Shown: in pieces, positions 1 to 64,000 of the stretch
Layout: each line of letters opens with the position of its first letter
Position numbering within the stretch: the first letter of the stretch is position 1
NCBI GenBank assembly: GCA_963849325.1
Contig: CAWKHF010000008.1
Location: 190,609 to 254,608, forward strand
Direction of reading: 5' to 3'
From: an uncultured Planctomycetota bacterium
Lineage (GTDB): Bacteria; Planctomycetota; Planctomycetia; Gemmatales; Gemmataceae
Length of the DNA stretch: 64,000 nt
Translations under genes and position numbers: made by a program
The notes under the pieces: model-generated
Told to the model about the DNA's origin: nothing
The model's input: only the letters and a program-made list of their open reading frames with translations
Database searches by the model: none

Positions 1-89
1 GCCCTAAAATGGGGACACTGTAGTGTACAGCCCGTCGTCTCCGACGGGGAGAGAAGCTCAGGGTCCGCAGCGTCCGCGAGGGATGAAAT

Positions 90-1169
90 ATGCCTGAAAA
101 CGTCGTCATTATCGGTTCGGGTCCGGCCGGCTGGACGGCGGCGATCTATGCCGCCCGCGCCAACCTGCAACCGCTCGTCTACGAGGGAGCGATCATCGAG
201 GAGAACCGCTTGCAGGGCACGCTGCCCCTGGGCCAGCTCAACCTGACCACCGAGGTCGAGAACTTTCCGACCTGGCCGTTCGTCGATGCATCCGTGATGG
301 AGCAGTTCTCGCGTTCGGCCCTGCCCGCCGAGCAGTTCTCCATGCTGGAGGGCTACTACCACGGCAAGCACGCCTCGGGCAAGCGCTCGGCGTTCGGCCC
401 AGAGATGATGGCCTACATGCGGCAGCAGGCGGTCAACTTCGGCACGCGCATCATCACCGACGACATCGTGAAGGTGGACTTTCGCCGCCGCCCCTTCGTG
501 CTGACGGCGCACGAGGGGCAGACGGTCGAGACGCGGAGCGTGATCGTGGCCACCGGGGCGCGAGCGAATTATCTGGGGCTGCCCTCGGAGGACAAGTACA
601 AGAACAACGGCGTCTCGGCGTGTGCCGTGTGCGACGGAGCGCTGCCGCGCTTCCGCAATCGGCCGCTCGTCGTCGTCGGCGGCGGCGATTCGGCCGTCGA
701 GGAGGGCACCTATCTGAGCAAGTTCGCCAGCACCGTGTACCTGGTGCATCGCCGCGATCAACTGCGGGCCAGCAAGATCATGCAGGCGCGGGCGCTGGAA
801 AATCCGAAGATCACCATGAAGTGGAACCGCGCCCTCGATGAGGTGCTCGGCAATGACAAGGACGGCGTCACCGGGGTGCGTCTCAAGAGCACGGTCGATA
901 AGCAGACGGAGACGCTCGACGTCAGCGGCGTCTTCCTCGCCATCGGCCATACGCCGAACACGAAGTTTCTCGACGGGCAACTGAAACTCGACGACAAGGG
1001 CTACATCGTGTGGACGAAGCCGCAGCGGACGAACACGAGCGTCGAGGGCGTCTTTGCTTCCGGCGATGTTGCGGATAGTTATTATCGTCAGGCCGTGACG
1101 GCGGCCGGCACCGGTTGCATGGCGGCACTCGATGCCGAACGCTGGTTGGCCGAACAGGGGCATTTGTAA
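90..1169 (+). CDS. trxB: Thioredoxin-disulfide reductase
   Basis: GSGPAG FAD motif, CAVC redox motif, [14 protein letters not shown] motif, C-terminal [15 protein letters not shown]. Intact ORF. Confidence 0.95.
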
Positions 1170-1321
1170 TCATCCCTTATCCCGGCTTCCTCCGAGAAGA
1201 CTCGTCCCTTTCCATCCGAACGCGGCCGGGCATGACTGGCCGCTATTGGTAGCGGAACTCGTCGGCGACTTCTTTAAGGGGCGGTGCCGCAGTGTTGGCA
1301 CTGCCGCGCGACTGGCGGGGT

Positions 1322-2667
1322 CTACTCCGTCGAACCATGCCGACGCGAGGGCAGGAGCAGACGTACACCACCTTTGGGTCGCAGGGCCAAAAATGGTTCC
1401 GGCTCAGGCTCAACCTGATCGGCGGCCAGATGGAGATGAAACCGTTGCAAGAGGGCGGCCGTCACCGCCCGCATCAGCATGAGGGCGAACGGGCCACCCA
1501 TGCACAGGTGCGGGCCGACGCCGAAAGGGATGTAAGCTTGTGAGGGGATCTCCTTGAGCCGATCTGGGGCGAAGCGTTCGGGATCGAAGCATTGGGGATT
1601 CACAAACCAGCGTGGATCGCGGTGCAGCGCGTAAGGGAAAATGAACAACCAACTCCCCGGCGCAAGCACATATCCGCCGAGTACGACCTCGGTGACAACT
1701 TCGCGGGGAAAAAGGGTCCAGGTCGGCGTATACAATCTTAACACTTCCTTGATCGTCATGTCCGTGTAACGTAGGTGCGGCAAATGAGCAGCGGTCACGG
1801 GCTGGCCGTTGGTCACGGCATCCACTTCCTCGGCGATGCGTGCCTGGATGAGGGGATGCCGGGCTAGCAAGTAGCCGAGCCAGGAGAGGGCAGCCGCTGT
1901 CGTTTCCAATCCGGCATGGAGCAAGGACAACATCTCATCGCATACTTGCCGGTCGCTCAGGCCGGCGGAGAGGAGGGCGGACCCGAGTCCGCCCTCCGTG
2001 GAGCGGATTGAACGGCGAGTGCGGACCAAGTTCCGGAAAAGGCCCACCAGGGAGTGCAGCTCCTTTCGATTGCGCCGCGGCATCAGCCCCGCAACCCAGT
2101 CCGGCCAGGGCAGCGGCCGACCCATCTCGCGGATGAGCACTTCCGAGAGGACGTTGATCGCCTGGCACACGACATGGGACTGTGCGGAGGACAGTCCTTC
2201 CGCGAACAGCGTCCGCACGAGGACTTCCAGGACCAGGCGGCTCATCACCTCGGCGATGTTGATCACTTCACCGGCGCACGGGAGACCGATAATTGCCGGA
2301 CGCCTTCGACAGCGACAGGCACACAGCCTGCCAGGCGCTCGGGGTGGAAGGTGGGCTGGAGCAGTCGCCGATGCCGCAGCCAATCGGGCCCCTCGCGGGT
2401 GACCACGCCATCGCCATTCAGCTGGCGCAAGACGCGCATGACGCGCGGTAGTTTGCGGAAGCAGCCAACCTGCCGGACCAGAAGGTCATAAATCAGGCCC
2501 GGATGATTGGCCGCGTAAGCCCGGAAGGGGCCGAGCCGAAAAGAGGCTAGATCACCGTAACCGCGCGTGAGTTCTATGGCGAAGCGCAGCGGGTCCGCAC
2601 GCAAGCGTCCTGCCAGGCGGAGGCCTCCGAGGAGATCTCTCGGTCCCGGAGGGTAACGAGTTCTCAT
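1322..2667 (-). CDS. Cytochrome P450 (one frameshift near 2280)
   Basis: N-terminus MRTRYPPGP...RRLLQPTFH is in one frame. AGLETT (I-helix), EVLR (ExxR), PERF and the heme motif FGVGPHLCMG are in ORF 1322..2383. Confidence 0.9.
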
Positions 2668-2708
2668 GAAGACAGTCCTGGGGGTGAGATCCGAGGATGT
2701 TCGGGGGC

Positions 2709-3527
2709 TCACGGCACGCGCCGCAGCCTCACGCCGGCCCTTTGCATGATCGGGTCGAGGCGCCGGGCCAGTTCCGGCAGATGATGACTGGGTACAGCCG
2801 GATACAGGTGGTGCTCCAGATGGTACGTCAGTTCCAGGAACAACGCGGGGAGGAGACGGCCGCGCAGCGAGCTGGTCTGAGTCAATGGCGTGTCGCCGTA
2901 GTCGTGGTGGGGCAGATAGACCGTGAGTAGCGGATACACCCAGCTTCCGGTGATGGCCAGTACAGCGTAGACGAGGACGGCGGGTGTCCACGGCCACAGC
3001 ACGATTCCGGCCACAGGGACGGCGATGGCCCAGCTGGCTTCGAGCAACAACCAGCGACGCTGGTCCGTCCGGCCGTGAGCGCGGCGATAGCTCCACCACC
3101 ACAGGCGCGGCAGGAAGATGATGCCGTGCAGGACGGCGCCCCAGAGTCTCATCCGGGCCGGAATCCCCTCGGGGTCGTCGGGTCCGGGAAACGCCTGATG
3201 ATGGCGCAGGTGGCTGAGCCGATAAGCATGGCCGCTCTCCAACAGGACGGCACCGAAGACGAACAGCGCCCACTCGGTTTGTCGCGGGCCGAGGCCGAGC
3301 GAACCGTGGACCACGTCATGCGTCACCGTCACGACGGCGACGAAGATCAGGAAGACGAGCGGCGGCATTAGCCACCACCAGCCAAACCAGAGGGTGACGA
3401 CGCAGATGGCCAAGCCAAGGAACGGGCGGGCGCAGACGATCCAGCGCTGACGACGGCTTGTCACCAGTAGATCGTGGCCCAGGCTGTTCAGGCGCGGCAG
3501 GGCTTCCTCAGCGGAGGGCTGGCTCAT
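2709..3527 (-). CDS. Membrane fatty-acid-desaturase-superfamily di-iron enzyme
   Basis: Three His boxes (HDVVH, HLRHH, HLEHH) and hydrophobic segments. Overlaps the end of the upstream gene. Confidence 0.88.
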   Translation of the reverse strand: MSQPSAEEALPRLNSLGHDLLVTSRRQRWIVCARPFLGLAICVVTLWFGWWWLMPPLVFLIFVAVVTVTHDVVHGSLGLGPRQTEWALFVFGAVLLESGHAYRLSHLRHHQAFPGPDDPEGIPARMRLWGAVLHGIIFLPRLWWWSYRRAHGRTDQRRWLLLEASWAIAVPVAGIVLWPWTPAVLVYAVLAITGSWVYPLLTVYLPHHDYGDTPLTQTSSLRGRLLPALFLELTYHLEHHLYPAVPSHHLPELARRLDPIMQRAGVRLRRVP

Positions 3528-5076
3528 GGCGGTCCTCCGGGACCGGGTTGGTGATCGGCCGAGTGATTTCGACGGGCGGGAGACCTGCTCTGCATCTATG
3601 AGCCAGCACGCGCTCGGCGATGAGGCGGCTGCTCAGCACACAGGCGACGGTGCCGAGTCCGGGCCAGGTCGTGTCGCCCGCGAGCCAGAAGCCGTGTACG
3701 CCGATGTCGTGCGGGATGGCGTGCTGGTTGCTGTTGCCGAGGTTCAGCCGCAGACCGCCGACGGCGCCGCCGAGGCGGTGCGTGAAGCGCTCGTACGTCC
3801 GCGGCGTCGCCGCTTCGCATACGACCGGGCGCCGCCCCAGGTTCGGATAGACATGCCGCGCCAGGGCGACAAGGCGTTCGCTCCTTTTCTCCTTCCGCTG
3901 TCGATATTCCTCCGGGCCGCATGCGCACCAGCCAGCCAACTCGCAGTGGGTTGAAATCATCACGGCCCGATAGCCGGGCGGCGCACTCTCGGTGTCACCC
4001 GGCGCGGACACGGAGATGAACATGTTGTTGCCGTCGCCCAGCGGGCGGTCGTAATCGTACAGCAACTGGTGATGCGTGAACGCCTGGCCGGCGACCTCAT
4101 CCTCCGGCACGCCCAGGAAGACGATCAGGGCGCCGCCGCGTGCGCCGGCGTCGCGGCGGAGGTAGGGTTGCAGTGCCTCGGCCACTGGAGGCGGGGCGAT
4201 GCGGGCGGTCAGGTCGGCGGGGAGGGCGCTGACGACCTGGCGGGCGCGGAAGTCGCCGCGTCGCGTGTGCAGACGAAAGCCGCCGCCCTCGTGGGTACTC
4301 AAGCGGTCGATCTGCCGCACGGCACAACCGACGCGCAGGACGCCGCCCAGGTGGCGGTAATGGGCCAGGAAACGCCGCCAGAAGCCGTACATGCCGCCGC
4401 GAGCGCGGGTCAGACCGGCGCCGCGAATGGTGATGCCGAGGGCGCCGTTGACAAGCGGAGCATCGTCGATGGGGGCGTGAACCGTGTCCTCCAGAAGCAT
4501 GCTCAGCAGTCCGACCAGCGGCCGATCGTCGCGCAGGCCGCAATGGCGCAGGGCGTCGCCCATCGTCCAGCGCAGGTAGCGGGCCAGCGGCAGGTGCGGC
4601 AAGCCCACGCAGCGAATCGCGCGGACGACATCGGAGGGGCCGCGGATCGGCAAGCGGACGCCGGCCCGACTGGCGCGCCAGAAGACGGTGGCCAGACGAT
4701 CCATCCAGCGCCAGAAGCGGCGATGCGCGGGCGAACCTCCCAGCCGTCGCAGACGCTCGGCGTGCCAGGCCGAAGCCTCTCGATACAGCGTTACCGTCCG
4801 ATCCGGCAGCCAGGCGACGTAACCGGGCAGGGCTTCCCCGTCCATCGGTGACATGCCGATGTCAGCGAGCAGTTCGCCGCCGACGCCGCCCGGCTCGAAG
4901 TCCACCAGCGTCGTCGCGCCCACGTCGAAGGCGAAGCCGCGGCGACGGAAGAAGCCGGCACAGCCGCCCGGCTGACCGTGCGCCTCGAAGACGATCGTCT
5001 TGCGTCCGCGCGCCTGCAAGCGCGCCGCGGTCGCCATGCCCGCGATACCGGCTCCGACGATGGCCACGTCGTACAT
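3508..5076 (-). CDS. Phytoene-desaturase/CrtD-like FAD oxidoreductase
   Basis: DVAIVGAGIAG, GGCAGFFRRRGFAFDVGAT, ATPRTYERFT..GAVGG and GDTTWPGLG motifs. Confidence 0.85.
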   Translation of the reverse strand: MYDVAIVGAGIAGMATAARLQARGRKTIVFEAHGQPGGCAGFFRRRGFAFDVGATTLVDFEPGGVGGELLADIGMSPMDGEALPGYVAWLPDRTVTLYREASAWHAERLRRLGGSPAHRRFWRWMDRLATVFWRASRAGVRLPIRGPSDVVRAIRCVGLPHLPLARYLRWTMGDALRHCGLRDDRPLVGLLSMLLEDTVHAPIDDAPLVNGALGITIRGAGLTRARGGMYGFWRRFLAHYRHLGGVLRVGCAVRQIDRLSTHEGGGFRLHTRRGDFRARQVVSALPADLTARIAPPPVAEALQPYLRRDAGARGGALIVFLGVPEDEVAGQAFTHHQLLYDYDRPLGDGNNMFISVSAPGDTESAPPGYRAVMISTHCELAGWCACGPEEYRQRKEKRSERLVALARHVYPNLGRRPVVCEAATPRTYERFTHRLGGAVGGLRLNLGNSNQHAIPHDIGVHGFWLAGDTTWPGLGTVACVLSSRLIAERVLAHRCRAGLPPVEITRPITNPVPEDRHEPALR

Positions 5077-5263
5077 GACTGCTCTCCGCCTCGGAGTTCG
5101 TGGAGGATTGTTCCGGAGGACCAACCGCAGCGGCACAATGCGAATAACCGATTTTTTGGGAGTTCCTCGGTAGACGGAGATCGGCTTTTGACATGCACGC
5201 TCCGGGAGGGGATCGTATGATGAGGACAGCCGGGATCATGCAGGCATTCCAGGGAAGCAACTC

Positions 5264-7258
5264 ATGGGCGATACGGATAACTTGGCGGCGTTCATCAGCC
5301 GCCTCGAAGCGCTGAACCCCTTTCTCGACAACCGCATTAACGGTCCATCGGCGGACGACGTGGACGTGGACGCCATCCACCAGGCGGCGTTCGCGCGGCT
5401 GACGAGGCTGGCGCGCGAAGCGTGCGACAGCCGCCGCGGCGTCGGCGCCGTACTCTGGGGCGAGGCCGGCGTCGGTAAAAGTCATCTGCTGTCGCGCCTC
5501 GGCCGCTGGGCGAATTCGGATAACCGGGCCTGCTTCGTCTACCTGCACAACTTGCAGGCGGCGCCCGAGCACCTGCCGCGCTCGCTGCTGCACGCCGTCC
5601 TCAGCATCCTGACCGGCGGGCGCAGCCGTCATTTCGTCGGTACGCGACTCTTCCAACTCGTACACGCCGGCCTGCTCGATGCGCTGGGCCACCAGCTCGG
5701 CCAGTACAGCTGGCCGCGACTGGAGCGAGCGTACGGACGGATGATCGAGGGTATCGCCGGACGCGATCTGCCGGGCGCGGCGCTGATCGACCGCAACGTC
5801 TGGGACGTGCTGTTCCGCTTCTACCGCTCCGCCTACCGCGCCCCCCAGGGCAAGGAGGACGGCGCCGACGCGGCGCGGGCCGTGCGCTGGCTGGCCGGGC
5901 AGGCGCTCGATCCGGAGGAGGCCCGATCGCTGGGACTACCGCCGCCGCGACGGGCCGACGAGCCGGTCGCGCTGGTCGAGAATCAGCAGATCAAGCAGGT
6001 GCTCGTCGCCCTGACGCGCCTGGCGGCCGCCGCGCGGCAGCCGTTCCTGCTCGTCTTCGATCAGGTCGATAACCTCGACACCGAGCAGGCGTCGGCGCTG
6101 GCCCGCTTCCTCGAAGCCCTGATCGACAGCTCGCCCAACCTGTTCGTCGTCACCACCGGCGTCAAGGACACGCTGTTCGACTGGGTCCAGACCGGCGTCA
6201 TCCACAAATCCACCTGGGACCGGCTGGCACAGGAAGAAATCACGCTCCAGCGCGTGACGCCGGCCGAGGCGGTGCGCATCGTCGAGGGCCGGCTCGAGCG
6301 CTTCCTGGGACCGTTCGCCGACATCGAGTTGGTGCGGCAGCGACGGCAGGAAGACGCACTGTTTCCGCTGGGCCAGGCGTGGCGCGAGCGCTTCTTTCAG
6401 GACCGCATCGAAATCCGGCCGCGCGACGCGATCAACTGGGCGCGCGAAGGCTGGCGGCGGCAGCAGGAGACGCTGGCCCGACACGACCCGCTCGACTGGC
6501 TGACGCGCTGGCCCAGGGACGGCGCCGACGGGGCCGGGCCGCCCGACGAGCCGACCACCGAGGAGGTCCGCGAAGCGATCGATCGCAAAATCGCCGAGAA
6601 ACTGGCGACGAGCCGCGAGCAGTTGGAGCGCGAGCCGCACACGCTGCCGGCCGACGCCGACCATCTGGCGGGACTGGTCTACGCTCTGCTGGTGCCGTGC
6701 CGCGATGGCGGGCATCACTACGGCGTGTGGGAGGTGGACCGTCTTCCGCCGCCGCGACAGGGTGCCCGGCCGACCTACGATCTGTCCGTCCGCCAGCGCG
6801 GCGAAGCGGACGCGGCGGACACGCGCACCGGCGTGGTGTTCGTCATGGCCCCCAGCGCCACTTCGGTGGCGGGTTTCCTGCGCCGCTTGCTGGAGGATTC
6901 GCGACCACTGGACCGCGTCGTGCTGGTGACGGATCGGCGCGTCGGCCTGTCGCTGGGTGAGCGCGGACGCGAGTATCTCGACGACCTGCGACAACAAGGA
7001 CCGCAGCGCTTCGTGACGCTGGAGCTGACCTTCGCCGAGTACGCCGAGCTGGAGGCGATGCAGCGCGTCGTCGGCCTGGCGAAGTCGCGCGACCTGGAAG
7101 TCGAGCCGCGGCCGGGGCGAGCGCGCACCGTCACGGAGCAGGAAGTGATCGACTCGTATCATCGTCACGGGCGCTACCAGTCATCGCGCTTGCTGCGCAC
7201 GCTGCTGGAGGGAGCGGCGACCGCAGCGACAGAAGAGTCGGAAGCGGTGATTTTTTGA
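5264..7258 (+). CDS. P-loop ATPase (AAA-like) with uncharacterised C-terminal domain
   Basis: Walker A GEAGVGKS and Walker B LLVFDQ in an intact 664-aa ORF. Confidence 0.8.
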   Translation: MGDTDNLAAFISRLEALNPFLDNRINGPSADDVDVDAIHQAAFARLTRLAREACDSRRGVGAVLWGEAGVGKSHLLSRLGRWANSDNRACFVYLHNLQAAPEHLPRSLLHAVLSILTGGRSRHFVGTRLFQLVHAGLLDALGHQLGQYSWPRLERAYGRMIEGIAGRDLPGAALIDRNVWDVLFRFYRSAYRAPQGKEDGADAARAVRWLAGQALDPEEARSLGLPPPRRADEPVALVENQQIKQVLVALTRLAAAARQPFLLVFDQVDNLDTEQASALARFLEALIDSSPNLFVVTTGVKDTLFDWVQTGVIHKSTWDRLAQEEITLQRVTPAEAVRIVEGRLERFLGPFADIELVRQRRQEDALFPLGQAWRERFFQDRIEIRPRDAINWAREGWRRQQETLARHDPLDWLTRWPRDGADGAGPPDEPTTEEVREAIDRKIAEKLATSREQLEREPHTLPADADHLAGLVYALLVPCRDGGHHYGVWEVDRLPPPRQGARPTYDLSVRQRGEADAADTRTGVVFVMAPSATSVAGFLRRLLEDSRPLDRVVLVTDRRVGLSLGERGREYLDDLRQQGPQRFVTLELTFAEYAELEAMQRVVGLAKSRDLEVEPRPGRARTVTEQEVIDSYHRHGRYQSSRLLRTLLEGAATAATEESEAVIF

Positions 7259-7288
7259 TCTCCGACGTACAGGGCGATTGCTTCTTCA

Positions 7289-7323
7289 CCCTATTCCCTA
7301 TTCCCTATTCCCTATTCCCTATT
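7289..7323. repeat. (CCCTATT)5 heptamer tandem repeat
   Basis: Five exact copies between convergent genes. The CPBP stop codon lies in the last copy. Confidence 0.95.
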
Positions 7324-7969
7324 CGGATGGCTTGTCGGTGGACTCGCGGGCGGCGAGAGCGTCGGCGGCGCCGGGGCCGCGCAGCAGCCACAGCAGCACC
7401 ACGAAGTCATACAGCGCATGCACGATGATGACGACGAGCAGATTGTGGTCGGCGTAGAGGAAGATGCCGCCGAGATAGGCGCCCATGAGGCCCGCCAGCA
7501 TGGCATAGGTGGGCGTGATGGAGTGCAGGACGCCGAACAGCAGGCTGGCCACGACCACACCGACCCAGACGTTGAACCAGCCGGTGAACGCCTCCTGCAA
7601 GACGCCGCGGAAAAGCATCTCCTCGCCCAGTCCGGCCAGCACGGCAATGCCGAGCAGGTCGAGCAGCGTACAGGGAGCGAGCAAGGGCCGGATGACCTGC
7701 TCGCTGAAATGCTGGATGCGCCGCAGCGGCCCGATCGGCCAGCGCAGAAACAGAAAGAACAGGACCACGAGCGGGACGGTGGCGGCGACGCCCCATAGGG
7801 CCGCTGCCGGAGTCCAGGCGAAGTAGCGCAGCGGCGGTTGGTCGATGATCCAGCCCAGCAGCGAGGCGGCGGCGAGCAGGCCGCCCTCGATGAGGACGGC
7901 CAGCAGGACGACCGTGTGTCGCTGGGCCGCCGCGTCCGATTCCGGCGATTGAGGCGGTTCATCGGCCAT
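7319..7969 (-). CDS. CPBP (Abi/CAAX) intramembrane glutamic endopeptidase
   Basis: EEMLFRG, FGVLH and HALYD motifs with several TM helices. Confidence 0.9.
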   Translation of the reverse strand: MADEPPQSPESDAAAQRHTVVLLAVLIEGGLLAAASLLGWIIDQPPLRYFAWTPAAALWGVAATVPLVVLFFLFLRWPIGPLRRIQHFSEQVIRPLLAPCTLLDLLGIAVLAGLGEEMLFRGVLQEAFTGWFNVWVGVVVASLLFGVLHSITPTYAMLAGLMGAYLGGIFLYADHNLLVVIIVHALYDFVVLLWLLRGPGAADALAARESTDKPSE

Positions 7970-8099
7970 GCGGACGCGGCTCCGGGACCATACGTGCGAA
8001 GGGGGGACCTCCCCTCGATTTTATGCCGGCTCGGGCGAAACGACAGGGCGCTCTCTCTTGGCGGCAGTCGGTGCTTGACTCGCGGCGGAGAAAGAGGAG

Positions 8100-8303
8100 T
8101 TGCTCGACGCTGCCGCCGACAACGATCAGCAAACCGAGGCGCACGCCTACGTTGGCGTCGTGCTGTGGTTGTCCGACGCCGCCGAGAAGGCGAAGGAACA
8201 TCTTGTGTGGGTGCGTGACAACGGCAACCGCGACTTCATCGAGTACGATCTGGCCGTGCTGCTGCTCCGCCGTCCGGATGCGGCGCCGGCGCCAAAACCG
8301 TGA
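8100..8303 (+). pseudogene. Possible C-terminal fragment of a TPR/NlpI-like protein
   Basis: TEAHAYVG...AKEHL...FIEY resembles TPR-protein C-termini. No credible start or N-terminus. Confidence 0.3.
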
Positions 8304-8309
8304 GCGCGG

Positions 8310-8441
8310 AACGTAAAGTCTGTGCCGCTTTCCGCTCTGCTTGTGCGGATGCCGTAGCCGTTGTCTTCAGGATTACCGCCGTCGCTGCGGCAGCGAAACC
8401 AACAGCTGTCACGATCAAAAATGTCACCGCGCGGTCCTCAT
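8310..8441 (-). pseudogene. Truncated cassette gene starting with a signal-peptide-like segment
   Basis: GGGAGAG..ATG lies just after the R' end of the partial attC. After an early frameshift it reads VTFLIVTAVGFAAAATAVILK. Confidence 0.3.
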
Positions 8442-8459
8442 CTCTGCACTCTCCCTTTC

Positions 8460-8545
8460 GCCGAACAACAAGCCCAGCAGCCGACTCACACGGGAAAAGA
8501 CGCTGCGCCACGAGGAAGCGTTCGTCGCGTGGTCGGTCTGTGGCC
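8460..8545 (-). mobile_element. Partial attC site (R'' end lost)
   Basis: Minus strand reads CAGACCGACCACGCGA...GTGTGAGTCGGCTGCTGGGCTTGTT-GTTCGGC, with arms resembling the attC at 9312-9412. Confidence 0.65.
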
Positions 8546-8698
8546 ACGAGGGCGTTGCACGCTCCAGGTCGCGTTGAGTCGATATTGAAGGAGAGAAAGT
8601 GAAGCATCCTCCAAGGCGTAGTCCCGGAGAGCGTGGCGTACGACAGCGGTGAGGCGTCGCAGTTGGGCAATTCTCGTGAGGTCATGGAAAGGTTTCAT
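8545..8698 (-). pseudogene. N-terminal fragment of an APH/homoserine-kinase-like phosphotransferase cassette gene
   Basis: MKPFHDLTRIAQLRRL..ALRDYAL..SLSLLQYRLNATWSV starts right after the attC at 8726 and runs directly into the partial attC. Confidence 0.45.
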
Positions 8699-8725
8699 GC
8701 AATACCGCATGCCCGGCTATACGCT

Positions 8726-8821
8726 GCCGAACGACTCAGCTCTCGTGCGGGGGCCGCTGGAGAGCCGTTGACCCTGCAAGACCGTACCGCGGCCCCCATC
8801 ACGAGAAGCGTCTTGTTCGAG
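8726..8821 (-). mobile_element. Integron attC site
   Basis: Minus strand: CTCGAAC AAGACGCTTCTCGTGATGGGGGCCGC ... GCGGCCCCCGCACGAGAGCTGAGTC GTTCGGC. Imperfect 96-bp palindrome with AAC/GTT cores. Confidence 0.8.
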
Positions 8822-8921
8822 CTTCCGCTTTCCAGGAAACGAGGCGCACCGGTCTAAGGCAGCCGCTCATCCGGATTGTGACCGCTTGGGCCACAGGGCG
8901 AGAGGTCGCTTTGCCCCGTCC

Positions 8922-9194
8922 CTACTTCGGTTTGCCCCGTCCAACCAATGCCTCGGCTTTCTTCACATCCCCAACTAACTCAAGGTGCCCACAGTCAAGA
9001 CAAAGGAACGCCTGGGTGTCAACTGGTTGCCATTTCCAGAACGTGGTGTTCGCGGGGTAAAAGGACAGCCAGTTGAGGGCGCGAAGGCCACCCGGTTCCA
9101 TTCTCTCTCCGCTACAGCGCAGGCAACGCCTTGATCCCGGAGGTGGTTCTTCTGGGTCTTTCGGCACTTGCGAGGTGATGGCACTCGAACTCAT
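8922..9194 (-). CDS. Small zinc-ribbon protein (cassette gene)
   Basis: CLRC...CLDC pair in 90 aa with a GGAGG RBS. Located between attC sites. Confidence 0.7.
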   Translation of the reverse strand: MSSSAITSQVPKDPEEPPPGSRRCLRCSGERMEPGGLRALNWLSFYPANTTFWKWQPVDTQAFLCLDCGHLELVGDVKKAEALVGRGKPK

Positions 9195-9311
9195 CGCTGC
9201 CTCCGTTTCGCGAGGACCAGCAGAGCTTGCTGTTGCCCCTGCCTGAGCCATTTAACAACCGGAACGCAGGAGTGATTCCGCCTGCAGCCAGCCCGTCGGT
9301 CTGCATCTCCT

Positions 9312-9412
9312 CTCGAACAACCCGGCGCAGCAGCCGGCTCACGCGGAAGAAGGCGTGGTGCCGCGCTGAACCCTTCTTCGCGTGGCCGTTCTGCTGCAGC
9401 GACTTGTTCGGC
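9312..9412 (-). mobile_element. Integron attC site
   Basis: Minus strand: GCCGAAC AAGTCGCTGCAGCAGAACGGCCACGCGAAGAAGG ... CCTTCTTCCGCGTGAGCCGGCTGCTGCGCCGGGTT GTTCGAG. Starts 8 nt after the stop of gene 9421..9744. Confidence 0.85.
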
Positions 9413-9420
9413 GGTATATG

Positions 9421-9744
9421 CTACTCAAACTCGTATTCTTCACCTGGCGCATAACGATAATGCCAAACAATTAACTTCGGATCGACCAAGTCAAGTAGAC
9501 TCTCCCCCTCCTTCGGCTCCCGTTCCAAGTTCTCGCCGACGACTAACTGAGTGCCTTCCTCAATCTTTGGTTGATCGAAGAGATAGTGGTGATGATCTCG
9601 CCGGGCAGAGTGCATCTGCGAAACCAATGGTTTTTCAGTTTTCTCGAATCGGACGTCCAAATGGCGAAAGCCAATGGCATGAGGGCATATGGGAGAGTCG
9701 AACTCAACACCGTCCCAGGGGCCGCCATTGAATCGGATTCGCAT
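9421..9744 (-). CDS. Hypothetical protein (first cassette gene, lower GC)
   Basis: 107-aa ORF with RBS GGGAGG and an N-terminal FNGGPWDG motif, lying between the attI-like site and an attC. Confidence 0.65.
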   Translation of the reverse strand: MRIRFNGGPWDGVEFDSPICPHAIGFRHLDVRFEKTEKPLVSQMHSARRDHHHYLFDQPKIEEGTQLVVGENLEREPKEGESLLDLVDPKLIVWHYRYAPGEEYEFE

Positions 9745-9781
9745 TACGCCCCTCCCTTCCGATAGTCATGATCGATCAGGA

Positions 9782-9818
9782 GCCGAACAACTGATTAGAG
9801 CGCACGGCGCGCTCTAAT
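9782..9818 (-). mobile_element. attI-like recombination site
   Basis: Minus strand: ATTAGAGCGCGCCGTGCG-CTCTAAT-CAGTT-GTTCGGC (L box, 5-nt spacer, R box). A further TTAGAGCGCAC copy lies at about 9903. No long attC-type hairpin. Confidence 0.55.
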
Positions 9819-9969
9819 GCGGAAGGTCCAGAACCGTTCCAGACGGCGCAACTTCCGAAGATACCGAACACTGCGCCGATTGTCCAGCAAAACCCGCTGG
9901 GGTTAGAGCGCACCCCAGGGGGAACCTTGTACGGCTCCGAGGGGCGGCAAGGATTTGGACCGCTCGCTC

Positions 9970-12525
9970 TTACAATCCCAGACGCGCATGCACGAGCGCC
10001 AGCGCCTCCTCGATCGATTCGATGCCGAGGACGAGCAGATCGCCGGAGCGGAGATCGGCCAGCGCCGCCTCGATGGCGGGCAGTTCGCCGCGCATCTCGG
10101 TGGTCTCGGTAACGCGGCTACCGGCGGCGATGCCGCGGCGCAGCAGGGCCGTCAACTCGCCGTCGGCGCGGTCGCTGTTGCCCTGGTCCCGATAGAGGAG
10201 GACGCGATCGAAGCCGTCGCCGATGATGCGGCCCATCGCCAGCACATCGGCATCGCGGCGATTGCTGGGGGTGAAGACCAGGCAGCGGCGGCGGTGCGGG
10301 AAGGCGGTCAGCGACTCGACCAGGGCCGCCAGCGCCGAGGGGTTGTGAGCGTAATCGACGATGACCGTGGCGTCGCCGGCGCGGAAGACGTTGAAGCGGC
10401 CGGGCACCTGCCGGGCGTCGCCGGGGAACGAGACCAGGCCGCGACGCACGGCGTCGAGCGGCAGCGCCAGCGACCAGACGGCGGCGACGGCGGCCAGAAC
10501 GTTCTCGACCTGGAAGGCGACGCGTCCGCCGTGCGTCAGCGGCACGCGCTCCAGCGCCGCCAGCACTTCCTCGCGCTCTCCCTCGGCCAGCACGATCTCA
10601 TTGCCGCGGACGAAGACGGCGCGTTCGCCGCGAGCGCGGTGGGCAGTCAGGACCGGATGTGCCGGATCGCGGGCGAAGAAGATCACGCGGCCGGGACAAT
10701 GCGCGGCCATGGCGGCGACGAGCGGCTCGGCGGCGTTGAGCACGGCGGCGCCGTCTGGAGCGACGGCCTCAACCACCGTGCGCTTGACTCGCGCCAGGTC
10801 CTCCAGCGTATCGATGCCGCGCAGGTCCAGGTGATCGCCCTGGCCGATGTTGGTGACGACGGCGACGTGACAGCGATCGAAGCCGAGTCCTTCGCGGAGG
10901 ATGCCGCCGCGCGCCGTCTCCACCACGGCGGCGTCCACGCGCGGATTGAGCAGCAGATTGCGGGCGCTGCGGGCCGCTGCAATCGCGCGCGTCGATACGG
11001 CGGTCGCCGACGTACAGGCCATCGGTGCAGGACATGCCGACGAGTCGATCCGGGCGGCGCAGGCAGGTGCGCGATCAGGCGCGTGGTTGTCGTCTTGCCG
11101 TTGACGCCGGTGACGGCGACGAGCGGGATGCGGCCGGTCTGCCCGTCGGGGAAGAGCAGACCGACGATGGCCTCGCCGACCGGCCGCGGCTTTCCGGCGG
11201 ACGGCTCCAGGTGCATCCGCAAGCCCGGCCCGGCGTTGACCTCGACGACGGCGCCGCGCTGCTCCTCCAGCGGCCGGCCGATGTCCACGGCGACGACATC
11301 GACGCCGGCGATGTCCAGGCCGACGGCGCGGGCCGCCTCGACGGCGCGCGCGGCCGTTTCCGGATGAATCCGATCGGTTACGTCGGTTGCGGTGCCGCCG
11401 GTGCTGAGGTTGCCGTTGCGGCGGATGAGCACGCACTGCCCGGCTGGCGGCACCGAATCCGGCGTGTAACCCTGCTCGGCCAGCACCGCCAGGCCGACCG
11501 CGTCGAGCTTGATGAAGCTCAGCACCGTGGCGTGGCCGTCGCTGCGGCGCGGATCGCGGTTGACCTCGGCGACGAGCTGCGTGATGCGTCGAACGGCCGT
11601 CGCCGACGACGTGGGCCGGCTCGCGCAGGGCGGCGGCGATGAGACGGTCGCCGATGACCAGCAGACGATAATCGGCGCCGGGAATGAACGTCTCGACGAG
11701 GATGCTGGAGCCTTCCTCGCGGGCGGCGTCGTAGGCGCGGACGACCTGCTCGCGCGTGCCCAGGTTGGTGGCGACGCCGCGGCCGTGATTGCCGTACTGC
11801 GGCTTGACGACGACCGGCAGGCCGAGTTCCTCGGCGGCGCTCCAGGCGTCGTCGGCGTCGGCGACGGGCCGGCCCTCCGGCACCGGCACGCCGACCGCGC
11901 GCAGCAGAGTGCGCGTCAACTGCTTGTCCTGGGCGATCATCTCGGCGATGGCACTGGTGCGATCGGTTTCGGCGGTGCAGATGCGGCGCTGCAACGAGCC
12001 GTGGCCGAGCTGGACGAGACTGCCGCTGTTGAGGCGGCGCACCGGGATGCCGCGATCAAGAGCGGCGCGGACGATGGCCGCGGTGCTCGGGCCGAGGCGC
12101 ACGTCGTTGGCCAGCTCGCGCAGCCGAACCAGTTCGGCGGCGAGGTCGAAGGGATGATCGGCCAGGGCGGCCAGGAGGAATTGCCGCGCCGTCTCCAGGC
12201 AGGCGCGGCCCAGCTCCTCCTCCTCATACTCGATGACGACGCGGAAGAAGCCGTCGCGGCCGGTGGGACGAACCAGACCAACCTGGACCGGACTGCCGGC
12301 GAGGCGCTGCAATTCCAGGGTCACGTCGCGGAGAAGGGCGGGCAGGTCGGGTCCGATTGATCGGCCGGCCAGGGACGGCAATTCGGCGCGCAAGCGGGCG
12401 GCGCAGGCGGCGAGCCGCTCGTCGTGTACGGCGGCGAACTCGCCGGCTTCCAGTTCCACCTCCAGCACCGGGCAGCGCGCCGAGATGTTGGCGCCACGCA
12501 AGATCCAGATACGCTGAAATTGCAT
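9970..12525 (-). CDS. cphA: Cyanophycin synthetase (compensating frameshifts at about 11.0-11.6 kb)
   Basis: LGPSTAAIV..LVQLGHG..QRRI, ATP-grasp VVKPQYGNHGRGV, NLSTGGTA, EVNAGPGLRMHL, TGVNGKTTT, ETARGGILREGLGFD, PGRFN and DYAHNP motifs. Confidence 0.92.
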   Translation of the reverse strand: MQFQRIWILRGANISARCPVLEVELEAGEFAAVHDERLAACAARLRAELPSLAGRSIGPDLPALLRDVTLELQRLAGSPVQVGLVRPTGRDGFFRVVIEYEEEELGRACLETARQFLLAALADHPFDLAAELVRLRELANDVRLGPSTAAIVRAALDRGIPVRRLNSGSLVQLGHGSLQRRICTAETDRTSAIAEMIAQDKQLTRTLLRAVGVPVPEGRPVADADDAWSAAEELGLPVVVKPQYGNHGRGVATNLGTREQVVRAYDAAREEGSSILVETFIPGADYRLLVIGDRLIAAALREPAHVVGDGRSTHHAARRRGQPRSAPQRRPRHGAELHQARRGRPGGAGRAGLHAGFGAASRAVRAHPPQRQPQHRRHRNRRNRSDSSGNGRARRRGGPRRRPGHRRRRCRRRGHRPAAGGAARRRRRGQRRAGLADAPGAVRRKAAAGRRGHRRSALPRRADRPHPARRRHRRQRQDDNHAPDRAPACAARIDSSACPAPMACTSATAVSTRAIAAARSARNLLLNPRVDAAVVETARGGILREGLGFDRCHVAVVTNIGQGDHLDLRGIDTLEDLARVKRTVVEAVAPDGAAVLNAAEPLVAAMAAHCPGRVIFFARDPAHPVLTAHRARGERAVFVRGNEIVLAEGEREEVLAALERVPLTHGGRVAFQVENVLAAVAAVWSLALPLDAVRRGLVSFPGDARQVPGRFNVFRAGDATVIVDYAHNPSALAALVESLTAFPHRRRCLVFTPSNRRDADVLAMGRIIGDGFDRVLLYRDQGNSDRADGELTALLRRGIAAGSRVTETTEMRGELPAIEAALADLRSGDLLVLGIESIEEALALVHARLGL

Positions 12526-12539
12526 GTCGATCAAATCCT

Positions 12540-12593
12540 TCCGAGCCTGAAGCGTAAGCGAAGAGCACTCTTCGCTTACGCTTCAGGCTCGGA
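12540..12593. repeat. REP-like palindrome family A, copy 1
   Basis: TCCGAGCCTGAAGCGTAAGCGAAG-loop-CTTCGCTTACGCTTCAGGCTCGGA. Five copies in the window. Confidence 0.95.
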
Positions 12594-12657
12594 CGAAAAC
12601 GTCCTGGCCCCGCCTCACCGAGCTATGTTAAACAGCGGCCCGGAAGACGGAAAGAGG

Positions 12658-12710
12658 CGAGCCGCGAGCGTCAGCGAGCGGGTCAACCCGCCCGTGACGC
12701 TCGCGGCTCG
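12658..12710. repeat. REP-like palindrome (GAGCCGCGAGCGTCAGCGAGCGG type)
   Basis: Inverted arms CGAGCCGCGAGCGTCA / TGACGCTCGCGGCTCG. Confidence 0.85.
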
Positions 12711-12735
12711 GAGGTACTTCCCGGTCAGCGGAACA

Positions 12736-14486
12736 TCAACGGAAGTTGACGCCGATGCGCTCCATCGTGGCGGACGGCTTGATCGTCACGGAGCCGTTGG
12801 ACAGGTTCAGCTCGATGCGATCGGCGGTCACGTCGGCGCACTGGCCGTCCTTGCAATAGTGCAGCACGGCATTGCCTTCGAGGATGAGGCGGTCCTTGCG
12901 GTCGGTGCGGACGCAATCGGCCTTGGCCTTCAGCTGCGACATGCGGACGCATACCCGGTCGTCGCTGCGGGTCAGTGACAACTCGTTGTCACCCAATTTG
13001 ACGATCATCTTCTTGCAGCTCATGCAGGCGTCGTCGCCGACGCTCATTTCAAGCTGCTGGCTGTCGGCGTTGACCACGACACGGACCTTCGTGTCGGCCG
13101 ACGACTTCGCCGCGGTCGTGCTGGTACACGTCAGCACCGGCGTGATTCCATACGTCGGCGTCTCCGTCGGCGGCGGCAGGACCGCGACTTCCCGCGCCGC
13201 AGGGGCGGGCGTCCCCGGATAGCACGGAGCATACTGTGGCGGATGCTGGACATACATATTGTCCGCGGGCGTCGGCTCCGATGGGCCGGGATCGCCGCAC
13301 AGGTCGGCCAGCAGGCCCAGGGCCGACACGCACATCGACGGCAGGGTGGGCGGCTGCACGTGCGAGCTGCAAATGTCCGCGACCATACCCAGCAGCGACA
13401 GGCAGGTATCGATATTCAGGTCCGCATTCGATGCGGCGGGCGCCGGGCACGGCGCAGGGGCAGCACGACCCCGGAGGCAGGGTCATCGGACCACCGTAGC
13501 ACGTCGGCGGCGGCACCGGCAGGGCGACGGTCTGCGGCGGCATCGGCGGCGTCACGCCGGGCGGCACCGGCGGAGGCGGCAACGGGTGCGGCATCATGCC
13601 GTACTCGGGACTCCAGCCGGCGCAAGGCGGCAGCATCGCCGGATTGAAGTGGTATCCGCACGGCAACGGCATCGCCATCGGCCCCATCAGATGCGGCACG
13701 ACCACGATGACCGGCGTGGCAAACGTGGGCTTCTTCCCCTGCTTGCCCTTGTCTCCGCAGCAGCAACCGCAGTCGGCGCCGCACGCTCCCTTGCAGCACT
13801 TTTCCTTGTTTTCCTTGTTGGTCTCGGACTCGCCCTTGCGACGCTCGAATTGGGCCATGGTGATGGCGGCGACGGCCATCGCGTTATCGGGGTCCAACTC
13901 CTTGATACACCGGGCGACGGCTTCGGCCTCGGCGTACTTGCTGCCTTTGAACAGCTCGTTGTACAGTTTCATCAGCTTCGCCACGCTCTTGTTCTTGCAG
14001 CAATCACCGCATTTACAATCCTCCTTGCATTTACAATCATCCTTGCATTTGCAGGCAGTCTTGGTGTTGCAGCACTTCTTGTCCTTGCAGCAGTCCCGCC
14101 GCCGCATCCGTTATCGCAGCAGGCATCCTTCAACTTGCAGCTGGAGCCACAGCAGGTTCCGGTCAACTTGCAACCGGCCACCGGAAAGCCAAAGTCATAG
14201 GTCACGCTCTTCGCAGCGTCATAGTTACGGTCGGTCATGCCAGAGGCGCGGGTCTTGTCGTCCTTGGCGCTGCAGCATTTTTCCTTGCGCAGCAGCCCGA
14301 GCAGGACTCGCCGCCCACGCAGGTGACGGTTGCTTTGTCTTCGCCAACGTAAAAAACGTCGTTGCGATTCACATTCAGGATGTTGCCGCTCGTTTGCTCC
14401 GGGGCCGCACATTGGGAGCGGGCGGTGCCGCTCATCAGGGCCATAGTCGCCGCGAGGATCGCGGTCTGCCAACATTTCACCAACAT
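12736..14486 (-). CDS. Secreted Cys-rich/Pro-rich hypothetical protein (several frameshifts)
   Basis: Signal-like MLVKCWQTAILAATMAL.. after GGAGG, then CC/CxC-dense tracts, a helical hairpin, a Pro-rich linker and a beta-rich C-terminus. Pieced together from four overlapping ORFs. Confidence 0.6.
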
Positions 14487-14560
14487 AGGTCGAGCCTCCT
14501 TGCCGAGGGGATAAGTACACCTCGTTCGGGGCGGGACCATAGCAAAGGCGGTCGGTGCTG

Positions 14561-16182
14561 TCAGCACCAGTCCGGGACATCCAGGAATTGCGTGCAGAAG
14601 GGACGTAGGATATTTGCGGGGAACAGGCAAAAGGCGTAATCGCGTCGCTGCAAGACGGCGTTGGCGCGCAACTGCCGCGTGCATCGTGCCAGCTCGCGGC
14701 GCAGTTGTTCCTCGCGCGGATGCAGAAAGCGGCGCAGTTCGTCGGTGAGTTCCCGCAACACTCGGCAGCGTTCGCGGCGTTCGGCGGCGGTCGCCGGCTC
14801 GCGCGCGATCCACGCTTGCTTGCGCGCGGCTAACTCGGCGGCGTCGCCGTCGCTCGCGGCCTCCTCGAGATGACGCTGCGGATTGTAATGCACGTCGCGC
14901 ACGGCACGGGCCAGGCGGCGACGGTCTTCCGCCGTCACCGCGGCGCGCGGCAGCGGCAGCCAGCGCGTCGCCGACAGCACGAGGTAGATAGGCGGCTCGC
15001 AGTCGTAGAAGACGGCGGATCAGCTCATCGGTCAGTTCGTCGTATTTGCCGCCGCCGATGCCGTGCATGAACAGGTCGGCCAGGAACAGCCGGGCGTACA
15101 GCGTCGTCGTCAGCGCCCGGCTGCGGACCTTGAAGCCCTGCGATTCCAGCCCTTGCCACGTCTGGACCGCCGCTTGTGGCTCGACGCGGCAACGACGGCC
15201 AGCGGTCTTCGCCGGCACGCAGTTCCAAATGATCTCCGCCGATGCGGGCGAACAGCCGCTCTCGACGGCGAGCCGCCGGCACGCCAGGCCCAGAACGGCG
15301 CCTCCAGCCAGTCGCCCTCGGCGGCGAGGTCGGGCACCGGATGATTGCGGCTGCGGATGCCGTGGCGACGGCGATAGTCCTGGACAACCGCGTTGTACAG
15401 CGTGTGAAAACGCGGCAATTCGCGCCAGCAGATGACAGGCGAACCAGGCGAACGGCTCGGTGCGGCAGAGCGGCTGAGCGGCACTTCCAGGTTGTGACAG
15501 CCCCAGCGCGCGCTCGAACGTCCGCCGCGCCGCCGCGAAGCACTCGCCCAGGAGCGGCGTCCGTTCCGCCTGCCGCAGCACCTCGGCCCAGAACGCCGGC
15601 AGCATCGGCTCGTAGGACCAGCCGCCGCAGCAATTCGCCGGCCCGCTCGGCGAAGCTGGCGAACAGCTGTCTCGATCCGCGATCGTCCGCTCCTCGTAAG
15701 GGACCTCGCCGCTCCAGCGGTCGAACGGCACGCTCCGCAAGTGCGGCCGGTCCTCCGGCTGCGCCGCAGGCGCGGGGAGGCGAAGAGCCGTCGTCTTGAC
15801 CGTGTCGTTATCGACGACGAGGTTGAGCGGCGTTGCGCCGTGCGCGCGGGCCAGGCCGTACAGGGCGAAGTTCTTGACCCAGACGCCGGGATGGAACAAC
15901 TCCGGCTGATGCCCCGCGACCAGTAGCGTCGTGCTGGTCGAATCGCGGATGTCGGCGGGTCGGCATTCTCGCCGAGATATTCGAGCGGCGGCAGCGACGG
16001 CGTTCTGGCGAGCCTGGCGGCGCAGGTCGGTCCAGGGCCGGCCGAGCAAGGTACGGTCCGTCCGCGTGGGCATGCAGGCGCTGGCGGTTGATCGCCAGCG
16101 CGGTGCCGGCCTCGTGCAAGGGCGGTTCGGCGACGACGGCTCCGTCGTCGTCCGGGGCACGCGGGACGGTCCGCTCGCTCAC
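14561..16182 (-). CDS. Uncharacterised protein with GHQPELFHPGVWVKN and HGIGGGKYD motifs (frameshifted)
   Basis: Protein-like segments run across frames from a GTG at 16182, overlapping the GT2 stop, to TGA at 14561. Confidence 0.7.
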
Positions 16183-16950
16183 GGACAGGTCCTCTTGAAT
16201 GCCGAGTGCAGAAAGCAGAAGGACAGATCTTCTCCGGCATGGCGCATTCGGCCTTCGACAGCGGTTCCGCCTCGGCGGCGGCGATGACCTGGCGATAGTA
16301 CGCCAGGCGCTCGGCCGCGTCGTCGAGCACGCCGCCGAAGGCGCGGTTGGGGTCGAGGTACAGCCGCGGCACGCCGACTTCCTTGATGCGCAGGCCCAGG
16401 CGGGCGGCCTGCACCCACAACTGCAACGGCATGCCCCAGCCGGTTTCCGTGATGTGCAGGCGTTCCAGCGCCTCGCGGCGGTACGCCTTGAAGCCGCAGA
16501 AGGCGTCGGTCAGGTGCAGGCCGAAGCGTCGATTCAACTCGGCCGTGATCTCGCTGTTGATGCGGCGGCGGTCCTGCGGCGCCAGCGTGTCCTGGCGGAA
16601 GTCGCGCAGGTAACGGCTGCCGGAGACGATGTCGGCGTCGTGGATCGCTTCCAGCAGCACCGGGATGCGCGACGGCTCGTGCTGGCCGTCGCAGTCCATG
16701 GTCACCAGCACGTCGATCGCCTCGCCGGCGGGCGTAGGCGAAGGCCGAGATCAGGGCCGCGCCGTAGCCGCGGTTGGCCGGGTGCGTGATGACCTCCAGG
16801 TCCGTCCTGCCGGGCCAGGATGTCGGCCGTGCCGTCGGTCGAGCCGTCGTTGACGACGAGGATGTGCGGGCTGTAACGCCGCACCTCGCGCAGGACGCTC
16901 TCGACGTGACGCGCTTCGTTGTAGACGGGGATGGCGGTGAGGACCTTCAT
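16179..16950 (-). CDS. Glycosyltransferase family 2 (DPM1-like), frameshifted
   Basis: IPVYNE, VVNDGSTDGT, TMDCDGQH, IVSGSR and TDAFCGFKAY motifs. Confidence 0.9.
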
Positions 16951-17240
16951 GCCATGCGATTCCTTGTTCGGGGCGACGAGGGGCATCCCTTGTTCTTCAT
17001 TCTAAGGAGGCCGTGCGCGCGAAGTCAAAAAGCTCGCATACCTCTCCGGGAGCCGCGCAGGCAATCCCGGTTTGACAGGACGAACGGTGCGAAAGGCGGG
17101 CCGCGGCTGTCAAAATGGCGGCACGAATCGCCTCCTCCGTGCTCTTGCGTCAAACCTCAGCCGAGAGGGTTTTTCCCAAGTTCTTGCCGCATAATGGCTT
17201 GATAATGGGGCCGTCCCAGCGTCTCCAGTTGGAAAATTCG

Positions 17241-17256
17241 TGGCACGTTCCTTGCT
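17241..17256 (+). promoter_or_regulatory. Sigma54 (-24/-12) promoter
   Basis: TGGCACG-TTCC-TTGCT matches the RpoN consensus, about 135 nt upstream of the Hsp20 pair. Confidence 0.8.
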
Positions 17257-17389
17257 TTCTATCTGGAGGCGGCACACGTCAAGGCCGCCTTGGACAGAGA
17301 CGCTTAACACACGCAACATCTTCATCCCGAGGGCGGTCGCGGATTGCCGCGTCCGAATTGTGGACATCGAGAAACGAAGGAGTTGGAAC

Positions 17390-17836
17390 ATGAGATCATC
17401 GCGTTGGCAGTCGTTCAACCCGGTTTGGAATCAGTTGCAGCAGTTCCAGGAGGAGATGAACCGTCTGTTCCATCGCTGGAACGTCGGCGACTCGTTCGCC
17501 GGGCCGGCCACTTTCCCGCCGCTGAACGTGTGGGAGGACGGCGAGGAGGTCCACGTCGAGGCCGAGCTGCCGGGCCTGGACCTCAAGGACCTGGAGATTT
17601 ACGTCAGCGGCGGCAATCAGCTGACCGTCAAGGGCGAGCGCAAGCCGTTGGTGCCGGGCAAGGGCGTATGGCATCGGCAAGAGCGGGCCTTCGGCGCCTT
17701 CACGCGCACGTTGACGCTGCCGTTCCCGGTGGACGCCGACAAGGTCGATGCCCGTCTGGAGAACGGCGTACTGCACGTCCAGCTGACCAAGCACGAGTCG
17801 GCCCGGCCGCGCAAGATCCCAGTCAAGGCGGAGTAA
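17390..17836 (+). CDS. Hsp20/alpha-crystallin small heat shock protein
   Basis: FPPLNVWED..AELPG..ERAFGAFTRTLTLP..A.LENGVL motifs. Confidence 0.95.
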   Translation: MRSSRWQSFNPVWNQLQQFQEEMNRLFHRWNVGDSFAGPATFPPLNVWEDGEEVHVEAELPGLDLKDLEIYVSGGNQLTVKGERKPLVPGKGVWHRQERAFGAFTRTLTLPFPVDADKVDARLENGVLHVQLTKHESARPRKIPVKAE

Positions 17837-17877
17837 GTTGATCCGTAAAGAGGAAACAAGAGAAGGAGAAACCGATC

Positions 17878-18276
17878 ATGGCGAACATCACGAATACCCC
17901 GACGAAAGACCGAGCGGAGGCGGCGCTGCCCGAGGTGACGCGCGGCGGCGTCCACTTCACGCCGCGGGTGGACATCTTCGAGAGCGATGCCGAGCTGACG
18001 CTATACGCCGAGGTGCCCGGCGTGCGATCCGAGGACGTCGATCTGCACTACGAGCAGGGCGAGTTGGTGCTGCACGCGCGGGTGCAACCGCGTCGCGGCC
18101 AGCAGCCGGTGCTGTTGCAGGAGTACGAGGAAGGCGACTTCTATCGCGCCTTCGCCATCCACGAATCGATCGACGCCGGCCGGATCAGCGCCGAGTGCAA
18201 GAATGGCGTGCTGACGGTACATCTGCCCAAGGTCGAGTCGGTTCGGCCGCGACAGATCACCGTGCGCGGCGAGTGA
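17878..18276 (+). CDS. Hsp20/alpha-crystallin small heat shock protein
   Basis: TPRVDIFE..AEVPGV..FYRAF..A.CKNGVLTVHLPK motifs. Confidence 0.95.
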   Translation: MANITNTPTKDRAEAALPEVTRGGVHFTPRVDIFESDAELTLYAEVPGVRSEDVDLHYEQGELVLHARVQPRRGQQPVLLQEYEEGDFYRAFAIHESIDAGRISAECKNGVLTVHLPKVESVRPRQITVRGE

Positions 18277-18277
18277 T

Positions 18278-18414
18278 CGTGTTTAAAAAAATGAACCACG
18301 GATAACACGGATAAAAGACAAAAATAGAGAAAGAGACCGGAAGGGAACGTTCCTCGGTATCATTTTTCTTTTTGTGTTTATCCGTGTTATCCGTGGTTCA
18401 TTTTTTTAAACACG
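18278..18414. repeat. AT-rich 38-bp perfect inverted repeat (CCACGGATAACACGGAT core), probable bidirectional terminator
   Basis: Arms 18278-18315 and 18377-18414 are exact reverse complements, lying between convergent genes. Confidence 0.9.
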
Positions 18415-20536
18415 GCAGTTCTGTCGTGGCCGCGTGGGCGCGGTTGCGAACAAGGAGGTCAGCGTCTCGGGGTCGGCGGGCTTGACGAGATGATGGTCGA
18501 AGCCGGCCTCGCGCGAGCGGCGCAGGTCCTCAGCCTGTCCGTAGCCCGTCAGGGCCACCAGCAGCGGCTGGGATCCCGGCCGTGCCCGCAGTCGTCGCGC
18601 CACCTCATAGCCGTCCATGCCCGGCAGGCCGATGTCCAGCAGCACCACCTCCGGCTCGAACGCCTCGGACTCGACCAGGGCGGCCGGCCCATCATGACAG
18701 GTCCGTACCTCATGTCCGACTAGCTCCAGCACCATCGCCAGGCTCCGCGCCCCGTCGGCGTTGTCGTCCACGATGAGCACTCGACTGCGCTGAGGCTGGG
18801 CCGCCGGCTTGGCGGAGCCGTTGACCGGCGGAGGCAGCCCCTCGGACAGGACCGGCAGATACACCACGAACTCGCTGCCTCGGTTCGGTCCTTCGCTGAA
18901 CGCTTCCACTCGTCCGCCGTGCAGCTCGATCAGCTTGTGTACCAGTGTCAAGCCAATGCCCAGCCCTCCCTGGGCGCGGTCCAGCGAGCGATCGACCTGC
19001 GTGAACAGCTCGAAGATCGACGACAGCATGTCGGAAGGGATGCCAACGCCGTTGTCCTGGATGCGCAGGACCACCTCGCCGTCGTGCGCGCTGCGCCGCC
19101 AGGGCGATGCGGCCGCCCTCCTCGGTGTACTTGGCGGCGTTGTTGAGCAGGTTGGCCAGCACCTGGGCCAACCGCACCGGGTCGCCGCGCACCAGGAGCG
19201 GCTCGGACGGCAGCAGCACCGTCAGCTCGTGCTTGCGCGCGTCCAAGAGCGGCCGGCTCGTCTCGACGGCGCGGGCGATGACGCCGGCCAGGTCCACGCA
19301 CTCCTCCTGCAAACGAATCTTGCCGCGCGTGATCCGCGACAGGTCGAGCAGGTCGTCCACGAGCCGCACCAGCTGCTGCACTTGCCGGTCGATCATGTCC
19401 TGGACGGCGCGGACTTCCGGCTCGTCGCCGCCGCGCAGGCGGAGGACCTGAACGGCGTTGCGGATGGGGGCCAGGGGGTTGCGCAGCTCGTGGGCCAGCA
19501 TCGACAGAAACTCGTTCTTGTGGCGGTCGGCCTCCTGGACGTTGTGGTACAGCCGAGCGTTGTCCAGGGCGATGGCGGCGCGTCCGGCCAGGTCTTCGGC
19601 CAGGGCCAGGTCGGCCGGACCAAAGCGACGGCCGGAGCTGCCCTGTCCCAGAGTCAGGGCGCCGAGGGTGCGGCCGCGAGCCTGGAGCGGCAGCAGGACG
19701 GCGGAGTGAAGCCTTTCGCCCTCGCCCGCCGGCTCGTCGCTGCGCAGGCCGTCGGCGGGTACGGCACGGCCAGATCGTTCAGGGTCTCGGCCTTGCCGGA
19801 GGCGAGAACGCGCTCCAGCGCCGCCCGCACCTCGTCGGCGGGGCCTTCGGAGCCGGCCAGCGAACCGAAGCAGATCGATTGCGCCGCCGAGGAGAACCAG
19901 GCCAGTTCGCTTCGCCACGTCGGACTCGTCTCGCCCAGCAGTGTGACGCCGGCCACGTCGGCCAGGTACGGCACCACCAACCGCAGCAGGCCGCGCAGCG
20001 TCGCCTCGTAGTCGAGCGAGCTGGACAGCACCGTGCTGGCCTCGGCCAGGAAAGCCAGGCGCCGCGTGGCCTCCTCGGCGGCGGCGCGGGCGGCCTGCTC
20101 GCGCGCCAGGGCCACGCGCTCGTCGGCCTGCTGCCGCGACCTGCTGCGTCATGCGATACAGATCGACGAATACCTTGACCTTGGTGCGCAGGATCTCCGG
20201 CACGACCGGCGACAGGATGTAATCGACCGCTCCCAGCGAGTAGCCCTGGGCGGTGTGCATTTCGTCGGCGAAGGCGGTGACGAAGATGATCGGCGTGTGC
20301 GCCGACTTGCGGCGCTGGCGGATCAGCGCCGCCGTCTCGAAGCCGTCCATGCCCGGCATGTTGACGTCGAGCAGGATGACGGCGAAGTCGTGCTCGAGCA
20401 CGCGGCGCAGCGCCTCCTGCCCGGAGCTGGCCGTGACGACGTTCTCGTCCAACTCCTCCAGGATCGACTCCAGGACGAGGAGCTTTTCCGGCAGATCGTC
20501 CACGATCAGGATGTTGATCTTGTCGGCGTCGCCCAT
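18406..20536 (-). CDS. Hybrid sensor kinase REC-GAF-HisKA-HATPase-REC (frameshifted)
   Basis: ILIVDD..LLDVNMPGMDG, LAHELRNPL, NLLNNAAKYT, GGLGIGL and a terminal LLDIGLPGMDG. Confidence 0.92.
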
Positions 20537-20584
20537 GACCCTCCAGCTTAGCACCAGGCCTCCCGAGGTTACACCCCCAAAGAA

Positions 20585-20687
20585 GGGAATAGGGAATAGG
20601 GAGTAGGGAATAGGGAGTAGGGAATAGGGGCAAGAGAAGAAGGAGCCTCACACCTATTCCCTATTCCCTATTCCCTATTCCCTATTT
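20585..20687. repeat. Inverted heptamer arrays (GGGARTA)6 ... (CCTATTC)5
   Basis: Read directly. Same unit as 7289-7323. Confidence 0.95.
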
Positions 20688-20690
20688 CTG

Positions 20691-27069
<6,379 letters not shown>

Positions 27070-27324
27070 GAAAACTTCTCCCCAAAGCGTCGTTGCCAAT
27101 CGGGGCCGCCAAGCCAAGGACGCTCAGCGGGTTGGGTCGTGCTCCGTGCAAATGACGCGCCCGGCGCGCGGACGCTCGCGTGCCGAGGGCTGCCATAGAC
27201 CCCGTTGAGTGCGTTTGGATGGTGGCAAGTATAGCTTATTCTCGTTGGTCCAGCAATGGTAAGTCCCTATCGGACAAGCTCTAACTCAGGAATGGCGAGG
27301 GGAATTACGGCTTCGGGGCCGACC

Positions 27325-28673
27325 TCACGCCAGTTCGATTCGCTGGTGCGTGATGCGCTGCGCGTCGAACACGCCCAGGCCCAACGTCTCGGCCAGGGGA
27401 ATGTGCTGCGGCTGGCGGATGTGCAGCTGTTCGGGATAGGGTTTGCCGTCGATCTGGGCCACGCCGCTCGCGCATCCAGTCCCATCGCCGCGACGACCGG
27501 CCAGCCCTCCTCGACCCGTTTGCGATCGATAATGTCCCAACCGACGTGGTCCAGCGCCACCGGATCGGTGGCGAACAACAAGCTGTTGTAACGCCAGGTG
27601 GCGAAGGTCTTGTTGGAGGTCTGCGGGCCGCCCTCCCAGGTGCCGACCAGGCCGTCGAGGATGTGCAGCACCGCCTTGGTTCGGGTGGCCGGCAGCGAGG
27701 CCATGGTCGGGATGAACGTGCCGCACTGGTTCAAGGTGCCGCCCGGCTTGTCGGCCGGCCGCTGTTTGCCGTAGAGGATGTGACTGCGGCAGACGTTGTT
27801 GACCAGGCCGTGCGACAGGTCCTTCAGCGCCAGCGTCACGCCCGACGAGCGATGGTCCTTCAGCACCGGGATGGTGATGAGCTTGTCGATCTTCCGCGAC
27901 ACGATCGTCGTCAGGTGCGAGCGGAAACGGCGGTCGTCCTTGGGGTCGTGCTGGGGATGGCAGTAGGCGACCTCGCGGTAGATGTCCGGGTCGTAGCCGG
28001 CGACGTGGTCCTCGCGCGGTTGGCCGGGCAGTTGGCCGTCGATCTCCAGTTGCAAGTCGTCATAGCGGGCCGAGGCGCATTCCCAGTACACGCCGTCGGG
28101 CAGTGTCTCGGGATAACCGCACAGCAGGAACTCGTGCTTGTAGCGCTCGAAGACGAGGATGTCGCCGGCGCGGACGCCGGCGGCGCGCAGGCCGTCGATG
28201 ACTTCCAGCACCACCTCGTAACTGGAGATGGAGTCGGGCCGACCGACGGGCACCACCTTGATGCCGACGCGATCGCCGGGAGAGAAGAAGCGGCGCCAGG
28301 CTTGCACGGCGTCCTCGCTGCCGGTCAATTCGGTCATGCCGCGGTCGATCATGGCCTTGATGGCCTCGCGGTTGCGTTCGCTGTAGCCGTTGTTCTTCTT
28401 ACCGGCCCGCACGGCGCCGGCGTGACGTACCTCAATGACGCGGCCGGGGAACGGACCCGGCATCGCCGGCGGATTGCTCGCCGCGATGGTGGGCGCGGCG
28501 AGAGGAGGGCCGCCGCCCGGTTGGGATTTCGAGGTCGCCAGTTGTCGGCCGACCCAGCCCGCCGCCGCGCCTCCCACGGCGCCCAGGGCCGCACCGGCCA
28601 GGAAGATCCGGCGCGTGCAGCGCGGACCGGCATTCATCGCGGGAGGGATGGGCCGGGGGTTTTCGTCGGACAT
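27325..28673 (-). CDS. DUF362-domain protein with Tat signal (frameshift near 27470)
   Basis: TRRIFL Tat motif; DRVGIKV, IPVLKDH..GVTLALK, ILDGL and ATDPVALD motifs. Confidence 0.85.
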
Positions 28674-28782
28674 GGTGTCGCTCCTGGCGTTCTGATTGTC
28701 CAGTCTTCGTCGAGGCGTGGCGAGGCGTACCCCCACTCTACAGCCGCCGATGAGCGATGGTAAAGGGCTGTAACCGATCCTT

Positions 28783-28999
28783 CGTAGACGAAGTCCCAGA
28801 TTTCATCGAACTGGAGCCGCTGACAGGTCAGGTTCCGCATAACTTCATGCTGGAAGCGCGCGAGACGCGGCCCGCATCGATCAACAGATTCGTCACGGTA
28901 TTGATCGACACTCCGACCATACGGGACGTGGATCGGAGGAGCAATCCTCGGTCAAGGCCCGGAGGATGGCGCTGCGGCGTTCTAGGGGAGACGATTCAT
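28783..28999 (-). pseudogene. IS1-family transposase N-terminal remnant
   Basis: Reconstructed across frameshifts as MNRLPLERRSAILRALTE...RSTSRMVGVSINTV (HTH)...MRNLTCQRLQFDEIWDFVY (first D of DDE), then cut off. Confidence 0.8.
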
Positions 29000-29354
29000 A
29001 TTGACATTTTGCTTGAGAACCAGCCCCACGGTCAAGGTCCGTAGGTATTGATTCGCAAACAGTCAAGGGTACAATGAGGCAGAAGTCTTTTACGGAAAAA
29101 GGCTTGCGAAAGAAGCTTGATCGCTGCGCAACCGGGAGAGAAAATCCGATTGAACCACCACTGAATTTTTGTATCATTGCTCATTTGTCCCAGCCGTACC
29201 AGCACCGCAAGCGAGGAGAGTCGCCATGCCCGAAGGGGTGTCTGGAGTTTATTTCAGTAGGAGTCGCCCGAATGTCGATCTCCGGATAAAAGCCGGACTG
29301 CCAAGACGCCACTTCGTTGACCGGATGGTCCCTAACAGGACGAGAGGAGCCAGG

Positions 29355-29807
29355 ATGGCGATTAACGAGCCTCTGCTTCCGGGGCTTGGCGGCGGCCCTT
29401 CCGTGATCGCAAGTCAAGCTGCCATCGAGTTGGATCATCTTTTGCTGGGCCGAGCGTCCGGCCTATTTGCCGTCCAGAAACTTGCCGAGTTGATCGAAAG
29501 CGAGTTCCAGACGGGTACGGGCACCGGGACGCATTCGCACGGTGCGGCTGCGGTCGGTGTGATGAGACGCGCCCTCGCTGCGGCCAACGGCGGCACTCCC
29601 CCAACGTCGCGGGTTGATGAGGTAGTGACCCAGGCGGGACAGGTCACGCAGTCTCTGAAAAGCATCGTCGCTGACCCGGAAGGGTTCAAGAGGAAGAATC
29701 CCGCCGAAGTGGCAAGGATGCGGTCCTTCTGCGTTGCTTACTCTGAACAAGCTTCCGGGGCCAAGAGGCTACGAGGCAACAGACCACCGCGTCGTCACAG
29801 GAGGTGA
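29355..29807 (+). CDS. Hypothetical helical protein (passenger gene A)
   Basis: GAGGAG RBS, 150 aa, ends 3 nt before the next start codon. Confidence 0.7.
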   Translation: MAINEPLLPGLGGGPSVIASQAAIELDHLLLGRASGLFAVQKLAELIESEFQTGTGTGTHSHGAAAVGVMRRALAAANGGTPPTSRVDEVVTQAGQVTQSLKSIVADPEGFKRKNPAEVARMRSFCVAYSEQASGAKRLRGNRPPRRHRR

Positions 29808-29810
29808 AGC

Positions 29811-31078
29811 GTGTTTTTGTTGAGGTACTCCCGAGAACGGATCGGGGAAATCCTCGCGGAAATCAAGCGGGTAGGCGAAGCAGAGTTCGCCTATGAGCAG
29901 CCAAAAAAGCTCCTCCAAGAACTCGAAACCCTCTTCCGAAACAACCTCTCGTATCTCAACACGCTAGACGATAAAAGCGATCCAAATACAGTCAAGACGG
30001 CTTGAGCCAGCGCTCTCGGCTTGATATTCGACTACCTGCCGGTAACTGGCATAGTTCTCAGGTCTACTCAAGTCCGGAACGCATTTGAAGTTTATGGACC
30101 GCTCCTGCGGCTTGCTCGCGCTGTCCTTGAACCCGGTGTTCCTCACGACCAAGCGAAAACGCAATTGGTTCTCTCCTCCGGTTGGGAATACTCGCCCCTG
30201 ATGTACTCTGTCGCTCAGGACCTACCCGACTTCGTACTGATCGAGTTCCCAGCACCAGAGTCGTCCAACCCGCTACTACTCCCTCTCGCCGGTCACGAAT
30301 TAGGACATTCGGTATGGCTAAAGCGTGGGCTTGAGCAGTCGCTTGAGGCTGAAGTGCATCGACAAACCGTCAAGTCCATAGGGAAGGAACTCGCGGCATT
30401 TAAGCAAGTGTTCAAACTCCTGCCTACGGTGACGGCCACGGACCTAGAAAACGACGCGGATATCGTTCAACTCTACGAGCCGTCTGAAATATGGTTGATG
30501 TCGCAAGCGATGGAGACTTTCTGCGACTTCATTGGACTTCGCATATTCGGAATCTGTTTTCTCCGGGCCTTTTCTTATCTACTAGCGCGCCGTGCTTTGC
30601 CGGCGAGCGCAGCGAGTTCTACCCGAACATGGTGCCGCGCGTGAACAACCTTCTTGTAGCCGCGGCGAAGTACCAGCTTAGCCCGCCTCCGGGTTATGTG
30701 AGTCTGTTCAAGAACGATACGGAGCCGCCGCTTACGGACGCTAATAAGTTTCTGATCAAGATAGCTGATCTTTCCCTTAACGGCCTTGTAAAACAGCTCG
30801 CTAAAGAGGCTGACTCGGTTGTCGCGCAATCGGGCCTAGCCTCATCCACCCCAGACCAAGTTAGCCGCCTTGCCAAACGCATGCGATTGATCGTGCCGGG
30901 AGAAAACGCTTGTGGGCTGCCTGATATTGTCAACGCGGCTTGGCAGCTCTACGATGCACCCGACCTTTGGAAAGAGGTTCCTGAGATACACGAGAAAAGG
31001 GATCGAGTATTAAAGGAACTTGTCCTGAAGAATATTGAGATTTTTGAGATTGAACAACGATTAAGAGGTGCCCCATAG
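29811..31078 (+). CDS. HEXXH putative metallopeptidase-like protein (passenger gene B; in-frame TGA at 30003, frameshift near 30590)
   Basis: ORFs 29811 and 30021 are in the same frame. GHELGH is followed by ETFCD. The frame continues as APCFAGERSEFYPN to TAG 31078. Confidence 0.75.
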
Positions 31079-31696
31079 ATGATCCGCGCTAATGAAATTC
31101 ACAGGCTGATTGACGAGGGAAACAAGCCAAAAACCAAAGACCCTCTAGTGATAACCCCGCGGCCAATCATTTCTGATGCCGGGTCAGCCTCGGTTGACCT
31201 TCGCCTAGGAACGTGGTTCGTCACGCTACGACAGGCGCGCATGCTCTGCCTCAGAGCGGACGAAATGCACGGCGAGCAGTTGACAAAGACCCGATACGTT
31301 CCTTTTGGAGAGGAATACTATCTACACCCTCGCAGTTTCGTGCTGAGCGTCACGCTCGAATGGATACGCCTGCCAAGGGAGTTCGGTGCCTACGTTACCG
31401 GCCGATCCAGCTGGGGAAGACGCGGGCTAATCATTGCTACCGCTACGGGCGTGCATCCTGGATTCACCGGCTGTCTGACCCTGGAACTGACGAACGTGGG
31501 GGAGATACCTATAGCTATCTCTCCGGGGATGGCGATATGCCAGTTGTTCTTGCACCGGGTCGAGGGGTCAATCCAAGGGACGATGGACCGAACACAGTTT
31601 TCAGGAAGTCGGAAGCCCGCGCTGGGTGACGTAAAATCGGATGACTTCGCCCGCAAACTCCGCGGATCAGCGTCCGCGATCACTGGTCAGCCTTGA
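31079..31696 (+). CDS. dcd: dCTP deaminase, trimeric dUTPase-superfamily type (divergent)
   Basis: ASVDLRLG, TLEWIRLP, GRSSWGRRGL, PGFTGCLTLELTNVG and PGMAICQLFL motifs. The ATG abuts the gene B stop. Confidence 0.88.
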   Translation: MIRANEIHRLIDEGNKPKTKDPLVITPRPIISDAGSASVDLRLGTWFVTLRQARMLCLRADEMHGEQLTKTRYVPFGEEYYLHPRSFVLSVTLEWIRLPREFGAYVTGRSSWGRRGLIIATATGVHPGFTGCLTLELTNVGEIPIAISPGMAICQLFLHRVEGSIQGTMDRTQFSGSRKPALGDVKSDDFARKLRGSASAITGQP

Positions 31697-31947
31697 CCAT
31701 GCGCTTTGGCCGACTTTTTCCACCTGGCCTGCGCCGCTTTCCTCGCAATGTCGCAACGTCGTTTCTGGGTTAACCGCTTTGCCCGCGCCTTGCCGTCCTT
31801 TTGGCCCCCAAGCTGGCCTCGCGCAACGTCTTTCCCCGCTTCCGGGTCAGGCGTCTTTGGAGTCTGTCCGGTAGCTTCCTTGACGATCCGGTGCGCCAAG
31901 GCGTTGATGTCCTCGCGGACCTTCGGCTTCTTTCGCTGCTTCACCAT
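31687..31947 (-). CDS. Small basic IS-associated protein
   Basis: DINALAHRIVKEATG...GGQKDGKARAKRLT..RR.DIARKAAQARW, located just inside the IS end. Confidence 0.7.
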   Translation of the reverse strand: MVKQRKKPKVREDINALAHRIVKEATGQTPKTPDPEAGKDVARGQLGGQKDGKARAKRLTQKRRCDIARKAAQARWKKSAKAHGQG

Positions 31948-32051
31948 CACCCGACGCTACCGGAAACTGGGCCAAGCGGGAAGAGAGAAGTCGGGTTGGG
32001 ACAGTTCAAACTGAGACACTACCCGGTAGTTCTTATCGAAGTGGATCGCGG

Positions 32052-32081
32052 TTGACACCGCGAAGACAGTCGGGCTATAAC
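32052..32081 (+). promoter_or_regulatory. Sigma70-type promoter for the LPS cluster
   Basis: TTGACA-N18-TATAAC upstream of lpxK. Confidence 0.55.
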
Positions 32082-32236
32082 ACCGTTCGCTTGGCGGGCC
32101 GCACACCGCCCGTCGTAGGAACGAGGACGTAAGGATATGTCCTGTCGTTCATGCCTTTGGACCCGAAAAAGGGGATGGACCCCCGTTGTTCGCACCCGGC
32201 GTCCCAACCTGTGCCGTCCCTCCCTCGACCCTGCGA

Positions 32237-33367
32237 ATGAGCGGCGGTTCGCGTAACCATTACCTGCGTCTGCTGTCCGGCGAAGCGCGCGGCCTGTGGC
32301 CGGCACTGGAGCGGCTCGGCCTGCACGCGGCCAGTCTGCCCTACGGCCTGGCCGTGCGGCTCCGCAATGCCGCCTATCGACCGCGGCTGGCTGCGCAGCG
32401 AGCGCGTGCCGGTGCCGGTCGTCAGCGTCGGCAACCTGACCGTCGGCGGCACCGGCAAGACGCCGTGCGTCGAGTACGTCGCCCGCTTCTACCGCGGCCT
32501 GCGACCTGCGCGTGGCCATCCTCAGCCGCGGCTACGGCGGCGCCGGCGGCCGCAACGACGAGGCGCTGGTGCTGGAAGAGAACCTGCCCGACGTGCCGCA
32601 CCTGCAAGGGGCCGACCGCGTCGCCCTGGCCCGCACCGCCGTCGAGGAGCTGGAGAGCGAAGTGCTGGTCCTCGACGACGGCTTCCAGCACCGCCGGCTG
32701 GCCCGCGACCTCGACCTGGTGCTGATCGACGCGACGCGCCCCGTGGGGCCACGGCTACCTGCTGCCGCGCGGCCTGCTGCGCGAGCCGCCGCGCGGCCTG
32801 CGACGGGCCGGCGTCGTCGTCCTGACGCGCTGCGATCAGGTCGGCGCCGGAGCAGCGCCAGCGATCTGCGGCAGACCAGTCGCCCGCCTCGCGCCGGGCG
32901 TGCCGGTGGTCGAGACGAGCGCATCGGCCCGGTCGGGCTGGTCAACAGCGACGGGCGAGGCTGCGCCGCTGGACGTGCTGCGCGGCCGGCCGGTGGCGGC
33001 GTTCTGCGGCATCGGCAACCCGAGGCGTTTCGCCGCACGCTTGCTCGACCTCGGGCGCCGACGTGCATCGCCTTCCGCGCCTATCCCGACCATCACGCCT
33101 ACGACCGCGACGACGTCGAGGACCTGCGCCGCTGGGCCGCGAGCGCTGCCCGACGGCGCGCGTGGTCGTGACCACGCAGAAGGACCTGGTCAAGCTGCGG
33201 CTGTCGCGCCTCGGCGACCGGCCGCTGTGGTGCGCTGCGCATTCGGCTCCACGTCGAGTCCGGCCAGGACGTTCTGGACGGCCAGCTGCGAATCCGTCCT
33301 TCCGCCGTCCTCACCCCGACCGCTCTCCCCCGAATCGGAGGAGACGGTAGGCGTGAGCGGAGGCTAA
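32237..33367 (+). CDS. lpxK: Tetraacyldisaccharide 4'-kinase (multiple frameshifts)
   Basis: [52 protein letters not shown] and TTQKDLVKL motifs. Confidence 0.9.
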
Positions 33368-33387
33368 ACCCGAGAGCAGGCGAGACG

Positions 33388-34367
33388 ATGAAACCTTTCG
33401 ACCTGCAACGGCCTGAAGACCTACGACCTCGACTCGCGGCCGTCGAAGGTCTTCCACGAAGACCTCGGCCGGCCGGTCGCCGCCGGCGCCAGCGTCGGCG
33501 ACTGGCTCGACTCGCCTGCCGCGCCAGCTGGCCGGCAACGACCTCCGCCAGCGTGCGCGACCACCTCGTGCCGCGCCCACGACGAGGGCCGCACCGTCGT
33601 CGCCGCCCTCGGCGGCCACGTCATCAAGACCGGCTGCGGCCCCGTACCTGATCGACTGGATCGACAGGGCGTCATCAAGGCCGTGGCGATGAACGGCTCG
33701 GCGGCGATCCACGACTTCGAGCTGGCCTTCGCCGGCAAGACCAGCGAGGACGTGGCGCGCCAGCCTGCACGCCGGGCAAGTTCGGCATGGCCCGCGAGAC
33801 GGCCGACGCCTTCGCCGTCGCCGCCCGCGCCGGCGCCGAGAACGAGCTCGGCCTCGGCGCCGCCCTGGGCCAGCACATCGAGCAGCTCGACTGCCCCTAC
33901 GCCGAGTAGCAGCCTGGTGCTGGCCGCCTACCGGGCCGGCATCCCCTGCACGGTCCACGTCGCCCTGGGCACCGACATCGTCCACATGCACCCGCACGTC
34001 TCCGGGGCGGCCCTGGGCGAGGCGTCGCTGATCGACTTCCGCCGGCTGTGCAGCGTCGTCGCCGACGCATGGCGCACGGCGTCTGGATGAACCTCGGCAG
34101 CGCCGTCGTCATGCCGGAGGTGCTTCTCAAGGCGGTCAGCGTGGTCCGCAACTTCGGCCACGACCTCGACGGCCTGGTCACGGTCAACCTGGACAAGGAG
34201 TCGCAGTACCGCAGCACGCGTCAACGTGCTGAGCCGGCCGGCGCGCCGAGGGCATCGAGCTGATCGGCCATCACGAGATCCTGCTGCCGCTGCTGCACGC
34301 GGCGGTGGCGTGTCGAGCTGGCGGCCCGATGCTGCCGAGCCAGGCGGCGCTGGAGCACGCGGCGTAA
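33388..34367 (+). CDS. Deoxyhypusine-synthase-like hypothetical protein (multiple frameshifts)
   Basis: GGHVIKTG, AMNGSAAIHDFE..GKTSEDV, HVALGTDIVHMHP, NLGSAVVMPEV and GHHEILLPLL motifs. End approximate. Confidence 0.65.
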
Positions 34368-34466
34368 TCCCGGCTCGTCGAGCCGCAGACGCGCGAGCAG
34401 AGCCGCGGGATCGCTCATCCGCGACTCCGCTGCGCAGTCGCGAGCTGAACGCGAAGGAGACCTCTC

Positions 34467-35967
34467 ATGTCGAGCCGACCTTGATCGAGCTGGTGCAGCA
34501 ACCTCGGCCAGCCGCGCGTGCTGGTCGTCGGCGACCTGATGCTCGACCGCTACGTCTGGGGCGACGCCGAGCGCATCAGCCAGGAGGCGCCGGTCATCCT
34601 GCTGCACGCCGACCGGCGCGAGGAGCGCCTCGGCGGCGCCAGCAGCGTCGCCACCATGCTGCGCGCCCTGGGCGCCAGCGTCGCGCTGGCCGGCGTCGTC
34701 GGCGACGACGCCGACGGCGGCCGCATCCGCCGACTGCTCGTCGACCTGGGCATCGACGACGAGGCCGTCGCTGACCGATCCCGACCGGCCCAGCACGGTC
34801 AAGGAGCGCTACATCGGCCGGGCCCAGCACCGCCATCCGCAGCAGATGATCCGCGTCGATTACGAGGTCCGCACGCCGCTGGCGACGCGCGTCGAGACGT
34901 CGAGCTGCGCCAGGCCATCGCACGGCAGCTCGCGCCAGGCCGACATCGTGCTCATCAGCGATTACGACAAGGGCGTCTGCACGCCGGCGCTGCTGGCGGC
35001 GATCATCGCCGCGGCGCCGCGCCTGCGGCGTGCGCGTCGCTCGCCGACCCGATCCGCGGCAGCGATTATCGCAAGTACCACGGCTGCTCGGCGATCACGC
35101 CCAACCGCCTGGAAGCGGGCCTGGCGACCGGCCGCGTCGCTCGACGACTCGGCCGACGGCGCTGGCGGCCGCCGCCGAGCTGCGCGAGCAGCTCGACCTG
35201 GAGGCGGCCATCGTCACGCTCGACAAGGAAGGCATGGCGCTGGCCCACGCGACGGCCGGCGCCGAGGTGTTCCCGACCCGGCCGCGGCAGGTCTACGACA
35301 TCACCGGCGCCGGCGACATGGTGCTGGCCGTGCTCGGCATGGCCCTGGCCGCCGGCGCCGACTACGACCCGGCCATCCGCCTGGCCAACATCGCCGGCGG
35401 CCTGGAAGTCGAGAAGATCGGCGTCGCCACCGTGACGCGCGACGAGATCCTGCACGACCTGCTCGCAGGCGGCCGGCGGCCGGGCACGGGCCGGGCTGGA
35501 CAAGGTGCGCGTCGCGCGAGTCGCTGCGCCGCGAGCTGGAGCAGCGCCGGCGCCTCGGCCAGCGCGTCGCCTTCACCAACGGCTGCTTCGACGTGCTGCA
35601 CGCCGGCCACGTGCAGTATCTGCAGGAGGCCCGCGCCCAGGCCGACCTGCTGGTGGTCGGCCTCAACAGCGACGCCAGCGTGCGAGCGCTCAAGGGGCCG
35701 GACCGGCCGGTCAACCCGTCGAGGCCCGCGCCCTGGTGCTGGCCGCCCTGGAAGCGGTCGATTACCTGACCGTCTTCGACGAGCCGACGCCGCTGGAGCT
35801 GATCCACGACGTTGCGCCCCGACGTGCTGGTCAAGGGGGCCGACTATCGCCGCGAGGAGGTGGTCGGCGCCGAGTTCGTCGAGTCCTACGGCGGCCGCGT
35901 CCACCTCGCGCCGCTGCGCGCGGGATATTCGACGACGCGCCTGTTGCAGCGTCTGGGTGCGGCGTGA
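34467..35967 (+). CDS. hldE: Bifunctional heptose-7-phosphate kinase / heptose-1-phosphate adenylyltransferase (frameshifted)
   Basis: [58 protein letters not shown] and KGADY motifs. Confidence 0.93.
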
Positions 35968-35971
35968 CGTA

Positions 35972-36031
35972 TCCGAGCCTGAAGCGTAAGCGAAGCGAAG
36001 AGCATCCCTTCGCTTACGCTTCAGGCTCGGA
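35972..36031. repeat. REP-like palindrome family A, copy 2
   Basis: Same arms as 12540, between hldE and waaF. Confidence 0.95.
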
Positions 36032-36051
36032 TAACTACTTGTGGGTCCGAC

Positions 36052-37106
36052 ATGAACCTCGCGGTCTTCCTGCCCAACTGGATCGGCGACGCGGTGATGG
36101 CCACGCCGGCCGCTGCGGGCGCTGCGACGACCATTTCCCGGCGCCGCGCCTGGTCGGCGTCATGCAAGCCCTACGTCGCCGACGTGTTCGAGGGCGGCGA
36201 CTGGTTCGACGCCATCGTGCTCGGCCCACGGCGGTCCCTGGTCGCAGGGCGTGTCGGCCGTGGCCTGGCGGCTGCGTCGCCGCGGCATCGACCTGGCCGT
36301 GCTCTTCCCCAACTCGTTCCGCTCGGCCCTGATGGCCTGGCTGGGCGGCTGCCGGCGGCGCATCGGCTACGCCCGCTACGGCCGGTCCGTCCTGCTGACC
36401 GATGCTCTGCAGCCCGTGCGCGATGAGCTGGGCCGGCGGAAGCCGAGCCCGGTCCTCGACGCCTACAACCGGCTCGCCGAGCGCGCCGGCTGCCCGCGGC
36501 CGGCGCAGCTGATGGAGCTGTTCACCACCGCCGCCGACGAGCGCGCCGCCGACGCGGTCTGGGAGCGGGCTGGCCTCGACGATTACCCGGAGGTCATCTG
36601 CCTCAACCCCGGCGCGGCGTTCGGCGCGGCCAAGCACTGGCCGGCCGACTACTTCGCCGCCTGGCCCAGCGACCTGGCCGAGCAGCGCGGCAGCGGCGTC
36701 CTGGTGCTGTGCGGCCCGGAGGAACGCGAGTTGGTCCGCGCCATCGTGACACAGGCTTGTCACCCGAGCGTCCACGGCCTGGTCGATCTGACGGCCCCGA
36801 CCGTGGCGGAGGGGCCGCGTCTGTCGCTCGGGCTTGACCAAGGCGTGCGTGCGCCGCGCCGACCTGCTGGTGACGACCGACAGCGGGCCGCGCCACTTCG
36901 CGGCCGCCTTCGACCGGCCGGTCGTCACGCTGTTCGGGCCGACGCACATCGCCTGGACGGAGACGTATCATCCGCGCGCCGTCCACCTGCAAAAGAAGGT
37001 GGATTGCGGCCCGTGCCAGCGGCGCGTCTGCCCGCTGGACCATCGCTGCATGTTGCGGTTGACGCCCGAGGAGGTGTTCACCGCTGCCGAGGGATTGCTG
37101 CACTAG
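36052..37106 (+). CDS. waaF: LPS heptosyltransferase II (GT9), frameshifted
   Basis: PNWIGDAVMATP, FPNSFRSA, LNPGAAFGAAKHWP, DSGPRH..FGPT and C.PC...CPLDH.CM motifs. Confidence 0.9.
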
Positions 37107-37127
37107 GGCCCGAACAAACGAGCCTCC

Positions 37128-37185
37128 TCCGAGCCTGAAGCGTAAGCGAAGGAACGGCAGCCTTCGCTTACGCTTCAGGCTCGGA
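37128..37185. repeat. REP-like palindrome family A, copy 3
   Basis: Same arms, preceded by CTAGGGCCCGAACAAACGAGC. Confidence 0.95.
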
Positions 37186-37205
37186 AAAGGAGAAGGACCT
37201 GGACC

Positions 37206-39875
37206 ATGAACCTGTTCCCCTCCGCCCTGCCGATGCTGGCGGCGAGTTGCCTGGTCCTGGGTCTGCTCGTGGTCTATGTTCGCGGCCGGCGTCCAGCGCG
37301 GAAGCGCGGCTTCGTCGAAATCTCGCCTCGCTATCGTTCGTTCTTCCGTCAGCACGGCCTGACCGACGCCGAGCACTTCCTGGGTCTGCCCGGCGAAGTG
37401 CCGCACATCGTCAGCGGCCATCCGGATCGACACGTCGCGCGTATGCAACTGGGCACGGGACCGCGGCGCTGGACGGCGTTCCTGAAATGCGAACATCGCG
37501 TCACCTGGCGGACGCGGCTGCGGCACGCCCTGGGCGGCTTCGGTTTCCGGTCGCGGTCGCTGCGCAAGGCGCGGACGCTGCAAGCGCTCGGACGCGAGGG
37601 CATGCCCGGTCCGGAATGGCTGGCCGCCGGCGAGGATGGCCGGGGACGGGCGTTCGTCTTGGTGCGCGAGGTGGCCGGCGTGGAGTTGCGGGCCGTCCTG
37701 CGTGCGGAGAAAGACTCGGCCCGGCGCCGGCGGATCGCCCGCAACCTGGGCGCCGCTCTGGCCCGGCTGCACGGCGCCGGTTTCCGCCATCCCGATCTGT
37801 ACGCCAATCACGTCTTTGTCGATCAGCGACGATTCGGTCCACGTACTCGACTGGCAGCGCTCCCGGCTAACTCCGACGCTCGCCTGGCGCGAGCGTGGCC
37901 GCGATCTGGCCGCCCTGCACGCGACGCTCGACGATACGCTGGCCACGCCGCGCGAACGTCTGATCTGTCTGCGTGCGTACAGCCAGGTCATTCGCTCTGC
38001 GATCTCCTGGCGTCGTGCCGCGGCGGGAATCGAGGGACAAGCGCGGCGTTTGCTGGGACGGCGGCACATCCGCGAGAAGCGACAGCCGCCGGCGCAGCCG
38101 CAGGCGTGGATTTGCCTGGACGGCGAGGCCCTGTGCGTGACGCCGGTCATGCGACAGCGCTGCGAAGGAGATATCCAAGAGTGGTTTCATCATCTTATGA
38201 ATGAACGCATCGCGCGGGGAAAAAGGCCGGCCGACGACGGGCTGCTCCGGCGCTGGCCGGCGCTGCCGGATGCCGCCCGCGTTCGGCTCGTGCGGCGGCG
38301 CGAACACGAATCGCTCGCCGCCTTCCGCCGACGGTGGCCGCGCGGTTCGTTCCACTCGCCGGAGCAGCGACAGGCGGCCTTGCTCTTGCGTCTTCAGCGG
38401 CATGGCGTGGCGGCACCGCAAGTGCTCGCCCTGGGACGGCGGACGGACGCTCATGGTCAGGTCGAATCGTTCCTGCTCACCGAACCGCTGAGCGATACAT
38501 GCAGCCTGGAAGCGTGGCTGGCCTGTCAGATGCGCCGCCGGGCGACGCGGGCCGGACAGATGCGGCGCTGGTCGGTGCTGCGTCAGGCGGGAGCGCTGCT
38601 TCGTCGCCTGCACGAGGCGAGCTGCTATCTCGACATCGGCTCGGCCGGTTGCGGCCTGGCCGTGCGCCGGACGGGCGCGAAGCGACGGTCGTGCTGGAAG
38701 GCGTGGAGACTGTGACGCCGCGCCGGCGCCGGCAACCCCGGCGAGCGGCGGCCGGGACGTCCGGCGCATGCAGCAGATCTTGCACGCCGCCGGTTGCAGC
38801 CGTACCGATCTGTGTCGCTTCCGCGCCGGCTATCGTCAGGCCGATGCGAACGGAGGGCATCAGCGAGCGGGGGGCATAAACTCCGTGTTGGAAGCAACAG
38901 GGGGCTTACGCCCCCCGCTCGCCATTTGGGAAACAACTCGTAATCGGCCCGAGCAGACGGCGCCGGAACCGGGTTCGTGGTGGCGACGGTTGCGGTACGG
39001 CGTTCGCTCGGCTGCGCCAGCGTCCGGACTGGCCGCGGTTCGCCGGACCCGACTGGGCCGATCGCATCATGGACGTGGCCGTCACCGATCGCTTCCATCG
39101 CCAAGCAGGGCCGCTCGACCGGCCGCTGGATCCTGCACGCGGCCGGCGACCGGCGCGTCGCGGCGGCTGTCGGTGTACCTGAAACGGCATTACGAGCTGC
39201 CCTGGTGGCACGGCGTGCTGGCGACGCTGTGGCCCGGGCGCGGCTGGTCGCCGGCCTTGCAGGAATGGCGACACCTGGAATGGGCGCGGCGGCAGGGCGT
39301 GCCCGTGCCGGAGGCGGTCGCCGCCGCCGAGTACATCGGACCCTGGGGCCGCCTGCGCAGCTTTCTCGCCGTCGAGGAGCTGGCCGGCATGTTGCCGTTG
39401 CACGAGGCCATCCCGCTCGCCGCCGTTCGCCAGGACGCCGCCGCCTTCCGGCACTGGAAGCGTAGCTTGGTGGCCGAGATGGCCCGCCTGGTCCGCATGC
39501 TGCACGACCGCCGCTGCTTCCACAAGGACCTGTACCTCTGCCATTTCTTCATCGCCCGCGACGGACACGCGGGCCGTCCCGCCCGAGGGCTGGCGCGGCC
39601 GCGTCTACCTGATCGACCTGCACCGCCTCGGCCATCACTCGTGGACCTGGCGGATGTGGCAGACGAAAGACCTCGCTCAACTCCTTTATTCCTCCGAGAT
39701 CGTCGGCGTGGACGCGCGCGACCGCCTGGCGTTCTGGCGCGCCTATCGCGGCGCCGGGCCGCGTCGCCCGGACAGCCGTTGGCTCCGCCGCTTCGTCCTG
39801 TTCAAATGGCGGCGCTACCGCCAACACAACGCACGCAACCAGCAAAGGAGGCAGGATGCGCAAGGAGCGACGTGA
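37206..39875 (+). CDS. Multi-domain LPS kinase (WaaP/Kdo/InaA family), frameshifted
   Basis: Domain 1 has HPDLYANH..LDW. A degenerate middle domain follows. Domain 3 has YLKRH, EW..L, HKDLYLCHF, IDLHR and KDLAQL. Could be two genes. Confidence 0.78.
38863..38922. repeat. REP-like palindrome family C inside kinase coding region
   Basis: GCGAGCGGGGGGC..TGTTGGAAGCAACAGGGGGCT..GCCCCCCGCTCGC, homologous to 52750-52811. Confidence 0.85.
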
Positions 39876-40069
39876 TCTTTCGCGGGGTGAAGTGATCTTG
39901 ACCTTCGATTGCGGATAGGAGATAGCCGTCCCTCCCGCGACTCGACCGGACAGGCGGACACCCCCATTGCGGCGGATCGCCACGCGCGACGGCGTGCCGG
40001 GCTGGGGAGGCGGGTGCTGGTCGGGAGCCGAAGGGGATCGGTCTCGGCCGGGGAGGGGGGCCAAGCGAC

Positions 40070-41236
40070 ATGAACATCGCATTCTGTTATGAAAGTGTGT
40101 TGCCCAGTCGGGGCGGATGCGAGACCTACATCGCCGGCCTGGCGCGGCGACTGGTGGCGGACGGCCACGACGTCCACCTGTATGCGCGGCGATGGGATGC
40201 GTCCGCATTGCCGGCGGCGCTGCACATCCATCGCGTCAACGTGCCGCACGTCCCGCGTTTCCTGCGGCCGTGGTTCTTCGGAGCCGCCTGCCGCCGTGCC
40301 CTGGCGGCGGCCAACCATCAGGTCACGGTCGGCTTCGACAAGATCGCCGGACTCGACGTCCTCTATCCGCAGGGCGGCCTGTACGCCGCCACGGTCGAGC
40401 ACAATCTCCTCAAGTACCGCCGTCCGCTGACGCGCCGCCTGGTCCGCCTGCTCAAGCTCATCGATCCGGCCCATCGCTCGTTCCTGGCCCTGGACCGCCA
40501 TCAATATCAGCGCCAGCCGCTGCTCGTCGTCGCCATCAGCGACATGGTACGGCACCACTTCGAGCAGTATTACCAGCTCGACCCGGCCAACCTGCGCATG
40601 GTCCGCATCGCCATCGACCTGGACCGCTTCGACGAGTGCGATCGGCCGCGCCGCCGGCTGGAGTGGCGACAGCACTGGGGCCTGGCGCCGGAGCACACCG
40701 TCGCCCTGTTCGCGGGCATGAACTATCGTCTCAAGGGGCTGGAACCGCTGCTGCGCGCCGTCGCCCTCCTGCCGGCGGCGACGCCGTTCCGTCTGCTGGT
40801 GGCCGGCAGCCCGGACACGGCCGGCTTCGAGCGCCTGGCTCGCCGGCTGAAGATCGCCGACCGCGTCCGCTTCGCCGGCTACTGCCCCGACATGCGCAAC
40901 TGCTATTTCGCCGCCGATTTCTTCGTCCATCCGACCTTCTACGATCCGTGCTCGCTGGTCGTGCTGGAGGCGCTGGCCTGCGGTCTGCCGGTCATCACGT
41001 CGCGCTACAACGGCGCCGCCGAGGTGATGCATCCGCCGCGCGAGGGCTATGTCATCGACGATCCGCACAACCTCGACGAGTTGGTCGCCGCCCTGAAGCA
41101 GCTGCTCGACCCGGCCCGGCGCGCGGCCTGTGCCCAGGCGGCGCGGCGGACGGCGGCGCAATGGACCTTCGAGCATCACTATCGGCAGATGTTGGCGGTG
41201 TTCGCCGAGGCCGCCGCCCGCAAACACGCGGCCTGA
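40070..41236 (+). CDS. Glycosyltransferase family 4 (WaaG-like)
   Basis: GGCETY, LKGL and PTFYDPCSLVVLEALACGLPVITS motifs, within the LPS cluster. Confidence 0.9.
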   Translation: MNIAFCYESVLPSRGGCETYIAGLARRLVADGHDVHLYARRWDASALPAALHIHRVNVPHVPRFLRPWFFGAACRRALAAANHQVTVGFDKIAGLDVLYPQGGLYAATVEHNLLKYRRPLTRRLVRLLKLIDPAHRSFLALDRHQYQRQPLLVVAISDMVRHHFEQYYQLDPANLRMVRIAIDLDRFDECDRPRRRLEWRQHWGLAPEHTVALFAGMNYRLKGLEPLLRAVALLPAATPFRLLVAGSPDTAGFERLARRLKIADRVRFAGYCPDMRNCYFAADFFVHPTFYDPCSLVVLEALACGLPVITSRYNGAAEVMHPPREGYVIDDPHNLDELVAALKQLLDPARRAACAQAARRTAAQWTFEHHYRQMLAVFAEAAARKHAA

Positions 41237-41251
41237 AACAAGAATCCCTTT

Positions 41252-41316
41252 GTTTCGCCGCGACGCGCAGCGGAGCGCGGGACAGACCCGCGCTCCGCTG
41301 CGTGTCGCGGCGAAAC
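41252..41316. repeat. REP-like palindrome family B, copy 1
   Basis: GTTTCGCCGCGACGCGCAGCGGAGCGCG arms. Second copy at 53928. Confidence 0.9.
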
Positions 41317-41347
41317 GAACAACGGATTAGGGAGGAGTCCTGACCGC

Positions 41348-42277
41348 ATGGATTGGATCGCCGGCATCGGAGATTACTGGCTCAACACGCTGGAATGGGT
41401 GGCAGGGCTGACGCTCGCCTTCGGCGTCCTGGTTCGTCTGATGCCCTGCAATCCCGGCATGTACTGGTGGAAAGACCTGCGCGGCGCGGCCACGGATTTC
41501 CTGTACTGGTTTATCGTGCCGTTGTTCCTGCATCTAGGCCGGACGCTGATGCTGATGGCGGGAGTGAGACTTCTGTTCGGCGGCCGCGATCCGCGGCCCT
41601 TGCCGGTGAGAGAACTGCCACTGTGGCTGCAAGTCGTGGCGATCCTGCTCCTCCAGGACGTTCTGCTCTACGCGATCCACCGTCTCTTCCACACGCGCCT
41701 GGCCTGGAAAATCCACGCCATCCACCATTCGCCGAAAGTGCTGGACTGGATGTCCACTGCGCGCTTTCATCCGCTCAACAACCTGCTGGCGTTCACCCTG
41801 GCGGACGTCGTCGTCTTGCTGCTGGGCTTCGCGCCGGCCGCGCTTTTGGTCCTGGCGCCGTTCAACTTGATTTATTCCGCCATGACGCACGCCAACCTGA
41901 ACTGGACGTTCGGGTCGCTGCGCCACGTTTTCGCCAGCCCCGTGTTCCACCGCTGGCACCACACCACGCAGGAGGAAGGACTCGACAAAAACTTCGCCTC
42001 GACCTTCCCCTTCCTCGACGTGATGTTCGGCACGTTCTACATGCCGCCGGGCCAGCTGCCGGAGCAGTTCGGCAACGGCGAGCCGGATTTCCCCGAGGAT
42101 TTCTGGGGGCAACTGTTGCACCCCTTCCGGAAAACAGAGCAAGCGAAATCTTCCGCCTCCGCCGGCGACAGCGGATCGGGGGGCCGCCTGATCGAATCGA
42201 CTACCTATCTCTCATGGAGGATACGCCCATGCCTTTCCGATCGTGGCGTCGCGTCCTCGGCATCGCCATCGCCCTGA
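41348..42277 (+). CDS. Sterol desaturase / fatty acid hydroxylase family protein
   Basis: HRLFH, HAIHHS, RFHP, HAN and HRWHH..KNF motifs. Confidence 0.9.
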   Translation: MDWIAGIGDYWLNTLEWVAGLTLAFGVLVRLMPCNPGMYWWKDLRGAATDFLYWFIVPLFLHLGRTLMLMAGVRLLFGGRDPRPLPVRELPLWLQVVAILLLQDVLLYAIHRLFHTRLAWKIHAIHHSPKVLDWMSTARFHPLNNLLAFTLADVVVLLLGFAPAALLVLAPFNLIYSAMTHANLNWTFGSLRHVFASPVFHRWHHTTQEEGLDKNFASTFPFLDVMFGTFYMPPGQLPEQFGNGEPDFPEDFWGQLLHPFRKTEQAKSSASAGDSGSGGRLIESTTYLSWRIRPCLSDRGVASSASPSP

Positions 42278-43362
42278 CGGTGATCGCGGGCGCGGTGTTC
42301 AGCGCCGTTCGCGGTCACACGGCTCGGAAGCGGGATCAGTATCTCAGCCGGGGGCTGGGATATTTCAACGCCCGCGAGAACGACCGAGCCATCGCCGAGT
42401 ACACGGAGGCCCTCCATCTCGACCCGAAGTGCGCCCTCGCCTACGCCAACCGCGCCTCGGCGTACTTCAACCAGGGGGAGATGGAGCACGCCATCGCCGA
42501 CTGCGACCGGGCCGTCGAGCTGGACCCGAACCTGCCCCTCGCCTTCGCCAATCGCGGCGGCGCCTATCTCAACCGCGGCGAACTCGAACGCGCCATCGCC
42601 GACTGCAACCGGGCCATCGAGTTGGACCCGAACTCGGCCCTGGCCCACGCCAATCGCGGTGCCGCCCATCTCAACCAGGGCGACTTCGACCAGGCCATCG
42701 CCGACAGCAATCGCGCGATCGAGCTGGACCCGCAGTCGGCCCTGGCCTATGCCAACCGTGGGGCCGCCTACTTCAACAAGGGCGACCTGGATCAGACCAT
42801 CGCGGATTGCGGCCAGGCGCTGACGTGCGATCCGAACCTGGCCCTGGCCCATCTCAACCGGGCCGCCGCCTTTCTCGCCAAGAGCGACACCGACCGCGCC
42901 ATCTGGGACTGCGACCAGGCCCTGCGTCTGAATCCGAACCTGGCCCGCGCCTACGTCGTTCGCGGCAACGCCCGCGCCAATCGCGGCGAGGAGCAGCTGG
43001 CCATCGAGGACGCCAGCGAGGCCATCCGCTGCGATCCGAACCTGGCCGTGGCCTACGCCAACCGCGCCATCGCCTATTTCCGCCTCGGCGACTCCGAAAA
43101 AGCCCTGCAAGATTTCAACCGGGCGATCGAGCGGGAGCCGCGCTTGGCGCCGGCCTACGCCTACCGCAGCGCAATCGCCCTCAGCCGGGGGAATTGCAAA
43201 GAGGTCATCGCCGATTGCACTCGCGCTCTGGAACTCGATCCGCGATTGGCCCTGGCCTACTGGAATCGCGGGCTGGCCTATGCGTGGCAGGGCGACCGCC
43301 AGCGGGCACAGGCCGACCAGAAGAAGGCCGTTGAGTTGGACCCCTCTCTTCGCGCCCAGTGA
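42229..43362 (+). CDS. TPR repeat protein with N-terminal TM segment
   Basis: About nine 34-aa A(Y/F/H)ANRG..AIADC.RAIELDP repeats. Confidence 0.9.
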   Translation: MPFRSWRRVLGIAIALTVIAGAVFSAVRGHTARKRDQYLSRGLGYFNARENDRAIAEYTEALHLDPKCALAYANRASAYFNQGEMEHAIADCDRAVELDPNLPLAFANRGGAYLNRGELERAIADCNRAIELDPNSALAHANRGAAHLNQGDFDQAIADSNRAIELDPQSALAYANRGAAYFNKGDLDQTIADCGQALTCDPNLALAHLNRAAAFLAKSDTDRAIWDCDQALRLNPNLARAYVVRGNARANRGEEQLAIEDASEAIRCDPNLAVAYANRAIAYFRLGDSEKALQDFNRAIEREPRLAPAYAYRSAIALSRGNCKEVIADCTRALELDPRLALAYWNRGLAYAWQGDRQRAQADQKKAVELDPSLRAQ

Positions 43363-43377
43363 TGCGTCGCTCCGTCG

Positions 43378-43446
43378 GAGCCTGAAGCGTAAGCGAAGAG
43401 AGCGGCAACCGAAGGTTGCCGCTCTCTTCGCTTACGCTTCAGGCTC
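43378..43446. repeat. REP-like palindrome family A, copy 4
   Basis: Extended perfect hairpin between convergent genes. Confidence 0.95.
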
Positions 43447-43457
43447 GGATCGTCAAC

Positions 43458-45596
43458 TTACGGCAGTACCACCAGCGTCAGCGGCCGGGACGGCTGTGTG
43501 ACGAGGGTGTTCGACTTCTGCTTGGCGGCGGGGTCTTTGCTGTACGGCACCTGGGCCTGGCCGATCACCGCCACGGTGTACTCGCCGGGTTTGGCGCCGG
43601 GCTGCACCTCGATCGGGACCGTGACCTCGCTTTTGTCCGCCGTGACCTGCACGTTGCTCATGCGGAAGGGGCCGGAGAGTGACAACGGCAAGACAGTTAC
43701 CGCGTTCTTGCAGTCCGGCCATAGCCGGTCCACGTGCAGTTTCAGTTCGACCTTGCTCTTGGCCTTCACTTCCAGGCGTTCGCTGGCGAAGCGCACGGCG
43801 AACGGGGCCGACTCGCGGACGGCCAGCATCAGCTCGCGCATCGGCCGGCTGGAACTCAGGTTGGCCTGCGCCCATACGCGCGTGTAGGGCCGGACCTCGT
43901 GTCGCAGGGTGGCGTCGCCGACCTTGGCCGTGGCGACGAGCTTGACCGGGCCGGCCCAGTCGCGGGCATCGGTGTCGGCCCACAAGACGAACGTGCCGCG
44001 ACTGTCGCGGATCGTCGTCGGCCGGGCATGCACACCGGGCGGCAGTCCCTCGGCAGTCAGCGTGATTGGACCACTAAACCCCTCTTTGTAGTGGATAATC
44101 ACGTCGAGGTAGGTTGCCCCGCCGCGACGGACGCTGGCGCCGGCGGGTCCGGGGTTCTGGTGATGGATGGCGGCGGCGTAGAAGTCCGGCCTCGGCTTGC
44201 GGACCACCAGTACGTACTGCGAACGCGGCTCCGCCGCGGCGGTAGCGGTCCTGCACCAGCACGCGATAACGTCGCTTGCCCGTCAGGTTCACCACGCCGG
44301 AAGGGTCGCGCAGATGGCCGTCGAAGGCATTCATGCGCTGGCCGAAATCGTCCAGTTCGGTCACGCGGTTGCCCTTGTCGTCCAGGACGACGAGATACGG
44401 ATCGGCCCGGCCGGCGATGCGCTCGCAGTACACTTCCAGGGCGAACAGCCCATTCTCCGGCACCTCGAATTCGTACCAGTCGGCGTCGCGCTCGCGGTCG
44501 AATCGGCCGCTGACCACGGCCGGCAGCTGGATCGTCTGCGGCTTGCTCGGATCGTCGTTCGGCTCGACTTCGACTGTCACCGGGGTGTCCACGACGAGCA
44601 GCGGCACCGCATTGGCGGGTACACCGCCAGGATGCGGCTGGAACTGGAAGCCGGTCAGCGTGCAGGTCGCCGCCGTCGGCAGGACGCTGTGAGTGGTCGG
44701 ATGCTCGAAGAAGCGGTACGCCCCCTGTGCCGGCAGGTCCGCCGGCGCCGTGACGGACTCCGAGTATTCCTCCAGCGGCAGATCCTGGACGCGCCAGGAG
44801 GACGGCTTCGCGCCGCGCCCAGGTTGCGGCCATAGACGGTGATGGCCGTCGGCCGGCCCGCCTGCACGGCGCGCGGAAAGACGTTCTCGACCTGCGGGCG
44901 GTCGGAGACAACGAGGCGGTAGGGCTGGCCGCCACGGAACGACAGGTCGTGGACATGGACCAGGTAATCGCCGTCGTGCGGAGCGACGAAATCAACGAGC
45001 GGATCGCGGCCATGGTAATCGCTATTGGAGGCGAGTTGTTTGCCGTCGGCGGCGTTGAGCGTCAGCGTCGCGTCCATCTGCGAATCGAGCTTGCCGGCCT
45101 GGCACTCGATCACCACGCGCTGGCCCTTGCGAGCGGCGAAGCGGAAAACGTCCTCGCGGTTGCCGTCGGACATGCCGTTGACGGCGGAATTGACGGCGAT
45201 CGACTGGGCCGTGGCCGCGTCGTCGTTCGGCTCTTTCTCCGCCACTTCCGTCAGCCCATGCGACACGGCGAGCAGTCGCGGGTTGCTGACGCCGAAGCGT
45301 CCCACAAGCCACACGTCATACGTCCCTTCCGGCACGTCTGCGGCGACGGTGACACGGAAGCGGCGGTCTTTGAGATGTTCGGCCTTGAGTCCGGGATGGT
45401 CGAAAAGAAGTGTTTTGACATCCTCGATATCCGCGCCAGCGATTTCAACTTCCACTGGCGCGCCGGCGGAGGCGCCGAGCGGCGTCAGGCGGTCGAAGCG
45501 CGGCGAGGGCAACTCGGCCGGCGAAGGTCGGGCGAAAAATGTCCAGGCGAGGAACACGACGACAAAGGCGCGAGGCGAAAGACACGCGGACGGCAT
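43458..45596 (-). CDS. PPC (pre-peptidase C-terminal) repeat protein, frameshifted
   Basis: Signal peptide, EKEPNDD/EVEPNDD and D.D.F.F motifs. Follows DUF1501. Confidence 0.85.
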
Positions 45597-45643
45597 GAAG
45601 AAATCCTCTTTCGCTGCTCATTTCTCACGATGACCATGTAACA

Positions 45644-45696
45644 AGCCCGGAGCGTCCGCGACGGGTTACAAGAACCCGTCGCGGACGCTCCGGGCT
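45644..45696. repeat. REP-like palindrome (AGCCCGGAGCGTCCGCGACGGG type)
   Basis: Perfect inverted arms with a short loop. Confidence 0.9.
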
Positions 45697-45705
45697 AGTC
45701 TCGTT

Positions 45706-47045
45706 TCACCCGACCAGATCCTCAATCGGCTCGCCTTCGTTGAGGATCGGCAGCGGCCGCTGGGCCTGGTCGTAGAAGGCGTGGTGGTAGTCGATGCCGA
45801 GGACGTGGTACATGGTGGACAGCACGCAGCCGGGCGTGGCCGGCTTGCTGGTGGGGTACTCGGCCTTGCGTCGGTGGTGCCGATGGCCTGGCCCATCTTC
45901 AGGCCGCCGCCGGCGTACAGGATCGACATGGCCCCCGGCCAGTGGTCGCGGCCGGCCTGCGGGTTGATGCGCGGCGTCCGGCCGAACTCGCCCATCGCCA
46001 TCACCAGCACGTCGTTTTGCAGGCCGCGGTCGTACAGGTCGCTCGACCAGGGCGGCGACGGCCTGGTCGTACTTGCGGCAGCAGGTTGACCTTGAGCTGC
46101 TTGAAGTTGTCGCCGTGCGTGTCCCAGCCGCCGCCGGCCTGGATGGTCACGAACGTCACGCCCGCCTCGACCAGCCGCCGGGCCAGCAGGCAGCACTGGC
46201 CCAGGTCGTTGCGGCCGTAGCTGGTCGCGCAGCTTGTCCGGTTCCTTGCTGGACGTCGAACGCCTGTTGCGCCTTGGTGTTCGTGACCATCTCCAGGGCG
46301 TCGCGGTAGAACGTGTCCAGTCCCTGCGATGTCGCCGCGCGTGTCGATGTCGCGGCGGATCTGTGTCGAGGTCTTGCAGCAGCTCGCGGCGCCGTCCCAG
46401 CCGCGACGCATCGACGCGGCCGGGCAGCTTCAGGTTGCGCACCTGGAAGCCGGGCGAGTTGGGGTCGCTGTCCGGCGCGAAGGGGTTGTACGAGGCGCCG
46501 AGGTAGGCCGCCTTGCCCAGGCTGAGGATGCGCGGCAGGTTGACGTAGGCGGGCAGGCCCGGCTCGTTGGGGCCGCGCATCTGGGCCACGACCGAGCCGC
46601 ACGACGGGATAGATGTTGTCGTTGACCTCGATGGTCGGCTGATAGCCGGTCAGCATCCAGTGCGCGCCCATGCCGTGGCCGGCGTTGGTGTGGTAGGCGG
46701 AGCGGACGATGGCCAGCTTGTCCATGATGCGGGCCTGGTGCGGCAGGTGCTCGCCGATCACGGATGCCGGGCACGTTGGTCGGCGATCGGCTTGAACTCG
46801 CCGCGGAACTCGGCCGGGGCGCTCGGCTTGAGGTCGTACATGTCGATGTGGCTCGGTCCGCCCGCCAGCCAGAGCAGGATGACCGAGCGGCGTGGTGTGG
46901 CGGAGCCGGAGGCCGGTTGCGCGGCCCGCAGGCGCAGCAGGCCGGGCAGGGTCAGGCCGCCGAGGGCCAGGCTGCCGACCTTGAGGAACGTGCGGCGGCT
47001 GACGCCGTCACAAGTACGAGAACCACGTCCGATGAATTCCAGCAT
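45706..47045 (-). CDS. DUF1501 domain protein, frameshifted
   Basis: CDGVSRRTFL, WLAGGPSHIDMYDLKP, LLARRLVEAGV, WDTH and GEFGRTP..GRDHW motifs. Confidence 0.92.
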
Positions 47046-47084
47046 CGTCTTCCCCCTCGGTCAGCCGTTGGCGGCGGAACCGTA

Positions 47085-49534
47085 TCAATGGTTGAACATG
47101 AATTCCTTCGTGTTGACGATCGCCCACAACACATCTTCCAGCGCCTGCTGCTTGTTGTCCAGGCGGCCGACGTGCGCCAGGGTCCGCCGCCGTTCGTCGG
47201 CGCTGGGCGGACGCGAATAGGCGGTCAGGTACAGCTCCTCGATGATCTCCGGGATCGGCTTCTTCTCCTTGAGCAAGCGGGCGATTCGGCCGTTGCCGCC
47301 GCCGATCTTGTACTCGATCTCGTCCGAGTTGGCCAGCAGCAGCACCTGCGCCAGCGTCGCGCCGCTGGAGCGCTCGCACTCGCAGCCGCGTCACGCGCCG
47401 CGGCCGGTCGAACGTGTCGAGGAAGTACGAGCCGAACCCCTCGTGCGGCAGGTCCACGGCGCGGGCTTGGCGCTGACGCCGCTGAAACCGCCTTCGCGTG
47501 CCGGTCGCCTGGTTGACGGCGTCGAGGAACACCTCGGCCGATCATCCGCCGGGCGTAGTAGCGGGCGTAGTTCTGGCGGTCGTTGCTGGTTGTACGGCGT
47601 CGGCGTCGCGCGACAGCTGGTAGACGCGGCTGTTGAGATGGTGCGGATGACGTGCTTGACGTCGAACTTGTGGGCGACGAAGTCGCTGGGCCAGGGCGTC
47701 GAGCAGCTCGGGGTTGGACGGCGGGTTCGTCTCGCGCAGGTCGTCCACTCGTGATCGACCAGGCCGCGGCCGAGGAAGTGGCCCCACATGCGGTTGACCA
47801 GGGCGCGGGCGAAGAACGGGTTGTCCGGCCGGGCCATCCAGTCCACCAGCGCGTGCCGCGGGTCTTCCTCCGGGCGTGAACTTGGCGACCGGGCCGTCGA
47901 GGTACTTCGGCTCGGGCGTCTTGCCGGTCAGCGGGTCTTTCTCGCCGGTGGTGACGTTGGCGGCGGCGTAGTACGGCGGCGGCTCGCCGAAGCTCTTGCG
48001 GCCCAGGCGCGTGAAGAAGCCGGCCAGGCCGTAGTAGTCCTCCTGGCCCCAGCGCTCGTAGGGATGGTGGTGGCACTTGGCGCACTGCAGACGCACGCCG
48101 AGGAAGACCTGGGCCGTGTCGGCGGTCGACCTGGTGCAGCTGGTCGTCGCGGCTCTGCCAGTACCAGTTGATCGCCGGCGCGTCCTGCCACTCGCCGGCC
48201 GCCGCCACGATGCCGCGCACGAACTCGTCGTAGGGCCGGTTGCGGGCGATCATGTCCTTGAGCCAGTCGTGGAAGGCGTAGGCCGCCTGCGTCGGCGCCG
48301 GCCAGGTTCGAGTTGCGCAGGATGCTGCCCCAGCGCAGGGCGAAATAGGCCGGGTAGTCCGGTGAGTCGAGCAGACGGTCGATCAGCCTGGCCCGCTTGT
48401 CGGCGGCGGTGTCGGCCAGGAAGGCGCGGGCCTCGGCCGGGGTCGGCAGCCGGCCGCACAGGTCGAGGGTGACGCGGCGGAGGAACGTCGCCGTCGTCGC
48501 ACAGGTCGGCGAGGGCCGCAGGCCGAGCTTCTTCCACTTGGCCAGGGCCAGCTCGTCGATGTAGTTGGCGGGCTGGAAGTCGGGGATGGTCGTCAGCGGC
48601 TCGCCGAGCGGCACGAGCGCCCGGAAGACGGCGACCTGTCCCAGGTAGCGGGCCATGATCGCCGCCTCGCCGCTCAGCGTCGAGGGTGCGGACCAGCCCG
48701 TCGGCGTCGACGCGCGGCGACGACGTCGAGGTTGCTCGGATACTGGGCCTGCCGGGTCACGTCGCGGACGCAGCCGTCGCTGTAGTCGGCGAGGACGGCG
48801 AGCTGCTGCGACTGCTCGCGCCGCAGGACGCGGTCGCTCGGCGTGATGCGGAGCTTGACGACGTGGGGAGCGTCGGGGGCCGAGGCCGGGCGTGCCGGCC
48901 GCGATCCAGCGGCGGAACAGCTGATATTCCTCGCCGTCGGCGCTGCAGGCGTCTGCCGCCGCCGTGCGGCACCTGCGCCGTCGCCTTGAGCAGCAGCAGG
49001 CTTCGATCGGGGGCGGCCGGGAAGACGCGCCGGCCGCGCGCCTCCTTGGCGATGGCGTCGTAATCGAAGGTCGGGTCGAAGCCGAAGAGCGAGAGCTTGA
49101 AGCCGTTCTGGCCGCTGGCCTTGCCGTGACAGCCGCCCGCGTTGCAGCCGAGGCGACTCAAGCAGCGGCACGATCTCCCGGCGGAAGTCCACCGGGCGAC
49201 CGGAGCCGAAACCGCTCACCTGCACGGGGATCTCGAGGCGGGCATCGCCGCGCAGGACACGGATGACCGCCGAGCCATCGCCGGTCGGCGTGGCGTATCC
49301 GGCGGCGTCCACGCGGACGACGGAGGGATTGCCGCTCTCGTAACGTGCGTCGCGCGTGACGTCCTGTCCGTCCGCGGAGACGAGTAATTGCCGGCCCGCG
49401 TAGGCGTCCTCGAACGAAAGGGCCGTGGGCGCGCAGATCAGCCCGCCGGCCCTGGCGCCGGAGGCGGCAGCCAGCACGATCAGGATGGCCGGCAGGACGC
49501 GGAGTGCGTTCGGTAAGGGGATGCTTGGCCTCAT
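47085..49534 (-). CDS. DUF1549/DUF1553 protein with Ig-like repeats, heavily frameshifted
   Basis: GCNAGGCHGKASGQNGFKLSLFG, FLRRVTLDLCGRLPT, CAKCHHHPYE, NPFFARALVNR.W and a terminal EFMFNH. Confidence 0.9.
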
Positions 49535-49813
49535 GGATGACAACTCGTCCCTTGGTACGTTCGCAACAGCGAGTGGGGCGAAGTCTCGGCTGGGCAGCGG
49601 CAGGGGGGCGGGGGGATGGCTCCGGCAGGTCCAACACCTCTAGGGTACACCAGAGATAGAGGCGCGGCAATCCGGAATCGGCGTTCTCGCGTTCCACTCC
49701 TCGGTGTCTCGTTGCATCCCACCCCGAAATCGTCGAAAAATGATGGATGAATCTCGCCGTCTCCGACCAATAAGAGACGGACGCAAACGGAAGACGACGC
49801 TGGAGGAAGTGCC

Positions 49814-51145
49814 TTGGCGACCGCGTCACTGAGCCACGTACTCGCGCGCCTGCGCAACATCCTCGGCCGCCAGGCGGTCGGCGAGCAGAGCGACGGTCAT
49901 CTGCTGGACCTCTTCCTCGCCCAGCGCGACGAGTCCGCCTTCGAGCTGCTGATGCGGCGGCACGGCCCGATGGTGCTGGGCGTCTGCCGGCGCATCCTCG
50001 GGAACAGCCACGACGCCGAGGACACCTTTCAGGCGACGTTTCTCGTCCTGGTGCGTCGCGGCGACAGCATCCGGCCGCGCGGCCAGGTCGGCAATTGGCT
50101 GTACGGTGTCGCCTACCGCACGGCACTAGAGGCTCGGCGGGCGGCGGCGCGGCGGCGACGGAAGGAAGCGTGTGCCATGTCCCCAAGCAGATCGACGGAG
50201 GACATCGGGGCGGAACTGCGGCCAGTAATCGATCAGGAGCTGAGCCGATTGCCCGAACGCTATCGTCTGCCGCTCGTGTTGTGCGACCTGGAGGGGCTGA
50301 CCCGCAAGGAAGCGGCCCGGCAACTCGGCTGGGCGGAAGGAACGATGTCGAGCCGGCTGTCGCGAGCGCGGCAACTGTTGGCGCGGCGGCTGAAGCGCCA
50401 CGGTTTCGCCCTCTCTGCCGCGGCGCTGACGGGAACGCTGGCCGAGGGAGCGGTGCCGGCGGCGGTGCCGGCGCCGTTGGTGGTGTCAACGATCCAGGCC
50501 GCCGTGCGCATGGCGGCGGGGCAGACAGCGGCCGGCCTCGTCGGCGCGGACGTTGTCGCCCTCGTGGAAAAGGTGGTGCGAACCATGGGAATGATGAAAT
50601 TGCGATGGGCTGTAGCTCTGGTGCTGGGAATCAGCCTCGCGGGCGGCACGACCTATTACGGCCTGGCCGGACAGCCGCCGTGCGCGAACGAGTCGAAGGC
50701 GGCGGAGCCGGCGGGGCCAATCCTCGTTCGGGCCGAAGTCGCGGCCGATAAGAACGAAGCGGCCGACGACGAGGAGCCTGCGGTGTCCGTCAAGGAGATG
50801 CCGCCCGTCATCGTGCGCACCGTGCCGGAGGCCGGAGACACCGGCGTCGAGGCCGACAAGGTCACGGAAATCCGCGTCACCTTCAGCAAGAAGATGAGGG
50901 ACAAGAGCTGGTCCTGGTCCTCCATCTCCAACACGACCTTCCCCAAGGTCGCCGGCGAAATCCATTACGACAAGGACCGGCGAACCTGCATCCTGCCGGT
51001 CAAGCTCGAGCCGGGCAAGACCTACGTCCTCTGGTTGAACTCGGAGAAGTTCGTCAACTTCAAGGACGCCGGCGGCCGCTCGGCCGTTCCCTACCTGCTG
51101 GTCTTCGAGACGAAAGCCGAGAAGAAAGGGCCGCCGCGCCCCTGA
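49814..51145 (+). CDS. ECF sigma factor with C-terminal TM and Ig-like extension (planctomycete type)
   Basis: SDGHLL..F..RDESAF, HGPMVLGVCRR, DAEDTFQATF, WLYGVA and LPERYR..GT..SRL.RAR motifs, then a TM segment and VTFSKKM domain. Confidence 0.92.
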   Translation: MATASLSHVLARLRNILGRQAVGEQSDGHLLDLFLAQRDESAFELLMRRHGPMVLGVCRRILGNSHDAEDTFQATFLVLVRRGDSIRPRGQVGNWLYGVAYRTALEARRAAARRRRKEACAMSPSRSTEDIGAELRPVIDQELSRLPERYRLPLVLCDLEGLTRKEAARQLGWAEGTMSSRLSRARQLLARRLKRHGFALSAAALTGTLAEGAVPAAVPAPLVVSTIQAAVRMAAGQTAAGLVGADVVALVEKVVRTMGMMKLRWAVALVLGISLAGGTTYYGLAGQPPCANESKAAEPAGPILVRAEVAADKNEAADDEEPAVSVKEMPPVIVRTVPEAGDTGVEADKVTEIRVTFSKKMRDKSWSWSSISNTTFPKVAGEIHYDKDRRTCILPVKLEPGKTYVLWLNSEKFVNFKDAGGRSAVPYLLVFETKAEKKGPPRP

Positions 51146-51233
51146 GGGCGGCTGCCGCGAAAGTTTCGTTGTAATCTCGCCGCCTCCCGGTACGCTGATA
51201 CGCATACCCTATCGCCGTCCGGGAGGTTTCCTT

Positions 51234-52230
51234 ATGCGCTGGCTCCCCACCGTCGTTGTGATTCTGCCTCTCGCCCTGCTCGCGCCCGCTCCGGCAATCG
51301 GCGCCGGGGCCGACAAACCCATCCGCGTCGAACAGACGGATGCCGCCATCCAGATCGACACTGACGCCTTGCAAGCACGCATCCAGAAAAAAGGCTACGT
51401 CAGCGGCGTCGCCCGCGGCAGTTTCCTCGACAAAAAGACGGGGGCGCGCGAACGGGGTTTCGGGCTGCACATCATGGACTTCCTCATGGCCCCCGGTTGG
51501 CGCGATGACGGCTATCCGCGCGATCCGAAGGTACATGGGCAATTGCCGAAGCATTATGTCGAAGGCCCGCAGATTTGCACGCAGGCCAAGGAACTGAAGC
51601 CCGAGGTCATCAAAGGCGAGGACTTCGTCGCCGTCCGCCAGCGCTACACCTTCCACCAGCCGGGCGCCGGCTACAAGACCGGCTCGACCTGGGAGCAGAC
51701 GCTCGTTTTCAAACCGGGACTGCGCTACTTCTTTTCCTGCGAACGGATCACCAGCGTCAACGACGTGGACGATCTGTTTTATCGCATCGATATGCCGGGA
51801 CACATCCGCCACAAGAGCGGTGACAACTTCACGCGGATTTACCTGAGTTACCTCGACAAGCCGATCTCCGCATGCGCAATTCCAGGACGATTTCGCTCCC
51901 GACGCGAAGTACCTGTATCAGCGCAAGGACGGCGCGGTCCCCCAGCGGATGATCCGCGCCTATCAGGTGAAGCTCGACGGCAAGCCGGGTCCGTGGCTGG
52001 CGGGCATGACGCTCGATCCGGCGGAAGTGTCGGAGGCGTGGTGCCATGAGCGCGGCTACGTCTGCTTCATCGAGGAACTGCACCGCAAGAAGGTCAAGGC
52101 CGGCGAGACGTTCGGCGCCGCCTACGTCGTCGGCTGGTTCGACGACATCGCCCAGATGCAACGAGTGTACGATCGCTACAAGGGCAAACACACGATCGTC
52201 GTCGAGAAGGGTACGTTTCGCCTGGAGTAA
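51234..52230 (+). CDS. Secreted hypothetical protein (frameshift near 51870)
   Basis: GGAGG RBS and signal peptide; continues in ORF 51949..52230. Confidence 0.7.
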
Positions 52231-52375
52231 GCGGGGAGGCGATTGCTTTCGTCTCCGGTGCCATAACCCTCTTAACAGGTTAGAAAAGTTGCCATACAAT
52301 GTGATGGGGAGGACCGCAGCGAGGCCCCTTCACCTCCCGGTCCTCGCTCGCCCTCATTTCGAGAGGAGGTCCCCC

Positions 52376-52736
52376 ATGCGTGGGCCTTTACGAATCCTGG
52401 TGATGGTCGCCACGGTCCTCGGAAGTCAGGCGCTGCTCATCTCTCCCACCAGCGCCGCGTCCCGTTCCAAGCGCACCTACGACAGCGCGGATCCGCCGAC
52501 GTACTACACCTCCTGCGCCCGACGGCCATCTCTCCAGCTCACCCGACGGTCAAGACTATGCCTATGTGACGAGGCCGTCCGGGAACCAAACCAGCTACAC
52601 CAGTTATTACCATGTGCCGGAGAGCACGAAAGATCGCTCCCCGGCGGTGGTGCCCTACTGGACGCCGGATGGCTGGGTCCCCGCGCCGGTCATTCACTAC
52701 TACTGGACGCCCGACGGCTGGGCGCGGGCCTGGTGA
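52376..52736 (+). CDS. Small secreted protein with two YWTPDGW repeats (frameshifted)
   Basis: AGGAGG RBS and signal peptide. TACTGGACGCCNGAYGGCTGG occurs twice near the 3' end. Confidence 0.5.
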
Positions 52737-52749
52737 GAGCAAACGTTAA

Positions 52750-52811
52750 GGCGAGCGGGGGGCGTCAGCCCCCTGTTGGAAGCAACAGGGGGCTGACGCC
52801 CCCCGCTCGCC
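52750..52811. repeat. REP-like palindrome family C
   Basis: Long hairpin with GAAG loop between convergent genes. Confidence 0.9.
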
Positions 52812-52816
52812 ATCCA

Positions 52817-53842
52817 TCATCCTTTCCGCCCGAGGATGCGGTCCAGCGCATCGGAGGTCTGGTAAATCAGCGCCTCCGGATAATGCGGGAACGGGTGGAA
52901 ATACTCGAACGTGAGATAGTCGCGGTAGCCGATGTGGTCCAGCGCCTCCAGCACCGCCGGCCAGTCGGTCGTGCCGTCCAGCAGCGGCCGAAACGACTCC
53001 AGCGAATGGTCCGTGCCCTTCTTGGTGAACTCCTTCAAGTGGATGTTCTTGATGCGCCGGCCGAGGATCGGCACCCAATGCTCGGGAAACTGGAACAGCA
53101 TGATGTTGCCGGTGTCGAAGTGGACGCGGACGCTCTTGCTATGAAAGCTATCCACGAAGTCGTTCATGTCCTGCGGGCTGAGTAGGTAGCCGTTGAAGAA
53201 AATGTTCTCGATGTTCAGCGAAACGCCGAGCTTCTCCGCCCTGGGCACCAGCTTGGCGATGGCTTCGCGGGCGCGGCGGTCGCAGACGTCGGCGGCGACC
53301 GGATCGTGGTCCTTGATCCACGGGATGCCGACGGCGCCGGGGACGACGAGCAGGTTGTCCGTACCGAGATCGTGGGCCGCCTGCGTCATCAGGCCGGCCA
53401 ACTCCAGGCCACGTGTACGCTGGGCGGCGTTGTTGCTGGTCAGCGAGTAGGGCCAGTACAAAAATGAGCAAATCCCGCTGATGGCGATGCCGATGTCCGC
53501 CGCCGTCCGGCGGATGGCCTGGTACTCCTTGGTGCCGTTCTTCGGCGACAGGTCGTTGTCCAGGTCGTAGTTCAGCTCGATGCCGTCGAAGCCGGCGTCC
53601 TTGGCCAGCTGCAGGCACTCCTTGAGGGTCATGCGCTGCGGGTACGGAAAGGCCCACAGGTTGATGGATTTTTTCATGTCGTAGCGGCGCGGCGAGGACC
53701 GGCGCGGATCGGGCCGCGCGGCGGGACCGGCCGCGCCACCGTCGCTCGCGGCCAGGGCGAGGGTGCCGCCGGCCAGGGCGGATAACAACACGTCGCGGCG
53801 ATCGAGGCGGGGAGAGTCGGGGGCGGGTTGGGAGGTGGACAT
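52817..53842 (-). CDS. Sugar phosphate isomerase/epimerase (xylose-isomerase-like TIM barrel), Tat-exported
   Basis: DRRDVL Tat motif; AGFDGIEL, IEN, FDTGN, IHLKE and TFE motifs. Confidence 0.9.
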   Translation of the reverse strand: MSTSQPAPDSPRLDRRDVLLSALAGGTLALAASDGGAAGPAARPDPRRSSPRRYDMKKSINLWAFPYPQRMTLKECLQLAKDAGFDGIELNYDLDNDLSPKNGTKEYQAIRRTAADIGIAISGICSFLYWPYSLTSNNAAQRTRGLELAGLMTQAAHDLGTDNLLVVPGAVGIPWIKDHDPVAADVCDRRAREAIAKLVPRAEKLGVSLNIENIFFNGYLLSPQDMNDFVDSFHSKSVRVHFDTGNIMLFQFPEHWVPILGRRIKNIHLKEFTKKGTDHSLESFRPLLDGTTDWPAVLEALDHIGYRDYLTFEYFHPFPHYPEALIYQTSDALDRILGRKG

Positions 53843-53927
53843 TATTCGCTCCTGCCAAGAGGGATGCCAAGAGGCACCACGAAAGAAACCGCCAACTATC
53901 ATAGGAGCGGTCCAACAAAAAGGTCCA

Positions 53928-53992
53928 GTTTCGCCGCGACGCGCAGCGGAGCGCGCGACTCTCCCGCGCTCCGCTGCGCGTCGCGGCGAAAC
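53928..53992. repeat. REP-like palindrome family B, copy 2
   Basis: Same arms as 41252. Confidence 0.9.
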
Positions 53993-54041
53993 GAGGTCAT
54001 GGTCGGTGCGTGCGAGAATTCGATGCTTCAAGGGAGGGTGC

Positions 54042-54509
54042 TCAGCGGTCTTGCGCGAGCGGTTCGGGCTGGTCGTCCAGGCAGGCTTGCAGTTCGGCCC
54101 GCAGTCGGCGAAGAATCTCCGTCCGCCGCGAGTCGTCCGGCAGGACGGCCTCGGCCCGGTGAAGGGCCCAGTACAAGCTGCGTTCCTCCTCGGATCGACC
54201 CGGGAAGTCGCCCAGGAAGATGCGATAGCGGGTGGGCCGACTCTCGCTCTCGGCCGACAAGGCGTCGGCCGCCTGGCGCAGGGACAGGCGACCCGCGATC
54301 AAATCGGCGACGACGGCGTCCATCGCCTCCCGACTTTGCCAGAGATAGGCCACGTCGGCTTGCAGGCGCTGGCCGTGTTGTAGGATCTGCCACCACTCGG
54401 AGAAGATATCGCTCCCCGGGCCGCGCCCGTTGACGGACAGAAAGATCCCGCCGCCGAGGACGGCGAGCGGAATCGTAGCGAGCGTGAGGGACCGGAGTAG
54501 CAACGTCAT
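54042..54509 (-). CDS. Hypothetical membrane-anchored helical protein
   Basis: GGAGG RBS, N-terminal TM segment, LIAGRLSLRQAA motif. Confidence 0.6.
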   Translation of the reverse strand: MTLLLRSLTLATIPLAVLGGGIFLSVNGRGPGSDIFSEWWQILQHGQRLQADVAYLWQSREAMDAVVADLIAGRLSLRQAADALSAESESRPTRYRIFLGDFPGRSEEERSLYWALHRAEAVLPDDSRRTEILRRLRAELQACLDDQPEPLAQDR

Positions 54510-54680
54510 CGCGCGGACCTCCAGGCGCGGCGTGGCCGCCATTGCGGGCGGCGCGGCCGGTGAGCATTCCATTCACAAGGCAGGGGAGCCGGAGAAGAGT
54601 ATTTACGGCCCCACTAGAGATATTCGCTTGGCCTGGTGATTCTTTCAAAAAAAGAGACGAAAAGATGCGCGACACAGCTC

Positions 54681-54743
54681 GTCGGAGCCCGCGGCGTAAG
54701 CGAGGGAATGTCCACCACCCTCGCTTACGCTGCGGGCTCCGAC
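54681..54743. repeat. REP-like palindrome (GAGCCCGCGGCGTAAGCGAGGG type)
   Basis: Inverted arms sharing the GCGTAAGCGA core with family A. Confidence 0.85.
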
Positions 54744-54859
54744 CGACGAATTGCGTCCAGTAGCTCGAAACGGCCCTTGCCTTCCTTCGTATAAAAGAGG
54801 GGACGCGCCGTATTCCTCCGGGCGAGGCGGCGTCGGCGCGAACGGTTGCAGAGGGTGCG

Positions 54860-55977
54860 ATGGCGGGACATCCGGCGAAACTGGCCCTGGAAGACGGCAC
54901 GGTCTACACCGGCCGCGGCTTCGGCGCGGCCGGCGAGACCTTCGGCGAGGTCGTGTTCAACACCAGCATGACCGGCTATCAGGAGGTGCTGACCGACCCG
55001 TCCTACAAGGGCCAGATCGTCACCATGACCTATCCGCTCATCGGCAATTACGGCATCAACGCCGACGACCGCGAATCGTCGCGGCCGCAGGTCGAGGGCT
55101 TCATCGTCCGCGAGCTGTCGCGGCTGCCGAGCAACTTCCGCTCGCAAGGCCGGCTCGACGACTATCTGACGGAGCACAACGTCCTCGGCCTGGAAGGCAT
55201 CGACACGCGCGCCCTGGTCCGGCGTCTGCGCGTGCGCGGCGCGATGAACGGCGTGCTGTCCACGCACCGACCTCGACGACGCCTCGCTGGTCCACAAGGC
55301 CCAAAACAGTCCGCACATCGTCGGCCGCGACCTGGTGCGCGAGGTGGTGCCGCCGCAGTCGTTCGCCTGGAGCGAGGGCTTCACCCATCCCTTGGTCACC
55401 TACCTGCCGTCGCGGCCGGCGACGCATCACGTCGTCGCCCTCGACTTCGGCATGAAGCACAACATCCTTCGCTGCCTGGTGCAGGTCGGCTGCAAGGTGA
55501 CGGTGCTGCCCGGCACGGCCACGGCGGACGACGTGCTGGCGCAGCGGCCGGACGGCATCTTCCTGTCCAACGGCCCCGGCGACCCGGAGCCGCTGAGCTA
55601 CGCCATCGACACCATCCGCGGCCTGGCCGGCAAGAAGCCGATGTTCGGCATCTGCCTGGGCCATCAGCTGCTCGGCCTGGCCCTGGGCGGCGAGACGTTC
55701 AAGCTGAAGTTCGGCCATCGCGGCGCCAACCAGCCGGTGCTCAATCAGCGCACCAACCAGGTCGAGATCACCACGCAGAACCACGGCTTCGCCGTGCGCC
55801 TGGACAACCTGCCGCCGGACCTGGAGCCGACGCACGTCAACCTCAACGACCACACCCTCGAAGGCATGCGGCACCAGCGCTGGCCGCTTGTTCAGCGTGC
55901 AGTACCACCCCGAGGCGTCGGCCGGGCCGCACGACAGCGGCTATCTGTTCGAGGAATTTCGCCAGCTGATGGGATGA
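54860..55977 (+). CDS. carA: Carbamoyl-phosphate synthase small subunit (frameshifted)
   Basis: [40 protein letters not shown] and QYHPE motifs. Confidence 0.95.
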
Positions 55978-57026
55978 CGCTCGCCCCCAGCGCGGTGAAG
56001 CGGATGCGCAGGCGGTCGATCACCCGCGCCAGATACGTCCCCATGTCCGGCGCCAACGCGCGAAAGCGGATGAAGTCTGCCTTCGCCTCCGCTTCTCGGC
56101 CCAGCAGTATCCGCGTCAATCCGCGGCGGGCGTAGGCGATCGCATCTCGGTCATTCAGTCGCAGGTGCTTGTCGCAGTTCGTTAGCACGTCCGGGGCATC
56201 CAGGATCGTCAAGACGCGCATCATCTCCTGGGCCGCAAGGTCCGGATCGAGACGGAAGGCCATGCGATAATCGATCATGGCGCGCCGGTCGCGCAGATGA
56301 TAGCGCGCGTGGCCCCGCGAAACGTAGAAACACACATTGTCAGGTTCGAGGACGAGAGCCTGGTTATAATCGGCCACGGCACCGGCGAAGTCGTTCTGCA
56401 GCGCGCGGACGCCGCCCCGACAGTGATAGGCGGCGGCGGCCTCATCGGCCGGTAGGGCCGCTAACGTCTGTTCGACATCGACGAGCGCCCCTCCAGGTCG
56501 CCGGCTTCCTTGGCGCCGTGGCGCGTTGGAGCCGAGTGCAGACATACGCCGGGTTGATCTCCAGAGCGCGATTGAAGTCGGTCAGCGCTTCCTTACGCTC
56601 GCCGCGCGCTTGCCGCAGCATGCCTCGGTTGTGCAAGATGGAGGCCGAGAAAAGGCCGTCGGCGCAGGTCAGGGCGCGGTCGAAGTCGGCCAACGCGCCG
56701 GCCTCGTCGCCCAGCGCCTGGAGGTTACGGCCTCGATTGTTCAACGCCTCCGGGTAGGCCGGCCGGATGGCCAGGGCTTGATCGAAATCGGCGATGGACT
56801 CGACGAGACGGCCGAGCATCTGTCGGACCAGGCCGCTGTTGTTCCAGGCCTCGGCGTAGCCGGGATCGCGCTGCTTGGCTTCGCTGAACGCATCGAGTGC
56901 GCCCGCCGCATCGCGCTGACCCAGACGGGCGATGCCGAGCTGGTTCCATCCTTCCGCGTCGTGCGGCGGAGTGGTGCAAGAAGCCGGGAGTGTTGTTCGT
57001 TCATCGAGGAGGTCGGTGGAAGTCAT
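55892..57026 (-). CDS. TPR repeat protein (frameshifted; true stop uncertain)
   Basis: Repeated AW/LNNRG..A.ADF..AL units across two ORFs. Confidence 0.8.
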
Positions 57027-57115
57027 GGCTTTGTCTCCGAGCTAAGAGAAGATGGGGTCTCCGCCCGCGGGATGGATCGCCACCCGCGAGCATGTCCTGG
57101 CTGGCCGGTCAACTC

Positions 57116-59092
57116 TTACGTCCGGTAGAAAACGCGGACCTGGGCGGACGCGATGCCGGTTTGCCTGTCCTGGACATCGCCGTAGATTGTCGTTGCGGTG
57201 TTCGGTCCAACGCTATCGACCTCGATTTGGTTGGCGGCCCGAGCATCAAAGAGCGTGAGCTGGGCGACGCCGGCCACCGCGCCGTTGCTGAGGATCTGAG
57301 CCGGCGTGTAGTTGATGGTCACGGCGGGTTCGGAGACGGTCGCGGCGAAGTTCACCGCGTTTTTGGTGATGTCGATGGAGCGAGCGCGGCTGTCGTTGGA
57401 ATCGTCGATGGTCAGCGCATCGTGACCGGAGACGTTGCTGATGGTGACCGGGCCGCCGATGCCGGCGAGGGAGCCGGAATTGCCGACGACGACGTTGTCG
57501 TTGGCCGGACTATTGACCGTGACCGCACTGCTGGAACCCTCGATGTAGACCGTATTGCCGCCCACGCCGAACGATTGGGTTCCGGTGCCGAGCGTCAGGG
57601 GCGTGTTCGCGGCGGTGCTGTACACCGTGAAGGTGTTGCCGCCGTGGCCGCCATCGACCTCCACCGAGGTCACGCCCACGGTCGAGCCGCTCACCCCGGT
57701 GGAGGCGCCGGTGTAGTTCACCCCTGCCAGGCCGGCGAACGTCACCGCGTTATTCGTGACCCCCACGGATCGCCCGACGGAATCGAGGCCGTCCGATACG
57801 ATCAGATGCGTCTGGCCGGAGCTGTTGCTCACATTCACCGTGCCGGCGATGTTCGCCAGCGAGCTATTGGAGCCGACCGTGACGGTATCGGTGCTCGGAG
57901 AGGAAACATTGAAACTGAAACTGGTGATGTTCAAGGCCACGCCGGCGGGCACGGCAGCTACGTTCACCTGATTGGTGCCGCCGAACGTGTTGACATTGAT
58001 GGCCTGGATCGTACCGGGATCGAAGGCGGCGGTTTCGGCGTTCAGATTGACCGCGACGCCGCCAGCCTGGGGTCCCGAAGCGGTCTGTCCGATGGCGATC
58101 TGATCGTTGTAGTTCGTCCCGCGTTGATCGCCGGAGACGGAGAGGTTGTACTGGCCGTTGAAGGTGTTGGAGCTCCAGATCGGTTGTAAGTAGAAATTTT
58201 GGGTGTTGCCGTCGGGAACGATGAAAGCTTTGTCATTCTGGGACCAGTAGGGTTGCATGAGATCGCCGTTCAGCCGGTAGCCGTATTTCGACCCGCCGGA
58301 CCCTTCAGGCTCAAAGTCGCCGATCTGTGGGACAGCGGATGCTCCGATACCAGCCGGCAATCGGTTCCCCGGAGTGATGTTTCCCGGGAGAGATGGATCG
58401 GAGATCGTCTCCGCCAGTTCGTGCGAGATCGCGCTGGTGAGGATGTCTTTCCATTGCGCGTTCGTCTCGCCGGCGAACTTGCCCGTTCCGACCCAAATCA
58501 TGTGGACGTTCGCGGCGAATATGTATCTGTCATACGTCCCGCTGGCGTTGTAGCCGCCATTCTGCCCCGCCCCCGAGGAAGTCGGATCGGAGAGAACGAC
58601 ATAAATGGGCGCGTGCTGCGAATCGGCGAGCAAATCGGGCTGGCCTGCGGGATTCAGATCGATCTCATTCTGGAGGAAGCTTTGCAGGGCGGTGGTGGTG
58701 GGATTGCCCGCCACAGTCGAGGACGCATTCCAGCTATTGGCGTAGGTAGCCTTGCCGTCGCTGCCGTACTGCTTCAGGCCGCTCAGGTACGGGCCGCCGA
58801 CGATGTTCTTGGTGGAGGCGATTATCGTTTGCTCGTTCTGCTGGCCTTGCGCCGTATTCCAGTACGGACCCGAGAAAATCAAATGTACGGGGGGGTCTTG
58901 CATACCGTTATGGGAGCCGGTGTAGGTCTCGGAGCCGAACTGAGGGGTGAAGACGACGGTCGGCACGAGGCGATCCTCAAGGGCCTCCAGGCTCAGTCGG
59001 ATCGTCGGCTTCTTCTTTGACGGGGTCGCGTATTTGCATATGGGCTGGGCCTTCCGCTCGCCGCGTCTGGTCCAGGATCGAAAGAAAGACAT
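57116..59092 (-). CDS. Planctomycete secreted protein: LEDR leader, HELAETISDP domain and beta-rich repeats
   Basis: LSLEALEDRLVP motif, SHELAETISDP..IGD..QPYWS and repeated GSL.(N/G)I.G.V units. Confidence 0.8.
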   Translation of the reverse strand: MSFFRSWTRRGERKAQPICKYATPSKKKPTIRLSLEALEDRLVPTVVFTPQFGSETYTGSHNGMQDPPVHLIFSGPYWNTAQGQQNEQTIIASTKNIVGGPYLSGLKQYGSDGKATYANSWNASSTVAGNPTTTALQSFLQNEIDLNPAGQPDLLADSQHAPIYVVLSDPTSSGAGQNGGYNASGTYDRYIFAANVHMIWVGTGKFAGETNAQWKDILTSAISHELAETISDPSLPGNITPGNRLPAGIGASAVPQIGDFEPEGSGGSKYGYRLNGDLMQPYWSQNDKAFIVPDGNTQNFYLQPIWSSNTFNGQYNLSVSGDQRGTNYNDQIAIGQTASGPQAGGVAVNLNAETAAFDPGTIQAINVNTFGGTNQVNVAAVPAGVALNITSFSFNVSSPSTDTVTVGSNSSLANIAGTVNVSNSSGQTHLIVSDGLDSVGRSVGVTNNAVTFAGLAGVNYTGASTGVSGSTVGVTSVEVDGGHGGNTFTVYSTAANTPLTLGTGTQSFGVGGNTVYIEGSSSAVTVNSPANDNVVVGNSGSLAGIGGPVTISNVSGHDALTIDDSNDSRARSIDITKNAVNFAATVSEPAVTINYTPAQILSNGAVAGVAQLTLFDARAANQIEVDSVGPNTATTIYGDVQDRQTGIASAQVRVFYRT

Positions 59093-59455
59093 CAACATGA
59101 GCTGCTCCGGAGGGGGGAAAACCGCTTCGCTGTCGTGGCCAAGCTGCGCGGGCGGGATCGCCGCTCGTGGAGGCCACGCCTCCTCTATTACCCGTTCGCA
59201 CCCCGGTTGTGACAGCTCTTCTACATTTTGTGCCCGGATGATCTCCGAAGGGCGAAGTGTTTGGGCAACCGAGTCCGGATGCGCGGCGAGGACGCGGCCA
59301 TCGCCGTGTCGAGTGCATTCGTGCGAACGAGAGCGAGCCGGCCATCCCTTGCATCGTCGGGTCGCTTCGCTGATACTGAAAACCATCGGCCCCACCGCAT
59401 CTCCGCGCCAACGTCCGGGGCCGCTCGCGGTTTTCATTCACGGAGGACCTGTCGC

Positions 59456-60436
59456 ATGCGTCCGATGGCCCTTGCTCTCCTCTTTTGTCTCGCGGTCACG
59501 CCCCTCTGGGCGGCGGAATCGTCGGCCGTCGAAACGGGCAGCTTCCGCTTCACTCCGAAGGGCGATCAGGCGAACATCCCCGAACGCTACCGCCTCGACG
59601 CCCGCCCGGTCGAATACCAGATGAGCCTCAAGCGCGACCTGCCCAGCAGCGGCGTGCGCGTGTTCCGTCTGCAATTTCCTTCGCCGGTCCAGACGCCCAC
59701 GCCCGAGAACAACACGGTCCACGCCGAGTATTACCTGCCGCACGGCAAGGGGCCGTTCCCCGGCGTCATCGTCCTCGACATCACCGCTGGCGATCAGAGC
59801 CTGTCGCGCAGCCTGTCTACTTTCCTCGCTCAGAAGAAGATCGCCGCCCTGTTCGTGCAGATGGCCTATTACGGCCCGCGCCGGCCTCCCGGCAGCAAGC
59901 TGCGCCTGCTCATGCCGGACATCAACCACTCCCTCGCCGCCGTCCGGCAGACGGTGCTCGATCTGCGCGTGGCGGCGGCGTGGATGGAATCGCGGCCCGA
60001 ACTCGATGGCAAGCGCCTCGGCATCATGGGCACGAGCCTCGGCAGCTTCATGGCGGCGCTGACGGCGGAGATGGAGCCGAAACTCGGCCGCGTCGCCGTC
60101 CTGCTCGGCGGCGGCGGCTTCGTCGATGCCTATTACGATCACCCGCGAGCGGCGCCCTATCGCAAGGTCTACGAGGCGCTGGGCGGCAGCAAGGAGAAAA
60201 TCGCTCGGATCATCGCGCCGGCCGATCCGCTCACTTGTGCCGCCAATCTCAAGGAGCACAAGCTGCTCATCCTGGCCGGCAAACGCGATGACATCGTGCC
60301 GCCGAAGATGGCCGAGGCGCTGTGGAACGCCTCGGGGCGGCAGAAAATCGTCTGGTACGACTGCACCCATTACGGAGCGATTGTCTATCTGGCGTCGGCC
60401 CTGGATCATCTGGTCGCGCATTTCGCGGCCGACTGA
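59456..60436 (+). CDS. Secreted alpha/beta hydrolase
   Basis: Signal peptide, GTSLG nucleophile elbow, DDIVPP and terminal His (CTHY). Confidence 0.88.
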   Translation: MRPMALALLFCLAVTPLWAAESSAVETGSFRFTPKGDQANIPERYRLDARPVEYQMSLKRDLPSSGVRVFRLQFPSPVQTPTPENNTVHAEYYLPHGKGPFPGVIVLDITAGDQSLSRSLSTFLAQKKIAALFVQMAYYGPRRPPGSKLRLLMPDINHSLAAVRQTVLDLRVAAAWMESRPELDGKRLGIMGTSLGSFMAALTAEMEPKLGRVAVLLGGGGFVDAYYDHPRAAPYRKVYEALGGSKEKIARIIAPADPLTCAANLKEHKLLILAGKRDDIVPPKMAEALWNASGRQKIVWYDCTHYGAIVYLASALDHLVAHFAAD

Positions 60437-60478
60437 ACCAGAACCAGCCCGGAGCGCTAGTGCAAGAGCCAAGGGCCA

Positions 60479-60540
60479 TCTGTCCGAGCCTGAAGCGTAA
60501 GCGAAGAGTGCTCTTCGCTTACGCTTCAGGCTCGGACAGA
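60479..60540. repeat. REP-like palindrome family A, copy 5 (inside a CTAG-bounded unit)
   Basis: Same arms, flanked by a duplicated GCGCTAG at 60454 and 60556. Confidence 0.95.
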
Positions 60541-60595
60541 AGCTCGTTGGTTTGGGCGCTAGCGACGGGTCCAATCTTGAACAGGGAGTATAGCC

Positions 60596-61426
60596 ATGCG
60601 TCGAATGCTGTTGGCGGCCTGTGTCATCGTGGGAGTGGGAAGCTGGAACCGGGCGGCGCCGCCGCCGGCGGCGGCGCCGGTGCCGCCGTTGTCAATGCCG
60701 CAAAAGCTGGCCCAGCGCGTCACCTTCAACGGCATCGACGATCCCAAGGCTACCTTGAGGGAGGCTCTCGACAAGCTCAGCAACCTTTATGACGTAACCT
60801 TCGACATCAACGACAAAGCGTTCAAGTTCGAGAACCTCATGGACGTGGACAAGACGGAGATCGCTACGCCCAACGCGCTGCCGGCGATGAACGTCCGTCT
60901 GAGTACGGTCCTGCGCAAGATCCTCTCGCGCATCCCCGTCCCCTCGGGGGCTGTCTACTGCGTACGAACCGACCATATCGAGATTACGACCGGCACGTTC
61001 CAGGGCGTGGAGATCTGGGGCAAGTACGGCGGGCCGCACTTGCCGCTCGTCAATGCCACGCTGGTGAAGACGCCGCTGGAAGACGCCGTCAAGGAACTGG
61101 CGGAGCAGTCCGATTTCAACGTCATCCTCGACAACCGGGCGGCCGACAAGGCGAAAACGCCCGTCACGGCCAGGCTGCTCAACATGCCGCTGGACACGGC
61201 CCTGCGTTTGCTGTCCGACATGACGGACCTACGCTCCGTCCACATCGACAACGTCCTGTACGTCACAACCAAGGAGAACGCCGCCGCTCTGGAGGCGCGA
61301 CTGCTGAAGGCGACGATGCCTACCAACCCCCTGGATGACAATGCGACGGGGGAGGGCAGCGAGTATGCTCCGCGGAAAGGTTCGGGACCAGGCAATCTCA
61401 CCATTTCGCCGGCCAAGGGCGCGTAA
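60596..61426 (+). CDS. Secreted protein with tandem STN/secretin-N-like domains (paralog 1)
   Basis: Signal peptide; TLREALD.L..Y...F.IN.K.F and PLDTALRLL..M..L....DNVLYVT patterns. Confidence 0.75.
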   Translation: MRRMLLAACVIVGVGSWNRAAPPPAAAPVPPLSMPQKLAQRVTFNGIDDPKATLREALDKLSNLYDVTFDINDKAFKFENLMDVDKTEIATPNALPAMNVRLSTVLRKILSRIPVPSGAVYCVRTDHIEITTGTFQGVEIWGKYGGPHLPLVNATLVKTPLEDAVKELAEQSDFNVILDNRAADKAKTPVTARLLNMPLDTALRLLSDMTDLRSVHIDNVLYVTTKENAAALEARLLKATMPTNPLDDNATGEGSEYAPRKGSGPGNLTISPAKGA

Positions 61427-61441
61427 GTGGAGGACACCATC

Positions 61442-63286
61442 ATGTATCGGACATCGCGTTCCTTCGCTCCCTGTCTGGCGATCCTGCTGGTACTCGCCGC
61501 CCCTCGGTTCGGAGCGTACGCCGCGGACAAATCCTTGTCAGCGGCCAGCGAGACGGCGGCGGAGAAACTCCGCCGAGTGCTCGATCAACCCTGCGATCTG
61601 GACATCACGGCACCCGCGCTCGACGTCGCCATCAACCAACTGCGCGAACAGACCGGCATCAACTTTGTCGGCGATCCGGCCACCCTGGTGCCCACTGTTG
61701 TCATGGGCATGGCCAATCCAGCTATCAACATCCAGTCGCACGGAGTGCCGCTCCGTGTGGCGTTGAGCAAGCTGCTGCGGGCGCACCACCTCACGCATGT
61801 CCTGGTCGGCGATACCGTGTACATCACCACGCCCGACAAGGCGATGGAACGGCAACTCCAACAGTCTGTGTCAGTGAACGCCGCGGGCGAGACCGTGCGC
61901 GACGTGCTGAAGCGGCTGGCGCGGGAGACGGGGGCCAACGTCGTCCTCGATCCTCACGCGGCCAAGGAAGGTCAGACCGAGCTGACGGTGCGCCTGGACG
62001 AAGTGCCGCTGGAGACGGCCGTGGAGGTGCTGGCCGACGAGTCCGGCTTGCGATCCGTGCGGCTGCACAATGTTCTGTACGTGACCAGCACGGCACGGGC
62101 GAAGAAGTTACGGAAGCCGGCCCCCGCCGTGACCGCGCCGAGCGGCGGCTGGCAGGTCTGGCCGGACGGCAAAGGCGGTTTCCGTCTGACGACGCCGGGC
62201 GGCGCCGGCGTGGCCGGTGGCGCCGGTATCGGCGGACTTGGCGGCATGGGGGGGATCGCCGGCGGGTTGGGGGCCCTTGGTATGGGCGGCGGCGTGGCTG
62301 GCATGGCGGGCGGGGTGGCCAACCCCGTGCCGTTGACGCCGCCTCTGCCCAAGGCCAAGCAGCCCGCCCCCGACAAGCCCAAGGCCAAATCGCCGCCTCC
62401 GGCCAAGCCAACCGTGACACCCCCCAACAGAGACAAGCCCGCACCGAAGGATAAATCTCTGTCGCGGGCGAACCGGCCTTCCACGCCGGCTGACCTGCTC
62501 GCCTGGAGCCGAGCCGCCGAGCCTCGCGCGAAAACACCATCGAAGCCCGCCGAGCCGTCGAAGCCGCGAGCCGACGACCGAGACTCTCTGCCCGCCAAGC
62601 TGTCCCGCCGTGTCGATTTTCCCGGCTACGACGATCGCCGGACCACCCTCGATGACGCCCTGGCGGACCTCTCCAAGAAATACGGCGTCCCGTTCCTGCT
62701 CAATGAGAAAGGCTTCAAGTACGAGAACATCATGGACGTTGGCAAAACGGAGATTGCCACGCCGGTCCCCATTCCGGCGATAAAAAATTCCCGCGTCGAT
62801 GTCATCCTGCGCAAAATCCTCGGTCGCATCCCGGTGCCGTCCGGGGCGGCCTTCCTGGTGCGCCGCGACGCGGTCGAGATCACCACCGGCACCTTCCTCC
62901 AGGGCGAAGTGTGGTTCAACGATCCCGAGGGGCCGCACCTGCCGATCGTGCAAGTCGTCGTGGACAAGCAGCCGTTTGACGAGGTGATGAAATCTCTCGC
63001 CGAGCAGGCGAATTTCAACGTCCTGCTCGACGGGCGCGAAGCCGACAAGATGAAAACGCCCATCACGGCCGAGCTGTACAACGTGCCGGCGGATAGCGCC
63101 GTGCTGCTGCTGTCCGGCATGGTCGATCTGCGGCCGGTACGGGTGGACAACGTGCTGTTTGTCACCCGCGCCGCGACCGCCGAGGCGATGGAGAAGGCCC
63201 GGCCGCAAAAGCCCGTCAACAACGCCGCCTATTCGTGGATGATCTCGGGACCGTCCGGCACCCTGATCCGCGTCCCGAATGAATGA
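61442..63286 (+). CDS. Secreted protein with two STN-like domain pairs and a Gly/Pro-rich linker (paralog 2)
   Basis: The C-terminal half aligns by eye to paralog 1 (KTEIATP, RIPVPSGA, EITTGTF, GPHLP, DNVL). Confidence 0.75.
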   Translation: MYRTSRSFAPCLAILLVLAAPRFGAYAADKSLSAASETAAEKLRRVLDQPCDLDITAPALDVAINQLREQTGINFVGDPATLVPTVVMGMANPAINIQSHGVPLRVALSKLLRAHHLTHVLVGDTVYITTPDKAMERQLQQSVSVNAAGETVRDVLKRLARETGANVVLDPHAAKEGQTELTVRLDEVPLETAVEVLADESGLRSVRLHNVLYVTSTARAKKLRKPAPAVTAPSGGWQVWPDGKGGFRLTTPGGAGVAGGAGIGGLGGMGGIAGGLGALGMGGGVAGMAGGVANPVPLTPPLPKAKQPAPDKPKAKSPPPAKPTVTPPNRDKPAPKDKSLSRANRPSTPADLLAWSRAAEPRAKTPSKPAEPSKPRADDRDSLPAKLSRRVDFPGYDDRRTTLDDALADLSKKYGVPFLLNEKGFKYENIMDVGKTEIATPVPIPAIKNSRVDVILRKILGRIPVPSGAAFLVRRDAVEITTGTFLQGEVWFNDPEGPHLPIVQVVVDKQPFDEVMKSLAEQANFNVLLDGREADKMKTPITAELYNVPADSAVLLLSGMVDLRPVRVDNVLFVTRAATAEAMEKARPQKPVNNAAYSWMISGPSGTLIRVPNE

Positions 63287-63325
63287 CTCTCCGCCTGTCG
63301 TCCTTCTTCCGGGAGGATCGCTCGC

Positions 63326-64000
63326 ATGTGTCCCAACAAGCGACGAAGGTTAGCGGTGCTGGCATGTGCCGCTCTGCTGCTGTCGGCCGGAACGTCCGCG
63401 CTCCACGCCGAGGAGAGCGCTCGCGGCCGAGAATTGCGTCAGTTGTTGAGTCAACCCATTCATTTTTCAGGCTTTGACGATCCCAAGACGACGCTGCAAG
63501 AGGCGCTCGATTGCCTGTCCAAGCGCTACAACCTGTCGTTCCACATCAACGAGGAGGCGTTTAAGAACGCCGACATCAAGGAGGTTGGAAGGTTGGAGAT
63601 CGCAACCCCAAACCCGATCCCTGAGATGCGCATGAGGCTGGGTACGGCGCTCAAGAGGGTATTGCTCCGCGTCTCCCCCTCGACCATGTACATCATCCGC
63701 GATGACACGATCGAAGTCACAACCATAAAAGCGATCCGTAAAGAATTCTTCTTAGATCGGCCAACTCTGGTTGGCCCGCTGCCGCCGCTGATCTCTTGTA
63801 GTTTCGACAAGACGCCTTTGGAGGCGGCACTCAAAGAGCTGGGCAGCTCGGGCAACGTGGTCCTCGACAGCCGAACCGCTAAGGAAGGTGCAATGCTGGT
63901 GACGGCCGACCTGGTAAATGTGCCGCTGGACACGGCGGTACGGATGCTCGCCGACATGGCCGGCCTCAAGGTGGTCCCGATGGATAACGTGTTGTACGTG
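63326..64000 (+). CDS. Secreted STN-like protein (paralog 3, runs off the window end)
   Basis: Own translation from ATG 63326 after GGAGG: ..GFDDPKTTLQEALD..EIATPNP..PLDTAVRMLADMAGL..DNVLYV. Confidence 0.75.
   Translation, partial: MCPNKRRRLAVLACAALLLSAGTSALHAEESARGRELRQLLSQPIHFSGFDDPKTTLQEALDCLSKRYNLSFHINEEAFKNADIKEVGRLEIATPNPIPEMRMRLGTALKRVLLRVSPSTMYIIRDDTIEVTTIKAIRKEFFLDRPTLVGPLPPLISCSFDKTPLEAALKELGSSGNVVLDSRTAKEGAMLVTADLVNVPLDTAVRMLADMAGLKVVPMDNVLYV

Follow-up and report, generated by a model that had tools for sequence, protein, structure and literature searches.

A recurrent three-gene cassette joining an HEXXH protein to a divergent dCTP deaminase: a possible dCTP-deaminating defence module

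A stretch of 64,000 nt from the genome of an uncultured member of the Gemmataceae (Planctomycetota), hereafter called the window, contains three genes, A, B and C, that follow one another on the plus strand with gaps of 3 nt (A-B) and 0 nt (B-C) (Table 1). The genes lie in an islet of low GC content, flanked by housekeeping genes and free of neighbouring defence genes. Close coupling of the three genes, a GC content below that of the flanks and an interruption of B were all part of the original prediction made from the sequence, and all three hold: B is broken once by an in-frame TGA and once by a shift of frame. The open reading frames (ORFs) of A and C are intact.

Table 1. Positions of genes and sequence features in and around the islet (numbering of the window)
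Feature	Position	Strand	Remarks
DUF362 gene, one border of the islet	27267-28736	minus	Pfam
Short decayed ORFs	28634-29177	minus	stops and frame changes in translation
Low-GC islet	~28700-32100		GC 0.51-0.62 over ~28800-32000; flanks 0.65-0.77
Gene A, 150 aa, helical-bundle protein	29355-29807	plus	stop 29805-29807
Gene B	29811-31078	plus	start GTG 29811, stop 31076-31078
In-frame TGA in B	30003-30005	plus	mostly-Cys column of the family, C69 of P0001
HEXXH codons of B (H-E-L-G-H)	30294-30308	plus	family alignment
E-T-F-C-D of B	30513-30527	plus	Glu 30513-30515, Asp 30525-30527
Frame change in B (gcgCGccg)	~30585-30592	plus	gain of two bases or loss of one
Gene C, 205 aa, intact, divergent homotrimer-type dCTP deaminase (Dcd family)	31079-31696	plus	start ATG 31079
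S110...R114 codons of C (GRSSWGRRG)	31406-31420	plus	aligned to E. coli Dcd S111, R115
E136 codon of C (TLELTN)	31484-31486	plus	aligned to E. coli Dcd E138
Convergent Lys/Arg-rich ORF, 87 aa	31687-31950	minus	shares 10 nt with the end of C
lpxK, other border of the islet	32367-33367		start ~32367; Pfam; split over several frames
rfaE, near the islet	34518-35769		split over several frames

The same prediction placed the operon inside a mobile element, as the cargo of an insertion sequence, and this part did not survive. None of the decayed ORFs 5' of A, which we took as a possible transposase remnant by motif resemblance only, has a Pfam match at E ≤ 0.01. No convincing terminal inverted repeats were found around the islet, and no tRNA genes across the window. 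Both the 705 bp 5' of A (28650-29354) and the 68-aa ORF at 28634-28840 occur once in the genome. With no transposase match in Pfam, no flanking inverted repeats and no multiple copies, we do not uphold an IS-borne islet. Matches to the DUF362 neighbour were found in only 3 of 10 same-genus genomes and were just 45-55% identical, too few and too distant for an orthologous empty site to be aligned. The convergent ORF downstream of C has a weak PHROG match (3e-05); its membership in the module is unsupported, as no neighbour beyond A-B-C is conserved across loci.

Gene C encodes a Dcd-family protein, as had been proposed. It matches PF22769 at 2.2e-29 (103 bits, cut-off 27) and TIGR02274 with 113 bits (cut-off 92.8), and matches the E. 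coli Dcd structures (PDB 1xs1/2j4h) at 3e-23. The residues of E. coli Dcd that we take to be catalytic, S111, R115 and E138, align with Ser, Arg and Glu that are kept in 59/59 cassette proteins, including that of the window, so the centre of C is likely to be catalytically intact. C shares its fold family and catalytic residues with housekeeping Dcd and differs from it in other respects. The column of E. coli D128, presumably the sugar site, holds His in 57 of the 59 cassette proteins. The Tyr...Lys-Tyr...Gln motif at the C-terminus, which we assume to form a lid through Tyr171, Lys178 and Gln182, gives way in the cassette proteins to F-x-G-x-R-K-P...D, followed by an additional helix; in 15 non-cassette Dcd rows, the lid residues are Y in 15, K in 14 and Q in 15.

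The original prediction required C to fall apart from vertically inherited housekeeping enzymes, and it does. Cassette C proteins score 175-202 bits against that of the window, versus 32-55 bits for the non-cassette Dcd proteins of the same genomes, and the dcd genes of relatives give 38-55 bits. In a quick tree, the 59 cassette proteins make up one side of a branch (SH-aLRT 94), with phyla intermixed. A housekeeping dcd is also present in 14 of 14 relatives and in all five isolate genomes that carry the cassette. C is neither found across the relatives nor grouped with the dcd of its lineage, as a housekeeping gene would be. Rather, C is an accessory paralogue in a clade of its own; it is coupled to B in every case and in some forms a single protein with it.

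The three pieces of B in the window align end to end with a family of ~420 aa, for which we found at least 303 matches and 1,384 representative clusters. The GHELGH and METFCD motifs reported earlier are indeed present. Across the family the HEXXH is conserved in 252/252 members, the downstream Glu in 251/252 and the Asp in 252/252, and the Glu of ETFCD is a candidate third metal ligand. An HEXXH with a downstream Glu is the arrangement seen in clan MA zincins, and the structural model places two strands before the HEXXH helix and the Glu and Asp on a later helix. By its motifs, then, B appears to be a zincin-like HEXXH...E...D metallohydrolase. The family is unnamed in Pfam, PADLOC, NCBIfam and PHROG.

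B had also been called peptidase-like. The motif, which is the sole basis for that term, stands; a convincing match to the fold of a solved peptidase does not, and 'protease' is therefore unproven. Foldseek of the B model against the PDB gave nothing at E ≤ 0.001, the top row being Ste24p (E 0.73), and direct comparison with Ste24p by VIA was weak (Z 5.2, rmsd 8.2 Å, 203 residues aligned). A wide VIA search and a second look returned generic helical-bundle rows only, covering residues 1-150, and searching PDB sequences with the B profile gave chance-level rows only. Pfam M48 matches 2 of 70 B members, with a best E of 0.029. The nearest named Atlas clusters are U49/M48 (score 0.79, a lead only). 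An identity with Lit (peptidase U49, of prophage e14) found no support in hhalign, which gave a probability of 0.4% (E 0.15) over 21 columns around the HEXXH only. With Lit and the M48-type zincins, B has in common the HEXXH motif and a conflict-type context; it is distinguished from them by its own N-terminal and C-terminal helical domains and by an obligate partner, A.

Gene A has no match in Pfam, PADLOC, NCBIfam or PHROG, and a word-index search returned only the query itself. We gathered its relatives by local profile iteration on ORFs upstream of B. The resulting 74-sequence alignment contains an invariant Cys (C126) in an FC motif, and the protein ends in an RPxHPxRR-like tail. Mean column identity is 27% for A versus 48% for B, by which measure A appears to be the faster-evolving of the two. 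The model of A has six helices (pLDDT 87.5) and no Foldseek match. A wide VIA search ranked FliS-type chaperones highest (Z 7.0-7.9), values too low to mean more than a common helical arrangement, and A is given no fold assignment.

To look at the proteins together, we modelled A, B and C of locus L009 as three chains, with A taken as the scored partner. A reached an ipSAE of 0.77, versus 0.01 for the best of three controls; the mark used is attained by 58/80 solved complexes and 2/110 mismatched pairs, a calibration that holds only roughly here because three chains were modelled and the alignments were ours. The runs share at least 75% of their contacts, the partner pLDDT is at least 76, and every confident contact of A is with B; the job scored no contact of C with either protein. 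The A-B pair was thus obtained with its controls passed, and A is predicted to be a partner of B.

It had been suggested that the order A-B-dcd might recur across taxa. To assess this, we used a set of 80 loci (one genome each) from at least 13 phyla, drawn from a one-genome-per-species collection. An A-like ORF lies upstream of B at 79/80 loci. C lies downstream of B at all 71 loci with room for it and is adjacent in 70, the remaining locus (L075) having a B-C gap of 1.16 kb. The co-conservation called for by the prediction is therefore observed. Within cassettes, most gaps fall between -4 and +6 nt. Conservation of any further neighbour is confined to close relatives, and the flanks differ between genomes. 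At some loci B and C are joined in one chain. The fusion at L026 is 620 aa long with dCTP_deam at residues 434-605, and in the fusion P0123 B spans 1-417 and C 437-638. We inspected seven long Dcd proteins (535-728 aa), and each has one HEXXH in its N-terminal part.

The distribution of the cassette is patchy. The B marker was detected in one of 60 relatives and in none of 10 same-genus genomes, and it is present on 10 conjugative Rhizobium plasmids. No match to B was found in 50,697 phage records. The module is best explained as self-contained and horizontally moving, with one of its copies residing in the islet described here.

We then asked what surrounds the cassettes elsewhere, scanning the flanks of 63 loci (L079-L083 and a few loci on short contigs being left out). 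PADLOC matches at E ≤ 1e-10 were obtained for 47/374 flank ORFs, compared to 4/110 ORFs in a small control of 16 random 9-kb stretches from four genomes only (Fisher p=0.007). Clear defence genes, 'clear' being the analyst's own judgement, were seen at 17/63 loci and in 0/16 control stretches (p=0.017). These comprise restriction-modification, DISARM, Kiwa, Lamassu, CBASS-type regulators, SoFic/NACHT and PDC-S70. Counting any PADLOC match per locus, the difference was not significant (29/63 versus 4/16, p=0.16). The flanking defence genes, the B-C fusions and the model of the A-B complex lend added support to the original prediction.

The original prediction did not recognise A-B-C as a named system, and our searches agree. 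None of the PADLOC 2.0.0 models matches A, B or C (E ≤ 0.1 in the case of C), and our full-text literature searches turned up no description of the module; the DefensePredictor paper mentions a 'dUTPase' candidate system, and its candidates may include the module. One of the closest known systems is the defensive dCTP deaminase, or AvcD, of Tal et al. and, reportedly, Hsueh et al. The outcome we propose for the module is the same as for that enzyme, namely deamination of deoxycytidine nucleotides with depletion of dCTP in infection, and a genomic association with defence genes is common to both. The enzyme of Tal et al. (bioRxiv 10.1101/2021.04.26.441389) is one chain of 576 aa that combines a kinase-like N-terminus with a zinc-dependent domain of the cytidine-deaminase fold. 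C differs in that its fold is Dcd/dUTPase-like, it lacks a kinase domain and it comes with two partner genes; its only Pfam domains are of the DCD/dUTPase family, so the AvcD architecture is absent.

What might such a module do? The likeliest reading, which we consider an even call, is that A-B-C is an undescribed dCTP-deaminating defence module, with C as the effector and A-B as its control. C would be the likely effector by converting dCTP to dUTP, which would both starve replicating phage DNA and uracilate it. A and B would form a complex via the N-terminal helical bundle of B, as modelled, and the pair would either restrain C or switch it on. Such control could operate through proteolysis of a tail by B, A and C both ending in conserved Arg-Pro-containing tails, or through direct contact of A-B with C. 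In all this the role in defence and its trigger are inferred, as are the target of B and the direction in which control runs. More tentatively, and with somewhat less than even confidence, we suggest that A-B-Dcd is a new anti-phage family, in which a zincin-like hydrolase and a fast-evolving helical sensor control a homotrimeric Dcd-fold deaminase that turns the dCTP pool to dUTP upon infection. Under this wider proposal, dCTP-depletion immunity would have been invented a second time, independently and with a different enzyme fold; the family would be spread by plasmids and islands over at least 13 phyla and include single-chain HEXXH-Dcd fusions.

Since C scores above the cut-off of the curated NCBI equivalog for the ordinary dCTP deaminase, and retains the catalytic residues, it may have a metabolic role. 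Some zincin-like HEXXH proteins are said to hydrolyse dUTP or dCTP to the monophosphate, and the module could accordingly serve pyrimidine metabolism as an accessory rather than immunity, with C making dUTP, B acting on a nucleotide and A as a structural subunit. Fusion of B to C would be equally typical of consecutive enzymes in one pathway, and the window copy does sit among housekeeping genes. However, the cassette-bearing isolates and the relatives already have a housekeeping dcd, the module is very patchy, copies are plasmid-borne, their flanks vary by genome and are enriched in defence-model matches, and A evolves fast. On balance, we think a metabolic module unlikely. The cassette could also be a toxin-antitoxin-like addiction module, or one of conflict between elements, in which C is the toxin, A-B the control, and plasmids or islands are stabilised with no dedicated anti-phage role. 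The operon is compact and translationally coupled, it occurs on large conjugative plasmids (in Rhizobium next to a Fic protein), A and B are predicted to pair tightly, and copies with a broken B are frequent. Yet B can be lost while C stays intact, as in the window and, judging by ORF lengths alone, at L027, L050 and L083, which argues against B as an essential antitoxin, and many chromosomal copies adjoin restriction and other defence genes. We regard this reading as rather unlikely. Addiction and defence roles are not mutually exclusive.

The broken copies raise the further question of whether the cassette in the window functions at all. Of 70 loci covering the full length of the B match, 9 have B in pieces, as does the window. 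It is quite unlikely, in our estimation, that the window copy is a decaying remnant with no present function, whatever the family does elsewhere. The TGA and frame change in B would fit decay, the genome has no second copy of the module, and in G027, the sole relative that carries the module, B is likewise split in two. On the other hand, A and C are intact, and the assembly contains many indels: lpxK, rfaE and, elsewhere in the genome, the gene for SelA (in three pieces) are all broken, making the frame change in B, which may be an assembly error, unsafe as evidence for a pseudogene. The window copy may be inactive owing to the TGA; alternatively, some of the breaks may stem from the assembly. 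Decay would in any case bear on this copy only and not on the nature of the module. The TGA itself falls exactly in a column that holds Cys in 229/252 members (91%), within the modelled A-B interface helix and facing the helix with the invariant Cys of A. As SelA is encoded in the genome, one could imagine selenocysteine at this normally-Cys, possibly redox-active position. We consider this highly improbable. The 60 nt 3' of the TGA, where a SECIS hairpin would lie, fold no better than shuffled sequences (z -0.58; 49/200 equally good), Rfam gives nothing for 28500-32300, and a Cys codon needs only one base change to become TGA. At L012, the sole other locus where the ORF call suggested a break at this point, B reads open with TGC.

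Depleting nucleotides is well established as a means of immunity, and the dCTP deaminase effector known from bacteria is built on the cytidine-deaminase fold. If the defence reading is correct, a core metabolic enzyme of the Dcd fold has been convergently recruited into immunity in a mobile and regulated form. Two unnamed protein families would gain functions, that of B alone comprising ~1,400 clusters at 50% identity, and annotators would be warned that 'dCTP deaminase', as an automatic name, covers many genes without a housekeeping role. Cultivable isolates with intact cassettes are available, namely those of Rhizobium, Neorhizobium, Methylocystis, Brevundimonas and Sphingomonas, which makes the hypothesis directly testable.

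Three tightly coupled plus-strand genes, encoding a small helical protein (A), a HEXXH protein (B) and a Dcd-family protein (C), lie in an islet between a DUF362 gene and lpxK, with intergenic gaps of 3 nt (A-B) and 0 nt (B-C). In keeping with the original prediction, the islet (~28800-32000) is lower in GC (0.51-0.62) than the flanking DUF362 gene and lpxK (0.65-0.77). That prediction had also called the operon IS-borne, a claim that did not hold up. Pfam matches none of the flanking short ORFs at 28634-29177, both the 705-bp stretch ahead of A and a 68-aa ORF occur only once in the genome, and the islet is not bordered by meaningful inverted repeats. One short ORF nearby may resemble the start of a transposase. 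The window cassette is flanked by housekeeping genes, and no tRNA was found within the window.

Coordinates of the cassette and of other features considered here (window positions unless a locus or contig is named)
Feature	Position	Strand	Remark
Gene A	29355-29807	+	ORF
Gene B	29811-31078	+	ORF, GTG start, interrupted twice
In-frame TGA in B	30003-30005	+	first interruption
Frame change in B	~30585-30592 (gcgCGccg)	+	second interruption
Gene C	31079-31696	+	intact Dcd-family ORF
HAMP-repeat ORF	24565-27117	-	850 aa
lpxK	32367-33367		split over three frames
rfaE	34518-35769		split over at least two frames
SelA	G000:C12:1294197-1295291		source genome, another contig; three pieces, several frames
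Housekeeping dcd	L002 (G000:C12:298429-301725), ~135-1935	-	source genome, contig 12
Extra gene upstream of A	L068:5130-5453		
Extra gene upstream of A	L077:5112-5459		
Extra gene upstream of A	L078:5133-5513		
Extra gene upstream of A	L082:5110-5460		
Extra gene upstream of A	L072		
Extra gene upstream of A	L080		
Locus with divergent DCD-family ORF	L121 (G011:C418:1066-4623)		same-genus relative
Cassette with Fic-family gene	L126, 9571-28785		Rhizobium phaseoli plasmid pRetR611c
Cassette with CapP/CapH-like genes	L008, 519-3993		acidobacterial
Cassette with capP-like gene	L077, 1519-5104		Brevundimonas

Scanning a collection with one genome per species yielded 80 cassette loci, which by record titles span at least 13 phyla, including Planctomycetota, Acidobacteriota, Verrucomicrobiota, Nitrospirota, Chloroflexota and Actinomycetota; Alpha- and Gammaproteobacteria are also among the carriers. 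A C homologue lies downstream of B in all 71 loci that have room for one and is adjacent to it in 70, the exception (L075) having a 1.16-kb gap. Local profile iteration placed an A-like ORF just upstream of B in 79/80 loci; in the remaining one, L060, the B ORF is 83 aa longer at its upstream end. Most of the intergenic gaps measure -4 to +6 nt. The A-B-dcd synteny does recur across taxa, which the original prediction had named as a check. Neighbours beyond these three genes are common only to close relatives, with a single exception: directly upstream of A, six alphaproteobacterial cassettes carry an extra conserved gene of 107-126 aa with no Pfam match, which may be a fourth component or regulator.

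The assignment of C as a Dcd is confirmed by matches to PF22769 (2.2e-29), TIGR02274 (113 bits; cut-off 92.8) and E. coli Dcd structures (3e-23). Residues aligned to S111, R115 and E138 of E. coli Dcd are kept in 59/59 cassette C proteins, whereas the D128 column holds His in 57/59. In place of the usual lid, Tyr...Lys-Tyr...Gln, cassette C proteins have an F-x-G-x-R-K-P...D tail followed by an extra helix. They score 175-202 bits against window C, compared to 32-55 for non-cassette Dcd of the same lineages. A quick maximum-likelihood tree (75 rows) has a branch with SH-aLRT 94 that separates the 59 cassette proteins from all other rows. Phyla are mixed within the cassette set, which stands apart from the housekeeping enzymes, as the original prediction required. 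A second, very divergent DCD-family ORF in a same-genus relative (L121; 242 aa) falls outside both the cassette and housekeeping clades.

The HEXXH noted in B is present in 252/252 family members, together with a Glu (251/252) and an Asp (252/252), a pattern that, at the sequence level, is a zincin signature. The family is large: in a word-indexed collection at least 303 of the longer proteins match it, and none of these has a Pfam domain; a search of 1.84 billion clusters (50% identity) gave 1,384 representatives at E<=0.001, of which 707 reach 1e-30. In the predicted structure (pLDDT 93), a three-helix bundle at the N-terminus is followed by a core, with two strands before the HEXXH helix and the E...D on a later helix, and by a helical C-terminal domain. 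Links to M48 or U49 by fold and profile are weak leads, and the profile match to E. coli Lit is confined to HEXXH. A (~140 aa) is modelled as a six-helix bundle (pLDDT 87.5); its mean column identity is 27%, a single Cys, within an F-C motif, is invariant, and the C-terminal tail is RPxHPxRR-like. Searches of Pfam, PADLOC, NCBIfam, PHROG and structures gave no family or fold for A, and neither NCBIfam nor PHROG has a model for B.

Coupling of B to C is physical in some loci. L026 encodes both in one 620-aa protein, and P0123 carries B (1-417) and C (437-638) in a single chain. P0126, P0127, P0129, P0131, P0132 and P0133 (535-728 aa) have an unnamed N-terminal region of ~350-550 aa and a C-terminal Dcd. 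One HEXXH lies in the N-terminal part of 7/7 long Dcd proteins examined, with weak similarity to the B core in some only (P0127, P0129, P0131 and P0133; 535-718 aa). We also predicted the complex of A, B and C from locus L009, with A as partner. Its ipSAE was 0.77, versus 0.01 for the best of 3 controls; the mark is met by 58/80 solved complexes and 2/110 mismatched pairs, a calibration that is only rough for three chains with own alignments. Runs agreed in at least 75% of contacts, partner pLDDT was at least 76, and A makes confident contacts with B only. The modelled interface comprises the conserved first helix and F-C helix of A, and residues 41-70 (N-terminal bundle) and 176-226 of B. The invariant Cys of A and the mostly-Cys residue of B (the window TGA codon) lie within interface helices, neither being among the named contacts.

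Distribution is sporadic. B was found in 1/60 relatives and 0/10 same-genus genomes, while a dcd of ~190 aa is present in 14/14 relatives searched. Ten conjugative Rhizobium plasmids (414-685 kb) carry B, their annotations reading 'hypothetical' for A and B and 'dCTP deaminase' for C; none of 50,697 phage records does.

At 63/80 loci, the ORFs of 110 aa or more that lie no further than 4.5 kb from the cassette were compared to PADLOC (E<=1e-10); L079-L083, short contigs and duplicate Rhizobium loci were excluded. The control was small, 16 preset 9-kb stretches from four complete genomes. Matches were found for 47/374 flank ORFs versus 4/110 control ORFs (Fisher p 0.007), the latter all generic domains, and for 29/63 loci versus 4/16 stretches (p 0.16). 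Clear defence genes, in our judgement, occur at 17/63 loci versus 0/16 stretches (p 0.017). These are type I, IIG, III and IV restriction, DISARM DrmA, Kiwa KwaB, Lamassu LmuA, CapP/CapH with an E1-E2-like gene, SoFic with NACHT, and PDC-S70. In L126, a Fic-family gene (SoFic-like by PADLOC) lies on one side and an S8 peptidase/trypsin-like peptidase/AAA ATPase trio, the first with a NACHT-like match, on the other. The L008 cassette adjoins CapP/CapH-like regulators and an E1-E2-like gene; at L077, the neighbours are a capP-like and an E1-E2-like gene, with no capH match.

The combination had not been recognised as a named system. We likewise found no match to A, B or C among PADLOC 2.0.0 models at E<=0.1, and full-text literature searches turned up no account of a HEXXH protein linked to a Dcd-fold deaminase. 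The defensive dCTP deaminase of 576 aa, as described in a preprint (bioRxiv 10.1101/2021.04.26.441389), joins a kinase-like domain to a zinc-dependent cytidine-deaminase domain and differs from C in fold and architecture. The DefensePredictor paper counts 'a dUTPase' as one of its predicted but unvalidated defence domains, and this may overlap with the module.

We give about an even chance to the best-supported account, a horizontally moving and self-contained module whose effector would be C, a Dcd-fold deaminase, under the control of a complex of A and B; anti-phage nucleotide depletion would be the most likely outcome. B is broken while C is intact in the window and, judging only by ORF lengths, B is lost with C intact in L027, L050 and L083. 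Such losses suggest an activator or sensor rather than an antitoxin, and count against an addiction or conflict module with no phage role, which strikes us as rather unlikely. A role in an accessory pyrimidine pathway, where nucleotides would be the substrate of B, appears quite improbable; separate dcd and dut-type genes are present in 5/5 isolate genomes with the cassette.

That the window copy is merely decaying is very improbable in our estimation. B is interrupted twice, and in the sole B-positive relative (G027) it is likewise in two pieces; the three window pieces match full-length relatives of ~420 aa end to end. The TGA represents a substitution in a column where 229/252 family members have Cys, and a selenocysteine encoded there seems scarcely credible. 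The source genome (14 contigs, 84.7% 'complete') has its lpxK, rfaE, SelA and housekeeping dcd all frame-split. The assembly thus seems rich in indel errors, which bears on any pseudogene call in this genome, and the frame change in B is therefore not acceptable as a real mutation. The HAMP-repeat ORF, nearly all tandem HAMP/HAMP_2 repeats with at least 6-7 matched stretches, also shifts frame where it ends. The housekeeping dcd contains an intein-like insert after GKSTYAR, with an HNH-type endonuclease stretch and internal frame changes, and reads in three frames in the assembly; in same-genus relatives, dcd is uninterrupted (~190 aa).
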